64,000 nucleotides of DNA from Patescibacteria group bacterium. GTDB lineage: Bacteria; Patescibacteriota; Minisyncoccia; 2-02-FULL-40-12; IGHO2-01-FULL-4-A. Of the stretch, positions 1 through 64,000 are shown one piece after another. The stretch's first letter is position 1; the number at the start of each line of letters is the position of its first letter. The stretch is from NCBI GenBank assembly GCA_038064915.1, contig JBBTSB010000009.1, forward strand, positions 20,773 to 84,772, read 5' to 3'. The notes under the pieces are model-generated. The model saw nothing but the letters and a program-made list of their open reading frames with translations, was not told where the DNA came from and searched no databases. Both the position numbers and the translations under genes were made by a program.

Positions 1-238
1 ACCTGGAACCATCTCCTTACACATAATCCATCGCTTTCGCGTGGGGTGGACTATCTCATGTCCCTTTTGGGGACTCGGGTATATAGTCTCTACACATTTA
101 CCCCGGCATCAGCCGGAGATTTAGCTCGGGATTGCCCCGAAGGGTTTCCCCGAATTAGCCCGATTTTTCAATCCGCATTACTGCGAAAAGCTGCCTTATA
201 CTCGACAGGGAGCCGCTCTACCATTGAGCTACCGCGGA
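1..238 (-). ncRNA. Putative intron-containing tRNA (5' exon plus partial group I intron), truncated by the window edge
   Basis: Minus strand reads as tRNA acceptor/D-arm (TCCGCGG-TA-GCTC-AATGGTA-GAGC) then GCTCC-CTGT, but no 3' half of the anticodon stem follows. Downstream is a highly structured segment containing GGGGAAACC and GGGCAATCCCGAGCTAAATC, which resembles the conserved AAUCCUGAGCCAA core of tRNA-resident group I introns. Candidate P1 is exon CUGU paired with intron GGCAG. The 3' exon would lie beyond position 1. Confidence 0.45.
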
Positions 239-262
239 ATATTTAGTTGTACGATCATTCTA

Positions 263-1453
263 TCAGTACCCCTTGAGTTTTTCAATCTTGTGATGCTGGC
301 GGATTTTTTCGAGAGCTTTGGCTTCGATCTGACGGATGCGTTCGCGCGTGACGCCAAAGACTTTGCCTACTTCTTCGAGGGTGTGGGTTACGCCATCGGC
401 GAGGCCGAAGCGCATTTCGAGAATTTTCTGTTCTCGTCCCGCAAGATCACCGATGATTTCGTTGAGATGGTCCCGAAGGATGCGGCGACCGGCGATTGTC
501 TCGGGAGAGACCGTATCTTCGTCGGCTACAAAATCTGCAAGTACGGAATCACCATCTTCATCCCCCACTGGTGCTTCCAGCGGAACCGTGTCTTGAGAAA
601 TTTTGATGATGTGACGGATCTTGTCCACTTCCACGTTCATTTCCGCCGCGACTTCTTCCGGCAAGGGTTCCCGTCCAAGATCCTGCACCAAACGACGTAC
701 GACTTGCTGGTACTTGTTGATCGTCTCGATCATGTGCACCGGAATGCGGATGGTGCGTGCTTGATCAGCAAGTGCACGCGTAATACCCTGGCGGATCCAC
801 CAGGTTGCGTAGGTGGAAAACTTGAATCCCTTCCGGTAGTCAAATTTGTCTACGGCACGGGACAGTCCAATATTTCCCTCTTGTATCAAATCGAGTAGCG
901 TGAGGTTGGCAGAGCGTCCGACATATTTCTTGGCGATAGAGACAACCAGACGCAGATTTGAAAGCATGAGCCGTTGACGCGCCGTTTCCTCGCCGCGTTC
1001 AATCTTTTTCGCAAGATCAATTTCCTCTTCGCTGGAAAGCAACGGGTACTTGCCGATTTCACGCAGATACATCTGCACGGAATCGGAGCCCGCTTCGATT
1101 TGTTCCAGTTCGAGTTTTTTCTTTTCCTCAAATTCCGTATTCTCGCGCTCTTCGGCAAACACCCGTCCGGTGTCGACAACATTGATATTTGCGGCTTCCA
1201 AACGCTCATAGAGTTTTTCCAAGCCCTCCACGTCTTTTTCCACATGGGGAAATGCATGGAGAATTTCTGACTCTGTAATAAAGCCGCGATGTCGGCCTTT
1301 TTCGATCAAACGCAAAATCGCATCCTCTCCGAGGGCAGATGAACGTTTCTTTTTTACCTGTTTTTTAGAGCTGCCCCGACGTTTTGGTGAATGTCGCGAC
1401 GAGCTGTGCGAGGCGCGTTTTGTCGCCTTGCCTTTCCGCTTCTTTGATTTCAT
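263..1453 (-). CDS. rpoD: RNA polymerase sigma-70 factor RpoD
   Basis: Regions 1.2 to 4 are conserved ([57 protein letters not shown]). The N-terminal start is uncertain and overlaps the dnaG 3' end by about 88 nt. Confidence 0.9.
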
Positions 1454-3020
1454 ATTCGAGATTCTCTAGTTGCGCTACTATTGTACGCTTTTTTAGATGA
1501 TTAAGCAACTTTGCAAATTCAACGTCAAGTTCAGCATCATCAAAATCCTTCCAGTACTCTTCCGCTTTGAGTGCCACAAATTGGGCCTGCATGGGCGTGG
1601 TTTTAGGAAGAAAGGCCTTGTCTGCTTCAGTAAGCTTAGCAACCAGCTCTGGCTTTTTTGAAATGAGACTTAAAAGACTTTCCTGAAAGATATCAAGTTT
1701 GGGCGCATCGTGTAACGTGTAATGTGCAACGTCTTCGTCTGACGCTGTGCGTTGTGAGTTTTGCGGTACATGAGAGAGCTCTGCTCTAACGATCTCATCC
1801 TTTACTTTCATCGCGGTCGCGATTTCCTGAACCCAGTGTGCCTGTTCGATTTTATTTGCCATCGAAGCAACCAAAGGCAATAGCTTTTGTGAGAACAGCT
1901 TCTTTCCCATCCCCGTACTGAGATCGAGTGTTTTGCGTGACGTTTCAAAAAAGTATTCCATGAAGGGCTGTGACTTCTCAGCAAAGTCGGCATTCCCATA
2001 TTTTTGTATATAATCCGCAGGGTCTTTTTCCGAAGTAGTGACTATCCCGACGTTGAATCCACGCGCCAGCGCCAAGTCCACGCCACGTTCGGTCGCCATA
2101 CTTCCGGCGCTATCCGCATCAAAACAAAGATCCAGATTATCCGTGTAGCGCTTGATAATCTGAAGGTGTCCCGACGTCATCGCAGTTCCTGAAGATGCCA
2201 CGGCATGAGTTGCGCCTGCCTGATGCGACATGATGACATCCATGTTGCCCTCCACAATGAGCGCTTTGTTTTTGCGCCGCATATCAAGCTTTGCAAAGTT
2301 CATCCCGTACAAAATTCTGCTTTTGTCGTAAATTGCCGTCTGCGGCACGTTCATATATTTGGGCTCTCCCTCTCCGAAAACACGGCCGGTAAATCCCACT
2401 ACCTGATTGTTCATATCAAAAATCGGGAACATAATCCGCGAGCGAAAACGATCAAAGTATCCTCCCTGTTCTTTTTTTACGAGTAATCCTGCTTCGGCGA
2501 TATGTTTGATATCATAGTCTCGCGCAAGAAAATTTCCCAGTCCATCCCAGGATTCAGGCGCGTAGCCCAGCTTGAATTTCTCTATAGATTCGTCTGTTAA
2601 TCCCCTATTTTTTAAGTACTCCAGGGCTTTTTTGCCCATGGTAGACTCGTGGAGCTGTTTGCCAAAAAACTTCGTGGCAAGATCGGAAATCTCGTAGAGT
2701 TTGTTTTTGGCACTTTGAAATTCGGGATTTGCGCGGAACTGGGAGAGTTCAATGCCCGCGCGTGTCGCCAAAATACGCAACGCCTCGGGAAACTCTACGC
2801 CTTCGATTTGCTTCACAAATCCAAAAATATCTCCGCCAAGACCGCACCCAAAACAGTGCCAGATCTGCCGCTCGGGAGAAACAAAAAATGAGCCTGATTT
2901 CTCGTTGTGAAAGGGACAGCGAGCCTTGTAGTTGATCCCCGATTTCTGGAGCTTCACATAGCTCCCCACTAGGTCAACAATGTCTACTTTGTCTTTGATT
3001 TTTGAAATATTGTCTTCCAT
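1365..3020 (-). CDS. dnaG: DNA primase DnaG
   Basis: CHC2 zinc finger ([30 protein letters not shown]) followed by TOPRIM-domain motifs. Confidence 0.9.
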
Positions 3021-3118
3021 CTACCAGTATCCTACTCCTAAAAATGCTCTCTGCAAAGTCGAGCGCCCACGGTGGTCAGCGTGGGACACGCGACTCGCCC
3101 GTGGGCGTGAGGTACTGC

Positions 3119-3520
3119 TTAGCCGAGGAGCCTCCTGTTTCGAATTTCCTGCGAGGCTCTCTCCTCGACTTCTTGTCGTTCGTAGCTTTCGACCAGGGAC
3201 CCGCCCCAAACGCTCAAGGAACGGGCGAAAACAACCTTGTCATCGTCGAGGAAAGTCAGCGGTTGCAAAGTCCTGGGGGTCAATGAAGAAACAAGGACCC
3301 CAGGATGAGATAGGGAAAGCCACTCTTCACAAACTGCAAGGGTGGCTTCGCGCGTAAAGCAGCCTCCCAAGAGGTGCTGGCGCTGGGTTTCCCACTCCCG
3401 ATACATCTTCATGAGGGCGAGTCCCGCCTGCTCCTTACTCCTGAATGCTGGCCGAACCACGCGCCGCCTGGAAATATTGGACCCAGGGTATGCGCGCACG
3501 ATGCAAATCCACTGGGTCAT
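3119..3520 (-). CDS. Hypothetical protein (133 aa) encoded in a GC-rich segment between fusA and dnaG
   Basis: ATG preceded by GGAGAGGAGA at 5-8 nt. No recognisable domain. The local GC content is clearly above that of neighbouring genes. A perfect 11 bp inverted repeat (3263-3300) lies inside the ORF. Confidence 0.4.
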   Translation of the reverse strand: MTQWICIVRAYPGSNISRRRVVRPAFRSKEQAGLALMKMYREWETQRQHLLGGCFTREATLAVCEEWLSLSHPGVLVSSLTPRTLQPLTFLDDDKVVFARSLSVWGGSLVESYERQEVEERASQEIRNRRLLG

Positions 3521-3571
3521 CTTTCTCTCCTCTCCCGCTCCGTGCGGGTTCGTGTGTCAGTTATATCAAAA

Positions 3572-5671
3572 TTACTTCTTTCCTTCAACTATCTGGGTAG
3601 CGACACTCTGAGGAACCTCCTCGTAATACGCGAATTCCATAGTACTCGTCCCGCGGCCTTGGGTCAGCGATCGGAGCGTCGTGGCATAGCCAAACATTTC
3701 CGAAAGCGGGACTTTGGATTTGATGACTTTGAGATTGAGCGGTGAGCGATCAGCCATTTCCTCAATGCGTCCGCGGCGTGAGCTCAAGTCTCCCGTAATT
3801 TCTCCCAAAAAATTGTCCGGCATGATGACTTCCACATTCATGATCGGCTCGAGCAGGATCGGCTTGGCGCGCTTTGCCGCCTCCTGAAATGCCATATTGG
3901 CAGCGATTTTAAATGCGATTTCGGATGAGTCCACGTCGTGGTATGAGCCATCATAAACGGCAACTTTGATGTCCACCATCGGGAACCCAGCCGTGACACC
4001 TTTGTCGAGAGCTTCGATCACGCCTTTTTCTACAGCCGGAATAAACTCACGCGGGATGACACCGCTTTTGATTTCGTCGATAAATTCAAATCCTTTGCCC
4101 TTCTCATTGGGTTCCAGGCGCAGCCACACGTGTCCGTACTGACCACGTCCACCGGATTGCTTGATGTACTTGCCTTCTGCTTGAGCCGTTTGCTTGATGG
4201 TCTCGCGATATGCAACCTGCGGCTTGCCGACATTTGCTTCCACGGTAAACTCCCGACGCATGCGATCGACAAGGACATCGAGGTGAAGCTCGCCCATACC
4301 GGAGATAATCGTTTCCCCCGTCTCAGGATCGCCTTTTATTCTAAAAGTGGGGTCCTCGTCCGAGAGCTTGCGAAGTGCAATACCCATTTTTTCCTGGTCG
4401 GCTTTTGTCTTGGGTTCGATGCGAAGGGAGATAACCGGCTCGGGAACATCGATACCTTCCAAAATCACCGGCGTCTCTACTGCGCACAACGTGTCGCCCG
4501 TCTTAGTGTCTTTCATGCCCACCGTTCCCGCGATGTTGCCAGCGGTGATTTCTTTGATTTCTTCGCGTTGGTTGGCATGCATGCGCAAAATACGACTGAT
4601 GCGCTCCTGGTTGCCGGTACGAGTATTTAACACATAGGAGCCTGAACTCAACTTTCCACTGTAAACGCGAAAATACGTCAGCGAGCCGACATAGGGATCG
4701 GTTGCCGTCTTAAAGGCAAGGGCACGAAACGGTTCCTCTTCAGAAGCATGGACTTCTATTTCCCCACCAGTTTTTTGATCTATGGCTTTGATGGCGGGAA
4801 TATCGGTCGGCGCAGGAAGGTAGTAGGCTACCGCATCGAGTACGAGCTGAACGCCTTTATTCTTGAGAGCGGAACCGCAAAAGACCGGATACATCTTACC
4901 CGCGATGACCGCCTTGCGGGTAATAGCGCGAAGTCGATCAAGGGAAATTTCTTTGGCCTCCAAATATTCGCTCATTGCTTGATCGTCGTTTTCGACGATT
5001 TTTTCTATCAAAACAGCGCGTTCTTTTTTCGCTTCTTCCTGCAAATGTGCGGGGATTTCTTTGCTCTTGATAATTTTTTCACCTTTATCGCCCTCAAATG
5101 TCACGTATTCCATCGTGAGCAAATCCACAATTCCTTTGAACTGGTCTTCGTGACCGTCGGGTAGTTGAAATTTCACACCGTTCGGGCTCAAACGCGTGAG
5201 GATGGATTGGTATGATCGCTCAAAGCTTGCGCCCAAGCGATCGAGTTTATTGATAAAACAAAGTCGCGGCACGTTGTAGTCGTCAGCATAGCGCCAGTTG
5301 GTTTCCGACTGCGGCTCCACGCCAGCGACGCCGTCAAATACTACGACGGCTCCATCCAATACTCTCAATGATCTTTTCACTTCAATAGTGAAGTCGATGT
5401 GTCCGGGTGTGTCGATAATATTCAGTCTTACCTTTTCTCCTCCGGATGTTGGAGCCCAATACGCAGTCGTAGCGGCAGCCGTGATAGTGATGCCACGTTC
5501 ACGCTCCTGCTCCATCCAGTCCATGACGGTGTCCCCCTCGTGCACTTCACCGATTTTGTGTGACATGCCGGTATAAAAAAGCACCCGCTCGGTGGTGGTG
5601 GTCTTACCGGCATCAATGTGCGCGATGATCCCGATGTTTCGTATTTTTTCTAAAGGATAAATTTCTTCCAT
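3572..5671 (-). CDS. fusA: Elongation factor G
   Basis: GTPase G-domain ([23 protein letters not shown]) and EF-G domains II to V. Confidence 0.95.
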
Positions 5672-6139
5672 TTACCAAGCAAAGTGTGCAAACGCTTTGT
5701 TTGCATCAGCCATACGATGAGTGTCTAATTTCTTTTTGACGGCATTCCCCGTGTTGTTGACGGCGTTGATCAGTTCCTCGGCAAGCTTTTGCTGCATGGG
5801 TTTTCCTTTCACACCGCGAGCGGAAGTGATGATCCAGCGTACAGCTAAGGTCATGCGACGTTCAGGAGTGACTTCGTAGGGAACCTGGTAGTTGGCCCCA
5901 CCTATACGACGGCTCCGGAGTTCCACCTTGGGACCGGCGTTTTCCATGGCGGCATCAAGCACCTCAAGGGCAGGTTTTTTGAGCTGGTCCGCTGCTTGCT
6001 TGAGGGCACCGTAGACGATACGCTCGGCAACGGTCTTCTTGCCCGCATACATCATCTTATTGATCAACTGCGCAACCAATACCGAGCTATACGTAGCATC
6101 GGGTTCGGCAACCTTTCTTTTGGTAACTTTACGTCTCAT
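5672..6139 (-). CDS. rpsG: 30S ribosomal protein S7
   Basis: Typical S7 sequence; position between rpsL and fusA. Confidence 0.95.
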   Translation of the reverse strand: MRRKVTKRKVAEPDATYSSVLVAQLINKMMYAGKKTVAERIVYGALKQAADQLKKPALEVLDAAMENAGPKVELRSRRIGGANYQVPYEVTPERRMTLAVRWIITSARGVKGKPMQQKLAEELINAVNNTGNAVKKKLDTHRMADANKAFAHFAW

Positions 6140-6141
6140 GG

Positions 6142-6549
6142 TTATTTGTTTTTCGCTCCGTATTTTGAGCGGCCTTGTTTACGTTTGTCTACCCCCGTAG
6201 CATCAAGACGGCCACGGACGATGTGGTACTGGACGCCTGGCAAGTCTTTGACGCGTCCGCCACGCACCATCACCACGGAGTGCTCTTGGAGATTGTGCCC
6301 TTCGCCGGGAATGTATGCCGTGATTTCCATGCCATTGGTGAGTCGTACACGTGCCACTTTGCGCAAGGCAGAGTTTGGCTTCTTGGGGGTCATGGTTTTG
6401 ACAAGCAAACACACTCCGCGCTTGTAGGGCGACCAGTGATTGACGGGACGATTTTGAATAGTATTAAAACTGTACGACAAAGCTGGCGACTTGGTTTTTG
6501 TCGCACGACTTGAACGAGGCTGCTTGAGCAGTTGTCTAAAGGTTGGCAT
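6142..6549 (-). CDS. rpsL: 30S ribosomal protein S12
   Basis: Highly conserved S12 sequence ([33 protein letters not shown]). Confidence 0.95.
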
Positions 6550-7175
6550 TACCTTCCTACTATAACTCTAAAAAGAAAATCAATCAAGGGCATGAGAAAT
6601 TTTGAGAGAAACAAGACGAAAAATATGAAAATAAAGATGCCGTAGCGCACGAGGAAGTATTTTACCTCCACCCATCGTTCGGGAAGGAACGTGAGCAAAA
6701 GCCAGTGACCATCAAGAGGTTGGATGGGCACCAAATTGAACACCGCCAGCAATAAATTTATCTGAACAACAAAATCCAAAAAATCCCTGGCGACCGGATT
6801 GCCGGCAATACCGGGAGCAAAACGCAATACCATGCCGAATAGTACAGCAAGGAGAATATTCGAAAGCGGGCCGGCAATGGCTACTTTTGCGGGACCGTAT
6901 TTCTGATCGTTGAGATTGAGGGGGTTATATGGAACGGGTTTTGCATAGCCGAACACAAAGGTGCCCAGGCTGGCTACCAAGGTCATGAGGGGCAAGAGTA
7001 ACGATCCAAACAGATCGAGATGCTTGATGGGATTTAGGGTAAGGCGACCGGCATATTTTGCCGTTTGATCCCCCATACTTTGCGCCATCAATCCATGGGA
7101 AATTTCGTGTAAGATAACGGAATACAAAAAAGCTACGATCTTGAGGATAACCATAGTCCTTGTAAAATACCACAA
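6549..7175 (-). CDS. Peptidase M50 (site-2 protease family) membrane metalloprotease
   Basis: HEISHG (HExxH) within a polytopic membrane protein. One-nucleotide overlap with the rpsL start. Confidence 0.6.
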
Positions 7176-7197
7176 GATACCCTATAATGCCACCACT

Positions 7198-7383
7198 ATG
7201 GCAACACGATGTCCGCGATGCGGCAAAAAACCCATGATGGCTACCAAACGCAAGCTCTTGCGCGGCCACTATAACCCTGTCAATCGATATCGAAAATATC
7301 CGAATTTGCAGTGGGCGCTGGTCGCCGGCAAACGCACCATGATCTGCACAAGTTGTATCAAAACACTAGCAAAAACTGTCTAA
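7198..7383 (+). CDS. rpmB: 50S ribosomal protein L28 (zinc-ribbon form)
   Basis: MATRCPRCGKKP...NLQW...ICTSCIKT matches the L28 pattern with CxxC...CxxC. The upstream extension back to 7141 is rejected. Confidence 0.7.
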   Translation: MATRCPRCGKKPMMATKRKLLRGHYNPVNRYRKYPNLQWALVAGKRTMICTSCIKTLAKTV

Positions 7384-7391
7384 AGCGAAGG

Positions 7392-7462
7392 CGGGCCGTC
7401 GTATAATGGTAGTACGCGAGGCTGGGGGTCTTGCAGCGGGAGTCCGATTCTCCCCGGCCCGA
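7392..7462 (+). tRNA. tRNA-Pro (anticodon GGG)
   Basis: Hand-folded cloverleaf: acceptor CGGGCCG/CGGCCCG with the C1:G72 pair typical of bacterial tRNA-Pro, D-arm GTAT-AATGGTA-GTAC, anticodon loop CTGGGGG, T-arm GGGAG-TCCGATT-CTCCC. The T-loop TCC is non-canonical. No CCA is encoded. Confidence 0.7.
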
Positions 7463-7466
7463 CAAA

Positions 7467-8468
7467 TTAGAACCCTACAAGTTCCGGTTCGTTTTCAAGC
7501 ATGATGCCGGTTTTTTGGTAGACAATGTCGCGTGCTTTTTTGAAAAGAGTCAGCACGTCATCGGCGGTGGCGTTGTTGAAATTGATGATATTGATCACTT
7601 GGAGTTCTGAAAGTTTTGCACCGCCTACGGTCAAACCTTTGAGATCGCAAACTTTGTCGAGAAGATAACCGGCGGGGACTTTAACCCCCTCTGTTTCCCC
7701 CTTACCATAAGGGGGAAGGGGGGTTCGAAATCCAGGAGCACCAGCAGGAAGCTTCGCGTACTGCTCTTCCGTAATAATCGGATTCTTGAAAAAACTTCCC
7801 GCGCTCCAGTATTCGCTTGGATCCTGGCCTTTTGATTTACGAATCGCAATCACCTGATCGCGCATTTCTTGCAACGTACCCGGTTTCAATCCATATGTGG
7901 TATTCGGTTCCCCATTTTTTGAAAGCTTGAGCGTAAGTCCCAAAACCACATATCTGCCTTTTTGAACATTAAAAATACTCTTCCGGTATCCAAATTTGCA
8001 TTCGTCATTGGAAATTGAAAATTGAGAATTGGAAATTGTGTCATAAACGTCTACTGACGTTATGACACTGCGTGCCTCCTGGCCGTACGCACCCACATTC
8101 TGTATTGCCAATCCTGCCACATCGCCAGGTACAAACGACAAATTCTCCGTTCCCCATAGCCCGGCGTCGACTATTCTCTGTGCGCACTCATCCCAGTTTT
8201 CTCCGGCCGCGATGCTCACCGTCTCACCGTCAATCGCAAAGCCTTTGAGCTTTGGATGGATCACCAGCCCATCAAAGCCTTTATCGCTGACAAGCATATT
8301 CGATCCCCCGCCCAAAATTAATACGGGAAGGTTTTTTTCTTGAGCAAAAGAAACTGCTTCTCGCAGTTCCTCTATGTTTTCTATTTCAGTATAAAAAGCT
8401 GCCGGGCCTCCGATGTGAAACGTCGTGAGTTCAAAAAAGGAGACCTTCGTCGATACGTGCATAGTCAT
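7467..8468 (-). CDS. murB: UDP-N-acetylenolpyruvoylglucosamine reductase MurB
   Basis: FAD-binding domain (NLPVLILGGGSNMLVSD) and MurB C-terminal domain. Start placed at MTMHV, which has an AAGGA RBS. Overlaps the ndk 3' end. Confidence 0.85.
   Translation of the reverse strand: MTMHVSTKVSFFELTTFHIGGPAAFYTEIENIEELREAVSFAQEKNLPVLILGGGSNMLVSDKGFDGLVIHPKLKGFAIDGETVSIAAGENWDECAQRIVDAGLWGTENLSFVPGDVAGLAIQNVGAYGQEARSVITSVDVYDTISNSQFSISNDECKFGYRKSIFNVQKGRYVVLGLTLKLSKNGEPNTTYGLKPGTLQEMRDQVIAIRKSKGQDPSEYWSAGSFFKNPIITEEQYAKLPAGAPGFRTPLPPYGKGETEGVKVPAGYLLDKVCDLKGLTVGGAKLSELQVINIINFNNATADDVLTLFKKARDIVYQKTGIMLENEPELVGF
7696..7714. repeat. Perfect hairpin CCCCCTTA-CCA-TAAGGGGG inside the murB coding sequence; partial copy of the intergenic double-hairpin repeat
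   Basis: Sequence similarity extends to ...TAAGGGGGAAGGGGGGTTCGA versus the 14397-14425 copy ...TAAGGGGGATTCGAGGGGGTT. Encodes PLPPYGKGE in MurB. Confidence 0.5.
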
Positions 8469-9048
8469 GCAATTCCTTTGCAGTAAACCAGTGTTTGATT
8501 TCGCGACTCGCTTCGGCAACATCACCGGAGGCGTGGACGAGGTTGCGGATCGTGCGCTTTGCGGCATTTGCCATCAGGGGTGAGTCGCTGGAGTAATCGC
8601 CGCGGAGTGTGCCCATTTCAGCGTTTGCGGGAATCGTGGCACCCACGATCTTGCGTCCCATCTCCACCGCGTGAAGGCCCTGAAACACCATAGCTACCAC
8701 GGGGCCAGATGAGAGAAAATCCACATTCCAATCATTGATGATTTCGCCAATTTTCATGGGGTCGGACGATCCCATTTGCTTGACCGGATCGATACCGTGC
8801 TTTTTAAAATTTTCGAGGGTTTTATTTCCCATGCCCTCGAGCTGTTGTTTCGTAGGAAGGTAGTGTTTATGGACGTGATCCCGTGAAGGCTGGGTCATTT
8901 TTAAAGCAACTACTTTGAAGCCTTTTGTCTCAAAACGACGGATAATCTCTCCCACTAACCCGCGCTGAAGAGCATCGGGTTTGGCGAGGATAAGGGTTAA
9001 TTCTTTTCTTGGATCAGTGTTCTGTTTTGATGGCATATTGCAAACCAT
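8431..9048 (-). CDS. ndk: Nucleoside diphosphate kinase (long form)
   Basis: NDK fold motifs (LAKPDALQRGLVGEII, HASGDVAEASREIKHWF). The protein is 205 aa and carries an insertion. Confidence 0.8.
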   Translation of the reverse strand: MVCNMPSKQNTDPRKELTLILAKPDALQRGLVGEIIRRFETKGFKVVALKMTQPSRDHVHKHYLPTKQQLEGMGNKTLENFKKHGIDPVKQMGSSDPMKIGEIINDWNVDFLSSGPVVAMVFQGLHAVEMGRKIVGATIPANAEMGTLRGDYSSDSPLMANAAKRTIRNLVHASGDVAEASREIKHWFTAKELHDYARIDEGLLF

Positions 9049-9883
9049 CGAGGGTCAGCTCGATTCGTCCATTGATATCATTCCTATAATACCGCAATCC
9101 TGGTATTTTATCAAGCCGTTCTATAACTTGAGAAGTTGGGTGCCCATAGCTATTGCGCGCTCCGACTTGGATAAATGCAGCAATTGGGCTTGTCGCATCC
9201 AGAAATGCCTGGCTGGTAGATGTCTTTGAGCCATGATGTGCAACTTTCAAAAAATCAATGTCAACGTTGTGATAATCCATAAGTATACGATCTTCAACAG
9301 TTTTTTCAACATCTGACATAAACAAAACCGTTTGCTGTTTATACGACATCCTCATGACGATGCCGCCGTTGTTTGTTTTGGAAAGTTTTTGTCCTCGGAC
9401 TTGTTCTGCGGGATTGAGTACCTCAAAAACAAGATCGTCCCCAATGGACATGCGATAGCCCCGATCTACGAAGGTCTGTGGAGCTCCCTCAAGACTTGCC
9501 GTCTGCTCCCATTGTCCACAGATCGCAGTAACACACAACATGCCAGTCTCGAGAACTTGAGAAACTTCATACTGTTTGAGCACTTCGACAAGCCCCGTAA
9601 GATGATCTGCGTCCGTGTGCGTAGAAACGACAACATCAATCGTACGATCCGTGACAGGTAGCACGGCCGCAAGTTCCTGAATCACGCGCGAGCCTGGTCC
9701 CCCATCAATCAAGATTTGCGTTCCTTCTGGTGCTTGAATCAGTATGGCATCGCCCTGACCAATGTTCAGAAAATAGACGTGCAAAAGCCCGTCGGCATAT
9801 GCCGGACCACGCACGATAAAAAAACTGCCGATAGCACCTAGTACTAGTACACAACATATGTACCATTCCGTTTTTCGAGACAT
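9014..9883 (-). CDS. comEC: ComEC/Rec2 C-terminal metallo-beta-lactamase domain protein
   Basis: MBL motifs (HTDADH, VAHHGSKTS). Immediately follows the ComEC competence-domain ORF with a TAATG overlap. Confidence 0.75.
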   Translation of the reverse strand: MSRKTEWYICCVLVLGAIGSFFIVRGPAYADGLLHVYFLNIGQGDAILIQAPEGTQILIDGGPGSRVIQELAAVLPVTDRTIDVVVSTHTDADHLTGLVEVLKQYEVSQVLETGMLCVTAICGQWEQTASLEGAPQTFVDRGYRMSIGDDLVFEVLNPAEQVRGQKLSKTNNGGIVMRMSYKQQTVLFMSDVEKTVEDRILMDYHNVDIDFLKVAHHGSKTSTSQAFLDATSPIAAFIQVGARNSYGHPTSQVIERLDKIPGLRYYRNDINGRIELTLDGLQYAIKTEH

Positions 9884-10806
9884 TATAGACTAATACTAGC
9901 CCAGGGAATGCTCGCAAACCAGTGGACAACAAGGAGAATCATCTTTCCCAAGGTCCACGCAAGAAATCCAACCACAGGACCAATCAGGGGAATCCAGCTT
10001 GTCATTCCTGCAGCAAACCCAAGCAACATGAGCGCAGGTATGAGTGGCAAGATAAGAATGTTAGCCGGCAAGGAAATAAGAGAAATGGTATGAAAGTAGT
10101 AGATGATGAGGGGAAGTACAAAAAGCTGTGCTGAAATCGTCACGGCAACCACCTCTGGAAACTTTGTTTGTAGTCTCGGTGCTAGCGTGAGAATGCCAAG
10201 CGTCGCAAGCACAGAAAGCTGAAATCCAATATCAAATCGCAAGATTAAAGGATCAAACCCCACCATGATCGCCGCGGCAATCACGAGTGCATGCATGGGA
10301 GTTGGCACACGTCCCATATGCTGTGCAAAAAGGGCAAATAGTCCCATAATGGCCGCCCGGATGACCGATGCCTGAAGCCCGGTAAGAATCGTAAACACAA
10401 GGAGAATTCCAAGCACCGCCCAAAAAGCTCGACGCCGAGATATAAGTGATGCAAGCATATTCATCAATATCACTGAAATGATACTGATGTTGTAGCCGGA
10501 AATCGCCATGATATGGGAAAGTCCGGTACGTCGAAAATCCTCCACGATGTCTTTTGGGAGCTGGGACCGAGCACCCACCAAAACACCCCCGATCAAGGCA
10601 CTTACCGGCTGGGGAACGGTGCGATTCACCGAAACCAAAAACCAATCACGCACGGCGTAGACAGAACGATACCGCTGTTCACGAACAACGCGGGCTTCGT
10701 CTCGATGCTGGATAAACTCCTCACGCGTTGCATGCCGCGTAAACAATGCAACACCCACCAAGAACGTCAGAGCACACCAAAAGAGAATACGAGAAGGGTG
10801 TGTCAA
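9883..10806 (-). CDS. comEC: ComEC/Rec2 competence (transmembrane channel) domain protein
   Basis: Polytopic membrane protein with the GLSHIMAISGYNISII motif typical of the ComEC competence domain. Confidence 0.75.
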   Translation of the reverse strand: MTHPSRILFWCALTFLVGVALFTRHATREEFIQHRDEARVVREQRYRSVYAVRDWFLVSVNRTVPQPVSALIGGVLVGARSQLPKDIVEDFRRTGLSHIMAISGYNISIISVILMNMLASLISRRRAFWAVLGILLVFTILTGLQASVIRAAIMGLFALFAQHMGRVPTPMHALVIAAAIMVGFDPLILRFDIGFQLSVLATLGILTLAPRLQTKFPEVVAVTISAQLFVLPLIIYYFHTISLISLPANILILPLIPALMLLGFAAGMTSWIPLIGPVVGFLAWTLGKMILLVVHWFASIPWASISL

Positions 10807-11396
10807 CTCAAAAACCCAAGTTCGCGTAAAACTTTTTCAAAAGCATGGATCGCCGCAAACGCTTGATCATGTTTCAACTGATAGTTTGTCTCATGCACTA
10901 GAAGATTCCGAAGTTTGTGCGCATCCCACAAATCCTGAATGCTCGTCAGTTCTTGAGGCTTGATGAGCATAAGCCGCTCCCCCATTGTCTCTCCTACAAA
11001 CCCCCGAGCTTTGAGAGCTTCATCAACAAACTTGTCAGCTTCGATGACCGAAAGTTTCCACTCCGCCTCACGCGGTGAGTTTACGTATTGCTGAATGTGT
11101 TCCCACGCTTTTGCCCACGCATCGGAACGCTCTCCCTCTCCAGCGGCATGCTCGGGAGCTTCGGTATGGTGTTCACCACCATGTTCCCCACCGGCCGCGG
11201 CATGCGCATGTTCATGGAGCATGTGTTTGCGGTGATCCCGCATGATGAAGTGTGCCTTTAAATACGCAAAGACAGCAACAAACAAAAAGATAAACGTGAG
11301 AATGAGAAAAATAATCTTCACGTTCTGTTGCCAGCCGAGGTAGTTGACTCCCCTGAAAAAATCGATGATGTTAGCGGGTAGATTGCTCATACGCAA
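10803..11396 (-). CDS. Hypothetical membrane-anchored protein with a His-rich segment and a C-terminal domain carrying an Rx4H (HEPN-like) motif
   Basis: N-terminal transmembrane segment, then HEHAHAAAGGEHGGEHHTEAPEH, then a C-terminal ...DLWDAHKLRNLLVHE. Confidence 0.45.
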   Translation of the reverse strand: MRMSNLPANIIDFFRGVNYLGWQQNVKIIFLILTFIFLFVAVFAYLKAHFIMRDHRKHMLHEHAHAAAGGEHGGEHHTEAPEHAAGEGERSDAWAKAWEHIQQYVNSPREAEWKLSVIEADKFVDEALKARGFVGETMGERLMLIKPQELTSIQDLWDAHKLRNLLVHETNYQLKHDQAFAAIHAFEKVLRELGFLS

Positions 11397-12747
11397 AAGC
11401 TGTTTGAAATATTTTTTCCTCTTGAAAACGATCGGCCATGATCTGAAGGCCTATAGGTAATTTTACTCCATCTAGCTCACCAAATCCACAGGGAACGGAA
11501 ATACCGCATAATCCTGCAAGGTTTGCTTGTACGGTATATACGTCTGCCAAATAAAATTGTAATGGATCTTTAAACTCCCCTATTTTAGGCGCCATCACGG
11601 GCGACGTAGGACCCACAATCACATCGTGGTCATGGAAAACCCGATCAAAATCTCGACAGATCAGCGTCCGCACTTGTTGCGCTTTTTTATAGTATGCATC
11701 GTAGTACCCGGCGGAAAGCGCAAAAGTGCCGATCATGATGCGACGCTGAACTTCTCTGCCAAAGCCCTGGCTACGAGATTTTTCGTAGACTTCAAGTAAG
11801 TTTCGTCCCTCTGCAGAATATCCATATCTAATCCCATCTAGCCGCGCAAGATTCGTAGAAACTTCCGAGGGCGTGATGATATAGTAGGTTGCGAGCGCAT
11901 AATCTGTCATTGGCAAACTGACTTCGCTGATCTTGGCTCCGAGTTCCTCCAATTTCTTTATGGCGTTCTTAATAAACGTTTCTACTTGCGGATCGAGACC
12001 TTCACCGAAGAATTCTTTGGGCACGGCAACACGCAAGCCTTTGATACTTTTGCCAAGGGATGCAGTATAGTCAGGGACAGGCTTGGGAGAGGTGGTGGAA
12101 TCCAAAGCATCATGACCAGAAATCATGTTCATGACTATGGCTGCATCTTCGACATTCTTGGTAACCGGCGCAACTTGGTCGAGACTGGAGGTGAGCGGAA
12201 TCAGACCATGGCGCGAGACGCGGCCGTAGCTTGGCTTTACTCCCACCGTCCCAGTCCACGAAGCCGGTAAGCGCACCGAGCCACCCGTCTCACTGCCCAG
12301 TGCAAAAAGCGCCATATCGGCGGCAACTGCGGCTACCGAACCACTGGAAGATCCACCAGCAACGCGTGTGTGATCGAGAGGATTGAGTGTGGGACCATAG
12401 GCGGAATTTTCGCCAGTCGTACCCATAGCAGAATCATCCATGTTTGTCTTTCCTAGTATGCTTGAACCTGATGCTCGAATTTTTTTCACTACCGTCGCGT
12501 CATAGCTTGCTATATAATTTTCGAGAATTTTTGAGCCGCCAGTACATTTTTCTCCTTCTACCATAATCAAATCTTTTACCGCACACGGCAATCCTCCCGG
12601 CGCATTTTCAAAAATGCTCAAATACGCATTGAATTTGGGATTAAGCTCATAGGTGCGTTTCAAAAAATACTGGGTCAATTCTTCCCCAGATACCTCTTTC
12701 CTCGAAAGTATTTCCTGTGCCTTTTTTAACGTTAAACCTTTAAACAT
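11371..12747 (-). CDS. gatA: Glutamyl-tRNA(Gln) amidotransferase subunit A
   Basis: Amidase signature GGSSSGSVAAVAADMALFALGSETGGSVRLPAS. Confidence 0.9.
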   Translation of the reverse strand: MFKGLTLKKAQEILSRKEVSGEELTQYFLKRTYELNPKFNAYLSIFENAPGGLPCAVKDLIMVEGEKCTGGSKILENYIASYDATVVKKIRASGSSILGKTNMDDSAMGTTGENSAYGPTLNPLDHTRVAGGSSSGSVAAVAADMALFALGSETGGSVRLPASWTGTVGVKPSYGRVSRHGLIPLTSSLDQVAPVTKNVEDAAIVMNMISGHDALDSTTSPKPVPDYTASLGKSIKGLRVAVPKEFFGEGLDPQVETFIKNAIKKLEELGAKISEVSLPMTDYALATYYIITPSEVSTNLARLDGIRYGYSAEGRNLLEVYEKSRSQGFGREVQRRIMIGTFALSAGYYDAYYKKAQQVRTLICRDFDRVFHDHDVIVGPTSPVMAPKIGEFKDPLQFYLADVYTVQANLAGLCGISVPCGFGELDGVKLPIGLQIMADRFQEEKIFQTAFAYEQSTR

Positions 12748-12754
12748 TTAAACC

Positions 12755-13066
12755 TTAAACTTTCTTAAATACCTCCTTTACCTTCACAAACCTTCCCTCA
12801 TGTTCCGGTGCGGCTTCGACAAGATCCATCGGATTCCCATCCCACCACGGCACGGCTTCGTCTTTCCGAAAAACATCTTCAAGTCCCGTGACCTGCGCCG
12901 TCGGCTCCACGCCTTCGGTGTTCACCTCTTTGAGTTTTTCCACGTACGTCAAAATCTGCCCAAGCTCCTTGGTCATTTTTTCTTTTTGTGCATCATCAAA
13001 CTCCAACCTCGCCAATTTGGCAATGTGTTCAACTTGTTCTTTGGTGATAGTAGACATTAAGTCCAA
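12755..13066 (-). CDS. gatC: Glutamyl-tRNA(Gln) amidotransferase subunit C
   Basis: GatC-like sequence (ITKEQVEHIAKLARLEFDDAQ); located upstream of gatA. Confidence 0.85.
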   Translation of the reverse strand: MDLMSTITKEQVEHIAKLARLEFDDAQKEKMTKELGQILTYVEKLKEVNTEGVEPTAQVTGLEDVFRKDEAVPWWDGNPMDLVEAAPEHEGRFVKVKEVFKKV

Positions 13067-13121
13067 TCTAGCACAAAAAAAGTTAGCATGCTATATTCGC
13101 AATACTCTGGGAGGTGGCGCA

Positions 13122-13301
13122 ATGGAAATTCTAAGAATCTGTCCGCTTCACAATGTGGCATTTGATAAGTTCTGTTCAAAGTGCTACCTACGGGACCCCC
13201 GCTGCCCTCAGTGCGGGAGTTCCAACTTTGGAAGTGAAGACGAGGGGCTTGTGATCAAGTGGACCTGCTACGATTGCAGGCACACCTGGACCGAGCAATA
13301 G
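13122..13301 (+). CDS. Small Cys-rich zinc-ribbon protein (59 aa), PRCP-motif family, paralog A
   Basis: RBS GGAGGTGG 5 nt before the ATG. Sequence MEILRICPLHNV...CSKC...DPRCPQCG...WTCYDCRHTW. GC-rich coding sequence. Followed by a conserved hairpin. Confidence 0.5.
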   Translation: MEILRICPLHNVAFDKFCSKCYLRDPRCPQCGSSNFGSEDEGLVIKWTCYDCRHTWTEQ

Positions 13302-13323
13302 CTCCTCCCGCCCTCGCGGACGG

Positions 13324-13376
13324 CAGCCCTCGCGCATTGCGCTTGGAGCTCGCGTCGCGGGGGCTGTTGTTTTTAT
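13324..13376 (+). terminator. Structured hairpin repeat copy 1: 11 bp stem CAGCCCTCGCG/CGCGGGGGCTG, conserved 21 nt loop, then a T-run
   Basis: About 90% identical over roughly 80 bp to 14273-14350, including the stop-codon context TAGCTCC and the loop CATTGCGCTTGGAGCTCGCGT. Confidence 0.6.
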
Positions 13377-13437
13377 TGAATGCAATTGGATTGTAACGAT
13401 CACCACACCCACCATATCCTTAGTTCTACATTCCAGA

Positions 13438-13460
13438 CCGGCCGTGTCAGAATATAGAAT
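13438..13460. repeat. Inverted repeat left arm CCGGCCGTGTCAGAATATAGAAT abutting the stop codon of the PaaX-like gene
   Basis: 21/23 match to the reverse complement of 14000-14022. Confidence 0.7.
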
Positions 13461-13999
13461 CACGAAAGTTTATATTTTTTCTCAAATTTTTTATTGAGCT
13501 CGTCTCCCAACGTAGGAACAACAATCAGATGCACAGAAGAGCGGAGCATGAGAATATCAACAAGCTCACTGATTTCTTTATCGCAAACATGAGGAGTAAT
13601 AAAGACACTCTGTTGCAATTTGGTACAATCCCACTCTTTGAGTTTATCACGAAAAAGCTTACGCGCATTCCTTCTTTTTTCAGGAATATCGAATATAACG
13701 ATACGCCATTGGTGGTCCCATCGTTTTCCCGATGGATCAAATGAAAGCTCCTGCAGTCGATAGTAATCAATGCGCGCACTTCCCTTTTTGGTTATATGGA
13801 TGCCATTTTGTTTCTGTTGTATAAATCCATCCCGCTCAAGACGCTTGAGTGCTTGATTGATTTCCCATTCCCGATAACCTGGGCTCGATCGCATCATTTT
13901 GTTGGAAAGTGAATTACGACTAAAAGAGACTTCCATGATATACATCAACTCTCCTAAAGCTAGGAAAATATTTTTCACAATATTTTGTCCTTTTCCCAT
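13460..13999 (-). CDS. PaaX-like transcriptional regulator (winged helix plus PaaX_C / Cas2-fold-like C-terminal domain)
   Basis: N-terminal wHTH-like segment (EWEINQALKRLERDGFIQQKQNGIHITKKG). C-terminal W-DHQW-RIVIFDIPEKRRNARKLFRDKL...QQSVFITP matches the PaaX_C pattern. AT-rich, unlike the flanking small genes. Confidence 0.55.
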   Translation of the reverse strand: MGKGQNIVKNIFLALGELMYIMEVSFSRNSLSNKMMRSSPGYREWEINQALKRLERDGFIQQKQNGIHITKKGSARIDYYRLQELSFDPSGKRWDHQWRIVIFDIPEKRRNARKLFRDKLKEWDCTKLQQSVFITPHVCDKEISELVDILMLRSSVHLIVVPTLGDELNKKFEKKYKLS

Positions 14000-14022
14000 A
14001 TTCTATATTCTAGCACGGCCGG
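14000..14022. repeat. Inverted repeat right arm ATTCTATATTCTAGCACGGCCGG abutting the ATG of the PaaX-like gene
   Basis: Reverse complement matches 13438-13460. Contains the -10-like TAGAAT/TATAGAAT immediately upstream of the ATG, so a leaderless transcript is possible. Confidence 0.7.
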
Positions 14023-14093
14023 TTCCAAATATATAACTACGTTTTGTTCACAATAAACTCTCTTTCTCTTAGGATTTTGGCGAGGAGGTCATC

Positions 14094-14273
14094 ATGAAAG
14101 ATGATCGAGAAACCTGGCCTCGATGTCCCTATGTGGGACTACCCGGAGGTGAGTGGTGCGACGGGCACACGTCGGATGGACTCTGCCCACCGGGATGCTC
14201 CGAGCATGTCGCCAATGTTCGGGATGAGAGGGAGAAGCGCCTCCATGAGGCTCTCACTCCGGATTTTCAGTAG
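14094..14273 (+). CDS. Small Cys-rich protein (59 aa), PRCP-motif family, paralog B
   Basis: RBS GAGGAGG 6 nt before the ATG. Sequence MKDDRETWPRCPYVGLPGGEWCDGH...GLCPPGCSEH. Hand-translated; it is below the ORF-track size cutoff. The 14101 frame in the ORF track runs through the terminator repeat and is rejected. Confidence 0.45.
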   Translation: MKDDRETWPRCPYVGLPGGEWCDGHTSDGLCPPGCSEHVANVRDEREKRLHEALTPDFQ

Positions 14274-14288
14274 CTCCCGCCCTTGCGG

Positions 14289-14347
14289 ACAGACAGCCCT
14301 CGCGCATTGCGCTTGGAGCTCGCGTCGCGAGGGCTGTCTGTTTTTAT
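14289..14347 (+). terminator. Structured hairpin repeat copy 2: 16 bp stem ACAGACAGCCCTCGCG/CGCGAGGGCTGTCTGT, same conserved loop, then TTTTTAT
   Basis: Near-identical to copy 1. Confidence 0.6.
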
Positions 14348-14364
14348 ACAACAACTCACCCTAA

Positions 14365-14416
14365 CCCTCTCTTATAGATAAGAGAGGGAATTTCTTCCCC
14401 CTTATCTATAAGGGGG
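14365..14416. repeat. Double-hairpin palindromic repeat, copy 1 (CCCTCTCTTATAGATAAGAGAGGG ... CCCCCTTATCTATAAGGGGG)
   Basis: Two perfect hairpins. Reverse complement of the copy at 57795-57852. Sits at the 3' end of ligA. Confidence 0.8.
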
Positions 14417-14427
14417 ATTCGAGGGGG

Positions 14428-16374
14428 TTACTGAACGAGTTTCAGAAATTCTCCTTCATTCAATATCTTCACCCCCAGTTTCTTTGCCTTCTCGGCTTTA
14501 CTTCCCGGTTCACTGCCGACCACCACATAGCTCGTTTCTTTGGAGACCGATGACGACGCATCGCCACCGTGGGAACGGACGAGTTCTTCTGCCGCTTCTC
14601 GACTCATGCTTTCCATCGATCCCGTAAATACAAACGTCTTGCCTTTGAGTTTATTGGACTTTTGTGTAGATTCCACCGGTAAAATCGCAATATGTTTTTT
14701 TAATTTAGTAATGAGCCTGTCGTGTGCAAACCAATCAAAAATACTTTTGGCTACGACTCCCCCAATGTCTTTAATAGCGGCGAGCTCTTCGAGCGAAGCC
14801 GACCCGAGCTTCTCGAGGGTTCCGAATTTTCGCGCGAGATCGACAGCTGTTTCTGATCCCACATGCGGAATTCCCAATCCATAAATAAAGCGATCCAGGG
14901 CTATTTTTTTGTGAGACTGAATTGAAGCAACTGCGTTTTCTGCCGATTTGTCGGCAAAGCGATCGAGGTTGAAAAAATCTTCTTTGGTGAGCGTAAACAA
15001 ATCCGCTGCGTCGCGCACGAGTCCAGCATCCATCAGCGCGTCTATGATCTTTGGCCCGATGCCGTCCATGTCAAACGCGCCTTTGGAAATAAAATGATAC
15101 ATGCCTTCACGTTTGATGGCGGGGCAATTTTTGTTGACGCATTTATACGCAACCTCCCCTTCAACACGCTTGATTGTTTCATTGCACGCAGGACACTTCC
15201 TGGGAAATTGAAAATTCTTTTCCTTGCCCGTGCGCAGTTCGGTGATGGCTTTTTTGATATCAGGAATAACATCCCCTGCACGGCCGACAACAACCGTGTC
15301 ACCGATTTTGACATCAAGACGTTTTATTTCATCTTCGTTGTGAAGCGTCGCGCGGGAAACCGTCGTGCCGCCGATTTCCACAGGCTCCAGTACTGCGACG
15401 GGGGTAAGCGTTCCCGTGCGGCCGACGCTGACAATGATGTCGTTGAGCTTGGTCGTCGCCTCTCGCGGTGAAAATTTGTACGCGATCGCGCCCCGCGGCG
15501 TCTTGCCGATGACGCCCAGCTTGCGGAACATCGCCTCATCATTGATTTGCACGACAATTCCGTCTATTTCGTAGTTCAGTGATTCGCGATGTTTCTCCCA
15601 GTAATCCCGAAATTCCTGTACTTCCTTGAGATCTTTGCAAAATTTATTGTGCGGATTTGTTTTAAAGCCCAGATCATGCAAAATCCTGTGCTCGTCTTCA
15701 TGCGTCTTTTGTCCCAGATCCGTAATGAGCGAATATGCGTATGAATCCATCTTGCGTGAAGCGGTTATTTTTGGATCAAGCTGACGAATGGAGCCAGCGG
15801 CAAGATTGCGTGGATTTGCATACCCTTCTGCTTTAAATTCTTCAAATTCTTTTTTAGTAATAAAAACTTCGCCCCTGAGCACAATCTCCTCCTCATGGTC
15901 AATGGTCAATGGTACAGCGTCAATGGTTCTGAGATTTTGAGTCACATTTTCGCCTACGGTACCATCTCCCCTTGTTGCTCCTATTTTTAATATCCCTTTT
16001 TCATAGACTAATTCAATCGCAAGACCATCCAACTTCAGCTCACAGTAGTATCCCGAATCCCCCGCCTTGGGGTCGATGCGCCTAATACGTTCAAGCCATT
16101 CGCCCAAATCGTCCTCATTAAATGCATCTAAAAGCGAGAGCATGCGAGTTGGATGCGTGAATTTTTCAAACTTATCAAGTGGGGTGCCACCCACGCGTTG
16201 CGTTGGCGAGTCAGGTGTGACAAGCTTCGGAAACTGCGTTTCCAAGTCAAAAAGCTCTTTTTTGAGGCTATCTTCAACGCTTTCTTCTACGAGTGGTTTG
16301 TCCAAAACCAGCCGGTGGTAGCGGTATTTATTGATAAGATCGCGAAGCTTTTTTATTCGTAAATTTGGATCCAT
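14428..16374 (-). CDS. ligA: NAD-dependent DNA ligase LigA
   Basis: Adenylation KxDG motif (CELKLDGLAIEL), OB fold, Zn finger, HhH and a C-terminal BRCT domain. Confidence 0.9.
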   Translation of the reverse strand: MDPNLRIKKLRDLINKYRYHRLVLDKPLVEESVEDSLKKELFDLETQFPKLVTPDSPTQRVGGTPLDKFEKFTHPTRMLSLLDAFNEDDLGEWLERIRRIDPKAGDSGYYCELKLDGLAIELVYEKGILKIGATRGDGTVGENVTQNLRTIDAVPLTIDHEEEIVLRGEVFITKKEFEEFKAEGYANPRNLAAGSIRQLDPKITASRKMDSYAYSLITDLGQKTHEDEHRILHDLGFKTNPHNKFCKDLKEVQEFRDYWEKHRESLNYEIDGIVVQINDEAMFRKLGVIGKTPRGAIAYKFSPREATTKLNDIIVSVGRTGTLTPVAVLEPVEIGGTTVSRATLHNEDEIKRLDVKIGDTVVVGRAGDVIPDIKKAITELRTGKEKNFQFPRKCPACNETIKRVEGEVAYKCVNKNCPAIKREGMYHFISKGAFDMDGIGPKIIDALMDAGLVRDAADLFTLTKEDFFNLDRFADKSAENAVASIQSHKKIALDRFIYGLGIPHVGSETAVDLARKFGTLEKLGSASLEELAAIKDIGGVVAKSIFDWFAHDRLITKLKKHIAILPVESTQKSNKLKGKTFVFTGSMESMSREAAEELVRSHGGDASSSVSKETSYVVVGSEPGSKAEKAKKLGVKILNEGEFLKLVQ

Positions 16375-16391
16375 TCGTAGATTGGGATGTT

Positions 16392-16715
16392 CTAGAATGA
16401 TATCTCAAAAGCTCGCGTTACGCCACGGTAGGTCCCCGTCGCTTTCACCGGAGAAACGGAACAATCCGTTATCGTAAACGTACTTCCGTTGGTCATCGTT
16501 GGCGATGGAACCGGTTCGATTCGGTTTGAATAGAGACACCATTCTAGGGCACTTTCTGCCGCATATGCCGCAGTTACCGAATTTTTTGCTTCCGCGGCAA
16601 TGCGAATTTTCGGAATGAAAATAGCAGACAACGACAGCGCAATGGAAAGAATAACCGCCACAAGCAGAATACTTACCACCAAAGCAAACCCGGATTGTGT
16701 GTTGGATTTAATCAT
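16392..16715 (-). CDS. Pilin-like protein (minor pilin/pseudopilin)
   Basis: N-terminal SG-FALVVSILLV hydrophobic segment resembling a class III signal, but without the conserved E at +5. Confidence 0.45.
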   Translation of the reverse strand: MIKSNTQSGFALVVSILLVAVILSIALSLSAIFIPKIRIAAEAKNSVTAAYAAESALEWCLYSNRIEPVPSPTMTNGSTFTITDCSVSPVKATGTYRGVTRAFEISF

Positions 16716-17226
16716 TGATACTGCGCGGTGAAACACTGGTTTGAATGTCGATCAGCGATTGCTGTTTTGTTTTTTTACTCCGCATACTCGCCAGCATGGT
16801 GATGCGCGTCTGCCGGCCATCACCGGGCTGTGAGCCGGAAATACAAAAGTTCAGTTTCGTAAATGCAACGGTGCTGGAAGTGATCGCCACGCCATTGCGG
16901 TGAATATCGGTACCCGACAACGTGTACGTAATGGCGCCCAGATCCGGATGGAGAACTGAAAGGGATAACTCCGGCAAGTTCGTGCAATCGGAGTCTGAGA
17001 CGGAAGGACTAACTTGCGAAACACGAAGTTCTTTAATCATCGTTTCAAGAACGAATGCCGCATTCTCTTCCGTTTGTTGAAGATTAAAAGCGCGTCGTTG
17101 CAGATCCAAACCGTAGACAAAGGCAGAGCCCACAATGATCATGATCAAGCCAAAAAGAGACATGGCCACGAGAAGTTCCACTAGGGTAAAACCCTTAGTA
17201 CCAGTTGTAGAGATGTTCTTCTGCAT
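16708..17226 (-). CDS. Prepilin-type N-terminal cleavage/methylation domain protein (minor pilin)
   Basis: KGFTLVELLVAMSLFG. Confidence 0.65.
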   Translation of the reverse strand: MQKNISTTGTKGFTLVELLVAMSLFGLIMIIVGSAFVYGLDLQRRAFNLQQTEENAAFVLETMIKELRVSQVSPSVSDSDCTNLPELSLSVLHPDLGAITYTLSGTDIHRNGVAITSSTVAFTKLNFCISGSQPGDGRQTRITMLASMRSKKTKQQSLIDIQTSVSPRSIND

Positions 17227-17698
17227 TGACTTGTTTTGTACCGGTCCTTTCTCTCCAGGATACTTGTACCATTACCACGATTTCTGCCGTCGGACTGGCG
17301 CCAACTTTTCGAATGTTGACCGATCTGCTAAACACCGTCCCTACACCGGCGCTATCGTGGCTGTACAGTTGCTGGCTATCATGAAACAGCTTTGGATCGC
17401 ACGAACCTGCTAGTTCAGTTGAATTCCACTGCACGCAGTACGTTCCATCCGGTACAGGACCTCCCGCATTGCCAAAAGATCCAAATTCATTGCCTGCAAA
17501 CCAATCCGTATCACGCAAGTTTCGAACCAACTCCATTCCTTCCTGGGTCAGACTACTGGCAATAAAGCTATTTTTGATGAAATTTGCGTTGCTTGTGTTG
17601 AATGAAATCAGAGCAAAAGCTCCGGCAAGTGCCACGCTCAATACAAAAAGAGCGACGAGTGTTTCTATCAAGGTAAATCCTGATGTTCGCTGATGCAT
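17195..17698 (-). CDS. Prepilin-type N-terminal cleavage/methylation domain protein (minor pilin)
   Basis: SGFTLIETLVALFVLS. Start placed at the internal Met. Confidence 0.6.
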   Translation of the reverse strand: MHQRTSGFTLIETLVALFVLSVALAGAFALISFNTSNANFIKNSFIASSLTQEGMELVRNLRDTDWFAGNEFGSFGNAGGPVPDGTYCVQWNSTELAGSCDPKLFHDSQQLYSHDSAGVGTVFSRSVNIRKVGASPTAEIVVMVQVSWRERTGTKQVNAEEHLYNWY

Positions 17699-17699
17699 G

Positions 17700-18233
17700 T
17701 CAGTTGGTCGTGTCAATTTTACCGGAAGTATACACCGATATTTTTGTTCCCGTCCCAGATCCTGCACCCTGTTGGAGAACAATCTCGATCACGGAAGGTG
17801 GCTGCGACGAGGAAGAACTCCCCCCGATGTACGTCGTTGGGTGGGGAGGAGCAAAAAAGATATCAAAAAAGCTACTCTTAATCATAAGACGGGTATTGCT
17901 CAACTGTTTCTGTTCTATAATACGGTCGCCAGCGGCGTTGTACAAACCGGTGTCGCAGGGTGTTGCGTAGGGTCGTGCAAATAATAGATAGGTCCGAACA
18001 TCAACATAATGAACACCGAATCCGCAGGTGGGAAGTCCCTGGTATGAACTCCCCGCAAGAGCCATGGACTGCATACGCCTGATATCAGCGCTGACAATAT
18101 TTGCGGATTGATTGCGCGCCGTGGCATTGGAGGAAGAAGAGCGAAAATTATACACCAAAATACCTGAAAACGAAGCGATGATCGCCATAACTATAAGCAA
18201 CTCAATCAGATTAAAACCGCGAGAGTATTTCAT
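17700..18233 (-). CDS. Prepilin-type N-terminal cleavage/methylation domain protein (minor pilin)
   Basis: RGFNLIELLIVMAIIA. Start placed at MKYSRGF. Confidence 0.6.
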   Translation of the reverse strand: MKYSRGFNLIELLIVMAIIASFSGILVYNFRSSSSNATARNQSANIVSADIRRMQSMALAGSSYQGLPTCGFGVHYVDVRTYLLFARPYATPCDTGLYNAAGDRIIEQKQLSNTRLMIKSSFFDIFFAPPHPTTYIGGSSSSSQPPSVIEIVLQQGAGSGTGTKISVYTSGKIDTTN

Positions 18234-18912
18234 GAATCGGCGCTTGCAGTGACGCAACGAGAACTGCTCCAAATGCAAGCAACGTGCCAAAGGGAAGCTG
18301 TGTTTTCATGGTCGCCTTCTTTAATACTAGCAAAATAGACCCCAAAAGTCCCCCCACAATAACTGCAACATAAAAAACAACCAACGCATCGGGAAAGCCA
18401 AACAACAGTCCCAAAACACCTGCCAGTTTCACATCTCCAAAACCGATCCATCGTCCCCGAGAAAAAAACCAAAGAAGAAAGAAGAAAAGCGCAGCCGCGA
18501 AAGCAAAAATAACAGCATCCCATGATCGATGATTCACCAGTGCAAGAAGCACAATCGGTACCAAAAGCATGTCGGGAATAAGAAAATGCTGCAGATCAAT
18601 TACAGAGATTACGAGAAGCAATGCAATCGCTGCAAGCATAAGCGGCTGTTGCCACAAAAGAACAAAAAGCAGTCCCGAAATCAATTCGATCAGCGGATAC
18701 TGCAACGAAATTCGCTCCGAACAGTAGCGGCAATGGCCACGAAGTAAGACAAAACTCACCAATGGAACAAGATCGTACCAAACAAGCCGGTGACCGCAGT
18801 ACGGGCAATGCGAACGTCCCGCAAAGAAACCTTCGCCATGCGGGATTCGATATATGAGCACATTTAAGAAGCTGCCAACGATGAGCCCGAAAGCGAAGTA
18901 AACAGCAAGCAC
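18211..18912 (-). CDS. pilD: Prepilin peptidase (A24 family) PilD
   Basis: N-terminal CxxC...CxxC and the polytopic A24 peptidase core. Confidence 0.85.
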   Translation of the reverse strand: MLAVYFAFGLIVGSFLNVLIYRIPHGEGFFAGRSHCPYCGHRLVWYDLVPLVSFVLLRGHCRYCSERISLQYPLIELISGLLFVLLWQQPLMLAAIALLLVISVIDLQHFLIPDMLLVPIVLLALVNHRSWDAVIFAFAAALFFFLLWFFSRGRWIGFGDVKLAGVLGLLFGFPDALVVFYVAVIVGGLLGSILLVLKKATMKTQLPFGTLLAFGAVLVASLQAPIHEILSRF

Positions 18913-18914
18913 GC

Positions 18915-19367
18915 CTATTTTATACCAAGATCAAAGAGAAAATCTGGGCTATCTGCGCCGGACTCAGCACCCGTCCATTCTGAACCGGTAAAATCAGCAT
19001 CCCCACCAAGCAAAGCGGCATTTTTATTTTCGAGTTTCGCAACAATTTGGTACTTGGTCTTTCCCGAGTCAACGTGGTACTTGTAGTCTACGTTTGTTGA
19101 GGGATCTTTCGGCGCTGCCCCTGACTGGAAGAATTTACCCATGTCTGGATCACCGAGAGTTGCGGGGTATACTCCATTTTCATCATAATATTCTTCCACG
19201 GCAGTACGAATTTGACTCACATCGGTTCCCCGTCTCGTGTCACGCGCTTTTCCACGAGCAGTATTGAGCTGTAGCAAGAGCAACGTCGCCAAGATGCCGA
19301 TGATAGCGATAACGACCAAGAGTTCAACGAGAGTAAAACCTCGAGAAAAAGTGAGTTTTTTCATAGT
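18915..19367 (-). CDS. pilA: Type IV major pilin (PilA-like)
   Basis: MKKLTFSRGFTLVELLVVIAIIGILA class III signal peptide; about 150 aa. Confidence 0.7.
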   Translation of the reverse strand, partial: TMKKLTFSRGFTLVELLVVIAIIGILATLLLLQLNTARGKARDTRRGTDVSQIRTAVEEYYDENGVYPATLGDPDMGKFFQSGAAPKDPSTNVDYKYHVDSGKTKYQIVAKLENKNAALLGGDADFTGSEWTGAESGADSPDFLFDLGIK

Positions 19368-19373
19368 GATTGT

Positions 19374-19401
19374 ATTATACCGCAAGCAAAGCTCTCTGCA
19401 A
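19374..19401 (-). promoter_or_regulatory. Candidate sigma-70 promoter for the major pilin gene (TTGCAG, 16 nt spacer, TATAAT), with a very short or absent leader
   Basis: Read on the minus strand. The -10 element lies about 8 nt upstream of the ATG and there is no SD. Confidence 0.3.
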
Positions 19402-19417
19402 TACCAGTTACCCACAC

Positions 19418-20626
19418 CTACACGGCGTTGATGAGGCTGTAGATCGGCAGTAGCACGGCGGCAACAAGTCCCCCGACACCGATACCAAGAAGAAGTATCA
19501 AGAGCGGCTCGATGAGCTGGGAAAGGTTGGCGACGTCATTTTCCGCTTCCGTTTTATAGAACTTGAGGATATGTTGCAGCATAAAATCTGTGCGACCAGT
19601 CCGTTCCCCCGTGGAGATCATAGAACTTACCAACGAGGGAAATTCAGGGTGCTGCTGAAGCATAGCAGAAAGTGTTCCCCCGCTCTGAATGCTTGTTCGA
19701 GCTTCCATAAGTATTTTCTTGTAAACCTCATTGCCCACGACGTTTGCCGTAATTTCTACACCTTCCAAAATCGGTACTCCAGCATGGATCAGCGTGGAAA
19801 GCGTTTCGGCAATACGGGCAATGTATAGGTCACGTATAATCTTCCCAAACTTTGGAATATGAATTTTAAAGCGATCAAATGCCTGTCGTCCCTGTTCCGT
19901 ACGCACATAGGAAATCCCTCCGGCACAAGCAAGGAGAAAACCAACCACCAGCAAAAATATATACTTGGTAAAAAAATCGGTCGTACCGATCAGGATACGT
20001 GTAGGAAGAGGAAGTTCCGTCACGCCGGAATCTCTGATGATCGTCAACAGTTGTGGTATGACGGTTGTCATCATAACAATCGAAACCACCACAAGAGAAA
20101 GTAATACAAAGGCTGGATAAAACATGGCACCCCGAATTTTTGAATTCAAGGATGCGGTTCGCTCAAGATAATCCGCAAGGTAGCTCAACGTTTCTTGCAT
20201 CTTGCCAGCAACTTCGCCAACGTGAATCATGCTCGTAAAAAAATTGTCGAACACGCGCTCGTGCTCGGCGAACGCCGTGGAAAGTGAGGCCCCGCCTTCG
20301 ATATTGCCAATCACAACACCAATAATTTTTCGAAAAGAATTTCGTTCCGTTTGCTTGTAGAGTATGTTCAAACCTTCTAGCAGTGGAACATCGGCTTCGA
20401 TCAGCGTAGCAAGTTGTCGAGTGAAGACAATGAGATCTTTCCGCGATGGTCGATTGAAAAATGAAAAAAGATCAGCCTGAAAAATACCCCGTTCCATTGT
20501 ACGAACTGAGAGAACAAGCAATTCTTTCTGCTGAAGCGACGTCACCGCCTGATCTTCCGACGGCGCATCAATCGTCCCTTCAACGACCTTCCCAGTCGTA
20601 TCGCGTGCTTGGTAATAAAAATCCAT
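19418..20626 (-). CDS. pilC: Type IV pilus assembly platform protein PilC (GspF family)
   Basis: Two T2SS F domains; polytopic membrane protein. Confidence 0.85.
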   Translation of the reverse strand: MDFYYQARDTTGKVVEGTIDAPSEDQAVTSLQQKELLVLSVRTMERGIFQADLFSFFNRPSRKDLIVFTRQLATLIEADVPLLEGLNILYKQTERNSFRKIIGVVIGNIEGGASLSTAFAEHERVFDNFFTSMIHVGEVAGKMQETLSYLADYLERTASLNSKIRGAMFYPAFVLLSLVVVSIVMMTTVIPQLLTIIRDSGVTELPLPTRILIGTTDFFTKYIFLLVVGFLLACAGGISYVRTEQGRQAFDRFKIHIPKFGKIIRDLYIARIAETLSTLIHAGVPILEGVEITANVVGNEVYKKILMEARTSIQSGGTLSAMLQQHPEFPSLVSSMISTGERTGRTDFMLQHILKFYKTEAENDVANLSQLIEPLLILLLGIGVGGLVAAVLLPIYSLINAV

Positions 20627-20710
20627 CCCGTTAGAAGCCCCAAATTATTGTGATATTCGACATAGCGTGGTTGATAGCCCGTTAGGGTAGCTTCTAACGG
20701 GATCCATACC

Positions 20711-21781
20711 TTATTTCAAAAGCGTCTGAAGCGAGGTGATGTTGGGAGAATAGAACTTTGCTTGCTCCAACGAAATCAATTTGTTGCGTACCAATAAAGC
20801 GAGTGATTGGTTGAGCGATATCATTCCAGCTTGTGCGCCGGTTTCAATGGCAAGATTGAGCTGTTCAATTTTGCTTTCCCGAATAAGATTTCGTACGGCC
20901 GTACTAGCGATCATGACCTCTACCGCCGGTATGAGCCCCCCTCGCATGCCGGGTATCAAACGTTGTGAGATGACACCGGAAAGCGAATTTGCGAGCTGGC
21001 TAACGATTTGGCGCTGTTGGTTGGGTGGAAAAATATCAATGATGCGCTCTATGGTTTGAGCGGCATCATTGGTATGGATGGACCCCAGTACCAAATGTCC
21101 TGTTTCTGCGGCCGTCACTGCCGCACTGATGGTATCGTAGTCTCGCAATTCCCCTACCATAATGACATTGGCATTTTCGCGAAACGTGGAACGCAAAGCG
21201 CCGGCAAACGTCAGCGTGTCGCTTCCCACTTCGCGCTGATCGATGATACTTCTCTCAGGGTTAAAAATGTACTCTATCGGATCTTCAATGGTGATAATCT
21301 TTTCAGTGCGCTCCATATTGATCGCCTGGATAATTGCCGCACATGTTGTTGATTTACCATGGCCTGTGGGTCCGGCCACCAGAACAAATCCTTGGGAAAG
21401 CTTGGTAAAAATTTTGATTTGGTCCGGCAAATGCAAGTCCGCGATACTGCGAATTTCGTTGCTGACGTACCGAAGAACCGCCGCTTGATTTCCACGCGTT
21501 TCATAAATATTGACACGAAATCGAAGATCTTGGCCAAGCTGGTAGCTAAAATCAGCCTCCAGTGTTTTTTCAAATCTTGCTTTGCGATCTTTGCCCAGAA
21601 GAGCCGCCACCATTCCTTCAATATCCGTCTTACTCAAGATTTTTTGATCCGACAGCGGTACCAAAGCGCCATCGATACGGAGGGTTGGATAGTACCCCGG
21701 CGATAAGTGAATGTCCGACGCGCCCTTCTGCACGCCGGTGGTCAACAGATCATCAAGTTGTGATTGGTAATTTTCAGCCAC
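20711..21781 (-). CDS. pilT: Twitching motility ATPase PilT
   Basis: GPTGHGKSTT Walker A and PilT-type C-terminal region. GTG start. Confidence 0.85.
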   Translation of the reverse strand: MAENYQSQLDDLLTTGVQKGASDIHLSPGYYPTLRIDGALVPLSDQKILSKTDIEGMVAALLGKDRKARFEKTLEADFSYQLGQDLRFRVNIYETRGNQAAVLRYVSNEIRSIADLHLPDQIKIFTKLSQGFVLVAGPTGHGKSTTCAAIIQAINMERTEKIITIEDPIEYIFNPERSIIDQREVGSDTLTFAGALRSTFRENANVIMVGELRDYDTISAAVTAAETGHLVLGSIHTNDAAQTIERIIDIFPPNQQRQIVSQLANSLSGVISQRLIPGMRGGLIPAVEVMIASTAVRNLIRESKIEQLNLAIETGAQAGMISLNQSLALLVRNKLISLEQAKFYSPNITSLQTLLK

Positions 21782-22012
21782 GTTGTGTTTATTTTACCAC
21801 CTTATCTCATATGAAAGAAACTTTTGTTACCAACATATTGACTATTTATATAAAACATGCTATTATTATTTTCGGCCAAAAGACATCCAACCGGCCAGGA
21901 GGTAACGGTCCGAGCAAGCCCGCGCGAATGGGACGTCTGGGACACGGTGACCGACAGGAAGGTCACCATTCTGAGGATGACAGCTCGAGAATTTATTCTG
22001 TCGTCCGCAAAA

Positions 22013-22044
22013 TAAAAACCATCAGCCACCGCTGATGGTTTTTA
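22013..22044 (-). terminator. Rho-independent terminator after pilB (AAAACCATCAGC-CACC-GCTGATGGTTTT)
   Basis: Perfect 12 bp stem with A/T arms, so it is bidirectional. Confidence 0.6.
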
Positions 22045-23775
22045 TTATGTTACCGTTTCTTCATCCCCTGCTTGGGCGACTTGCAACAACTCTTCCATGG
22101 AGGTGATTCCTTTTAATACTTTCAATATACCATCCTGATACATGGTGACCATACCTTGGCGCTTGGCTTCGTCGCGGAGTTTTTCTTCGGAGAGATCGGT
22201 GAGAATGATACGTTCCAGCTCATCGGTCATTTCTAACGTTTCCAAAATAGCCACACGACCGTGGTATGCCCGATTGTTGCATTCTTTGCATCCCGGACCT
22301 GCCCGACAGATTTTGAATGGCGGTTTTGCCTTTACGGCATCCGTAATCATTTTTGTTTCACTCGGCGTTGCGTCTACAGGCACCTTGCACGAGTCACAAA
22401 GTTTGCGGAGCAAACGCTGTGCGGCGGCAAGATTGAGTGAGGGCGCGATCAGATACTTTTCAACTCCCATATCCACGAGGCGCGGAATCACACCGATCGT
22501 ATTGTTGGTATGAAGCGTCGAAAGCACGACGTGTCCAGTCAACGACGCCTGCGTGGCCAGGGTGGCGGTTTCTTTATCGCGTATTTCCCCCACCATAATA
22601 ACATCCGGATCTTGGCGAAGGATGTGGCGAAGTCCACTCGCAAAAGAATAGCCAATCTCTTCATGAATCTGCGACTGATTGACGCCATCAATATAGTGTT
22701 CAATGGGATCCTCAAGGGTTACGATATTGACCTGATCCTTGTTCATTTGGCGCATAATGGCGGCCAGAGTGGTGGACTTTCCCGAACCCGTAGGTCCTGT
22801 TATAAGGATGGATCCAAACGGTTTGTCAATATTGCGATTCAAAATTTCAATGGTTTTATCCTCAAAACCAAGATCTGCAAGCGTCAAATCCCCCACAAGC
22901 GGATCGAGAATGCGAAGTACAATCTTCTCGCCGTGATGCGTGGGAAACGTGGAAACACGAAAATCCACCGTGCGATCCTGTAACTTCGTGGAAAACCTGC
23001 CATCCTGCGCGAGACGCGATTCATCGATTTTTAGTTCAGCCAAAATTTTAATGCGTGTGACAAGCGCGGAGAGAAGGTTTCCGGGAAGTGAGAGCGCTGT
23101 CTGCAACTCGCCATCCACACGAAATCTCAATCGAATCGAATCTTGAAATGGCTCGATGTGAATATCCGATGCGCGTGTATCCACTGCGTGCTTTATGGTA
23201 GCCGCTACCACCTTGGTAATCGGCGCTTCAGCGGTAAGCTCCGTGAGTTCAATTTCTTTTTCAGAAATCTTCAACTCTTTCTGAGACACATCTTCTGAAA
23301 TAGACTCGAGAGCCTTGCCCACTTCTGACGTGAGGGATAGAAAATTTCCGCTCAACATTCGAAAGTCTTGGTAGGAAATGAGGTACTTCTCGAGGGTCAG
23401 ATTTTCTTCAGAAGAGATAAACTTCAGCGCTTGAAGGGCATCGATGTTTTCAGGATCAACGAGAACAACTTTGAGAAGACCTCCTTCACGGGAAAAAGGA
23501 AGAATACGATAGAACTTTACGGTAGCATCAGAAACTTTTTCAGAAAGTTTCGTATCTATTTCGACTTCAGAAGCTCGAATGATGGGCAGTTTGTAAATCT
23601 GCGCTTTGATTGCCACGAGATCTTCGTCGCTGATAATTCCCCTTTTAATCAACAACTCCCCGAAATCGTGTTCACCGGAAGCCATGTCGGGCTCAAGTTG
23701 CGCAATAAGTTCCTGCGTTATTATGTTACGCTCGATCAATTCATCAACCAGGAGCTGGGGTGCTTTGAGGATCAT
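22045..23775 (-). CDS. pilB: Type IV pilus assembly ATPase PilB (GspE family)
   Basis: N-terminal GSPII_E_N domain, Walker A GPTGSGKSTT and a C-terminal zinc finger. Confidence 0.9.
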   Translation of the reverse strand: MILKAPQLLVDELIERNIITQELIAQLEPDMASGEHDFGELLIKRGIISDEDLVAIKAQIYKLPIIRASEVEIDTKLSEKVSDATVKFYRILPFSREGGLLKVVLVDPENIDALQALKFISSEENLTLEKYLISYQDFRMLSGNFLSLTSEVGKALESISEDVSQKELKISEKEIELTELTAEAPITKVVAATIKHAVDTRASDIHIEPFQDSIRLRFRVDGELQTALSLPGNLLSALVTRIKILAELKIDESRLAQDGRFSTKLQDRTVDFRVSTFPTHHGEKIVLRILDPLVGDLTLADLGFEDKTIEILNRNIDKPFGSILITGPTGSGKSTTLAAIMRQMNKDQVNIVTLEDPIEHYIDGVNQSQIHEEIGYSFASGLRHILRQDPDVIMVGEIRDKETATLATQASLTGHVVLSTLHTNNTIGVIPRLVDMGVEKYLIAPSLNLAAAQRLLRKLCDSCKVPVDATPSETKMITDAVKAKPPFKICRAGPGCKECNNRAYHGRVAILETLEMTDELERIILTDLSEEKLRDEAKRQGMVTMYQDGILKVLKGITSMEELLQVAQAGDEETVT

Positions 23776-24080
23776 TAAAATGGAGCAAAAGGATCCTGCT
23801 TCCCCGTCAAGCCGGGTTGGACAGGATATTCGCCAATGGTCTTTAACGACGTGAATACATTGCTTGAAAAAAGCGCAAAATCAAAATGCAAATCTTTAAA
23901 TTTGAGGAATGACGAATCTTGCAGGGCAGGAGAAATAGGAACCTCAAATGACTCATCACGAACAACCTGTACATAGTAAAAATATCCCGCTACCAAACCA
24001 AGGACAACGATTAGGATAAGGATGAATGTACTGACGTGATGTGGTGTGGTTGATGACATGTTATTTGAGACTATAAGCAT
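23775..24080 (-). CDS. Small membrane protein in the pilus operon (PilP-like?)
   Basis: Single transmembrane segment; no confident family assignment. Confidence 0.4.
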   Translation of the reverse strand: MLIVSNNMSSTTPHHVSTFILILIVVLGLVAGYFYYVQVVRDESFEVPISPALQDSSFLKFKDLHFDFALFSSNVFTSLKTIGEYPVQPGLTGKQDPFAPF

Positions 24081-24588
24081 TCCCCTGAATCATGATCGTA
24101 AGACGGTTACTAAATCCCCCTGACACTTCTTGTTCTGTGATGTCAATCTTGGTTATGTCGTAGAGCCTCAAACTTCGTTCAAGGGTATCAAGGAATGCAA
24201 GGAACGATGGATAGTTCCCGGAAAGCTCTGCTTTTAAAGGAATTACTTGATAGTCCCCCTTACCCTTTTGCGCCTCTCCAATACCCAAGGAGGAAAGTTC
24301 CATTCCATGATCCCTCGCCGCGGCCTGGAAACTCTCCGTCAAATAATCATATTGTTTCTGCTTGGGCAACGCGAGAAGCACCCGTGCAATAGTCGATTCA
24401 TTGGCAGTATATTGATTTCCAAGATCCACGACACTGCGCTGGGCAATTTTCGTATCCTGCAAGAGTGTCTCCCGAGCCTCACGTGACGCCCAAGCTCCAC
24501 GAAGTTCTCGATATTGAGGCAAGCCAAAGGCAAAGAACAAGACACCTTCAATCGCAAACAGTATTGCTGTGATCAACCGTTTATTCAT
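24061..24588 (-). CDS. pilO: PilO-like pilus assembly protein
   Basis: N-terminal transmembrane segment plus periplasmic domain; operon position. Confidence 0.5.
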   Translation of the reverse strand: MNKRLITAILFAIEGVLFFAFGLPQYRELRGAWASREARETLLQDTKIAQRSVVDLGNQYTANESTIARVLLALPKQKQYDYLTESFQAAARDHGMELSSLGIGEAQKGKGDYQVIPLKAELSGNYPSFLAFLDTLERSLRLYDITKIDITEQEVSGGFSNRLTIMIQGNAYSLK

Positions 24589-25150
24589 GGGAAGCTTTTT
24601 TGAGTAAAAAATGATTAGGCTGAAAAACGAGTTTCATGGTAAATTCCACCCGTCCGTTTCCCGCAAGACCAACCTTATCCAGTGTAACATCACTCATAAC
24701 ATCACTCCGATAGAACGAAGCGATTTGCTTGGCTACGGTACTGTAGCTATCAGCAACTGCGTGGAATACGTAGGTTCGTTTTGTGGCGTCTGCAGAAAGA
24801 GACAGGAACGTCACCCTTGGTTCTATGAGTTTTTGAACCTCTCGAAGCCCGTTGACCCATACGGTGTGTGATGAAAGTAGCGTCTCTGTTGCATGTACCT
24901 GTCGTTCGAAATTGAGAAGCTTTTCTTCTTGGTTTTTATCTCGTCTAGCATGGATATCTGCAAGTTGATCGTCTATTCTTTCAATGGAAGATATTGTTTT
25001 GTTCGTCATGAGTTGCAACACTCCCCACACCACAACCAGCACCACAAAAACCACGAGGGCGATGGATAACGATGTATTCTCACCCAAGAAACTTCCAAGT
25101 CTAAAACCTTTTTTGCGTGTAGGGAGAAGTTGTAAATCGCCGTTATTCAT
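24581..25150 (-). CDS. pilN: PilN-like pilus assembly protein
   Basis: Transmembrane segment plus coiled coil; operon position. Confidence 0.5.
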   Translation of the reverse strand: MNNGDLQLLPTRKKGFRLGSFLGENTSLSIALVVFVVLVVVWGVLQLMTNKTISSIERIDDQLADIHARRDKNQEEKLLNFERQVHATETLLSSHTVWVNGLREVQKLIEPRVTFLSLSADATKRTYVFHAVADSYSTVAKQIASFYRSDVMSDVTLDKVGLAGNGRVEFTMKLVFQPNHFLLKKASHE

Positions 25151-26217
25151 ATGTCACGCATAGCCAGACCAATAGATACTACGAACGTAGAATTCAACTC
25201 GGTGCGAAGAGACTCCAGCTCTGGTGGTAGTATAACACGGGCAAGAGAATTGCCTGAAGATACCGGTCTCCCCAGTTTCTCTGAAAAGTATTCGATAAAA
25301 CTGGGCATGTTTGCCAACCCGCCTACGACCAAAATTTTTGTAATCTTCGTTTTACGCTGATCTTCATAGTTATGAATGGTTTTATTGGCCTCAAACGCCA
25401 TCATGTCCACCAGAGAACTCATGGCCTGCCGAATAATATTATCGTCACCACTGCGAATACCAAAGTTGCGCTTAAGCTCTTCCGCTCGCCGCAAGTTGAC
25501 GCCCAGTGCACGTGAGATCGATTTCGTAATTGCAAACCCTCCTACTTCATAGTCGTGGCTCGCACGCTGAAATCCATTCTCAACCACAAGAATGGAGGTA
25601 CTTCTTCCGCCGATGTTAATGATCGCTATGGGGCTCAAATCATTGCCGACGAGCGCTCGAGTAAGAGCAAAATTTTCCAGCTCCAACGCTTTTAGATTCA
25701 GCCCCGCGTCTTTCATGATGGTCTGGTAGCGGGAAACCTCCTCTTTGGGAACGGCAACGAGAAAAACTTCAATGTTGGGCTGACTTTTGGGATCTTGGGA
25801 GACAATTCCGGGTCGTTGGTCTTTGCGAACATTGACAATGGCCCAATCAAGCTGGACTTCTGAAAGCGGGATGGGAATGTATTTTCGAGCTTCAAACGGG
25901 ATTGCTTTGGCCACCTCATCTTCAGAAAGGTACGGCATGGTGATGGTGGTGGAAAATGTAGGAAACGATGGAATAGAGGCAATGACATCGCGGCTTTTCA
26001 TGTGTGCTTTTTGCAAAACTTCCTGGATGCCGCTGACAAGATCTTTGTTGGAAAGTTTTACGACATTGAGCGCCGATTCATCAGGTTCTATTTCAAATGT
26101 TCCATAGTTAGTGAGATTGAAACGGTTTGATTCTTTGGCAAGTTCAACAACCTTGATCGAGGCAGTACCGATATCAATACCAAGCCGGCCTTTTTTGTCG
26201 AAGCTAAAAAATGCCAT
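25147..26217 (-). CDS. pilM: Type IV pilus assembly protein PilM (actin-like ATPase)
   Basis: LGIDIGTASIKVVEL and FtsA/PilM-family architecture. Confidence 0.8.
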   Translation of the reverse strand: MAFFSFDKKGRLGIDIGTASIKVVELAKESNRFNLTNYGTFEIEPDESALNVVKLSNKDLVSGIQEVLQKAHMKSRDVIASIPSFPTFSTTITMPYLSEDEVAKAIPFEARKYIPIPLSEVQLDWAIVNVRKDQRPGIVSQDPKSQPNIEVFLVAVPKEEVSRYQTIMKDAGLNLKALELENFALTRALVGNDLSPIAIINIGGRSTSILVVENGFQRASHDYEVGGFAITKSISRALGVNLRRAEELKRNFGIRSGDDNIIRQAMSSLVDMMAFEANKTIHNYEDQRKTKITKILVVGGLANMPSFIEYFSEKLGRPVSSGNSLARVILPPELESLRTELNSTFVVSIGLAMRDI

Positions 26218-26242
26218 GCAAATAGTATATCATGAAAGGAAG

Positions 26243-26968
26243 ATGCAGAAATCAACATTCTTGGATCTTCTCTTTCCCCGATCCTGTTTGTATTGCAAGA
26301 CACTCCTCCCCACGAGCGAACCCAACACTTATTTATGTTCGTCATGCCGCGGATTCATACCCTGGAATACGGTATCACGCTGTGCATTTTGCCCGCGCGC
26401 AGTAACATTATGGAAAACATGCGAGAAATGCCGACCGGATCATAGCCTTGATCGCCTCCTTGTTGCCACCGATTACCGAGACCCCGTGGTAGAGCGTATG
26501 GTAAAAGCTCTAAAATATCGGTTTGTTCAAGTTGTAGCCAGTGACATTGGTGCCATCATGGCAACGTATTTTGAACAACGGGCGAGTTTAATAGGTCTTG
26601 ATCCAAAAAACTTGACTATCTCCTCCGTTCCCCTTCATCCGCGCCGCCTGCGCTGGCGAGGGTTTAATCAGGCTAAGCTCATCGCAAACGCCATTGGCAA
26701 AGAACTTGGCCTCTCCGTCCGCCATGATCTTCTCAAGCGCACGGTATACAAATCACCTCAAGCTGACATTGAAGATCGAGTGGAAAGGATCAAAAACGCA
26801 GAAAATATCTTTGCGGTCGGTCCGCTCGTAGCGGTCCGACCGCTTACTCGGACCGTACTTCTGGTAGACGATGTCGCCACCACTGCTTCTACGCTCAACA
26901 ACGCCGCCCGCGTCTTGAAGGACGCGGGGGCAAAAAACGTCATTGGGTTTGTTTTCGCGAGAGGCTAG
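26243..26968 (+). CDS. comFC: ComF family protein (ComFC, phosphoribosyltransferase domain)
   Basis: N-terminal Cys pairs (CLYCKT...CSSC) and PRTase motif VLLVDDVATTAST. RBS AAGGAAG. Divergent from pilM. Confidence 0.75.
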   Translation: MQKSTFLDLLFPRSCLYCKTLLPTSEPNTYLCSSCRGFIPWNTVSRCAFCPRAVTLWKTCEKCRPDHSLDRLLVATDYRDPVVERMVKALKYRFVQVVASDIGAIMATYFEQRASLIGLDPKNLTISSVPLHPRRLRWRGFNQAKLIANAIGKELGLSVRHDLLKRTVYKSPQADIEDRVERIKNAENIFAVGPLVAVRPLTRTVLLVDDVATTASTLNNAARVLKDAGAKNVIGFVFARG

Positions 26969-27846
26969 TCCAATAGCGTCTTTGCGATCTTGTTGAGTTC
27001 CTCTAAATTTGCAAATTTAATTTCAATCCGGCCGCCGGTCAGACCAGGCTTGATGGCGACCGAGGTACCGAGGGTACGCGTGAGATTGGATTGTAACTCC
27101 ACGAATCTGGGGTGCACCGCACTGGGGTCTTTGCGCGTTCCATGCACCATTTGCGCGGTACGCTCCAGGTCTTTAGAACCAACACTGCCGGCCAAAAGCT
27201 GTTTAAACATCGTTTGCTGGTGATCGGCGTCTTTAAAAGCTAGTAGAGCTCGCGCATGGGTACGCTCGATTTTTCCCGAACGAATCGCCTCCTTGATGTT
27301 CGCGGGAAGATTCATGACACGAATCGTATTGGCGACGGCCTCGCGGCTCTTGCCGACTTTTTGAGCAATCTGTTCCTGGGTGAGATCAAATTCATTCGCA
27401 AGCCGGTCATAGGCCTCCGCTTCTTCGAGCACATTGAGGTCTTTGCGCTGGATATTTTCCACGAGCGCAACCTCAAGTTTCATGCGACTTTCTTCAAAAT
27501 CATCGCGTACGATCACTGGCACATGGGGAAGGCCGGCCATCTTTGCCGCGCGCCAACGACGTTCGCCAGCTACAATTTCATACTCCACCTCGCGCCCTCG
27601 ATCCGTATCGGTCGCAATACGCGTGACTACCAGCGGCTGGAGAATACCAAACTTTTTTATTGATGACGCGAGCTCGCCCAGTGCATCAAGATCAAAGTCC
27701 TGGCGAGGCTGATTGGCGTTTGGTCGAATGCTGTTGATTTCCACATTGTAGATGTTTTCACCTTTTGTTTGGGCAACCACCGCTGTCGCCCTTTTAGAGG
27801 GAATCAGCGAGGCAAGTCCGCGTCCAAGACTGGATAGTTTTTTCAT
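26965..27846 (-). CDS. parB: Chromosome partitioning protein ParB
   Basis: ParB box (ILQPLVV, GERRWRAAKMAG). Confidence 0.85.
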   Translation of the reverse strand: MKKLSSLGRGLASLIPSKRATAVVAQTKGENIYNVEINSIRPNANQPRQDFDLDALGELASSIKKFGILQPLVVTRIATDTDRGREVEYEIVAGERRWRAAKMAGLPHVPVIVRDDFEESRMKLEVALVENIQRKDLNVLEEAEAYDRLANEFDLTQEQIAQKVGKSREAVANTIRVMNLPANIKEAIRSGKIERTHARALLAFKDADHQQTMFKQLLAGSVGSKDLERTAQMVHGTRKDPSAVHPRFVELQSNLTRTLGTSVAIKPGLTGGRIEIKFANLEELNKIAKTLLD

Positions 27847-28607
27847 AGTGTTAATTGTAATATTTCTTCGGCAAGCTGTCGATATGCTTGTGCACCTTTG
27901 GAATTTGGATCAAATTGGAAGATGGTTTTCCCGTGGCTTGGCGCGGCGGCTAGCGAAATGGATCGTGGAATCATGGTCTGGAAGACGCGGCCGGGAAAGT
28001 TTTTTCTCACTTCATCCGCTACCTGCTGGGAAAGCATGTTGCGTTTATCGTACATCGTCAACAATACGCCATAAATCTGCAGGTTAGTATTGAGCGATGT
28101 CCGTACCAAATCAATCGTATTGAGAAGCTGGCTCAAGCCCTCCAGCGCATAGTATTCACACTGCACAGGTATAATCACGCCATCAGAGGCGGCAAGACTA
28201 TTGATGGGCAGCATGCCGAGACTTGGTGAGCTGTCGATGATGATGTAGTCGTAGTTGGTGCGGATTTTGTTGAGGACGTTTTTGAGCCAAAACTCACGCT
28301 CTTCTACGTTTACCAATTCAACGTTCGCGCCCGCGAGACTCGGAGCGGCAGGCAACAGGTCAAAGCCCAACAGTTGTGTCTTCCGAATGATTGCCTCCGG
28401 TTCATAGTCTCCCACGAGCGTGTGGTAAAGATTGAGGTGATCATCTTTGAGATACACACCCAAGCCCGTCGTCGCATTTGCCTGCGGATCCGTATCCACG
28501 ACGAGAATGTATTTCCCGAGTGCCGCAAGATAGGCACCGAGATTGGTTGCCGTCGTCGTCTTCCCCACTCCGCCTTTTGCGTTTACGACTGAGATGATGC
28601 GAGCCAT
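27843..28607 (-). CDS. parA: Chromosome partitioning ATPase ParA/Soj
   Basis: Deviant Walker A KGGVGKTT. Start placed at MARIIS; the upstream extension reads through the tRNA. Confidence 0.85.
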   Translation of the reverse strand: MARIISVVNAKGGVGKTTTATNLGAYLAALGKYILVVDTDPQANATTGLGVYLKDDHLNLYHTLVGDYEPEAIIRKTQLLGFDLLPAAPSLAGANVELVNVEEREFWLKNVLNKIRTNYDYIIIDSSPSLGMLPINSLAASDGVIIPVQCEYYALEGLSQLLNTIDLVRTSLNTNLQIYGVLLTMYDKRNMLSQQVADEVRKNFPGRVFQTMIPRSISLAAAPSHGKTIFQFDPNSKGAQAYRQLAEEILQLTL

Positions 28608-28662
28608 GGTAGCTTCATCATACCCTGGAAATTTTGAGTTTACAATGGTATAAATAAAGATC

Positions 28663-28747
28663 GCCCGAGTGGCGGAATTGGCTATACGCGCACGACTCAA
28701 AATCGTGTGACCGCAAGGTCGTGTGGGTTCGACTCCCACCTCGGGCA
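28663..28747 (+). tRNA. tRNA-Leu (anticodon CAA)
   Basis: Hand fold: acceptor GCCCGAG/CTCGGGC, anticodon arm CACGA-CTCAAAA-TCGTG, long variable arm and T-arm GTGGG-TTCGACT-CCCAC. Confidence 0.85.
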
Positions 28748-28751
28748 CTTT

Positions 28752-29474
28752 ATGGCAAAGCAAAAGTTGCCTTTCAAAAATTTTGATTGGACTGCCCACT
28801 TAGCTTATGCGGTCGGATTGCTAACCACTGACGGAAATCTTTCGCCGGATGGACGACACATTCATTTTCGATCAAATGATATTGATCTCATCGAAACATT
28901 CAAAGACTGTCTGAACATAAAAAATAAAGCTGGTGTTTCTTTCAATAAAGGGCTCCTGAAAAATCCGTCCTATAAAGTTCAATTTGGAAACGTGCAACTT
29001 TATCGATGGCTTCAAACGATCGGGTTACAACCAAATAAAACTTACACAATCGCTGAAGTAAAAGTTCCCGATGAATACTTTAGAGATTTCCTACGAGGAC
29101 ATCTTGATGGTGATGGTTCAGTTATTTTTTACCAAGACAATTACAATTTCTACAAGGGAAGAAATTATTCTAACTCCCGATTATACGTCTATTTCATTTC
29201 GGCGAGCGAAAAACATATCAGATGGCTCCATGCCAAGGTTACGACACTGGCAGGAATAAAAACTGCGTTGATTAAAAATGCTCCACAAGACAAAAACCGT
29301 GTTCCCATGTGGGTAATCAAGATTGCTAAAAAATCCTCTCTTAAATTACTACCTTGGATTTACTATCAAGATGCACTACCAACGTTAGCACGCAAAAGAG
29401 CAACGGCAATGCAAGGGATCAATGCTATTGCGCAGGAAAAGAGAAAAACTTACAATAAGATTGTCGCTACATAA
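28752..29474 (+). CDS. LAGLIDADG homing endonuclease (double-motif, free-standing)
   Basis: Two dodecapeptide motifs (LAYAVGLLTTDGNL and LRGHLDGDGSV). ATG lies 5 nt after the tRNA-Leu 3' end. Confidence 0.75.
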   Translation: MAKQKLPFKNFDWTAHLAYAVGLLTTDGNLSPDGRHIHFRSNDIDLIETFKDCLNIKNKAGVSFNKGLLKNPSYKVQFGNVQLYRWLQTIGLQPNKTYTIAEVKVPDEYFRDFLRGHLDGDGSVIFYQDNYNFYKGRNYSNSRLYVYFISASEKHIRWLHAKVTTLAGIKTALIKNAPQDKNRVPMWVIKIAKKSSLKLLPWIYYQDALPTLARKRATAMQGINAIAQEKRKTYNKIVAT

Positions 29475-29501
29475 TTGAGTCTTTCCCTCGGCACTGTAAT
29501 T

Positions 29502-29732
29502 ATGAAAATCACTTATGACAAGGAGGCAGACGCAGCAATGATCTACCTGCAGGAAATCAAGCAAGGTGGTACAGCCTGGACTTACCCCTGCGATCCCACG
29601 GAAATAAAAGGAATGATCAACTTAGATTTTGACAAAGATAATCGATTGATCGGGATTGAGGTTTTGGATGCTAGTAAACGCTTGCCCAAAGAGTTACTAG
29701 ATTCGGCCGAACGAATTGACAAGTCAGGCTGA
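29502..29732 (+). CDS. DUF2283 family small protein
   Basis: MKITYDKEADAAMIYL...LDFDKDNRLIGIEVL pattern. Confidence 0.5.
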   Translation: MKITYDKEADAAMIYLQEIKQGGTAWTYPCDPTEIKGMINLDFDKDNRLIGIEVLDASKRLPKELLDSAERIDKSG

Positions 29733-30548
29733 AGACATCAATTTCACCACATTCTCAAGCGCTACCGCACAGACGAGCGGTCCCACCCCACCGGGAACAG
29801 GCGTAATGAGCGAGGCTTTTTTGCTGACGTTCTCAAAGTCCACATCACCAGAAATCTTGCCCTCCGCACGACCATATCCAAAATCCATCACGATCGCCCC
29901 TTCTTTCACCATGTCGGCTTTGATCATGCCAACATTGCCAGTTCCGGTAATGAGAATATCTGCTTGGCAACACAGTTCTGCCTGGTTGGCATCGCCGCGA
30001 CTGATGACCGTGACACTTGCTTTCATACTAGCAAGCATGTGTGCGGCCGGTCGGCCCACAAGCAATCCGTAGCCAAAAACCGCAACTCGCTTCCCTTCAA
30101 CATCAATTTTGTGATAATCGAGGATTGCTTTTACCGCGGCCGGACAGGGCGGCATCACTGATGATCTTCCAACAAAAAACGCCCCTTGGGCTTTTTGTGA
30201 AAGTACATCAGGATCTTTTTCTAGAGGAATTGCATTAAGCACCGCCTGCTGGTTGATATGCTTAGGAAGTGGCAATTCGAGAATGATACCTGAAACTTTT
30301 TTCTGTTTTGCAATCTTTACAATTTCGGCTCTCAACTTTTTCGTAGTGATATCTGAAGAAAATTCGTACCATTTGTATTCAAAGCCGGCCTTCTTGGCCA
30401 TCTCTTCTTTGATTTCCAAAAAACGTCGCATCTCTTCCTGCGCGCCAACCAACACCGCCGCCACTAGCGGTTTAGTCTTGAGCTTAGCCACTTCCCCAGC
30501 CACCCGCTCCATGATTTCCGCCGCAATTTTTTTACCGTCGATGATCAC
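29724..30548 (-). CDS. folD: Bifunctional methylenetetrahydrofolate dehydrogenase/cyclohydrolase FolD
   Basis: FolD catalytic and NAD(P)-binding regions. GTG start overlaps the stop of the upstream inserted gene (GTGA). Confidence 0.9.
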   Translation of the reverse strand: MIIDGKKIAAEIMERVAGEVAKLKTKPLVAAVLVGAQEEMRRFLEIKEEMAKKAGFEYKWYEFSSDITTKKLRAEIVKIAKQKKVSGIILELPLPKHINQQAVLNAIPLEKDPDVLSQKAQGAFFVGRSSVMPPCPAAVKAILDYHKIDVEGKRVAVFGYGLLVGRPAAHMLASMKASVTVISRGDANQAELCCQADILITGTGNVGMIKADMVKEGAIVMDFGYGRAEGKISGDVDFENVSKKASLITPVPGGVGPLVCAVALENVVKLMSSA

Positions 30549-30550
30549 TT
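30517..30550. repeat. 33 bp direct repeat copy A (covers the folD start)
   Basis: TCCGCCGCAATTTTTTTACCGTCGATGATCACT; 31/33 match to 31221-31253. Confidence 0.75.
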
Positions 30551-30973
30551 CTTTTTTGGTGTTAGCTCAATTTCTTCCTTGAGTAAATCAAACTTTACGA
30601 CAAAAAGATCAAAAAAGCCACGCTGACCAAGAACTCCAAAGGATCTTTTGCCCAAATGATAAGAAAAAGCAACTTGGGTTTTGTATTTCCAACCACCAAT
30701 GAGAAGCGTAACTTCGTGGATAAAAGCATCAGCCGCACTTGATTCTTGTATTCCTCGAAAGTTTAATTTTCTTCCTTTGGATATGTCCAAATTCAAGGCC
30801 TCCCCTATTCCGGCATCAAAAATACAAAAATCTGCTCCCGAATCGATAAGTGCGTCGTATTCGAAAGGCTCACCGCCAACAGTTAATCCAATGGGGATAA
30901 CGGGTTTCAGAATGGCATCACCAAAAAAATCTGATTGTTCTGAAAGATGAAATTTGAGATATTCAAATTTCAT
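30545..30973 (-). CDS. Retropepsin-like aspartic protease
   Basis: ALIDSGAD (D-S/T-G-A) active-site motif; about 140 aa, single-lobe size. Confidence 0.6.
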   Translation of the reverse strand: MKFEYLKFHLSEQSDFFGDAILKPVIPIGLTVGGEPFEYDALIDSGADFCIFDAGIGEALNLDISKGRKLNFRGIQESSAADAFIHEVTLLIGGWKYKTQVAFSYHLGKRSFGVLGQRGFFDLFVVKFDLLKEEIELTPKKK

Positions 30974-30978
30974 GAAAA

Positions 30979-31179
30979 TTAAAACGCTCCCCCAATATAG
31001 GGAACAATCTCTGTGGGCACTCTAAATAGAATAGGGCTGGGTAAACCTTTTTTTCGAGCTTCTTGTAAAACCTCTTTGGCTGTTTCGCCGCTCGCCACAA
31101 CGGTCTTTTGATCTCTTTTCATAGCGACCCAAAGCCCCTTATATTTCTCAAAATTTTCACTCCAATCGATTGCTGCCAT
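30979..31179 (-). CDS. Small hypothetical protein (66 aa), partner of the retropepsin-like gene
   Basis: Co-oriented, 5 nt upstream of the protease gene. Possibly DUF5678-like, but this is uncertain. Confidence 0.4.
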   Translation of the reverse strand: MAAIDWSENFEKYKGLWVAMKRDQKTVVASGETAKEVLQEARKKGLPSPILFRVPTEIVPYIGGAF

Positions 31180-31210
31180 GATGATATGATATCAAAAAGC
31201 AATAATGGCG

Positions 31211-31252
31211 TCAAAGCAACTCCGCCGCTATTTTTTTGCCGTCGATGATCAC
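31211..31252 (-). pseudogene. Duplicated folD 5' fragment (GTG-ATC-ATC-GAC-GGC-AAA-AAA-ATA-GCG-GCG-GAG... giving MIIDGKKIAAELL*)
   Basis: Encodes the first 11 residues of FolD and then stops. Overlaps the glyA stop (TAGTG). Confidence 0.6.
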
Positions 31253-31253
31253 T
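31221..31253. repeat. 33 bp direct repeat copy B (downstream of glyA)
   Basis: TCCGCCGCTATTTTTTTGCCGTCGATGATCACT. Confidence 0.75.
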
Positions 31254-32400
31254 ATTTTTTCTTCGTCAGCACCTCGTGAATCTTGTGCGCAAGTTTGATC
31301 ATGTCTTTTTCTTTCATGCCGCGCGTGGTTGCTGCTGGGGTACCCAGACGTATGCCGTTGGGATTCCAGGGTTTTGCGGGATCATGGGGAATGGTGTTTT
31401 TGTTGACCACGAGGCCATGCTTTTCGAGCAAATTTGCCGCATCCCCTCCCGTGATGCCCTGCGGGCGCAGATCTACCAACATGAGATGATTGTCGGTACC
31501 ACCAGAGACAATCGTATAGCCAAGTTTTTTGAGCTCGCCGGCAAGGGCCTTGGCATTTTTGACAATCTGTTTTGCGTAGGCTTTGAAACTCGGCTTGAGT
31601 GCTTCTTCGAGTGCCACGCCAATTCCTGCAATCGTATGAAGGTGCGGACCCCCCTGCATGCCGGGGAATAGCGCCTTATTGATGGCGTCGATGAGCTCGG
31701 CACGCGCGATGATAATGGCGCCACGCGGACCACGAAGCGTCTTGTGAGTCGTAAACGTCACAATATCCGCATACGGAAAGGGGCTCGGATGAGCGCCGCC
31801 TACAATGAGTCCGGCAATGTGCGAAACATCCGCCATGAGTCTGGCTCCCACCGCATCGGCTATTTCACGAAACTTTTTGAAATCCACGGTTCTCGGGTAG
31901 GCCGTAAATCCACATACAATCAGCTTGGGCTGAAATTCCTTTGCCGTAGCCATGATGGCATCATAGTCGAGGTAACCGTCTTCTTTTACGCCATAGTGTT
32001 TGAACTGAAAGAGCTTGCTCGTAAGACTCACCGGACTACCATGTGTGAGATGACCGCCTTCTGAAAGTGACATCGCAAGGATCTTGTCCCCCATCTGCAG
32101 TGTGCCCGTGTAGACGGCGAGATTTGCAGGACTGCCAGAGTGAGACTGTACATTTGCCGCCCATTCTTTGGGATTGAGTTTGAAAGCTTTTAGCGCGAGA
32201 CGACGCGCTTCATCTTCAACATGATCGACGATACTATTGCCGTTGTAGTAGCGCTTGTGGGGATAACCCTCGGCATATTTGTTCATCAGCTCCGAGCCCA
32301 CCGCAGCCATGACCGCTTTTGATGCGTAGTTTTCGGAAGGGATGAGTGAGAGCGACTTTTTCTGGCGCGCAACCTCTTTTTTTATTAAATCTTTGATCAT
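31252..32400 (-). CDS. glyA: Serine hydroxymethyltransferase GlyA
   Basis: PLP-binding region (TTHKTLRGPRG) and SHMT signature. Confidence 0.9.
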   Translation of the reverse strand: MIKDLIKKEVARQKKSLSLIPSENYASKAVMAAVGSELMNKYAEGYPHKRYYNGNSIVDHVEDEARRLALKAFKLNPKEWAANVQSHSGSPANLAVYTGTLQMGDKILAMSLSEGGHLTHGSPVSLTSKLFQFKHYGVKEDGYLDYDAIMATAKEFQPKLIVCGFTAYPRTVDFKKFREIADAVGARLMADVSHIAGLIVGGAHPSPFPYADIVTFTTHKTLRGPRGAIIIARAELIDAINKALFPGMQGGPHLHTIAGIGVALEEALKPSFKAYAKQIVKNAKALAGELKKLGYTIVSGGTDNHLMLVDLRPQGITGGDAANLLEKHGLVVNKNTIPHDPAKPWNPNGIRLGTPAATTRGMKEKDMIKLAHKIHEVLTKKK

Positions 32401-33062
32401 AGTTTTAGAATTGTTTCTAGTTGTTTTGGTTTTACGGGGCCGATGCGGACGATTTTTGGCTTGACGGACGAGTAGTCGATGATGGTAGACGCGAGTGAGG
32501 GTTGGAGATTACCTACATCGAGCATCAAATCAGGTTGCCACATGCGAGGTTTAAAATCTTCGATGACCGCATTACTATTCCACGCTGCAGTGTCTTCTCC
32601 TGCCATATTAGCAGAAGTTGAGATCAAAGGATAGCCAAACTTTGCCATGAGCTTGTCCGTGAGCTCAAAGTCCGGAATACGAAGCCCTACGTTTGGTTCG
32701 CCTGCAGTCACAATGGAAGGAATAACATCACGCTTGGGCAAAATCACCGTGATCGCTCCAGGCCAAAGCTGTTCCAGAATCGGCTCGAGTTTTGGAGGCA
32801 CAAAGGCGAGTTCTTTGATCCATTGCATATTGCGAGCAATCACCGAGAGCGGTTTTTCAAGCGGCCGGTCTTTTATTCTGTAGATAGTCTCAACAGCTTT
32901 AAAATCCGTAGCATTGCAACCGATGCCATAGATCGTATCGGTGGGATAGATCACCGTTCCGCCCTCTTTGAGGACTTTTACAGCCTCTCGAATGGCGTCA
33001 GTGTAATCAGCCCCGACGCTCCGGTCGGGGTTAAGTAATAAGTTTACTTTTATTATCTTCAT
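32397..33062 (-). CDS. tsaC: L-threonylcarbamoyladenylate synthase (YrdC/Sua5 domain)
   Basis: YPTDTIYGIGCNA YrdC motif. Confidence 0.8.
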   Translation of the reverse strand: MKIIKVNLLLNPDRSVGADYTDAIREAVKVLKEGGTVIYPTDTIYGIGCNATDFKAVETIYRIKDRPLEKPLSVIARNMQWIKELAFVPPKLEPILEQLWPGAITVILPKRDVIPSIVTAGEPNVGLRIPDFELTDKLMAKFGYPLISTSANMAGEDTAAWNSNAVIEDFKPRMWQPDLMLDVGNLQPSLASTIIDYSSVKPKIVRIGPVKPKQLETILKL

Positions 33063-33882
33063 ATTTTCGCAGTATTTCTGCCTCCGATGACCCCAAATGA
33101 AACGCTAGCATATTATCATTGTAAACCAAATGCCCGCCGGGGCGGATGACGTTTGCCTTTGATTCGATACGGTGGCGCTGGTAACGGGCGGACCATGCCT
33201 CCAGTTTCGTTCCTATGAAAATCTCACAGAGCCATTGCAAAGCAAACGAAAGACCTTGGGGAACGATTTTATTTTCTGGCATATTCCAAACAGATGCATA
33301 ATCACGAACCCAAGTATTTGCCTCACGGAACTTTTTCAAGTCGTCTCTATCCACGGCAATCAGTGGTACCAAATTCGCATACAAGTGCGCCGTGTACATA
33401 CTATGAAACGGGATGTGCAAAGACTGGTCAGTAACAAAGTGATTGGGGCAGATTTTGTCCGGCGCCACGCGATCCTCATGGCGACGTGCCTTACCTAGTA
33501 CTATCAAAAGCCCCATGACCAACAAGCGAACCGTCCAAATATGTCCGTGCTTGGCAACGACGATGACATCCAGGTCGCTAAGCTCGTCGGCGTTTTCCAT
33601 GGAAAGGGATCCGGATACAAACACTACTCGCGCAAATGGCACAAAACGCAACCACCACGCGACGCGACGGGCAATTTGCCACTTTCTACGCGAAATGCGC
33701 TGACGTTCCTTGCGAAGCGGTACAAGGTATTCTCTATCAAAGAGGTAGTAGTATCCATCCCGCTCACTCACGAGGTCGGACCTCAAAGAAGTCCCGAGGT
33801 CCGACATCAGGAAAGGTCGGTCAAGGACATCATAGTAAGCCAGTTGTTTGAGCACATTCTGCATACACGCACCATAGCGCAT
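33031..33882 (-). CDS. Nucleotidyltransferase-domain protein (Pol-beta superfamily), function unknown
   Basis: hG[GS]x9-13Dh[DE]h signature: VFVSGSLSMENADELSDLDVIVV. Confidence 0.5.
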   Translation of the reverse strand: MRYGACMQNVLKQLAYYDVLDRPFLMSDLGTSLRSDLVSERDGYYYLFDREYLVPLRKERQRISRRKWQIARRVAWWLRFVPFARVVFVSGSLSMENADELSDLDVIVVAKHGHIWTVRLLVMGLLIVLGKARRHEDRVAPDKICPNHFVTDQSLHIPFHSMYTAHLYANLVPLIAVDRDDLKKFREANTWVRDYASVWNMPENKIVPQGLSFALQWLCEIFIGTKLEAWSARYQRHRIESKANVIRPGGHLVYNDNMLAFHLGSSEAEILRKYEDNKSKLIT

Positions 33883-33932
33883 ATCTCGACATTTTTGAAG
33901 GAAAGGTATAGCCTAAGCGTAAGGAGGCCACC

Positions 33933-34103
33933 ATGGAACTTCCCAGGTGTCCCAAGTGCGGCGCACCGCTCGATGTAACCATCATCGAGCGCAGTTGTGG
34001 GTGTTGTCGGGATCAAAACGGGATCATCTACTCGTGCTGGGTGCACGGGGAGATCGAGCGCATCCCGCTCCCACAGCACCAGCGGCAAAGTACCGCCGCG
34101 TGA
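33933..34103 (+). CDS. Small Cys-rich zinc-ribbon protein (56 aa), PRCP-motif family, paralog C
   Basis: RBS AAGGAGG 5 nt upstream. Sequence MELPRCPKCGAPL...SCGCC...SCWVHGE. GC-rich. Hand-translated; in a different frame from the rejected uvrC N-terminal extension. Confidence 0.45.
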   Translation: MELPRCPKCGAPLDVTIIERSCGCCRDQNGIIYSCWVHGEIERIPLPQHQRQSTAA

Positions 34104-34117
34104 CCCGCCCTCGCTCC

Positions 34118-34148
34118 CCCCGGGCTGCAGTTCAATCGCAGCCCGGGG
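34118..34148 (+). terminator. Perfect 11 bp hairpin CCCCGGGCTGC-(9 nt loop)-GCAGCCCGGGG between small ORF C and the uvrC RBS
   Basis: Post-stop context CCCGCCCTCGC is shared with the hairpin repeats at 13305 and 14276. No T-run follows. Confidence 0.5.
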
Positions 34149-34156
34149 ACAGGAAA

Positions 34157-35281
34157 ATGATCAATCAATTACCAGACAACATTCCCCGCACTCCCGGGGT
34201 ATATTTTTTTAAAAACGCCAAGGGCGCCATCGTTTATATTGGCAAAGCGCTCAACCTCCGCAACCGCCTCCGTCAACATCCGATGTTGACACGAGCGGAT
34301 AAGCTCGAATGGCAGGAGGTTGGTTCCGAAATCGAAGCACTCATTCTTGAATCGCAGTGGATCAAGCGCTACAAACCCTACTATAATATCTCTCTTCGAG
34401 ACGATAAAAATTATGTTTATGTACAATTCACGGATGAAGAGTTTCCAAAAGTTTTTGTTACACATAGAAATGGAATAGGCCCTTTCACCAGTTCCACGGA
34501 GTTGCGTGCCGCACTAAAAGCCATCCGCAAACTCATCCCCTACTGTACGTGTAAGCAAAAACATAACCGACCCTGTTTAAATGCGCACATAGGCAAATGC
34601 ATCGGCGACTGCTGTCTGAAAAACCCCAAACCCGTCTACAAGCAATACCAAAAAAATATCAAATTAATCAAAGACATTTTTTCTGGAAAAAAGAAAGCAT
34701 TAAAGTCATTCCCACGAGTTTTTGAAAATATCCGCGTGATTAAAGAAATTGCTGGACGTGAATCGGCCGTCGTAGAATTAGAAAACACATTTAAATTAAA
34801 AAATATAAAAAGGATAGAGGGGTACGATATCTCAAATGTCCAGGGTAAATTTGCTACCGGCTCGATGGTGGTCTTTGAAAACGGATATCCAAACAAATCT
34901 GAATATAGAAAATTTAAGATCAACCCGACCGCGTCCGCCGAAGCCTTGGCGAAGGCGGATGATACTAAGATGCTTGACGAAATGCTTGCCCGAAGATTTT
35001 CTCACCATGATTGGCCACGGCCAGATGTCATTTTGATCGATGGCGGCATCGCGCAGTTTAATATCGCCCAAAAGTATTTTTCACCTGTCTTGAGCATCGC
35101 CAAAGGCAAACAAGAAATTTTCTCAAGTACGCTCCCTGAGCCATTGGCTATTAGCTATTTGCCATCAGCCGTAGCTCACCTCCTCCAGCACATCGACGCT
35201 GAAGCCCACCGTTTTGCCATCACGTACTATAGAAAATTGCATAAAAAGACTCTTTCTGGTAGTATGAAAACACATGTTTAA
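34157..35281 (+). CDS. uvrC: Excinuclease ABC subunit C homolog (short form: GIY-YIG plus RNase H-like endonuclease domain)
   Basis: GIY-YIG (GVYFF...IVYIGKA.NLRNRL), a Cys cluster and the UvrC C-terminal endonuclease domain. Lacks the UvrB-binding and HhH regions. RBS AGGAAA. Confidence 0.75.
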   Translation: MINQLPDNIPRTPGVYFFKNAKGAIVYIGKALNLRNRLRQHPMLTRADKLEWQEVGSEIEALILESQWIKRYKPYYNISLRDDKNYVYVQFTDEEFPKVFVTHRNGIGPFTSSTELRAALKAIRKLIPYCTCKQKHNRPCLNAHIGKCIGDCCLKNPKPVYKQYQKNIKLIKDIFSGKKKALKSFPRVFENIRVIKEIAGRESAVVELENTFKLKNIKRIEGYDISNVQGKFATGSMVVFENGYPNKSEYRKFKINPTASAEALAKADDTKMLDEMLARRFSHHDWPRPDVILIDGGIAQFNIAQKYFSPVLSIAKGKQEIFSSTLPEPLAISYLPSAVAHLLQHIDAEAHRFAITYYRKLHKKTLSGSMKTHV

Positions 35282-35426
35282 GATCATTCGCGTTCTCGTA
35301 GGAACCGGTTTAGGTCTCTTTATTGCAGATTATCTGGGTTTTTTGAGTATCAACGGCATCAATTACCTTTGGGCCACACTCGTTGTGGTGGCGGCAGTGT
35401 TCGTCGTGAGAGGCTTTCATTTTTAA
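35274..35426 (+). CDS. Possible small membrane protein (50 aa, two transmembrane segments)
   Basis: Hand-translated (MFKIIRVLVGTGLGLFIADYLGF...); no SD. Confidence 0.25.
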   Translation: MFKIIRVLVGTGLGLFIADYLGFLSINGINYLWATLVVVAAVFVVRGFHF

Positions 35427-35429
35427 CCT

Positions 35430-35642
35430 ATGACCCCCATTACCATTGCACAAACCGTGTTGGGCGCGCTCTTAATAATCGCTATTTTACTGCAACAGCG
35501 CGGTTCCGGTCTTTCGGGAACCTTTGGAGGAGAAAGTTCTACGTATTCAACGCGCCGCGGCGCCGAAAAGATTATTTTTACGGCAACCATTATTTTGGCA
35601 ATTCTTTTCATCGGTGTGTCAGTGGTTCGTTTGCTCGTCTAA
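35430..35642 (+). CDS. secG: Preprotein translocase subunit SecG
   Basis: 70 aa, two transmembrane segments and a Gly-rich loop (LLQQRGSGLSGTFGG). Confidence 0.7.
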   Translation: MTPITIAQTVLGALLIIAILLQQRGSGLSGTFGGESSTYSTRRGAEKIIFTATIILAILFIGVSVVRLLV

Positions 35643-37373
35643 ATGTCACCTGATTTTAAACAACTCGATAACTTTTTTACTAATTCTCCACAAAAGAACG
35701 GGCGCCAGCCCGCCTCCCCTAGCAAGCGCTTCCTGCCTACCAAGGAACAGTTTTATTATCTACCACGTGTTCTCTCTCCCCGTGAACGATACATCATCAC
35801 CGCACTCGTCATAGTCGCGCTTGCATCTCTGATTGCCATTCCAATCAGCGCTTACTACCATGGTACCGTGGAGGGACCCCAATACGGCGGTTCCTGGTCC
35901 GAAGGTATGATTGGAACACCCCAGCATATCAATCCCCTCTTGCTTCAAGCCAACGATGTGGACAGCGATCTGGTCAATCTCATGTATGCGGGACTGCTCC
36001 GCTACGATGGAAACGGCAACTTGGTACCCGACCTGGCTGAATCCTACACGATTTCAGACAATGGCCTTGAGTATTCCTTCAAACTAAAAGAAAACTTGCG
36101 CTGGCACGATGGACGGCCACTTACGGTCGACGATGTTTTGTTCACGATACTCACGGCCCAAAACAGCGACTATGGAAGCACTCAGCGTATAAACTGGCAG
36201 GGAGTGGATGTTTCGAAACGAGAAGATCGTATCGTGGTGTTTACCCTAAAAAACCGATATGCGCAATTCATCGACAATGCCACGCTTAGTATTCTTCCGA
36301 AACACATTTGGGAAAATGTTAAGCCTGCAAACTTTGCTTCGTCCGAACACAACCTCAAGCCTATTGGTTCCGGGCCGTACAAATTTTCAAAACTTCGTCG
36401 CGATACCCTAGGTACCGTTCGCTCCATTACCCTTGTGTCGTTTGATCAGTACGCTGGCGGGAAACCTTTTATTGATCAGATTGATCTCTCATTTTATGAA
36501 TCGGAACAAAAAGCTATTGATGCATACAACGGCGGCGAGGTTGGGGGGTTGAGTTTTGTTTCCGCCCAGCGCCTACAAGATCTCAAGTCCACACGCGGCA
36601 TCACCATCCACCAGCTTCGCCTTCCCCGCTACTTCGCCGTATTTTTTAATCAAAATAAAAGCAAGGTCCTTTCTGATAAAAACGCTCGCTTGGCACTCAA
36701 TCATGCCACAAACAAGGCGGCATTGGTGGAAAAACTTTTGGCCGACAAAGCAACGGTCGTGCATAGCCCCTTACTTCCCGGCATTATCGACATACCAGAA
36801 GCGACGGCAACATATCCCTACGACCTGGATAAAGCAAAAAAACTCCTTCAAAACGTGAAGGAACCGCTCGATATTGAAATCACAACATCAAGCTGGCCCG
36901 AGCTTGCGGCGGTTGCCGAAGAACTAAAAACTCAATGGGAAGTCGCGGGGTTTCGGGTGACCATTCGCATGCTTTCCGTTCCCGAAGTACAGCAGGCAAT
37001 CAAGGATCGAGACTATGCATCGCTTCTGTTTGGTGAGGTTCTCGGCTTGAACCCCGATCCTTTTAGTTTTTGGCACTCTTCACAAAAACGCGATCCGGGA
37101 TTAAACCTGGCACTGTATGACAACCGCGACGCTGACAAGATTTTGGAAGATGCACGCCAAGTCATGGATGACAATCAACGTCGTGAGCAGTACAACCGAC
37201 TTCAAAATATCATCAATGGAGACGTTCCCATCGTCATGCTCTATAGCCCGGACTATTTGTATATCCAACCAAACGATATCAAAAACAACACCGCAAGTAT
37301 TATTGCTGTCCCCGCGTATCGATTTGACACGGTGCATGAGTGGTACATTGACACGCAGCGAAAGAAAGAGTAA
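35643..37373 (+). CDS. ABC transporter substrate-binding protein, family 5 (peptide/nickel type), membrane anchored
   Basis: SBP_bac_5 pattern plus an N-terminal transmembrane segment. Confidence 0.75.
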   Translation: MSPDFKQLDNFFTNSPQKNGRQPASPSKRFLPTKEQFYYLPRVLSPRERYIITALVIVALASLIAIPISAYYHGTVEGPQYGGSWSEGMIGTPQHINPLLLQANDVDSDLVNLMYAGLLRYDGNGNLVPDLAESYTISDNGLEYSFKLKENLRWHDGRPLTVDDVLFTILTAQNSDYGSTQRINWQGVDVSKREDRIVVFTLKNRYAQFIDNATLSILPKHIWENVKPANFASSEHNLKPIGSGPYKFSKLRRDTLGTVRSITLVSFDQYAGGKPFIDQIDLSFYESEQKAIDAYNGGEVGGLSFVSAQRLQDLKSTRGITIHQLRLPRYFAVFFNQNKSKVLSDKNARLALNHATNKAALVEKLLADKATVVHSPLLPGIIDIPEATATYPYDLDKAKKLLQNVKEPLDIEITTSSWPELAAVAEELKTQWEVAGFRVTIRMLSVPEVQQAIKDRDYASLLFGEVLGLNPDPFSFWHSSQKRDPGLNLALYDNRDADKILEDARQVMDDNQRREQYNRLQNIINGDVPIVMLYSPDYLYIQPNDIKNNTASIIAVPAYRFDTVHEWYIDTQRKKE

Positions 37374-37411
37374 GATGTTTATACCAATATTGATCTCTTG
37401 TATGCAAAATT

Positions 37412-37495
37412 GCAGGTGTGGCGAAACTGGCAACCGCGCTAGCTTCAGGAGCTAGTGGGGGCAACCCCTTGGAGGTTCGAGTCCTCTCACCTGCA
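37412..37495 (+). tRNA. tRNA-Leu (anticodon CAG)
   Basis: Hand fold: acceptor GCAGGTG/CACCTGC, anticodon arm CTAGC-TTCAGGA-GCTAG, long variable arm GGGGG-CAA-CCCC. Confidence 0.85.
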
Positions 37496-37496
37496 C

Positions 37497-39299
37497 ATGG
37501 AACAAAAAATAACTCTTTCTCCTCCCAAAAAGAGGAGAGCGCCCCGATATCGGGATGGCCAGCGCAATGGCCCCAAAAAGCGCGTTTTGACGCCCCTGCA
37601 TCGTCCAGAACGCGAAGTGCACGCCGATCATATGCAGCAGGATTCACTCAAAGTCACCCACCTTGGGGGCTTGGGAGAGATCGGTCGCAACATGCAGGTA
37701 CTGGAATATAAGGACGACATCATGTTGATTGATGCGGGTTTTGGCTTTCCGGAAGACGATCAACCGGGCATCGATTACAACCTGCCCAACGTCAGCTACC
37801 TCGCCGACAAAGTCAATCGTATCCGCGGACTTATCATCACCCATGGACACTATGACCACATCGGAGCACTCCCCTACGTCATTGAAAAACTGGGAAATCC
37901 CCCTATCTACTGTTCCCGTCTCACCTGGGGCATCGTCATGAAGCGCCACCAAGAATTCCCTCACTTGCCCGCGATGGATATCACCATCATGGATGATCGG
38001 GATGTCATCCAGCTGGGAACGCACTTTAGAGTCGAATTCGTCCACGTCAACCACAACATTCCCGAGGACCTAGCGCTTCATATCACCACCCCCGCGGGGA
38101 CGGTGTTTCATACTTCGGACTTCAAGTTTGACCCTGAACCGCTCAATGAAAAACCCACCGATATCGAATACCTCAAAAAACTCGGTGATCAGGGTGTCAC
38201 GCTCTTGCTTTCCGACTCTACGGGAGCTGAAAAAGCCGGATCTTCCGTATCGGAAGCAAGCATCAACGCGAACATCGAAGGAATTTTTAAAGAATCTCAA
38301 GGGCGTATTATTACTGCCACCTATTCGTCGCTCATCAACCGTATTCAACAGCTCATTACGCTTTCCGAAAAATATAACCGTAAAGTTGCTATCGATGGCT
38401 ACAGCATGAAGAGCAACGTGGAGATTCTCAAGGAGCTACAACAGCTTCGCATCAAAAAGGATACCCAGATCGATATCTCGCAAGTGGATGACTTTCCCGA
38501 TCGCAACGTGACCATCATTGGCACGGGAGCACAGGGTGAAGAGCGTGCTGTCATGATGCGCATCGCAACCGGCGAACACAGATTTGTACGGGTGAAGCCT
38601 ACCGACAGCATTATCTTCTCTTCTTCTGTGGTACCTGGCAACGAACGCACCGTCCAGCGACTCCGAGACATGATGTATCGCATGGGAGCAAACGTCTACC
38701 ACTATCAGATGATGGACATCCACGCCGGCGGTCATGCATTGCAAGACGATCTCAAGCGCATGATTTTGTACATGCGTCCCAAGTACTTCCTGCCAAATCA
38801 CGGATACTATTCCATGATGGTAACGCATGCAAAACTTGCACAGGAAGTCGGAATTCCGAAGGAAAACTGCATCCTGCCAGACAACGGAAACATCATCCAC
38901 ATCACTGAAGATGCCTGGTGGTTTGATAAAAAATCCGCCATCGTAGACAACGTCATGGTAGACGGTCTTGGTGTAGGTGATGTCGGTAATGTCGTCATTC
39001 GCGACCGTCAGGTCCTAGCGGAAGATGGTATGTTTGTCATCGTCACACTGATTGATTCCAAAACCGGCCAGGTACGCGGAAGTCCCGACATCATTTCCAG
39101 AGGATTTGTGTACCTCAAAGAAAATAAAGAGATGCTCATTCAGGTTCGCAAAAAAATCCGCCACCTCGTAGAAAAACACGGCACGCGTCCCATCAACTGG
39201 ACTGACCTCAAAGATGTTATTCGTGAAGAAGTCGGCCTCTTCCTTTTCCAGAAAACCGAACGCCGCCCCATGATTTTGCCGGTGGTGATTGAGGTGTAA
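37497..39299 (+). CDS. rnj: Ribonuclease J
   Basis: MBL motif ITHGHYDHIGALPY and beta-CASP/RMMBL regions. Start uncertain: either the ATG 2 nt after the tRNA or the internal Met at 37632. Confidence 0.85.
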   Translation: MEQKITLSPPKKRRAPRYRDGQRNGPKKRVLTPLHRPEREVHADHMQQDSLKVTHLGGLGEIGRNMQVLEYKDDIMLIDAGFGFPEDDQPGIDYNLPNVSYLADKVNRIRGLIITHGHYDHIGALPYVIEKLGNPPIYCSRLTWGIVMKRHQEFPHLPAMDITIMDDRDVIQLGTHFRVEFVHVNHNIPEDLALHITTPAGTVFHTSDFKFDPEPLNEKPTDIEYLKKLGDQGVTLLLSDSTGAEKAGSSVSEASINANIEGIFKESQGRIITATYSSLINRIQQLITLSEKYNRKVAIDGYSMKSNVEILKELQQLRIKKDTQIDISQVDDFPDRNVTIIGTGAQGEERAVMMRIATGEHRFVRVKPTDSIIFSSSVVPGNERTVQRLRDMMYRMGANVYHYQMMDIHAGGHALQDDLKRMILYMRPKYFLPNHGYYSMMVTHAKLAQEVGIPKENCILPDNGNIIHITEDAWWFDKKSAIVDNVMVDGLGVGDVGNVVIRDRQVLAEDGMFVIVTLIDSKTGQVRGSPDIISRGFVYLKENKEMLIQVRKKIRHLVEKHGTRPINWTDLKDVIREEVGLFLFQKTERRPMILPVVIEV

Positions 39300-39302
39300 C
39301 CC

Positions 39303-40166
39303 ATGCAACAATCTTGGTTTTTCTACGCACTCTTTGCCATGATCTGTTTTGGTGTTGGCGGAGCATTGATGAAAATGCCTGCCGCGCGCCAGCAGAACCG
39401 TTTTGTGATGGCCTTTTGGTCGGTGGGATTTCCATTCGTGCTCTCGCTATTGGTGTTTTGGAAACACCTCCCCTCCACCACATCACGATTACTCTGGATT
39501 GCGCTGCTCTGGGGGCTATTCTTCTCAGTTGCGCGCATCTTATACATAGAAAGCTATCACTACGCGGATACCAACGTGGTCACTCCCATGACCAGCAGCA
39601 TGGGCATTCTTCTTACGTTTGCTAGCGGATTATTTCTGTTTCACGATCGTCTTTCGCTCTTGGAGTTTTTGGGCCTTGTTACCGCCTTTTCAGCCGTTGC
39701 TTTATTTGCATTTGAAAACAAAGGTCATCAAAGTCTCAAAAAATTGATCTATGTTTTGATCATCTTATCTCTGTGTTCCGTCACCTACAAAATATTTCAG
39801 AAAATGGGAGTGGACTCCGGCGACATCTATGTATTTCAAATCTGGCAGTTCCTCTTTGCTTCGTTGTTTCTATTTCTTTTGTTTGCCTTGCGCCATAAAG
39901 ATGAGATACGACAGTGGCACATTCACCTTTCCGGCCCAGGCATTATGAGCGGTTGTATGATGGGGCTTTTGTCCTTTGCTGGTGGAATCGCCTACAATAT
40001 CGCGCTTACGCGAGGATCCTTTACCTTAGTAAACATCCTCATGGCAATGTACCTGCCAGTGACAATTTTTACCGGCTATCTCCTTTATCAAGAAAAGTTC
40101 ACCAAACGAAAAGCATTGCTACTCGTGCTTGCATTGGCCTCCATCGTACTGATAAGATTAGGCTAA
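39303..40166 (+). CDS. DMT superfamily (EamA-like) transporter
   Basis: About ten transmembrane helices with the 4+1/4+1 EamA pattern. Confidence 0.6.
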   Translation: MQQSWFFYALFAMICFGVGGALMKMPAARQQNRFVMAFWSVGFPFVLSLLVFWKHLPSTTSRLLWIALLWGLFFSVARILYIESYHYADTNVVTPMTSSMGILLTFASGLFLFHDRLSLLEFLGLVTAFSAVALFAFENKGHQSLKKLIYVLIILSLCSVTYKIFQKMGVDSGDIYVFQIWQFLFASLFLFLLFALRHKDEIRQWHIHLSGPGIMSGCMMGLLSFAGGIAYNIALTRGSFTLVNILMAMYLPVTIFTGYLLYQEKFTKRKALLLVLALASIVLIRLG

Positions 40167-40167
40167 C

Positions 40168-41100
40168 ATGAATAGAATCTTTTCCGGCATCCGTCCTTCA
40201 GGCAAACTCCATCTTGGCAACTATCTGGGTGCCATCAAAAACTGGCTCGCCCTGAGCGAAGTCGAAGGGATTGATCAGGCTTTATTCGCCGTAGTAGACT
40301 TGCATGGCATTACCACGCCGTACGATCCCTCTATTTATCACAATGGCGTCATGGATGTGATTTTGGACTACATGGCAGCTGGAATAAATCCCGACAAATC
40401 GCTTTTGATTCGCCAGTCGAAAGTCCATCAGCATGCAGAACTCGCATGGCTTTTTAATACAATCACTCCGGTCAGCTGGCTCGATCGCTTACCAACATAT
40501 AAAGAAAAAATCGAACAGACAGGCGGCAAATACAACCACATGGGTATACTCGACTACCCCGTCCTCATGGCGGCAGATATTTTGCTTTACAAATCAAACC
40601 TCGTTCCAGTCGGCGATGATCAAAAAGCGCACATAGATCTGACCAACGAAATCGCCAAAAAGTTTAATCACATGTTCGGCGAGATGTTTGAGCCGGTAAA
40701 AACAGTAAAAGCCGAGGGAGCAAGAATTATGTCGCTCAAGGATCCGACCAAAAAAATGTCCAAGACTGGCGATGAGGGCATCGCGCTCTCGGATGATCCG
40801 GATACCATCAATGCCAAAATAAAAAAAGCTGTCACTACACCCGAAGGCATCGCGAACCTTTCTCTAATTTACAAACTCCTGGCAAATGAAGAGCCCCAGA
40901 TCGAAGAAGGAAATTATGCCGATTTCAAATCCAAGCTCGCCGACGTCGTCGTCGAATTCCTCAAACCCTTCCAATCCCGCCGCGCAAAGCTTGCCGCCGA
41001 CATGGGCGAAGTAGAACGTATCTTGCAAAAATCAGAAGCAAAGGCTATGGTAATCGCACAGACCACGTTGGCGGAAGTCCGCCAAAAGATGGGTCTGTAA
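40168..41100 (+). CDS. trpS: Tryptophan--tRNA ligase
   Basis: Class I HIGH-like motif (GKLHLGNYLG) and KMSKT. Confidence 0.9.
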   Translation: MNRIFSGIRPSGKLHLGNYLGAIKNWLALSEVEGIDQALFAVVDLHGITTPYDPSIYHNGVMDVILDYMAAGINPDKSLLIRQSKVHQHAELAWLFNTITPVSWLDRLPTYKEKIEQTGGKYNHMGILDYPVLMAADILLYKSNLVPVGDDQKAHIDLTNEIAKKFNHMFGEMFEPVKTVKAEGARIMSLKDPTKKMSKTGDEGIALSDDPDTINAKIKKAVTTPEGIANLSLIYKLLANEEPQIEEGNYADFKSKLADVVVEFLKPFQSRRAKLAADMGEVERILQKSEAKAMVIAQTTLAEVRQKMGL

Positions 41101-41113
41101 AGGAGGAAATAAG

Positions 41114-41227
41114 ATGAAGCGACCTCGAAACTCGTTTCTCATCGCCCTGGGCGTGACAGTGTACGCCGCGCTCGCCTTCACCGCTAGCAATTTAGCGCTG
41201 GCACCCTTCATCTACACGGTCTTCTAG
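41114..41227 (+). CDS. Small hydrophobic peptide (37 aa)
   Basis: Strong SD AGGAGG 6 nt upstream. Single transmembrane segment. Hand-translated. Confidence 0.35.
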   Translation: MKRPRNSFLIALGVTVYAALAFTASNLALAPFIYTVF

Positions 41228-41235
41228 GAGGAACC

Positions 41236-41376
41236 GTGTACATTCCGGCTTGGATCGGAGTTCCTTTGTTGTTGGCGGTTTCAACGATGTGGGCATGGGT
41301 CCCATGGATTGAGGGCCTTATCTCTCGACAGAAGACGTCGAGTGATCACGTCTTCCCCGATGACGACGATCAGTAG
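41236..41376 (+). CDS. Small hydrophobic peptide (46 aa, GTG start) with an acidic tail DDDDQ
   Basis: SD GAGGAGG 5-6 nt upstream. Trp-rich transmembrane segment. Confidence 0.3.
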   Translation: MYIPAWIGVPLLLAVSTMWAWVPWIEGLISRQKTSSDHVFPDDDDQ

Positions 41377-41462
41377 CATGATCGTCAAGTTCCTGATCCC
41401 CGGCCGCGCAGGCGCGTCTCCCCGAGGCCGCCGCCCCGGGGATTCACGCTATTTAGAGACAA

Positions 41463-41490
41463 TTGACCGACTTTTTGCAGGTGCTATAAT
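41463..41490 (+). promoter_or_regulatory. Near-consensus sigma-70 promoter with extended -10 (TTGACC, 16 nt spacer, TGcTATAAT)
   Basis: The ATG at 41503 lies about 12 nt downstream of the -10 element, so the mRNA is leaderless or nearly so. Confidence 0.45.
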
Positions 41491-41502
41491 GAACAAATCA
41501 AT

Positions 41503-41796
41503 ATGAAAAAAACGTCGAAAAAAGAAACTCAGCTTGATATGATTGCTCGTCATGTGGCGAAGATCAAGGATACCATGGCAACAAAGAGTGATTTAGCGGA
41601 AATCAGGAGTACCATGGCCACAAAGATGGAGCTTGCCGAAGTGAAACTCAATATGGTCAGCAAAGACGACCTACGAAGAACCGAGGAGCGGCTACTTGAT
41701 AAACTCGATACACACAATGAAATCGAAGGTGCTCTCATCAAAGATCTCCAAACTCGAGTCAAAAAACTACAAACCCACGTTTACAAAACTCAATAA
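41503..41796 (+). CDS. Coiled-coil protein with ATKxDLAE repeats (DUF1640-like?)
   Basis: Repeats DTMATKSDLAEIRSTMATKMELAEVKL. Confidence 0.5.
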   Translation: MKKTSKKETQLDMIARHVAKIKDTMATKSDLAEIRSTMATKMELAEVKLNMVSKDDLRRTEERLLDKLDTHNEIEGALIKDLQTRVKKLQTHVYKTQ

Positions 41797-41824
41797 TGCC
41801 CGCCGCCCCTTGGATTCACTCTGT

Positions 41825-43063
41825 TTATGAAGCAATGAGTGCCTGAACTTCTTTAATTTTCTCGTCCATCGTGTCTTTGGTACGAGCTTCGACGATGAGG
41901 CGAATCACGGGTTCAGTGCCGGAGGCACGGACCAAAAACCACCAATCGGGATAATCCACCCTTAAACCATCGATTTCATTGAGCGCGCCATCAGCGTATT
42001 GTGCTTTAAGCTTAGCGACAATCGGTGCAACAGAATCCGGCCAACCGGCAATTGGTGCATTGATCTCCCCTGAATATGCCCAGACATCCAATGGTGCAAC
42101 AAGCTCGTCGATAGTTTTCTTTTCCTCGGATAATAATTTCAATATTTTCAAAATCCCCAATTGCGTCGATTCGCTATAGTTGAGCTCCCTAAACATGAGA
42201 TGTCCAGAAGCTTCTCCCGCAAATTCCACATCGTTCTCCTTCATAACGCGCTTGATGTTGGTGTGGCCAATTTTTGATGGGATCAATTTCGTGCCTCGTG
42301 CAATGAGATAATCGGTAACTCCTCGCGATGCTCGCAAATCGGCAATGACTTCTTTCATATTTTGTGCCAAAAGACCTTCAAATAAATCAGCGCGGATTTG
42401 TTTGTTTTGTGAGTTGTATATCATGAGGCGATCACCGTCAGGATCAAAGGCAAATTTTACATCGTACCCGACATTCACTGACATAATTCCAAGTTTATCA
42501 AAAATAACACCAAGTTCTTTTCTGATCATTGGCGCAGCTTCAACCGCGACCTTCAAATCTACCTCCCCTTTGAAAAGTCCCGAATATTTGATGATGTGCT
42601 CCGCATGATCATTGAGGACATTTATCGGCGCAATGTTTCCGATTGTTTCGGCAAAAATCGGTTCTCCACGAATGATTTCTGCCAATTCCAATAATCCCGA
42701 CTCCTTGCCCAATACCATAGCGTCCTTTTTGCAAATTTTGAAACCATTAAACGCCTCGCCCATATGTGATGCGGTTATCATGATACCAGCAGGTGCGGAG
42801 CCGGAAATAACTGCATAATAAAAAAACGGCGTGCTGGATTCACCTATGTCAACGACATCACACCCCGCGCCGGTAATTCCACGAATAATCGCCTCTCGGA
42901 GTGGCAAAGCCGAGGGGCGCATGTCACGTGCAAGAATGAGCTTTTTTGCATCAAAATACGTTACCAACGCACCTCCGAGACGTTCCGCAAATTCATCATC
43001 AAAGTCTTTGTTGTATTCACCGCGGATATCGTAAGCGCGAAGAATTCCTGGATTAAATTTCAT
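41825..43063 (-). CDS. Phosphoglucomutase/phosphomannomutase family protein (GlmM-like)
   Basis: Active-site serine loop ITASHMG (TASHNP-like) and four-domain PGM/PMM architecture. Confidence 0.8.
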   Translation of the reverse strand: MKFNPGILRAYDIRGEYNKDFDDEFAERLGGALVTYFDAKKLILARDMRPSALPLREAIIRGITGAGCDVVDIGESSTPFFYYAVISGSAPAGIMITASHMGEAFNGFKICKKDAMVLGKESGLLELAEIIRGEPIFAETIGNIAPINVLNDHAEHIIKYSGLFKGEVDLKVAVEAAPMIRKELGVIFDKLGIMSVNVGYDVKFAFDPDGDRLMIYNSQNKQIRADLFEGLLAQNMKEVIADLRASRGVTDYLIARGTKLIPSKIGHTNIKRVMKENDVEFAGEASGHLMFRELNYSESTQLGILKILKLLSEEKKTIDELVAPLDVWAYSGEINAPIAGWPDSVAPIVAKLKAQYADGALNEIDGLRVDYPDWWFLVRASGTEPVIRLIVEARTKDTMDEKIKEVQALIAS

Positions 43064-43086
43064 AAACTTGATACAGTTGTTGGGTT

Positions 43087-44457
43087 ATGATTTCTCTCAA
43101 AAAGATCAAAAAAGTTCATATGATCGGGATCAAAGGCACAGGGATGTCGGCGCTTGCGCTCGCACTTCGAAGCTTGGGAATCCAGGTCAGCGGATCGGAT
43201 GCAAAGGACTCTTTTATGCTTCTCGATCAGCCACGCTTCACGCGAGCCGGAATTAAAATAAATCACGATTTCAGTGCCGAGCATGTTACTTCTAAACTCA
43301 GCGCTGTCATCGTATCCAGTTCGCATCTTACCAAAAATCCTGAAGTAAATAAAGCCCGCAAGCTCAAGATCCAAATTTTGGAGTACAAAGATGTGATCGG
43401 CATACTTTCGGAAGAATTTAGATCAATCGCTGTCACTGGCTCGCACGGCAAGACCACGACGACCAACATGCTCGCACATGTGCTCCGTCCAGTGCTTGCT
43501 ATCGCAGGACCGACCAGTCCACAAGTCTTGGATGAAATGAAACCAGGCAGTATGTTCGTCTTCGAGGCCGACGAATATCAAAACAAACTAAAATCCTACT
43601 CCCCTTTCGGTGTCATCCTCACTAACGTCGAACTTGACCATCCTGATTATTTTAAGTCCCAAGCTCAATACGAGCGCGTCTTCTCGCAATTCGTGCAACG
43701 TATACCGTCAGAGGGGTTTTTAGTTTATTGTCATGATGACGAGGCTGCCCGACACATTGCTACAAAAGCAAAGTGTAAAAAACTCGGTTATGGCTTCTCT
43801 GAAGGCTCCACCTACCTCATCCGCGCCGTAGAAAATCCCACCAACGGTGCTCCGTTCGCTTTGCATAATCACGCGACACCAGTCGGTATTTTCCGTACGG
43901 CACTTTTGGGACGACACAATATTCTCAACGCTGCGGCGGTAGTCCTTGCCGCTCGAGAGCTTGGTGTTGATGATGAAAAAATAAAAGGAGCTCTCATGAG
44001 CTTTCGCGGTTCGCCCCGCCGCCTACAAAAAGTTTCCACCAACCCCCTCGTCTTTGATGACTACGGCCATCACCCCACGGAAATCAAAGCGACCATCAAA
44101 GCACTCCGTGATACGTATCCCGACAAAAAAATCATCACCGTTTTTCATCCGCACACCTTCACCCGCACCAAAAAATTCCTCAAAGAATTTGGCGATTCAT
44201 TTGCCGACTCTGATCATACGATTGTGCTTGAAATCTGGGGCTCGGCTCGCGAGACCCACGGAACCGTGAGTTCTCGTGACGTTGTCGCCGAAATCGAAAA
44301 ACATAAAGGACGAGCCGAGTATGCGGCCACGTTTGAAGATGCTGCAAAATTATTGAAAGGCAAGCTTGGCGATGATACGCTATTACTAACCATCGGCGCA
44401 GGAGATATTTGGAAACTACACCCCTATGTTATCAATCGGAATAGTCGGGCTTCCTAA
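43087..44457 (+). CDS. murC: UDP-N-acetylmuramate--L-alanine ligase MurC
   Basis: GIKGTGMSALA N-terminal motif and Mur ligase P-loop GSHGKTTTT. Confidence 0.85.
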   Translation: MISLKKIKKVHMIGIKGTGMSALALALRSLGIQVSGSDAKDSFMLLDQPRFTRAGIKINHDFSAEHVTSKLSAVIVSSSHLTKNPEVNKARKLKIQILEYKDVIGILSEEFRSIAVTGSHGKTTTTNMLAHVLRPVLAIAGPTSPQVLDEMKPGSMFVFEADEYQNKLKSYSPFGVILTNVELDHPDYFKSQAQYERVFSQFVQRIPSEGFLVYCHDDEAARHIATKAKCKKLGYGFSEGSTYLIRAVENPTNGAPFALHNHATPVGIFRTALLGRHNILNAAAVVLAARELGVDDEKIKGALMSFRGSPRRLQKVSTNPLVFDDYGHHPTEIKATIKALRDTYPDKKIITVFHPHTFTRTKKFLKEFGDSFADSDHTIVLEIWGSARETHGTVSSRDVVAEIEKHKGRAEYAATFEDAAKLLKGKLGDDTLLLTIGAGDIWKLHPYVINRNSRAS

Positions 44458-45361
44458 TGTCGGCAAGTCGACATTATTCAAGGCACTGACCAAAAAACAA
44501 ATCGATATTCAAAACTACCCGTTTACCACGATTGATCCCAACGTGGGTGTTGTCGCCGTGCCGGATGAACGACTGACCAAGCTTGCAGAGCTATCTCACT
44601 CCAAAAAAATCATTCCCACGGCGATCGAATTCATAGATATTGCTGGACTGGTAAAGGGCGCATCGCAGGGAGAGGGTTTGGGAAATAAATTTCTTGCCAA
44701 TATCCGTGAAGTGGACGCGATTGCGCATGTGGTACGAGTCTTTGATGACAAAGATATCACTCACGTCCACAATCGAGTAGATCCGTCAGACGATATAGAA
44801 ATCATAAAAACTGAACTTGAACTTGCCGATTTGGAATCAAAACAAAAACGGGAAGGTAAAAATAAAGATAAAGACTTACCGCCTCTTAGCTTGCTCACTG
44901 ATAAAAAAGTTATCTACGTGTTTAACGTCTCCGAAGCGCAGATTAAGACTGACTGGAAGCCGCCTGTTGATGGAGTAGTTTTATCGAGTACGTTTGAGTT
45001 ACTCCTTTCCGAGGCAACGCCCGAGGAACAGAAAATGTATCTTGAAGATGTCGGCATTAAGCAATCAGGACTTGATGAATTAATTACCAAAGCGTATAAA
45101 ACTCTGGGGCTATTAACTTTTCTGACAACCGGCGAAGACGAGACCCGCGCCTGGACAGCGCATGTGGGCGATCTGATCCCCCGCGCAAGCCGTGCTATTC
45201 ACACCGACTTTGAGCAAAAATTTATCCGCGCCGAAGTCATCAACTGGAAAACGCTCCTCGAAGTTGGAGGTTGGTCTAAAGCAAAAGAAACCGGGAAACT
45301 CAAACTCGTCGGCAAAGACTACACTATCCAAGAAGGAGATGTGGTAGAGATCAAAATTTAA
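44426..45361 (+). CDS. ychF: Ribosome-binding ATPase YchF
   Basis: [11 protein letters not shown], an NxxD variant and a TGS C-terminal region. Confidence 0.85.
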
Positions 45362-46215
45362 ATCTTTCCTACTGATCCGAAGAGTTCCAGTTTCTTTTTG
45401 ACGAGGGCTTTTGCGGCGTCAAAGGCCGGCTGGATAAATTTGTGCGGTGTCGTAGACTCATCGTCTTTGGCGAGTTCTTTTTCGAGGGCATCGTGGTAGG
45501 CAATGCGGAGCTCGGTATTGATATGGATATTGCAAATGCCATGTTTGATGGATTCTTTGATATCCTCATCAGACAATCCCGAAGCACCGTGAAGAACAAG
45601 GGGTGTTTCGGGTATCGCCGCGGAGATGTCTTTAAGCACATCAAAATTTAATTGTTCCTTTTGGTCAGTGACAATGCCATGAATATTCCCAAACGCGATC
45701 GCCAGACGATGAATTCCGGTGCGCTCCACAAACTCCTGTGCCTGTCGTGGATTGGTGTAGTCATCCACCGTAATTTCCACCTTTTTCTGCACTTCCGAGT
45801 CCCCGCGCAAATACCCAAGCTCCCCTTCCACCATCATGTCGGGGTCTATCGTGCGAGCATACTCGACGACCTTCTTTGTCAACGCAACATTTTCTTCAAA
45901 CGGCAGTTTTGACGCATCTATGAGTACCGTGTCATAACCCTCCTCGATACATGGACTCACAGACTCCCACGTTTTGTGATGGTCTGCATTAAGGAACACC
46001 GGATAGCCTAAATCTTGCCAGGATCGCACGAGCGCGATTGCTTGCTCAAGGCCGATAAATTTCTCCTCACCTTCGGATGTCGCTACCATCACAGGGCTTT
46101 TGAGTTCCGCCGCCGCTTCAACAATAGCTTTGAGCTGATCAGCAGTACTAAAATTAAAGTGCCCGATCGCCCACTTTTCTTGCTTCGCTTTTTGGAAGTA
46201 TTCTTTGATGATCAT
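45358..46215 (-). CDS. fba: Class II fructose-bisphosphate aldolase
   Basis: Zn-binding His residues and the class II FBA/tagatose-bisphosphate aldolase pattern. Confidence 0.85.
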   Translation of the reverse strand: MIIKEYFQKAKQEKWAIGHFNFSTADQLKAIVEAAAELKSPVMVATSEGEEKFIGLEQAIALVRSWQDLGYPVFLNADHHKTWESVSPCIEEGYDTVLIDASKLPFEENVALTKKVVEYARTIDPDMMVEGELGYLRGDSEVQKKVEITVDDYTNPRQAQEFVERTGIHRLAIAFGNIHGIVTDQKEQLNFDVLKDISAAIPETPLVLHGASGLSDEDIKESIKHGICNIHINTELRIAYHDALEKELAKDDESTTPHKFIQPAFDAAKALVKKKLELFGSVGKI

Positions 46216-47459
46216 AACGTGATAAATCCATTGATGATGTTTTTCTCAATCTCTGTTTCGAGCCTACCACGTCCGATGTACTCGATAAAGAGTTTGTTCC
46301 ACAAAGCTTCCTCCTGGTGATAGAGGTACTTGGATTCGCCTTTTTTGACCACGGACATAATCAAATCGATAAGGTCAAAACTAATGAGCTCTTCCTTGCC
46401 ATCAAGTGTCGGGAAAAAATCTCCCACAAAATCAAGCCCCTGCCAATAGCCAAGTGTATGTCCTGCGGCATCTCCATGCATAGCAAGACGCCCCAAATCC
46501 CCTTCGGCCTTGTACCAGTGTTCGGCTTCAGGATTTACGTGCGGCTCGAGCAAACGAAAATCATTTTCATCATCCTTTGCCAAATATCGCTGGACAATGC
46601 GGAAACTTCCTTCCGGCGCTGGCCCTTCCGGAACATCGCCACGAAGCATTGATTGCAGTTTCGGTACGAAGTCAGATTCCTGCGAATACTGCCGAATCAG
46701 CTTTGTATAAAATGGCACTTCGTTTAAATAATGCAACAAGAGCATAAACATACGCGCAGTCTCGCCAGGGATATCGATTTTGATCGGCACAATGAAAATA
46801 ATGCCAAGTTCTTTTAGGTGGCTCACGTTGTGGTGTTTCTTTTTCATAAACTTGTCCGCAACATCAAGCCATTCTTCCTCAAGCACCTTCAACTCAACAT
46901 CACGTTCTTCAAAATCATCTGCCGTTAGATCCGCATAGCCTTTGTCAAAAAACACATGCATCCATTTCTCATCCTGCGCGAACCGCAATGAGGCAAACAC
47001 TGATGAAAAGCCTTGCTTCTCCACAAGCTCAGCAACCGTTTTGTATCCAAAATGATCGAGGAGATTTTGTGGAGGGAATTTTTCCAGCATTGCCACTGCT
47101 CGTTCTTGCTTCACAAAAAAACCTTTCTGTGGTTTTGCCAATTCAATGGCCGTCTGGCAAAGCTTTCCACATACATGAGACATTTTGGAAAGATCTGGCT
47201 TGTCAAGAAACTGATAAAGATGCTCATCCAAGTGCGTCAAACGCTTGATGAGAATACTATACACTTCCTCGGCCGTGGCTTTTTGACGATCCAAACCAAG
47301 TTCTTCTAGTGTGCGGCGAACCAAAATCTCATTTTCTTCCATCAAATTCTCGATCACTTCTTTTTTGCCAGTCAGCTTTTCCATCTTCGCTGCAAAGTCC
47401 ACCAGCATCTCCGGCTTGGTACGAAAAATCTTCGCGAGTTTGATGTATGAGTCGTGCAT
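46212..47459 (-). CDS. Conserved hypothetical protein (415 aa) within the sugar-phosphate gene cluster
   Basis: No recognisable motif. Translationally coupled with fba (ATGA overlap). Confidence 0.5.
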   Translation of the reverse strand: MHDSYIKLAKIFRTKPEMLVDFAAKMEKLTGKKEVIENLMEENEILVRRTLEELGLDRQKATAEEVYSILIKRLTHLDEHLYQFLDKPDLSKMSHVCGKLCQTAIELAKPQKGFFVKQERAVAMLEKFPPQNLLDHFGYKTVAELVEKQGFSSVFASLRFAQDEKWMHVFFDKGYADLTADDFEERDVELKVLEEEWLDVADKFMKKKHHNVSHLKELGIIFIVPIKIDIPGETARMFMLLLHYLNEVPFYTKLIRQYSQESDFVPKLQSMLRGDVPEGPAPEGSFRIVQRYLAKDDENDFRLLEPHVNPEAEHWYKAEGDLGRLAMHGDAAGHTLGYWQGLDFVGDFFPTLDGKEELISFDLIDLIMSVVKKGESKYLYHQEEALWNKLFIEYIGRGRLETEIEKNIINGFITL

Positions 47460-47471
47460 GTTGCTACCCTA

Positions 47472-48374
47472 TCAGATTTTTTTTACTTCCACCAGAGGCC
47501 AGGGACCCCAATCGCCCGACTTCAAGATGCCGGCTTTGGAGCCAAACTTCGTGACCACGGAGCTTGCGTTGGCGGTGCCAAATTGGATCGCTTTTTCTAT
47601 ACTTCCACTACGGATATACTCCGAAACAAAGCCGGATCCATAGGCATCTCCTGCTCCGGTGCGCTCAACAACAGGAGAATCAGGAATCCCCGCAGTGTAG
47701 GTTGTATCTTTGTCGTACACTGTGACTCCCCTCGGTCCATCACTGATAGACAAAATGCCTTTTACGTATGGCCGCAAATCAGGCGCAAGTCCCTCCGCCT
47801 CTTCTTTATTCATAAGCAGGATGTCCATGTGCGCAAATAGCGGCTTGAGCTTCTCTAGTCCATGCTCAAGCTCCTTGCCACCAGGGTTACACGCGATTTT
47901 CATACTGTTCTTCATGGCATGCTGAACTAATTTTTCAAACAAGTCATAATGTCCACCTAGCGAATCCAGGAAGAGCCACTTCGATTGCAGTTTTGAAAAA
48001 TCCAGCTCGCTTGCATTGAAGTGCTGTCCCTCGCCCTTGTACGATAAAATCGTGCGCTCGGCATCGGGTCTTACCATGATGACCGAGTAGGCCGTCATGT
48101 CATCGTGATGCTTTTCAAACATACTCACATCGATGCCCTCGCCCTCAAGCTCACGCAGTACTTCGGCACCGTTCGCATCATCGCCGATCACACCGATACA
48201 GGCCGTTTTGAGTCCCTGGCGCGCAAATGTCACGGCGTAGTTGGTTCCTCCCCCACCGGTCACCAAAACTAATTTCTTGATTTCTACTTTTGATCCAGCC
48301 TTTGCGTGTTCAAAGGCGTCACTCTGCATGAGCACATCCCTAGTCGCTGATCCGATGGAAATAATATCAAACAT
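47472..48374 (-). CDS. PfkB-family carbohydrate kinase (candidate 6-phosphofructokinase or ribokinase-type)
   Basis: GG dipeptide region and DTxGAGD motif (TGAGDAY). Confidence 0.75.
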   Translation of the reverse strand: MFDIISIGSATRDVLMQSDAFEHAKAGSKVEIKKLVLVTGGGGTNYAVTFARQGLKTACIGVIGDDANGAEVLRELEGEGIDVSMFEKHHDDMTAYSVIMVRPDAERTILSYKGEGQHFNASELDFSKLQSKWLFLDSLGGHYDLFEKLVQHAMKNSMKIACNPGGKELEHGLEKLKPLFAHMDILLMNKEEAEGLAPDLRPYVKGILSISDGPRGVTVYDKDTTYTAGIPDSPVVERTGAGDAYGSGFVSEYIRSGSIEKAIQFGTANASSVVTKFGSKAGILKSGDWGPWPLVEVKKI

Positions 48375-48939
48375 GGAATTGGTCTATTCTGCTTCCTATT
48401 ACGGACTCATTGACTCCCGCTTCTTCCAGTATACCAATATTTTCCGGAGAAATCCCGCCATCGGCGACTATCTGCATGTCGGGATAGTAAAAATGGAAGT
48501 CTTTGATTTTCTCAACCACTTCTGGCAAAAACATACCGCCATAGAAACCAGGTTCAACCGTCATAAAATGCACAAAGTCCACAAGATTTACCCAAGGCTC
48601 AATTGTCTTCCACTCCGTTTTCGGATTCAGCGCAATCCCAACCTCGCATTCAATCATATCAATCACTTCCTGGTGTTTCTGTGTAGCCTCCACATGAAAT
48701 GTTATGGAAGTTGCTACATCGGCCCACTTCACGAGGTGGTTTTCGGGCTTTGAGACCATCAAGTGCACACGAAAATCCAGGCTTGTCTCCAATTCTCCCA
48801 ACGTATCTATAGTAGTATTTGGCACAAAAATCCCATCAGCGATATCCAAGTGTGCTCGCTCAAAGTGCGGCTCCAGTTGTCGTACCTTCTCTGCCAGCTC
48901 TTCTTTTGTTTTCACCAAAATCGACGGAAGGATGTCCAT
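48367..48939 (-). CDS. rpe: Ribulose-phosphate 3-epimerase (short)
   Basis: PSIL...HLDIADGIFVPN...HLMV pattern. Confidence 0.7.
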   Translation of the reverse strand: MDILPSILVKTKEELAEKVRQLEPHFERAHLDIADGIFVPNTTIDTLGELETSLDFRVHLMVSKPENHLVKWADVATSITFHVEATQKHQEVIDMIECEVGIALNPKTEWKTIEPWVNLVDFVHFMTVEPGFYGGMFLPEVVEKIKDFHFYYPDMQIVADGGISPENIGILEEAGVNESVIGSRIDQFHV

Positions 48940-48940
48940 G

Positions 48941-49822
48941 TTATTTCACGAGATTTGGTGGTGTCCGTCCTTCAAGAGCTTCGATGATGTTGGTGGCGGC
49001 GACAATGGCCATATTGGTGCGTGCCTCGAGTGTTGCCGAAGCAATATGCGGAGTCATGACGACATTGTCGAGGAAAAACAATTCCGAAGACATCAGCGGC
49101 TCAGTTTCAAAGACGTCCAAAGCCGCACCGGCAATTGTTTTTGCTTTCAATGCCTCGATGAGTGCCGCTTCATCAATCACCGGGCCGCGAGAGGTATTGA
49201 CGAGATACGCGGTGGGCTTCATTTTTGCTAAACGGTCAGCATTGATCATGTGACGCGTGGAATCCAGGAGAGGCACGTGAATAGAAACAATATCGCATTG
49301 CGGAAGAAATACATCAGGATCGTCGTTGGGTCCGCAGGTAATTGCTTTCATACCAAACGCACCCGCCATCTCCGCAACACGAGATCCAATTCTGCCCGGA
49401 CCCAGAATGCCCAAGGTTTTTCCTTTCAGTTCCATGCCCAGCATGAAATCCCACGCCCAGGATTCTTTCCATTCGCCTGTGCGAATATGCTGATCAGCTT
49501 CAGGTATGCGACGTGCAATAGAAAGTACAAGCGCAATAGCATGTTCCGCTACTGCTTCGGTAAGTACATCAGGAGTGTTTGTAATTAAAATATTATGTGC
49601 TTTTGCCGCATCAAGATCGATATTATTGTATCCCACTGCGTAATTGGCGATGATCTTGAGTGTTGCCGGCGCTGTGTCAAAAAAAGCCTTGTCGAGTTTA
49701 TCCGGAAGACCTGAAAGCATAGCGTCCGCCTCGGTAATACTGTCCACGATTTCAAAACCCTTGTTTTTCAGTATTTCGATTCCCACCTCCGGGATTGGTC
49801 GTGCAAGAAATACTTTACCCAT
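48941..49822 (-). CDS. D-isomer-specific 2-hydroxyacid dehydrogenase (GhrB/SerA-like)
   Basis: NAD-binding GKTLGILGPGRIGSRVA and catalytic R/E/H residues. Start placed at MGKVF. Confidence 0.75.
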   Translation of the reverse strand: MGKVFLARPIPEVGIEILKNKGFEIVDSITEADAMLSGLPDKLDKAFFDTAPATLKIIANYAVGYNNIDLDAAKAHNILITNTPDVLTEAVAEHAIALVLSIARRIPEADQHIRTGEWKESWAWDFMLGMELKGKTLGILGPGRIGSRVAEMAGAFGMKAITCGPNDDPDVFLPQCDIVSIHVPLLDSTRHMINADRLAKMKPTAYLVNTSRGPVIDEAALIEALKAKTIAGAALDVFETEPLMSSELFFLDNVVMTPHIASATLEARTNMAIVAATNIIEALEGRTPPNLVK

Positions 49823-50285
49823 GGATGACTTTGCCAGTTTCTTCAATTTGCTCAATTTCTTTGATGCGACGAACGTGGCGCTCCTCAAAAGTAAACTTCG
49901 TTTCCAGCCATAGCTTGATTGCCTCTTTTGCTTCACCTTCGGTAATATAGGTCGCAGAAAGTGAGAGAACGTTGGTGTGGTTGTGCTCCTTTGCTAGCTT
50001 GATCATATCAAGCAACTTGCCATAGTAAAGTGCCGCACGGACATGTTTGTACTTGTTTGCCACAATCGCCTCACCTTGGCCCGTGTGTCCCAAAACAATA
50101 CCAAATGAATTATCCGGATCGGCTGAAACTTTTTTACCAACACGATGGACAAAATCCGGGTAGTCGTCCTTGGGATCGTACTCAAGTGCCCCGCAATCCT
50201 CAAAGTCATAGTTCCACTCTTTCAGCCACAGCTTAATTTTTTCCTTCAGTTCAAATCCACGATGATCAGTACCTAAGTAAATCAT
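49815..50285 (-). CDS. rpiB: Ribose-5-phosphate isomerase B
   Basis: RpiB/LacAB fold (IYLGTDHRGFELK). Confidence 0.85.
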   Translation of the reverse strand: MIYLGTDHRGFELKEKIKLWLKEWNYDFEDCGALEYDPKDDYPDFVHRVGKKVSADPDNSFGIVLGHTGQGEAIVANKYKHVRAALYYGKLLDMIKLAKEHNHTNVLSLSATYITEGEAKEAIKLWLETKFTFEERHVRRIKEIEQIEETGKVIHG

Positions 50286-51160
50286 AGTCTATTGAGATAG
50301 CTCACCGCTGACAGCAGTGCCGTGACTCCCTGCCCTGCTGCGATTGGGTTTTGCTTATATTGCATATTAGTGACATCACCTGCGGCATACAATCCAGGAA
50401 TATTGGTCTCGCAACTTTGATTGATAACAATCTCACCAAAATTGTTTTTTTCTACGCCCTCGGGCGCCATGGCCGAATTGGCGATCATGCCAATGTGGAC
50501 AAAAATCCCATCCACCGTTATTTCTCTATCATTATACCGCAAACCGGTAACAAATTCATTACCAATGATCTCTTTGGTCAAGGCTGAATATATGATCTCA
50601 ACATTTGGCTTATTCTGCAAGTTATCAATCAACACAGCATCACCCTTGAACTGTGGGTTCTTGTTGATCACGTACACTTTTTTACACAAATCAGCCAACA
50701 TCAAAGCGGATTCCAGCGCTGAATTTCCACCCCCAATGGTTGCCACGACTTTACCAGCAAAAATGGGACCGTCGCACGTCGTGCAGTAGCTCACGCCTTT
50801 GTTCCGAAATTCTTTCTCACCGGGAATATTGAGCTCCCGCGGATGCGCACCGGTGGCGATGATGACTGTTTTTGTTTCATAACCGTCCACCAAAAAAGAC
50901 CCATTCTTCTTCTCGATCTTTTTTATCTCAATGTCCTCATCGATCGAGACTCCTAGAAACTCTAAATGCTCGCGGAATTTTTGAGCGAGCTCAATGCCAT
51001 TGGTTTCCGGAATGCCCGGCCAGTTGCCGATTTCCCCGGATGTAGCAAGCTCACCATTGAAATCCTTGGTAACAACTTTAAAATTCAGCCCTCGCCGAGC
51101 GGCATAAATAGCGGCGGCAGTACCGGCGGTAGAACCGCCGATGATTACAAGGTCGTACAT
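50282..51160 (-). CDS. trxB: Thioredoxin-disulfide reductase
   Basis: FAD motif GGSTAGTAAAIYAAR, redox Cys pair CTTC and NADPH motif. Confidence 0.85.
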   Translation of the reverse strand: MYDLVIIGGSTAGTAAAIYAARRGLNFKVVTKDFNGELATSGEIGNWPGIPETNGIELAQKFREHLEFLGVSIDEDIEIKKIEKKNGSFLVDGYETKTVIIATGAHPRELNIPGEKEFRNKGVSYCTTCDGPIFAGKVVATIGGGNSALESALMLADLCKKVYVINKNPQFKGDAVLIDNLQNKPNVEIIYSALTKEIIGNEFVTGLRYNDREITVDGIFVHIGMIANSAMAPEGVEKNNFGEIVINQSCETNIPGLYAAGDVTNMQYKQNPIAAGQGVTALLSAVSYLNRL

Positions 51161-51210
51161 AGTAAATGACTAATAATTAATTACTAATGATTAATCAATA
51201 ACCAAATGGC

Positions 51211-51582
51211 TCAATGGTCATTAATTTTATTTTCCCGGCTTGATTTAATAATCTTAGCAAAGATCAAATTCAACTCTTTTGCTTCCTGCCATAACTTTCG
51301 AGCTGATTCTTTGCTCTCGGGAACAGAAGCGCCAATCATATGAAACCAATACATGCTTTCACGAACCTCTTTCTTGCAAATCCCGATTTTGTGGACAAAA
51401 TCTTTCTTCGATTCCGCATTATTGGCCTCACAATAGTTTGCGCCAACGCTGGTACCAGATCGGACCAGCTGACTGATCAACGGTCTGGTGATACTATTTT
51501 CGGCTATTTTCCTGCAAAAATCAAGGACCATGATACCAAACTTTGCGGTACGTTCTTCGAGGTCAAATTTCTTATCGGTCAT
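51211..51582 (-). CDS. Four-helix-bundle protein (TIGR02436-type, rRNA IVS-protein family)
   Basis: GTSVGANYCEA...SKKDF...EVRESMYWF pattern. Confidence 0.65.
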   Translation of the reverse strand: MTDKKFDLEERTAKFGIMVLDFCRKIAENSITRPLISQLVRSGTSVGANYCEANNAESKKDFVHKIGICKKEVRESMYWFHMIGASVPESKESARKLWQEAKELNLIFAKIIKSSRENKINDH

Positions 51583-52106
51583 AGCTGAAATTGGTCAACG
51601 ATTTTTTGAGCAACCTCATTGGGTTGTAACAAATTGGTATCCAACGTCAAGCTATCCGTATGCTGCACTTTTGCAAATAAATTAAACTTGTCCATAAGTT
51701 CCTTGAGTTTTTCTTGGGTCTTTACTTTGTGGAATTTTTCTCTGCTTGGTTCATTCACACGCTTCATCAATACCTCTTCGGGTGCTATGAGCTGCACAAA
51801 GTATATCGTTCCCCGGTTGCGTTTGATAATATCGGTCAGTGAATCAATCCAAGGCTGGTCACTAATATCATAGACGTAGGTAAATATGACACCAGGAATC
51901 TCTGCTTTCGCAGCTGTATCGATGATATCTTCTCGAATCCTATTGACCAAAGGCGCACGAGCAGGATGTCCCCACTCAAAAAAGATGCCAATCATATCAC
52001 TGATAATATGATTGTGAAAGTTTTTGTAGCCAGTGAGTTTCTCAAGCTCATTTGCTACCGTAAGCTTTCCAACAGCAGGTGGTCCATATAGAAAGATGAG
52101 ATTCAT
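51579..52106 (-). CDS. P-loop NTPase, small kinase-like protein
   Basis: Walker A YGPPAVGKLT; about 175 aa. Confidence 0.55.
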   Translation of the reverse strand: MNLIFLYGPPAVGKLTVANELEKLTGYKNFHNHIISDMIGIFFEWGHPARAPLVNRIREDIIDTAAKAEIPGVIFTYVYDISDQPWIDSLTDIIKRNRGTIYFVQLIAPEEVLMKRVNEPSREKFHKVKTQEKLKELMDKFNLFAKVQHTDSLTLDTNLLQPNEVAQKIVDQFQL

Positions 52107-52151
52107 TTGCTCATTGATTAGTCATTAGTAATTCGTTATTAGTCATTTTCT

Positions 52152-53447
52152 ATGTTCTATTGTATCATGATTTGTATGCGAAAACATCTTGCGCTGATTG
52201 TCATTTTACTGGCTAGTATCGCTGTCCATTTTGCATTTTTCGGACATCCCCGACAAACCGTTTTTGATGAAGTCCACTTTGGCAAATTTGTTTCCGGTTA
52301 CTTCACGCACGAGTATTTTTTTGACATCCATCCCCCGCTGGGCAAGCTGATCATTTCCGGAGCAGCAAAGATGGCGGGGTTTGAGCCGGGCTTTAGTTTT
52401 GGACAAATTGGCGAGCAGTTTCCCAATGCAACGTACAAGGCGATGCGGCTACTTCCCAGCATCGCTGGCACATTGCTTCCTGTAGTGATTTTCTTACTGC
52501 TCCTTGAGCTGAAGTTTTCGAAAGGCGCTGCCATGACTGCCGGTTTGCTCATCGCTTTTGATAATGCTCTTCTGGTGCAATCCCGTTTTATGCTTCTGGA
52601 CTCGTTTTTGTTGCTCTTGGGATTTCTCTCATGGTGGTTGTATGCAAAATTCCGCAATTCTCCCACTACTCACTATTCACTATTCACTTCTGCTGCCATC
52701 TTTGCCGGCGCCGCAGCATCAGTAAAGTGGACGGGGATAACGTTTCTTGCGGTAATCGGCATTCTTGAGCTTATTCGTGTCATTCGAGAGCGAACTCGTT
52801 TTCTATCACTAGTGGTTTTGATTTTTGTGCCATTTTTGGTCTACTACGCACTATTCACTATCCACTTCTCCCTCCTATCACAGCCAGGTCCCGGTGATGC
52901 GTTCATGTCGCAGGATTTTCGCGACGGAAAACTCTCTTCGTTCGAAAAATTTAATGAACTCAATAGCGAGATGTACCGGGCTAACGCACGATTGACGGCG
53001 ACCCATCCCTACTCGAGCAAGTGGTACCAATGGCCATTCATGGTAAAGGGTATTTACTATTGGAACTCCGCCAATGAAAAAATTTATCTTTTGGGAAATC
53101 CCATTATTTGGTGGGCTTCGACGTTTGGCATTTTATATATCCTTATCAACAGCGTTACTGCGAGAAATACGATGTATTGGCTTTTGAGCGGTGCCTATCT
53201 GCTGAATATACTTCCATTCATCGGAATAGATAGGGCAATGTTCCTCTATCACTACTTTACAGGACTCATCATCGCTATTATTGCCCTTGTGTATTTTGTC
53301 GATTCATTGAAAAACCGCAATAAAATCTTTGCGGTTTTGCTGGCGGCAAGTTTTGTGGTTTTCCTCTACTTCGCTCCCCTCTCATATGGACTACAACTTT
53401 CTGAAAAAGCCTTCCAGCATCGGATGTGGTTGGAGAGTTGGAAGTAA
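52152..53447 (+). CDS. GT39-family (PMT/ArnT-like) polyprenyl-phosphate-dependent glycosyltransferase
   Basis: N-terminal DE motif region (VFDEVHFGKF...FDIHPPLGKL) and a polytopic membrane protein. Confidence 0.7.
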   Translation: MFYCIMICMRKHLALIVILLASIAVHFAFFGHPRQTVFDEVHFGKFVSGYFTHEYFFDIHPPLGKLIISGAAKMAGFEPGFSFGQIGEQFPNATYKAMRLLPSIAGTLLPVVIFLLLLELKFSKGAAMTAGLLIAFDNALLVQSRFMLLDSFLLLLGFLSWWLYAKFRNSPTTHYSLFTSAAIFAGAAASVKWTGITFLAVIGILELIRVIRERTRFLSLVVLIFVPFLVYYALFTIHFSLLSQPGPGDAFMSQDFRDGKLSSFEKFNELNSEMYRANARLTATHPYSSKWYQWPFMVKGIYYWNSANEKIYLLGNPIIWWASTFGILYILINSVTARNTMYWLLSGAYLLNILPFIGIDRAMFLYHYFTGLIIAIIALVYFVDSLKNRNKIFAVLLAASFVVFLYFAPLSYGLQLSEKAFQHRMWLESWK

Positions 53448-53454
53448 AAAGCCA

Positions 53455-53483
53455 GGGAGAGTCAAGGCGCTTACGACTCTCCC
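53455..53483. terminator. Hairpin GGGAGAGTC-(11 nt loop)-GACTCTCCC between convergent genes
   Basis: 9 bp perfect stem. Confidence 0.4.
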
Positions 53484-53701
53484 TCTTCACCCAGAGAACA
53501 GGTGAATTCCGCCAGGGCTTTGAGGCCCTCGTCTCGCGTCTTGGCCTTGATGATCTTGACGAGTTGCGAAGGCTTGGGAATTACTCGGCGCACTTTCCAG
53601 GTGTGCCGAAACTGACCCTGACGGTAATCCACGCGATAGCGCTGATCGTTTAGCTCAAAAATCCAGCGCACCGCGGTTAGTACCGTGAGGAGATCAGGCA
53701 T
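53471..53701 (-). CDS. Hypothetical small protein (76 aa)
   Basis: ORF only. Confidence 0.3.
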   Translation of the reverse strand: MPDLLTVLTAVRWIFELNDQRYRVDYRQGQFRHTWKVRRVIPKPSQLVKIIKAKTRDEGLKALAEFTCSLGEEGES

Positions 53702-53721
53702 GGCCTCCCTCCTTACTCTCC

Positions 53722-54294
53722 TTATAGCACAATATCGCGGACTTTCAAATAGAGTTCTTCGGCGGCTTTCCAGTCAAAATTTTTCCAGAAGGCTTCGATA
53801 TACGCTTTGCGATCTGATCCAAAATCAATAAAATACGCGTGTTCATACACATCGAGCACGATGATGGGAATACATCCCCACACCCCGCCCTGGTTGTGGC
53901 TATCGGCATTGTACTGCATGAGCTTTGCTTTTTTGGTATCCCATGCAAGAATTGCCCATCCACGAGCTGCCATCCCACATTCACTCATATATTTGACGCC
54001 ATCTTCGAAGCTGCCAAATTTTTCTTCAAGAGCTTTCGCCAGTTCGGGCGCATCCTCTGTTTTTCCTTCTCCACTGATATTCTCAAAATACCACTCGTGG
54101 AGATAGACACCGTTGGTTGCAAAGGTCTCTTCAGTTTTTAAAGCTCGCAACTCACTGAAAGTAGCATTCCCTTCTGCTTTTCCTGATTTTCTCAACTCTC
54201 CAAGCTTATTTCCTATCTCTTCAGACTTTTTTACATACCCTGCATAGAGCTTATCACGATGGATTGCCATCGTTTTTTCAGAAATTCCAATCAT
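53722..54294 (-). CDS. Fe/Mn superoxide dismutase
   Basis: C-terminal DVYEHAYY and W-rich region. The N-terminal His motif is degenerate. Confidence 0.7.
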   Translation of the reverse strand: MIGISEKTMAIHRDKLYAGYVKKSEEIGNKLGELRKSGKAEGNATFSELRALKTEETFATNGVYLHEWYFENISGEGKTEDAPELAKALEEKFGSFEDGVKYMSECGMAARGWAILAWDTKKAKLMQYNADSHNQGGVWGCIPIIVLDVYEHAYFIDFGSDRKAYIEAFWKNFDWKAAEELYLKVRDIVL

Positions 54295-54527
54295 AGTCCT
54301 AGTAAATTACTAATTTTTGGTTTATCAAAACCTATCACAATCTTGCCGTCAATTTCGATAACAGGGACGCCAAACTGATGCGATTTGTCGAGCATCTCCT
54401 GCCTGCGGTGAATATCCCGCGCCACGTCGTACTCGTTGTACTGGATGTTGTTCTTTGCAAAATACTCCTTTGCCATCTTGCAGTATGCGCAGCTGGGAGT
54501 CGTAAAAATAGATACGGTGTGTGCCAT
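54291..54527 (-). CDS. Glutaredoxin-like protein (NrdH/Grx family)
   Basis: CAYC active site and GVPVIEIDGK. Start placed at MAHTV. Confidence 0.65.
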   Translation of the reverse strand: MAHTVSIFTTPSCAYCKMAKEYFAKNNIQYNEYDVARDIHRRQEMLDKSHQFGVPVIEIDGKIVIGFDKPKISNLLGL

Positions 54528-54547
54528 AGGACTTTCATTATACCAAA

Positions 54548-54580
54548 ATAAAAATCCCCCACAAGGGGGATTTTTATTTG
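54548..54580. terminator. Rho-independent terminator AAAAATCCCCC-ACAA-GGGGGATTTTT
   Basis: Perfect stem with bidirectional A/T arms. Confidence 0.55.
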
Positions 54581-54582
54581 AG

Positions 54583-54906
54583 TTAGAAGCCTCCTCGGCC
54601 TCCGCCTCCGAAACCACCACCACGAGGAGCGCGAGGCTCCATCGGACGTGCTTCGTTCACGACGATGTTTCGTCCGCCCATGTCTTGGCCGTTGAACATC
54701 TCGATCGCTTTCATAGCTTCTTCCTTGGTCGCCATTTCGACGAACCCGAAGCCCTTGGAGCGACCCGACATTTTGTCGATGATGACGTGTGCTGAAGTCA
54801 CATTTCCCGCTGCGGAGAAATGATCCTTGAGCTGGTCATCGGTCGTGCTGTAGGGAAGGCTGCCGACGTAGAGTCGGGTGCCGTTGCCCTGTGTTGCATT
54901 ATCCAT
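54583..54906 (-). CDS. RRM-domain RNA-binding protein with an RGG tail
   Basis: RNP1 KGFGFVEM, RNP2 LYVGSL and a C-terminal GGGFGGGGRGG. Confidence 0.8.
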   Translation of the reverse strand: MDNATQGNGTRLYVGSLPYSTTDDQLKDHFSAAGNVTSAHVIIDKMSGRSKGFGFVEMATKEEAMKAIEMFNGQDMGGRNIVVNEARPMEPRAPRGGGFGGGGRGGF

Positions 54907-54974
54907 GCGTGCACTTTGTTAAAAGTTCTACTATCTGTAGGAGGACCTTCTCGTAGTGCACGCCTCGGATAAAC

Positions 54975-55325
54975 CTAACGCTTGCTCAAACTGAGAACAC
55001 CTACAATGTCATCTATTATACTCTCATCATCAAGAATGTCAAGATCGGTGATAAATTCCTCGTCCAGCATAGCAAGTTCTTCCTCCATCACCGCTACTTC
55101 TCCAGATTCCTCTACCTCGATTTGCACATATTCTGCTTCTGGTATAGCTGGAGAGACAACAAAAAATGCAACGATGGCCACTACAGGAACAAAAGCCAAC
55201 CACGGCCAACGCACCCTTTTTTCAGGAAGATTTTCAACGATATTCTTCACCGCTCCCCATGGAGGTTTGATGGATTGTGCCTCTTGGTGAAGTGCCTGTT
55301 CCAGTTGTTTATCTTGGTAGTCCAT
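54975..55325 (-). CDS. Putative anti-sigma factor (single transmembrane segment)
   Basis: Immediately downstream of and overlapping the ECF sigma gene. Transmembrane helix and acidic C-terminus. Confidence 0.45.
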   Translation of the reverse strand: MDYQDKQLEQALHQEAQSIKPPWGAVKNIVENLPEKRVRWPWLAFVPVVAIVAFFVVSPAIPEAEYVQIEVEESGEVAVMEEELAMLDEEFITDLDILDDESIIDDIVGVLSLSKR

Positions 55326-55854
55326 GGCGTAGTGCTTTTAATCCTCGTGATTGCAGTTGACGTACGGCCTCTTCGGTTTTCCCCATCAACTGCGCAATTT
55401 CTTGGTTTGAACAATCATTGATGTATCTCAGGGTCAATACCTCACATTGATCATCGCTAAGCTTTTGAAGCGCATCTCGTACCATCGTGCCGTCATAGCG
55501 GATGGAAATGAGTTGTGCTATATCGGGGCCTGGATCGGTGATTTCATGTCCATCTTCCATGATGATTTCCCGCTTTTTTCTTCGATAATCAATAACCGAA
55601 TTTCGAGCAATCGTATAGAAAAACGAAAGCGGATTTTTGCCCCGATTGCGAAATTTCGCAAGTGCTTTATAGGCTTTTAAAAAAACGGTTTGAAGGAGAT
55701 CTTCCACGTCTTCTCTCCGACGGACACGAAAATAAATATACCGATATAGTGGCGTAGCATACTGCTCATACAAGAGCGAAAAGGCATTCTCATCTCCTTT
55801 TCTGGCCTCATCCATGAGCTTCACCGCGTCAATTGTGGAATCCATCTCGTTCAT
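55309..55854 (-). CDS. ECF-type RNA polymerase sigma factor
   Basis: Sigma-70 regions 2 and 4 (LLQTVFLKAYKA..., EIAQLMGKTEEAVRQL). Confidence 0.8.
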   Translation of the reverse strand: MNEMDSTIDAVKLMDEARKGDENAFSLLYEQYATPLYRYIYFRVRRREDVEDLLQTVFLKAYKALAKFRNRGKNPLSFFYTIARNSVIDYRRKKREIIMEDGHEITDPGPDIAQLISIRYDGTMVRDALQKLSDDQCEVLTLRYINDCSNQEIAQLMGKTEEAVRQLQSRGLKALRHGLPR

Positions 55855-55897
55855 AAGGTTTAACGATTCTATCAGGCTTATGTGACGAGATCAAACT

Positions 55898-55987
55898 TGG
55901 CGGTGAGGGTGAGATTCGAACTCACGATACGGTTTCCCGTATGACAGTTTTCAAGACTGTTGCCTTAAACCACTCGGCCACCTCACC
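55898..55987 (-). tRNA. tRNA-Ser (anticodon TGA), CCA encoded
   Basis: Hand fold: acceptor GGTGAGG/CCTCACC, anticodon loop CTTGAAA, long variable arm and T-arm GTGAG-TTCGAAT-CTCAC. Confidence 0.85.
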
Positions 55988-56020
55988 AAGTCCATCATCC
56001 TAGCATTTTTTAGGCGCGAA

Positions 56021-56042
56021 CAAAACCCCCAGGTGGGGGTTT
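56021..56042. terminator. Terminator AAAACCCCCA-GG-TGGGGGTTTT downstream of the pilin gene
   Basis: Perfect hairpin. Confidence 0.5.
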
Positions 56043-56067
56043 TGTGCTAACACTCAAAGTATGTGTG

Positions 56068-56520
56068 TTACCGGGTCACGCTGATCGAAGCGAGATCGGC
56101 AAGCGGAGCATCTACGAAGATACGGTTATTGGCAAGTTTCTGAACCCAGTATCCCGTGCCGCTTGCAGCACATCCCGTGGGACAGTCAGGATCAACAGGC
56201 ATTTCACCGATATAGATGGCATTGTCAGTAAGATCTGAAAGGTCAACAAGTCCAGTACAGCTAGCGGCACCAGTCGCACAAATTTCAGTTTTTGTCGTGG
56301 TGATCGATGTAGGAAGCTTTCCTTTATTGTCTACCGTGTACTGTCCGATAGCGTTGAGGATAGCATTTATATTGCTCGACCTTGCCGTATCATTGGCTTG
56401 GGAAAACTGACGAGCCGGGTTAATGGCTATCATTACCACCGCCGCCAAAATAGCGATGATACCGATGACGATGAGGAGTTCAATAAGAGTGAATCCTCGC
56501 TGACCAAAAAACTTTTTCAT
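56068..56520 (-). CDS. Type IV pilin-like protein (prepilin N-terminal methylation domain), lone copy
   Basis: RGFTLIELLIVIGIIAILAA. Confidence 0.7.
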   Translation of the reverse strand: MKKFFGQRGFTLIELLIVIGIIAILAAVVMIAINPARQFSQANDTARSSNINAILNAIGQYTVDNKGKLPTSITTTKTEICATGAASCTGLVDLSDLTDNAIYIGEMPVDPDCPTGCAASGTGYWVQKLANNRIFVDAPLADLASISVTR

Positions 56521-56564
56521 AGAAAGAGTTTGTTAAATTTACTATTAAAGTGATTATACCACGT

Positions 56565-57740
56565 CTACAGGTGTGGAAAGGCCGATCTGTGGACAAGTAT
56601 ATCCTCCTCTGGATACCACCGGGTGCGAAGTTCACCAGCTAAATAAAAAGAACCGGTCACTAAAACCAGGTCATTCGACCTGGCTGCCGCTAACGCGGCA
56701 TCCAAAGCTTGCCCAGAATCCGTATATCCCCCCAAGTTCATGCATTTTCGTTCCGCGTTCTGAAATCTTGTGGGATACACAACATCCGCCGGAATTTCCT
56801 CTATAATTTCCCTTTCTTTATTTGCCGCAAGCGCTACTACAAGATGTAATTTGTCAAAGGTCAATTGTTTTAGTTTTTCGGCGGTATATCTAAACTTCGC
56901 CCTATTGTGAGCCCCGTCTATGATAACTATCGGCTTTTCCTGCACTATTTCAAATCTTGCCGGAAGTTTTACTTCTTCGGCTCTGAACCCCATCGCCTCT
57001 ACCAATTCTTTATTCCCGCCTTTTATATAATTAAATTCCGGCCCTTGTTCCTTGCAAATATCTTCCATGATCTTTCGTAGCCTAGGCCGTGCCTCGGTAG
57101 TAAAAAACTTACTGCCTCGCTTTATTATCCCAGCTTTATCTCCCGCAATCTTAGTAAGCGTCTTTCCCAAAATATGCATGTGATCGTAGTCGATGTTCGT
57201 AATCGCACTGATTTCCGGTGCAGGAATTACATTCGTTGCATCATATCTTCCCCCACAGCCCACTTCTAATACGACATACTCGCACTGCATTTTTTTGAAG
57301 TAAATCAAAGCGATCGCCAAAAATCGCTCAAAATAACTCGGCCCACCCCAAGGACACTTTGCAAACGCCTCATCTATTTTTGGTTTCAAGTCTTCAACAA
57401 TCTGTGCAAATTCAAGAGGATCAATATATAAATCTCCTACCTGGATTTTTTCTATAGAAGTTGTGACAAACGGCGAAGTAAATAGGCCAGTCTTGTGACC
57501 GGAAGTGTGTAGTGAGTAGTGGATAGTGGAAGCGACCGTCCCCTTTCCTGCCGTGCCCGTAATATGAATATACTTAAAGCCTCGCTCTGGATTCCCCAGC
57601 AAATCCAAAAACCACTGCATGCGCTTAATATAGATCGAAGGATCATGAGTCTTTCCACTCATGTAGTTGGGCCCGCTCTGGATATTCACGAGCCCCTCGA
57701 GATATTTGACGGCGTTGTAATATCGCGAAAAATCGGACAT
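56565..57740 (-). CDS. folC: Folylpolyglutamate synthase/dihydrofolate synthase (Mur ligase family)
   Basis: ITGTAGKGTV P-loop and FolC architecture. Confidence 0.8.
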   Translation of the reverse strand: MSDFSRYYNAVKYLEGLVNIQSGPNYMSGKTHDPSIYIKRMQWFLDLLGNPERGFKYIHITGTAGKGTVASTIHYSLHTSGHKTGLFTSPFVTTSIEKIQVGDLYIDPLEFAQIVEDLKPKIDEAFAKCPWGGPSYFERFLAIALIYFKKMQCEYVVLEVGCGGRYDATNVIPAPEISAITNIDYDHMHILGKTLTKIAGDKAGIIKRGSKFFTTEARPRLRKIMEDICKEQGPEFNYIKGGNKELVEAMGFRAEEVKLPARFEIVQEKPIVIIDGAHNRAKFRYTAEKLKQLTFDKLHLVVALAANKEREIIEEIPADVVYPTRFQNAERKCMNLGGYTDSGQALDAALAAARSNDLVLVTGSFYLAGELRTRWYPEEDILVHRSAFPHL

Positions 57741-57794
57741 GGGGAGAGGATATCATACTAAACAACTCCCTCCAACTTCAACAACCCCCTCGAT

Positions 57795-57852
57795 CCCCCT
57801 TATAGATAAGGGGGAAGAAATTTCTGCTCCCTCTCTTATCTATAAGAGAGGG
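57795..57852. repeat. Double-hairpin palindromic repeat, copy 2 (CCCCCTTATAGATAAGGGGG ... CCCTCTCTTATCTATAAGAGAGGG)
   Basis: Reverse complement of the 14365-14416 copy with a 6 nt insertion (TCTGCT). Lies between the FolT-like gene and folC. Confidence 0.8.
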
Positions 57853-58520
57853 TTGGGGTGAGATAGTGCGTATTTCTGATTCACGAGTGGCAAGACTCTC
57901 GGCACCTTTTTCGCCACGAGTGCCAACACATTGTTCATGACAAGATACGAGACGGCGATACCGAGAGCAAAAATCGCTCGCTCTTTTATGACTATAGGAA
58001 TAAGACCAGACCAGACGGAAGCCGGCAAGGGATTAAAGATCGCCCAGAGTGCGCCTCCCACGGCATGGGCGGTAAAGGTCGCGCCAAGCGCACGGGCGAG
58101 AAGCCAACGATCCTGCAGAAAGTACGCGACAATAGGGATCAACCAAAGCAAAGCGAAGTACCAGGCTTGACGGCTTTCCGGCATGATCAAAAAAGCTATT
58201 ATTGCCGCAACCGGAACGATGACATTGAAGAGGCTTTTGCGGGAAAAATACAAGGCGGCTGCAAGTGGAGTGATGAGACGAATAGCCATTACCGCATCAA
58301 ACGAACTTACGCCTTTTACAGCAAGGTTAATCAATTCCATTCCCGCGACAGCCACGACTCCCCAGAGCGATCCCAAAAATCCCGTGGCTATTGGCGCAAA
58401 CAGATCAAAAAGCGTAAACGCCGACCGTGAACCTTCTAGCTTTGCGACCGGAACCTGCAATGCTACAAAACCGAGAACCGCAAACAATACGATGAACAGA
58501 ATTTTTTGTTTATTTGACAC
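57840..58520 (-). CDS. Membrane protein, candidate ECF-transporter S component (folate-family context)
   Basis: 5-6 transmembrane helices. Located between folC and a DHFR-family gene. The functional assignment is inferred from context only. Confidence 0.4.
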   Translation of the reverse strand: MSNKQKILFIVLFAVLGFVALQVPVAKLEGSRSAFTLFDLFAPIATGFLGSLWGVVAVAGMELINLAVKGVSSFDAVMAIRLITPLAAALYFSRKSLFNVIVPVAAIIAFLIMPESRQAWYFALLWLIPIVAYFLQDRWLLARALGATFTAHAVGGALWAIFNPLPASVWSGLIPIVIKERAIFALGIAVSYLVMNNVLALVAKKVPRVLPLVNQKYALSHPNPLL

Positions 58521-58959
58521 GGTAGTGCAGGAGGAGTGTTCCTTGCGGGTTCAATCGCTCCACGTTTATTAGCTCCAACTCTACCTCAAGCGGTATGTCT
58601 TGCGCAAGAGGCAACCCTTTTCCAAAGATTTTGGGCTCTATTGTCAAATATATTTCGTTTATTAATTTTCTTTTAAAAAACTCCGCATTCAGTTCACTTC
58701 CCCCTACGAGCAGTGCCTCCTCCACATCATCAGGAAGTGCAAAGCCAGTCTCGCGTGACATGACGATGCGCCGGATACCATCGCCGCTTGGTTTTCCGGC
58801 AGCTTCCCATGTTTTTCTACCAACAATAATAGTTCCAATTTTCTTTTTGAGATCATGAAAGAACCCTTGGTCCTCCACCGACGCCCAAAGATTCGGGCTT
58901 AGGTCCGCTTTCGTTGATTTCCCGTCCAGACTCAAAACCATGGCGAGAATAATCTTCAT
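58510..58959 (-). CDS. Dihydrofolate reductase family protein (RibD C-terminal-like)
   Basis: ILAMVLSLDGKST...IGTIIVGRKTWE pattern. Confidence 0.7.
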   Translation of the reverse strand: MKIILAMVLSLDGKSTKADLSPNLWASVEDQGFFHDLKKKIGTIIVGRKTWEAAGKPSGDGIRRIVMSRETGFALPDDVEEALLVGGSELNAEFFKRKLINEIYLTIEPKIFGKGLPLAQDIPLEVELELINVERLNPQGTLLLHYRVK

Positions 58960-60752
58960 GCGTCTTGAAATTGCAAGTCGTGCAATAGCTGATACGTCGG
59001 GCTTTTCTTCATAAGTTCCGCATGCGTTCCCATCGCTTCGATCGTGCCTTGTTTGAATACCAAAATCAAGTCTGCGTGGATCACCGTGGACAGACGGTGC
59101 GCGATGATAAATGATGTACGATTTTTTATGAGATCTTTCGTGGCTTTTTGAATAAGGCGCTCGCTTTCGCTATCCAGATGACTCGTCGCTTCGTCGAGAA
59201 TGAGAATACGCGGATCCCGCAAGACCGCGCGCGCAATACCGATGCGCTGACGCTCACCGCCCGACAATTTGATCCCACGCTCCCCCACCACGGTGTCATA
59301 GCCATGCTCAAGCTTCATAATGAAGTCATGCGCGAGTGCGGTCTTTGCGGCTCGAATAAGTTCAGCATCGGGCACCTGAGGCCTTCCATAAGCAATATTT
59401 TCTCGAATCGTACGAGAAAATAAATCCACTTCCTGCGGCACTACGGCCATCTGCGAACGAAGGCTGTCCTGTGTCACGTCGCGCAAATCATAGTCATCGA
59501 TCAAAATCGCACCTTCCGTGGGATCAAAGGAGCGCAAGAGTAAATTTATAAACGTCGTCTTCCCCGAACCGGAGCGACCCACGAGCGCCACCGTAGTACC
59601 GGCGGGAATACGGAGGCGAATGTTTCGTAATGCACGGTGCTTTTTTCCAGATCCTTGATAGGAAAACGACATGTCCTGAAAATCAATATGCTGCGCAAAC
59701 GGAGGCAACGCAACCGCGTGCGGTTTATCGACGACGCTAACAGGCTCGTCGAGTATTTCAAACATCTTCTCAGAGCGTCCAAGATTTCGTCGCATGCGAG
59801 GCAACACATTGGAAAGCTGGGCCAAGGGGCTGTACGCCATATTTTGAAGCGTGATATAGAGGACAAATTCACCGATCGTTGCGGATCCGCGCACCACCAA
59901 AAACCCGGCTAGGATGATTACCGCAATACGCCCCGTGGTGCCAATAGCGGTTTGAATATTTTCCATGATTGCCCACAGATGTTCGGCTTCATATTGGATT
60001 TGACGCGCTTTGTTGCGAAGTTTGCGCTGCGTTTCGATTTCCACTTGCTCTTGAGCAAACTTTTTCACGGTCAACACATTGCCGGCAACGTCGTATTCCT
60101 CTTTGTTGACGGCGTCGAACTGTTCATTTACGCGTCGTTCGATTTCATAAATGCGTTGGGTGAGTTTGCGCACCGCAAAAATATATATGGGTAAGGGAAT
60201 AAACACGACGGCACCGATAAGTGGGTTTTTGTATATCAACACAGCAAAAACAGCAAGGAAGACGGTCAAAGGTGGCAACAAATTATGGCCAATGATGTCA
60301 TTAAGCACTGCATACATACCCACTCCTCCACGATCGATGCGACCGATAATCTGGCCACTCGATACTCCATGATGAAAAAGTGAATGGAGTCGAAGGTATT
60401 TTTCATAGGTGCGATAGCGTAGTTGATCCTCTACTGTCGTAACGAGCTTGAACAGTCGATAGTCATAGAGTGATTTTAAAAAGCGAGCCAGCACAGTCGC
60501 AACCAAAATCCCGACTGCAGACCAAAGCAAAACTGATATCGGTGCAATACCACCTCCCGTAAAGAATGCAATGAGCCGATCAATAAGTTTTTGAGAAATG
60601 AAAGGGACGGTGATATCAAACGCCGAGGACAGCAAAACAAGAAACAAAAGTGCCACGACAACTCTTTTGTAGTCTTTTAAGAGCGCTAGTACACGCCGTG
60701 TGGTAGATTTTTTTATTTCGGTTCCAGTTCGAGACATACGGAATTTATACAA
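58956..60752 (-). CDS. ABC exporter, fused permease and ATPase (MsbA-like)
   Basis: Six transmembrane helices plus a nucleotide-binding domain with Walker A, signature LSGGERQR and Walker B ILILDEATS. Confidence 0.85.
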   Translation of the reverse strand: MYKFRMSRTGTEIKKSTTRRVLALLKDYKRVVVALLFLVLLSSAFDITVPFISQKLIDRLIAFFTGGGIAPISVLLWSAVGILVATVLARFLKSLYDYRLFKLVTTVEDQLRYRTYEKYLRLHSLFHHGVSSGQIIGRIDRGGVGMYAVLNDIIGHNLLPPLTVFLAVFAVLIYKNPLIGAVVFIPLPIYIFAVRKLTQRIYEIERRVNEQFDAVNKEEYDVAGNVLTVKKFAQEQVEIETQRKLRNKARQIQYEAEHLWAIMENIQTAIGTTGRIAVIILAGFLVVRGSATIGEFVLYITLQNMAYSPLAQLSNVLPRMRRNLGRSEKMFEILDEPVSVVDKPHAVALPPFAQHIDFQDMSFSYQGSGKKHRALRNIRLRIPAGTTVALVGRSGSGKTTFINLLLRSFDPTEGAILIDDYDLRDVTQDSLRSQMAVVPQEVDLFSRTIRENIAYGRPQVPDAELIRAAKTALAHDFIMKLEHGYDTVVGERGIKLSGGERQRIGIARAVLRDPRILILDEATSHLDSESERLIQKATKDLIKNRTSFIIAHRLSTVIHADLILVFKQGTIEAMGTHAELMKKSPTYQLLHDLQFQDA

Positions 60753-61090
60753 AATCTTTGTTTGCCGTTAGGTCCGTCATTGAATACATGGCCGAGATGG
60801 GCTCCACAATTTTTACATTTTACTTCTGTGCGATCATTGTCAGGAATTAATTCTATGTGCTCGAAATTTTCGGGTTCTGTAAAACTCGGCCAGCCCGTGC
60901 CGGAATCAAACTTGGTATCCGATGAAAACAAAACATTTCCGCAGTTTGAGCACTTATACATGCCATCAGCGTGCTCGTTTACGTACTTCCCCGAAAACGG
61001 CGCCTCCGTCCCCTTTTCGAACATTATTTGTTTTTGTTCGTCCGTAAGGGTATCTTTGATCATAGAGTAATCATAAGTCACCTCCACCAT
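60713..61090 (-). CDS. msrB: Peptide methionine-(R)-S-oxide reductase MsrB
   Basis: Two CxxC pairs, GWPSF and RTEVKCKNCGAHLGHVF. Confidence 0.85.
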   Translation of the reverse strand: MVEVTYDYSMIKDTLTDEQKQIMFEKGTEAPFSGKYVNEHADGMYKCSNCGNVLFSSDTKFDSGTGWPSFTEPENFEHIELIPDNDRTEVKCKNCGAHLGHVFNDGPNGKQRFCINSVCLELEPK

Positions 61091-62876
61091 GATTTCAATT
61101 CCTCCTCCTGCGATCGTTGAAAATTACGTCCACACCGGGAACACGGATTTTGATGGGTTTTATGACAACGTAAGAAACATCATGACGCAAAATATTCGGC
61201 ATTGCCAAATGGCAAAGGGCTACCGAAGTCCCGACACCGACAATCTCTGGCTTCGCGATCATGTGTATCAAATGCAGGGGTTCAAGTACTGGGAGGAGGA
61301 TATGACGAGCCTCGTGGAGTTTTTCTTGCGGGATCAGACTGCCAGCGGAAGTCTCAATGATCTTGAGTGTCCCGGCGGACGTATCGGGACAGAATCTGAC
61401 GTGGAGTACTGGGGAGTGTTGGGCGCGTTCACGGCCTGGCAAGCAACCGGAAATGATGCGTGGCTGGAAAGTGTGCGTGAAAATCTCGAGCAGGCGCTTC
61501 ACTACTCTACGACCGACAAATATCGCTGGGATAAAACACATGGTCTGGTCAAACGACCGTTCACTATCGACACGTGGGACTTTCAGTGGGGCGACGGAAG
61601 TCCGGAGATCAATGACAATACGCGCTTCGGCATCATGTCGGGAGACAATTCAGGGCTGTATCTAGCAGCGCGTTTTTTGGGACAGCATGCTTTGGCACAA
61701 AGCATCAAAACGAAAGCCAACGCTCTTCTTTGGAATAACGCTCGCGGCTACTATCGAAGTTTTTTTCATCTTGAGCCACCCACTCCCCCGGTAGATATCA
61801 ATGAAGATGCAATGTTGAGCTTCAGCAATATCTTGAATGTGAACCGAGGAGATTTTGTGGATCAGAAAAAAGCAGAGCGTATCATCCAGGAATATATTCG
61901 TCGTGGAAAGTGGTACAGTATCAATCCGGATTATGGTGATGGGAAATTTGGCACTGCTGCACAGAAAAGTGGTGAATACGTAAACGGTGGCATCTTTCCT
62001 TTCATAGGCGGAGAATTGGCAAAGGCGGAGCTGACTCGAGGTTATGAAAATGAAGGCGTAAAAGAACTGAAAAAATATATCGAGCTGCTCAAAAAAGATA
62101 ACAACAAGACCTATCTGTGGTATTGGCCCGATGGGAAGCCGGGCATCTATCAAGATACAATTCCAACCGACGGCTGGGGCAGTAGTGCATTTTTATCGGC
62201 ATTTATAGAAGGGCTGGTAGGGATACGAGATCTCGATCGCGCTTTCAACGTAGTGGAACTTGCGCCTCGCTGGCCGGCTGCCGGTATCAGCCACGCCGAT
62301 GTTCGTATTGGATACGGCGCAGGTGATGCGTATATCGCCTACACCTATACCGTCGAAAAGAACACAATCAAGATGGAGGTGGAAGGATCAGGATCTACCG
62401 TGCGGGCACATATTCTCCTCCCCGAAGAAACAGAGTCATATCAAATCCACGTGAACGGACAACCACGACCCTACACGACAAGCCGCGTTCGAGAAAGTAG
62501 ATATGCTGATTTTTCATTCTCTCTACCAAAAACCGCGAGCATAACCCCTCGAGCTATTACGCCTTTTGCCTTTGATGATGACAAATTTCATCCCCTGCTT
62601 CGTGCCGCTGGTCGGCAAGAGGTTTTTTACATCACCGATGAAGGAACGAAGATGCATATACAAAACGAACAGGCGTTTGCGGTGGCAGGATTTGATTTCA
62701 AACAGGTCTGGATTGTATCGCCCGACAGGCTTGACTCCATCGAAACGGACTCCCAGACATTTGATCCCGCACTGGCAAAACCAAAAGCAACCCGTAACAT
62801 TTTGCTTATTTTGGGTATTATACTACTATTCTGCTATGCAATTTTCACGAGAATCCCTAGAAAAACTGTGGGATGA
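61089..62876 (+). CDS. Glycoside-hydrolase-like (alpha/alpha)6-barrel protein (GH63/GDE-like), C-terminal transmembrane anchor
   Basis: W-rich motifs (LWLRDHVYQ, WDFQWGDG). Family assignment is tentative. Confidence 0.5.
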   Translation: MISIPPPAIVENYVHTGNTDFDGFYDNVRNIMTQNIRHCQMAKGYRSPDTDNLWLRDHVYQMQGFKYWEEDMTSLVEFFLRDQTASGSLNDLECPGGRIGTESDVEYWGVLGAFTAWQATGNDAWLESVRENLEQALHYSTTDKYRWDKTHGLVKRPFTIDTWDFQWGDGSPEINDNTRFGIMSGDNSGLYLAARFLGQHALAQSIKTKANALLWNNARGYYRSFFHLEPPTPPVDINEDAMLSFSNILNVNRGDFVDQKKAERIIQEYIRRGKWYSINPDYGDGKFGTAAQKSGEYVNGGIFPFIGGELAKAELTRGYENEGVKELKKYIELLKKDNNKTYLWYWPDGKPGIYQDTIPTDGWGSSAFLSAFIEGLVGIRDLDRAFNVVELAPRWPAAGISHADVRIGYGAGDAYIAYTYTVEKNTIKMEVEGSGSTVRAHILLPEETESYQIHVNGQPRPYTTSRVRESRYADFSFSLPKTASITPRAITPFAFDDDKFHPLLRAAGRQEVFYITDEGTKMHIQNEQAFAVAGFDFKQVWIVSPDRLDSIETDSQTFDPALAKPKATRNILLILGIILLFCYAIFTRIPRKTVG

Positions 62877-63306
62877 GACAACACCAAAACTCTTTGGCTA
62901 TCTTGTAAACACTCTCCACGACAAGGCGCTTGCAGAAGATATTTTTCAGAGTACCTGGACAAAAACTCTGGATGCGCTTCCCCTCTATCAGGATCGGGGT
63001 ATTCCTTTTAGTGCGTGGCTGTTTGCGATCGCTCGAAATGAATGCAAGCTGTATTGGCGAAAAGGAAATCACGAAGTAGTTTTTGATGCACAGGAACACG
63101 ATGTGGCTACAGAGCCTGCGGGACAAGACTCGTTGCTCGCTGAACAAATTATGAGTCGACTTCCCGAAGACGATCGTGAACTTCTGCGTCTCCGCTACAT
63201 CGCCGATCTCCCCATGAATGACATCGCAAAAATTTTACAAACTAACTCCGTTGCTGTGCGCGTTCGGATCCACCGCGCACTGAAACGGGCACATCAACAT
63301 GTCTAA
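62836..63306 (+). CDS. ECF-type RNA polymerase sigma factor
   Basis: Regions 2 and 4 (FGYLVNTL...AEDIFQSTW, LRYIADLPMNDIAKIL). The upstream part of the ORF-track ORF overlaps the preceding gene in another frame and is rejected. Confidence 0.75.
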   Translation: MQFSRESLEKLWDETTPKLFGYLVNTLHDKALAEDIFQSTWTKTLDALPLYQDRGIPFSAWLFAIARNECKLYWRKGNHEVVFDAQEHDVATEPAGQDSLLAEQIMSRLPEDDRELLRLRYIADLPMNDIAKILQTNSVAVRVRIHRALKRAHQHV

Positions 63307-64000
63307 TATCAATAATCTACTCACCAATTGGGGTAAATCCCAACGCCAAGCTCCGCACAATAACGAAGTGCTTAAAAATGCAATTTTACAACAAGCACCC
63401 GAACTGAGCGGTTCAACCGCTCAACGACGCTTGCCATGGCTCTCATTTGCACTCGCTGGATTTGCAGTTTTGGTTCTTATCTTTCAGCCCGTCTTTGAGG
63501 AGCCGGAAGCGACCATGCTTGCGGTCCGTACACAAAAATCTGCGAACGAAAGTGTTGCAAAACCTCAATACGACCGAAGTTTATCTTATCCTGCCTATAC
63601 CAACGAGATTCCTATTACTGATGATCGTGAGTTTCTCAAAATGAACTACCGAACGGATATCCGTACGAGAAATGTGAGTGAGATGAGTCGGCGTATACAA
63701 ACGATCATCCATGGACATGATGGACGTATTGACTCACTGCAGGTTTCTCCGAAGAACGCCCAAATACAATTTGCCATTCCTGCTAACAAGTTTGAAGTAT
63801 TTCGATCTGAAATTGAATCACTAACCAAAGGAAAACTCATTTCGGTAAACATCAACGCACAGAACTTGCTGACCCAAAAACAGCAGATTGAGAGTCAACC
63901 ACAAACCTATGAACGTGACGCGATCGATCGAACATTTATGGGTAACATTGCCACGGTGAACGGCACAATCAATCTCCGATTCGTCAGTATCTGGGAAGTC
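63299..64000 (+). CDS. Putative anti-sigma factor / membrane protein (partial; continues past the window end)
   Basis: ATG overlaps the sigma stop (ATGTCTAA). One transmembrane helix (LPWLSFALAGFAVLVLIF). Hand-translated with no stop before 64000. Confidence 0.4.
   Translation, partial: MSNINNLLTNWGKSQRQAPHNNEVLKNAILQQAPELSGSTAQRRLPWLSFALAGFAVLVLIFQPVFEEPEATMLAVRTQKSANESVAKPQYDRSLSYPAYTNEIPITDDREFLKMNYRTDIRTRNVSEMSRRIQTIIHGHDGRIDSLQVSPKNAQIQFAIPANKFEVFRSEIESLTKGKLISVNINAQNLLTQKQQIESQPQTYERDAIDRTFMGNIATVNGTINLRFVSIWEV

Follow-up and report, generated by a model that had tools for sequence, protein, structure and literature searches.

The uvrC gene in the 64,000-nucleotide stretch of DNA analyzed here (the window) is preceded by a lineage-specific insertion spanning positions 33921 to 34150. 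We give about an even chance to the explanation that this block is a foreign-looking mini-cassette, composed of a Shine-Dalgarno (SD) sequence, an orphan open reading frame with a CPxCG motif (ORF C), and a hairpin, which landed in the short spacer before uvrC. An earlier note on this DNA had described ORF C as the third member of a dispersed family of small genes, each followed by a related hairpin. The comparisons reported below leave the ORF and its hairpin in place and largely refute the family.

The contig originates from Hainich groundwater (well H51, 0.1 µm fraction), and its UvrC (MEK7616175.1) is annotated at NCBI from a Patescibacteria-group MAG. In the ORF C/hairpin region, the window matches two contigs from independent assemblies with 100% identity, so the block is not an assembly artefact; all recovered copies of the block are likewise 100% identical, leaving no population variation to analyze. 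Our comparison set consisted of the window and 88 fetched loci, besides protein libraries and metagenome and viral scans.

Organization of the region upstream of uvrC

The gene upstream of uvrC (33031 to 33864, minus strand) is divergently oriented and encodes a conserved hypothetical protein of 277 amino acids when read from the ATG at 33864, with an alternative 283-amino-acid call starting at 33882. Its Pfam matches are weak and nucleotidyltransferase-like, and its N terminus (...LAYYDVLD) aligns with those of its relatives. The 5' coding part of this gene contains a perfect 10-bp GC-rich hairpin (33775 to 33805), located in a stretch that is variable among relatives. Next to its start codon lies the first part of the expanded spacer (33865 to 33920), which has a GC content of 45% and in which a promoter scan found no consensus σ70 promoter.

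The block itself begins with the SD sequence AAGGAGG (33921 to 33927, plus strand), located 5 nt before the ATG of ORF C; the heptamer occurs only nine times in the window, this site included, and three of the nine precede an ATG. ORF C (33933 to 34103, plus strand; ATG at 33933, stop at 34101 to 34103) encodes 56 amino acids, MELPRCPKCGAPLDVTIIERSCGCCRDQNGIIYSCWVHGEIERIPLPQHQRQSTAA, with the expected tryptic peptides CPKCGAPLDVTIIER, DQNGIIYSCWVHGEIER, and IPLPQHQR. A perfect 9-bp hairpin within ORF C (33967 to 33991, plus strand) is part of an unusually structured region (190 nt, z of about -3.3). Directly 3' of the stop codon follows the C-rich 11-mer CCCGCCCTCGC (34104 to 34114, plus strand) and then a perfect 11-bp GC hairpin (34118 to 34148, plus strand; stem 34118 to 34128 paired with 34138 to 34148, 9-nt loop), with a folding energy of -25 kcal/mol and a z-score of -5.4. 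The 8-nt linker ACAGGAAA (34149 to 34156) separates this hairpin from the ATG of uvrC (34157 to 35281, plus strand), a short homologue of 374 amino acids whose start at 34157 was assigned by frame check. The coordinates, length, SD sequence, and GC richness that the earlier note gave for ORF C, as well as its perfect 11-bp hairpin ending 8 nt before uvrC, are thus all confirmed.

In composition, the block stands out from its surroundings, with 64% GC against 43% and 48% in the flanking genes and a window mean of 47%, and GC content measured over 120 nt reaches its maximum for the window (0.717) inside the block. We rejected a MITE or REP-type element as an explanation, since the block has no terminal inverted repeats and no second copy in the window or in the fetched loci. 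An integron cassette was rejected as well, given that no RYYYAAC ... GTTRRRY (attC) sites were present and that the only GTT of the hairpin region, the GTTCAAT in the loop, is a misfit; neither a cassette array nor an integrase was found near the block.

The block is absent from related loci

The gap between the upstream gene and uvrC ranges from -2 to 44 nt in eight related loci and measures 292 nt in the window (33865 to 34156), and the ORF C block is absent from all eight. Because the gap is so small in the relatives and so much longer in the window, with a core of 64% GC, we conclude that the block is a lineage-specific insertion. Five relatives whose UvrC is 68 to 79% identical (L003, L081, L082, L083/L084, and L085) share a conserved 28-nt spacer, TGGTGGTACAATACCGCAAGAAACCACA. 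This spacer holds the extended -10-like element TGGTACAAT, located 17 nt before the uvrC ATG, and no SD sequence (positions 3973 to 4000 in L003, and the same in L081 to L085). The high conservation of the spacer and the position of this element imply that the leader of uvrC is very short, and the same may hold for the divergent gene. Among the more distant relatives, L086 has a gap of 44 nt, and the start codons of the two genes overlap in L087 and L088. We also considered that the window might retain part of the ancestral 28-nt spacer but rejected this, as the three candidate alignments made by eye, one of which put the ORF C ATG at the old uvrC ATG, did not stand out in a shuffle test (P = 0.73).

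A further locus from the same well, L004 (UvrC 64% identical), carries a different insertion of approximately 900 nt at the same site. It contains a receiver-like gene and a STAS-like gene and ends in a hairpin of -34 kcal/mol, 14 nt before the uvrC ATG. This insertion is independent of the one in the window and has the same layout of a hairpin before uvrC. Elsewhere in the clade, L003, the closest genome relative, has a 201-amino-acid ORF of 65% GC (2293 to 2898) downstream of the conserved hypothetical gene, a position that is taken in the window by a directly adjoining Sua5/YrdC-like gene. It therefore seems that the clade has acquired GC-rich accessory insertions repeatedly.

A putative zinc-ribbon peptide encoded by ORF C

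Several features bear on whether ORF C is a gene. Its translation contains three Cys/His patterns, namely, CPKCG at residues 6 to 10, CGCC at residues 22 to 25, and CWVH at residues 35 to 38, and six of the eight TGY triplets are in the ORF C frame. Only 0.4% of dinucleotide shuffles of the region yield a CPxCG motif in any frame. Across the six frames of the entire window, four such motifs were observed against 0.34 expected; two of the four, the only ones outside the small ORFs compared here, lie in recognizable protein types, namely, ribosomal protein L28 (TRCPRCG, 7198 to 7383) and a prepilin-peptidase-like ORF. The GC content by codon position (0.59, 0.52, and 0.73) follows the pattern of coding DNA from a high-GC organism. 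In contrast, the codon-usage score of ORF C is -0.10, compared with 0.29 ± 0.12 for host genes (first percentile, 0.015); this atypical usage counts against coding, yet it also fits a foreign origin. Furthermore, all six frames are fairly open in the GC-rich DNA of the block, and the gene callers on record never called ORF C. An AlphaFold model computed from the single sequence is of low confidence (pLDDT of 53) and shows a beta-hairpin at residues 23 to 35 as its only feature. On balance, the CPxCG motif, the in-frame cysteine codons, and the SD sequence suggest that ORF C is more probably a real, or recently real, coding sequence than a chance frame, and its product is probably a CPxCG zinc-ribbon peptide, with zinc binding predicted from the cysteine pattern.

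CPxCG is a known, generic motif shared by small zinc-finger proteins described as "unrelated ... outside the zinc finger patterns"; this class is frequent in archaea (8% of small proteins), rarer in bacteria (1.5%), and exemplified by Brz of Halobacterium salinarum (PMC2253796). With 56 amino acids, ORF C lies below the limit of this class (<100 amino acids), and both ORF C (CPKCG) and the previously noted ORF A (CPQCG) carry the exact motif, which ORF B (CPYVG) lacks. The class also has a second pattern, [CH]x2-3[CH], 7 to 40 residues away, and ORF C offers two, with C22xxC25 at a distance of 12 residues and C35xxH38 at 25. It thus resembles the CPxCG-related proteins, which have 50 to 70 amino acids, one exact CPxCG, and a second Cys/His pattern (PMC2253796), also in being encoded in an intergenic region beside another gene. 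Apart from the patterns, ORFs A and C likewise have no relationship with one another, as is typical of a set that forms a motif class and no homologous family; ORF C itself is without any relatives. A further likeness is to LysW-type and other single zinc-ribbon mini-proteins, with which ORF C shares an N-terminal xCPxCGAxLxV knuckle followed by a beta-hairpin. However, the best PDB match (5k2m_E) has an E value of 0.11 and covers the knuckle alone, and Pfam and NCBIfam gave no family-level match.

Searches for relatives of ORF C

A word-indexed search of 5.8 billion proteins revealed no homologue of ORF C, and its exact sequence, like that of ORF A, is absent from a collection of 15 billion proteins, in which ORF B is found as a singleton only. 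Three matches (P0001, P0002, and P0003) emerged when 1.84 billion representatives were searched exhaustively with phmmer. We rejected P0001 and P0003 as homologues, since their library E value of 2.5e-14 arises from adding six near-identical repeats; the score sums four to six repeats, and a single repeat reaches 28.9 bits, which is not significant against a library of 2.4e11 residues. The repeat units of both proteins, which resemble beta-propeller blades, contain MH(V/A)CYRDxxGLIxDAWYDG and have no Pfam assignment. Residues 7 to 40 of ORF C are 35% identical to one such repeat (CCRDQNGIIYSCWVHG against CYRDRNGLIQDAWYDG), but, unlike ORF C, the repeat proteins have no cysteine knuckle. P0002 looks like a low-complexity repeat artefact and was rejected too. 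The same holds for a metagenome match (L079), which lies antisense inside a 511-amino-acid ORF and had been preselected by an 8-mer, so that we attribute it to chance.

Scans of viral contigs produced no match to ORF C, and blastn of the region against phages and plasmids yielded only chance matches of 26 to 43 nt (E values of 0.2 to 0.9). Pfam, NCBIfam, PHROGs, and PDB returned sub-threshold knuckle matches only, and the remaining four frames of the block had no match in Pfam. Nothing reached the gathering score in Rfam, where the matches with an E value of ≤10 scored at chance level (12.8 to 20 bits, compared with gathering scores of 50 to 95). ORF C is therefore an orphan, with no homologue in the protein, metagenome, viral, and family sets searched, and since there is no homologue, purifying selection on its frame cannot be assessed.

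The proposed family of ORFs A, B, and C

ORF A with its terminator tail (13122 to 13376, plus strand; stop at 13299 to 13301) encodes a double zinc ribbon of 59 amino acids, and ORF B with its tail (14094 to 14347, plus strand; stop at 14271 to 14273) encodes 59 amino acids with no CxxC knuckle. The two tails are 93% identical over 74 nt and consist of a long hairpin and a T-run, which identifies them as terminators. The frames chosen by the gene caller at this locus were, instead, one antisense to ORF A and an alternative one overlapping ORF B.

The earlier note had joined these two ORFs with ORF C into three dispersed copies of one gene-plus-hairpin unit and had proposed comparing the three peptides with each other and with databases by profile search. 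Neither comparison bears the claim out. In BLASTP, the alignment of C stops at 8 residues with A (PRCPxCG) and at 9 with B, while A and B align over 23 residues with an E value of 0.95; tblastn of ORF A gave an E value of 0.6 for C in a 0.73-Mb database, leaving no significant similarity beyond the generic CxxC knuckle. The profile searches found no family for ORF C, and none of the three ORFs has relatives elsewhere; no further copies of this type turned up in the 64-kb window, in any of the 88 loci, or in the protein libraries and the scans of metagenomes and viruses. At the DNA level, C aligns best with A over nothing more than the 11-mer (P = 0.09 in local shuffles), and its alignment with B is at chance (P = 0.46). 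The PRCPxCG motif said to be shared is present in A and C, but ORF B reads PRCPYVG and is without the second cysteine; moreover, the motif is generic, with L28 in the same window having RCPRCG. Likewise, the alleged common core of W-C-x2-C/H dissolves into three different arrangements, namely, WTCYDC in A, WCDGH in B, and CWVH in C. The hairpins offer no stronger link, as the single-copy hairpin of C differs in sequence and has no T-run, whereas the tails of A and B end in one; at the DNA level, A and B have these tails in common and nothing else.

What remains in favor of a diverged family of small gene-plus-hairpin modules, spread within the genome, is that PRCP is common to all three peptides and CPxCG to A and C, that the three ORFs are all GC-rich, SD-led, 56 to 59 amino acids long, and followed by a hairpin, and that the C-rich 11-mer recurs. 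The sequence CCCGCCCTCGC is found exactly at 34104 and at 13307 and with one mismatch at 14276, each time 0 to 5 nt after the stop of a small ORF, so the common context after the stops that the earlier note described is exact for C and A and imperfect for B. From local base composition, we roughly estimate the probability of this 11-mer within 10 nt of the C stop at ~1e-4; given that the match was noticed post hoc, its placement after the three stops is suggestive only and we treat it as a curious coincidence. Taken together, the sequence comparisons largely refute the family, which we consider extremely improbable. The related idea of an inserted module fares better in one respect, since a foreign-looking, lineage-specific insertion does lie next to uvrC, although it is not a copy of a family.

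Other small ORFs and repeats in the window

Strong AGGAGG-plus-ATG contexts in the window stand mostly before small, GC-rich, intergenic ORFs with downstream hairpins; core genes seldom have them. These SD-led ORFs comprise ORFs B and C, a tandem pair (41114 to 41376), and a 76-amino-acid ORF (53474 to 53701, minus strand) and are alike in style but not in sequence. The tandem pair consists of hydrophobic ORFs of 37 (41114 to 41227) and 46 (41236 to 41376) amino acids and directly follows a 310-amino-acid ORF (40168 to 41100) whose sequence looks trpS-like. The two peptides resemble type I toxins or small membrane peptides and had no family match, and 3' of them lies a GC-rich region with CCCCGG...CCGGGG (within 41100 to 41470). 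The 76-amino-acid ORF on the minus strand (within 53474 to 53714; 56% GC) has a double SD sequence, AAGGAGagtAAGGAGG, and a canonical terminator after it, and it too had no family match.

Repeats occur in several places of the window. A 179-amino-acid PaaX_M/Cas2-like gene (13460 to 13999, minus strand) is bracketed by 40-nt inverted repeats (13421 to 13460 and 14000 to 14039) that are 80% complementary, and outside these repeats lie ORFs A and B with their near-identical 74-nt terminators; the arrangement at 13421 to 14039 resembles a small module that is mobile or has been duplicated. A REP-like element, built from the tandem palindromes CCCTCTCTTATAGATAAGAGAGGG and TCCCCCTTATCTATAAGGGGGA, recurs in both orientations at no fewer than three sites (14355 to 14435, 57777 to 57862, and 7682 to 7718), and the sole two differences between two assemblies of the organism fall in one of these copies (14363 to 14364). 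Finally, AT-rich inverted repeats of 52 nt (88% complementary) flank a segment of 895 nt (51157 to 52155).

The hairpin and the start of uvrC

The 11-bp hairpin has no second copy, either in the window or in any of the fetched loci. Like intrinsic terminators, it places a perfect, GC-rich stem immediately 3' of a stop codon, where a small gene ends. However, it differs from these in its 9-nt loop and in having no U-tract on either strand, being followed by ACAGGAAAATGA and, on the other strand, by GGAGCGAGGGCG. Because the U-tract is missing on both strands, we do not regard the hairpin as a canonical intrinsic terminator, and it was not listed by the terminator scan. The terminators of the host in the window are A/T-flanked stems such as AAAAACC...GGTTTTT, and the tails of ORFs A and B have T-runs. 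Terminator hairpins without a U-tract have been described for high-GC bacteria.

On the side of uvrC, the stem sits on the initiation region, in agreement with the placement in the earlier note: the sole purine-rich run ahead of the ATG has its GGGG paired within the stem and, in one prediction, its GGA as well. Domain searches of UvrC identified GIY-YIG, UvrC_M, and RNase H endonuclease domains but no match to the UVR domain. UvrC in this clade has approximately 370 amino acids and no UVR domain (PF02151), which reappears in relatives at ≤49% identity (416 to 430 amino acids). An N-terminally extended UvrC starting from a GTG at 33947 was rejected, as all relatives start at MIK or MIN.

Discussion

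The explanation that we favor is that the cassette (33921 to 34150) would have entered the normally very short spacer between the conserved hypothetical gene and the divergent uvrC and expanded it, bringing along a strong ribosome-binding site, a 56-codon ORF, and a GC-rich, U-tract-less hairpin like those that follow genes in high-GC genomes. In the process, the ancestral uvrC promoter and its short leader, which the relatives retain as TGGTACAAT 17 nt before the ATG, would have been lost. With the promoter and leader gone, uvrC is probably transcribed by read-through from upstream of, or from within, the insert, although the promoter scan gave no consensus promoter. Since the uvrC start lies 8 nt after a stem of -25 kcal/mol, translation initiation is predicted to be damped or structure dependent, and the hairpin should thus reduce or condition uvrC initiation. 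Even so, we infer that the hairpin is most simply the 3' boundary of the acquired gene, acting as a stabilizer or weak terminator, and not an evolved control of uvrC.

An unlikely though credible alternative is that the insertion is non-coding and ORF C fortuitous, the block being either left over from foreign or mobile DNA or an RNA structure of no recognized class. The missing homologues of the peptide, its omission by gene callers, the open state of several other frames, and the atypical codon usage would all be expected in this case. So would the self-complementarity of the region (z = -4.5 for 298 nt and about -3.4 for the ORF C part), with three perfect or near-perfect hairpins within 230 nt. 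Yet when calibrated against 80 ordinary 190-nt windows of the contig, the z-score of the ORF C region falls at approximately the 1st to 3rd percentile, and hence is not unique, so we set it aside as an argument for an RNA element that is not decisive; there was also no credible Rfam match even at an E value of ≤10. A fortuitous ORF would, in addition, have to combine a CPxCG motif found in 0.4% of shuffles, cysteine codons concentrated in its own frame, a perfect SD sequence at optimal spacing, and a codon-position pattern (GC3 > GC1 > GC2) like that of coding DNA, and a mobile relic is at variance with the absence of terminal inverted repeats and of other copies.

If the sequence is instead read from the side of uvrC, the block could be a dedicated cis-regulatory leader in which translation of ORF C, or a factor, opens the stem and exposes the start. 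The position of the hairpin, its pairing with the GGGG of the only purine run, the missing ancestral promoter and leader, and the same layout in L004 are consistent with such a leader, but we find it improbable. The stop of ORF C lies 53 nt upstream of uvrC and 14 nt before the stem, so terminating ribosomes would not melt it, and we found no alternative pairing of the anti-terminator type. Conservation is the rule for regulatory leaders, and this one is not conserved in any relative; moreover, the relatives express uvrC from a spacer without an SD sequence, which makes a dependence on an SD sequence doubtful. A still broader proposal, which we regard as very improbable, is that the divergent start region serves this Patescibacteria clade as a recurrent capture site for compact, GC-rich SD-ORF-hairpin cassettes, with the hairpin gating uvrC and ORF C being a new zinc-ribbon regulator. 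The two independent insertions in the window and in L004 would then both derive from high-GC donors, and the terminal hairpin would put uvrC under the control of read-through and of stem melting.

Under the favored explanation, a foreign-looking mini-cassette captured in the spacer, the analysis sets right a mistaken family assignment and points to one orphan gene, unannotated but probably real, that would encode a small zinc-ribbon protein in a groundwater bacterium not yet in culture. It further suggests that the SD-led, GC-rich mini-genes of this genome behave as accessory insertions, which standard gene callers miss or miscall, and that the DNA-repair gene uvrC has lost a conserved promoter and short leader to one of them. 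If this is confirmed by experiment, uvrC would offer a small example from nature of a core gene whose expression was rewired by gene capture, here in a streamlined genome.
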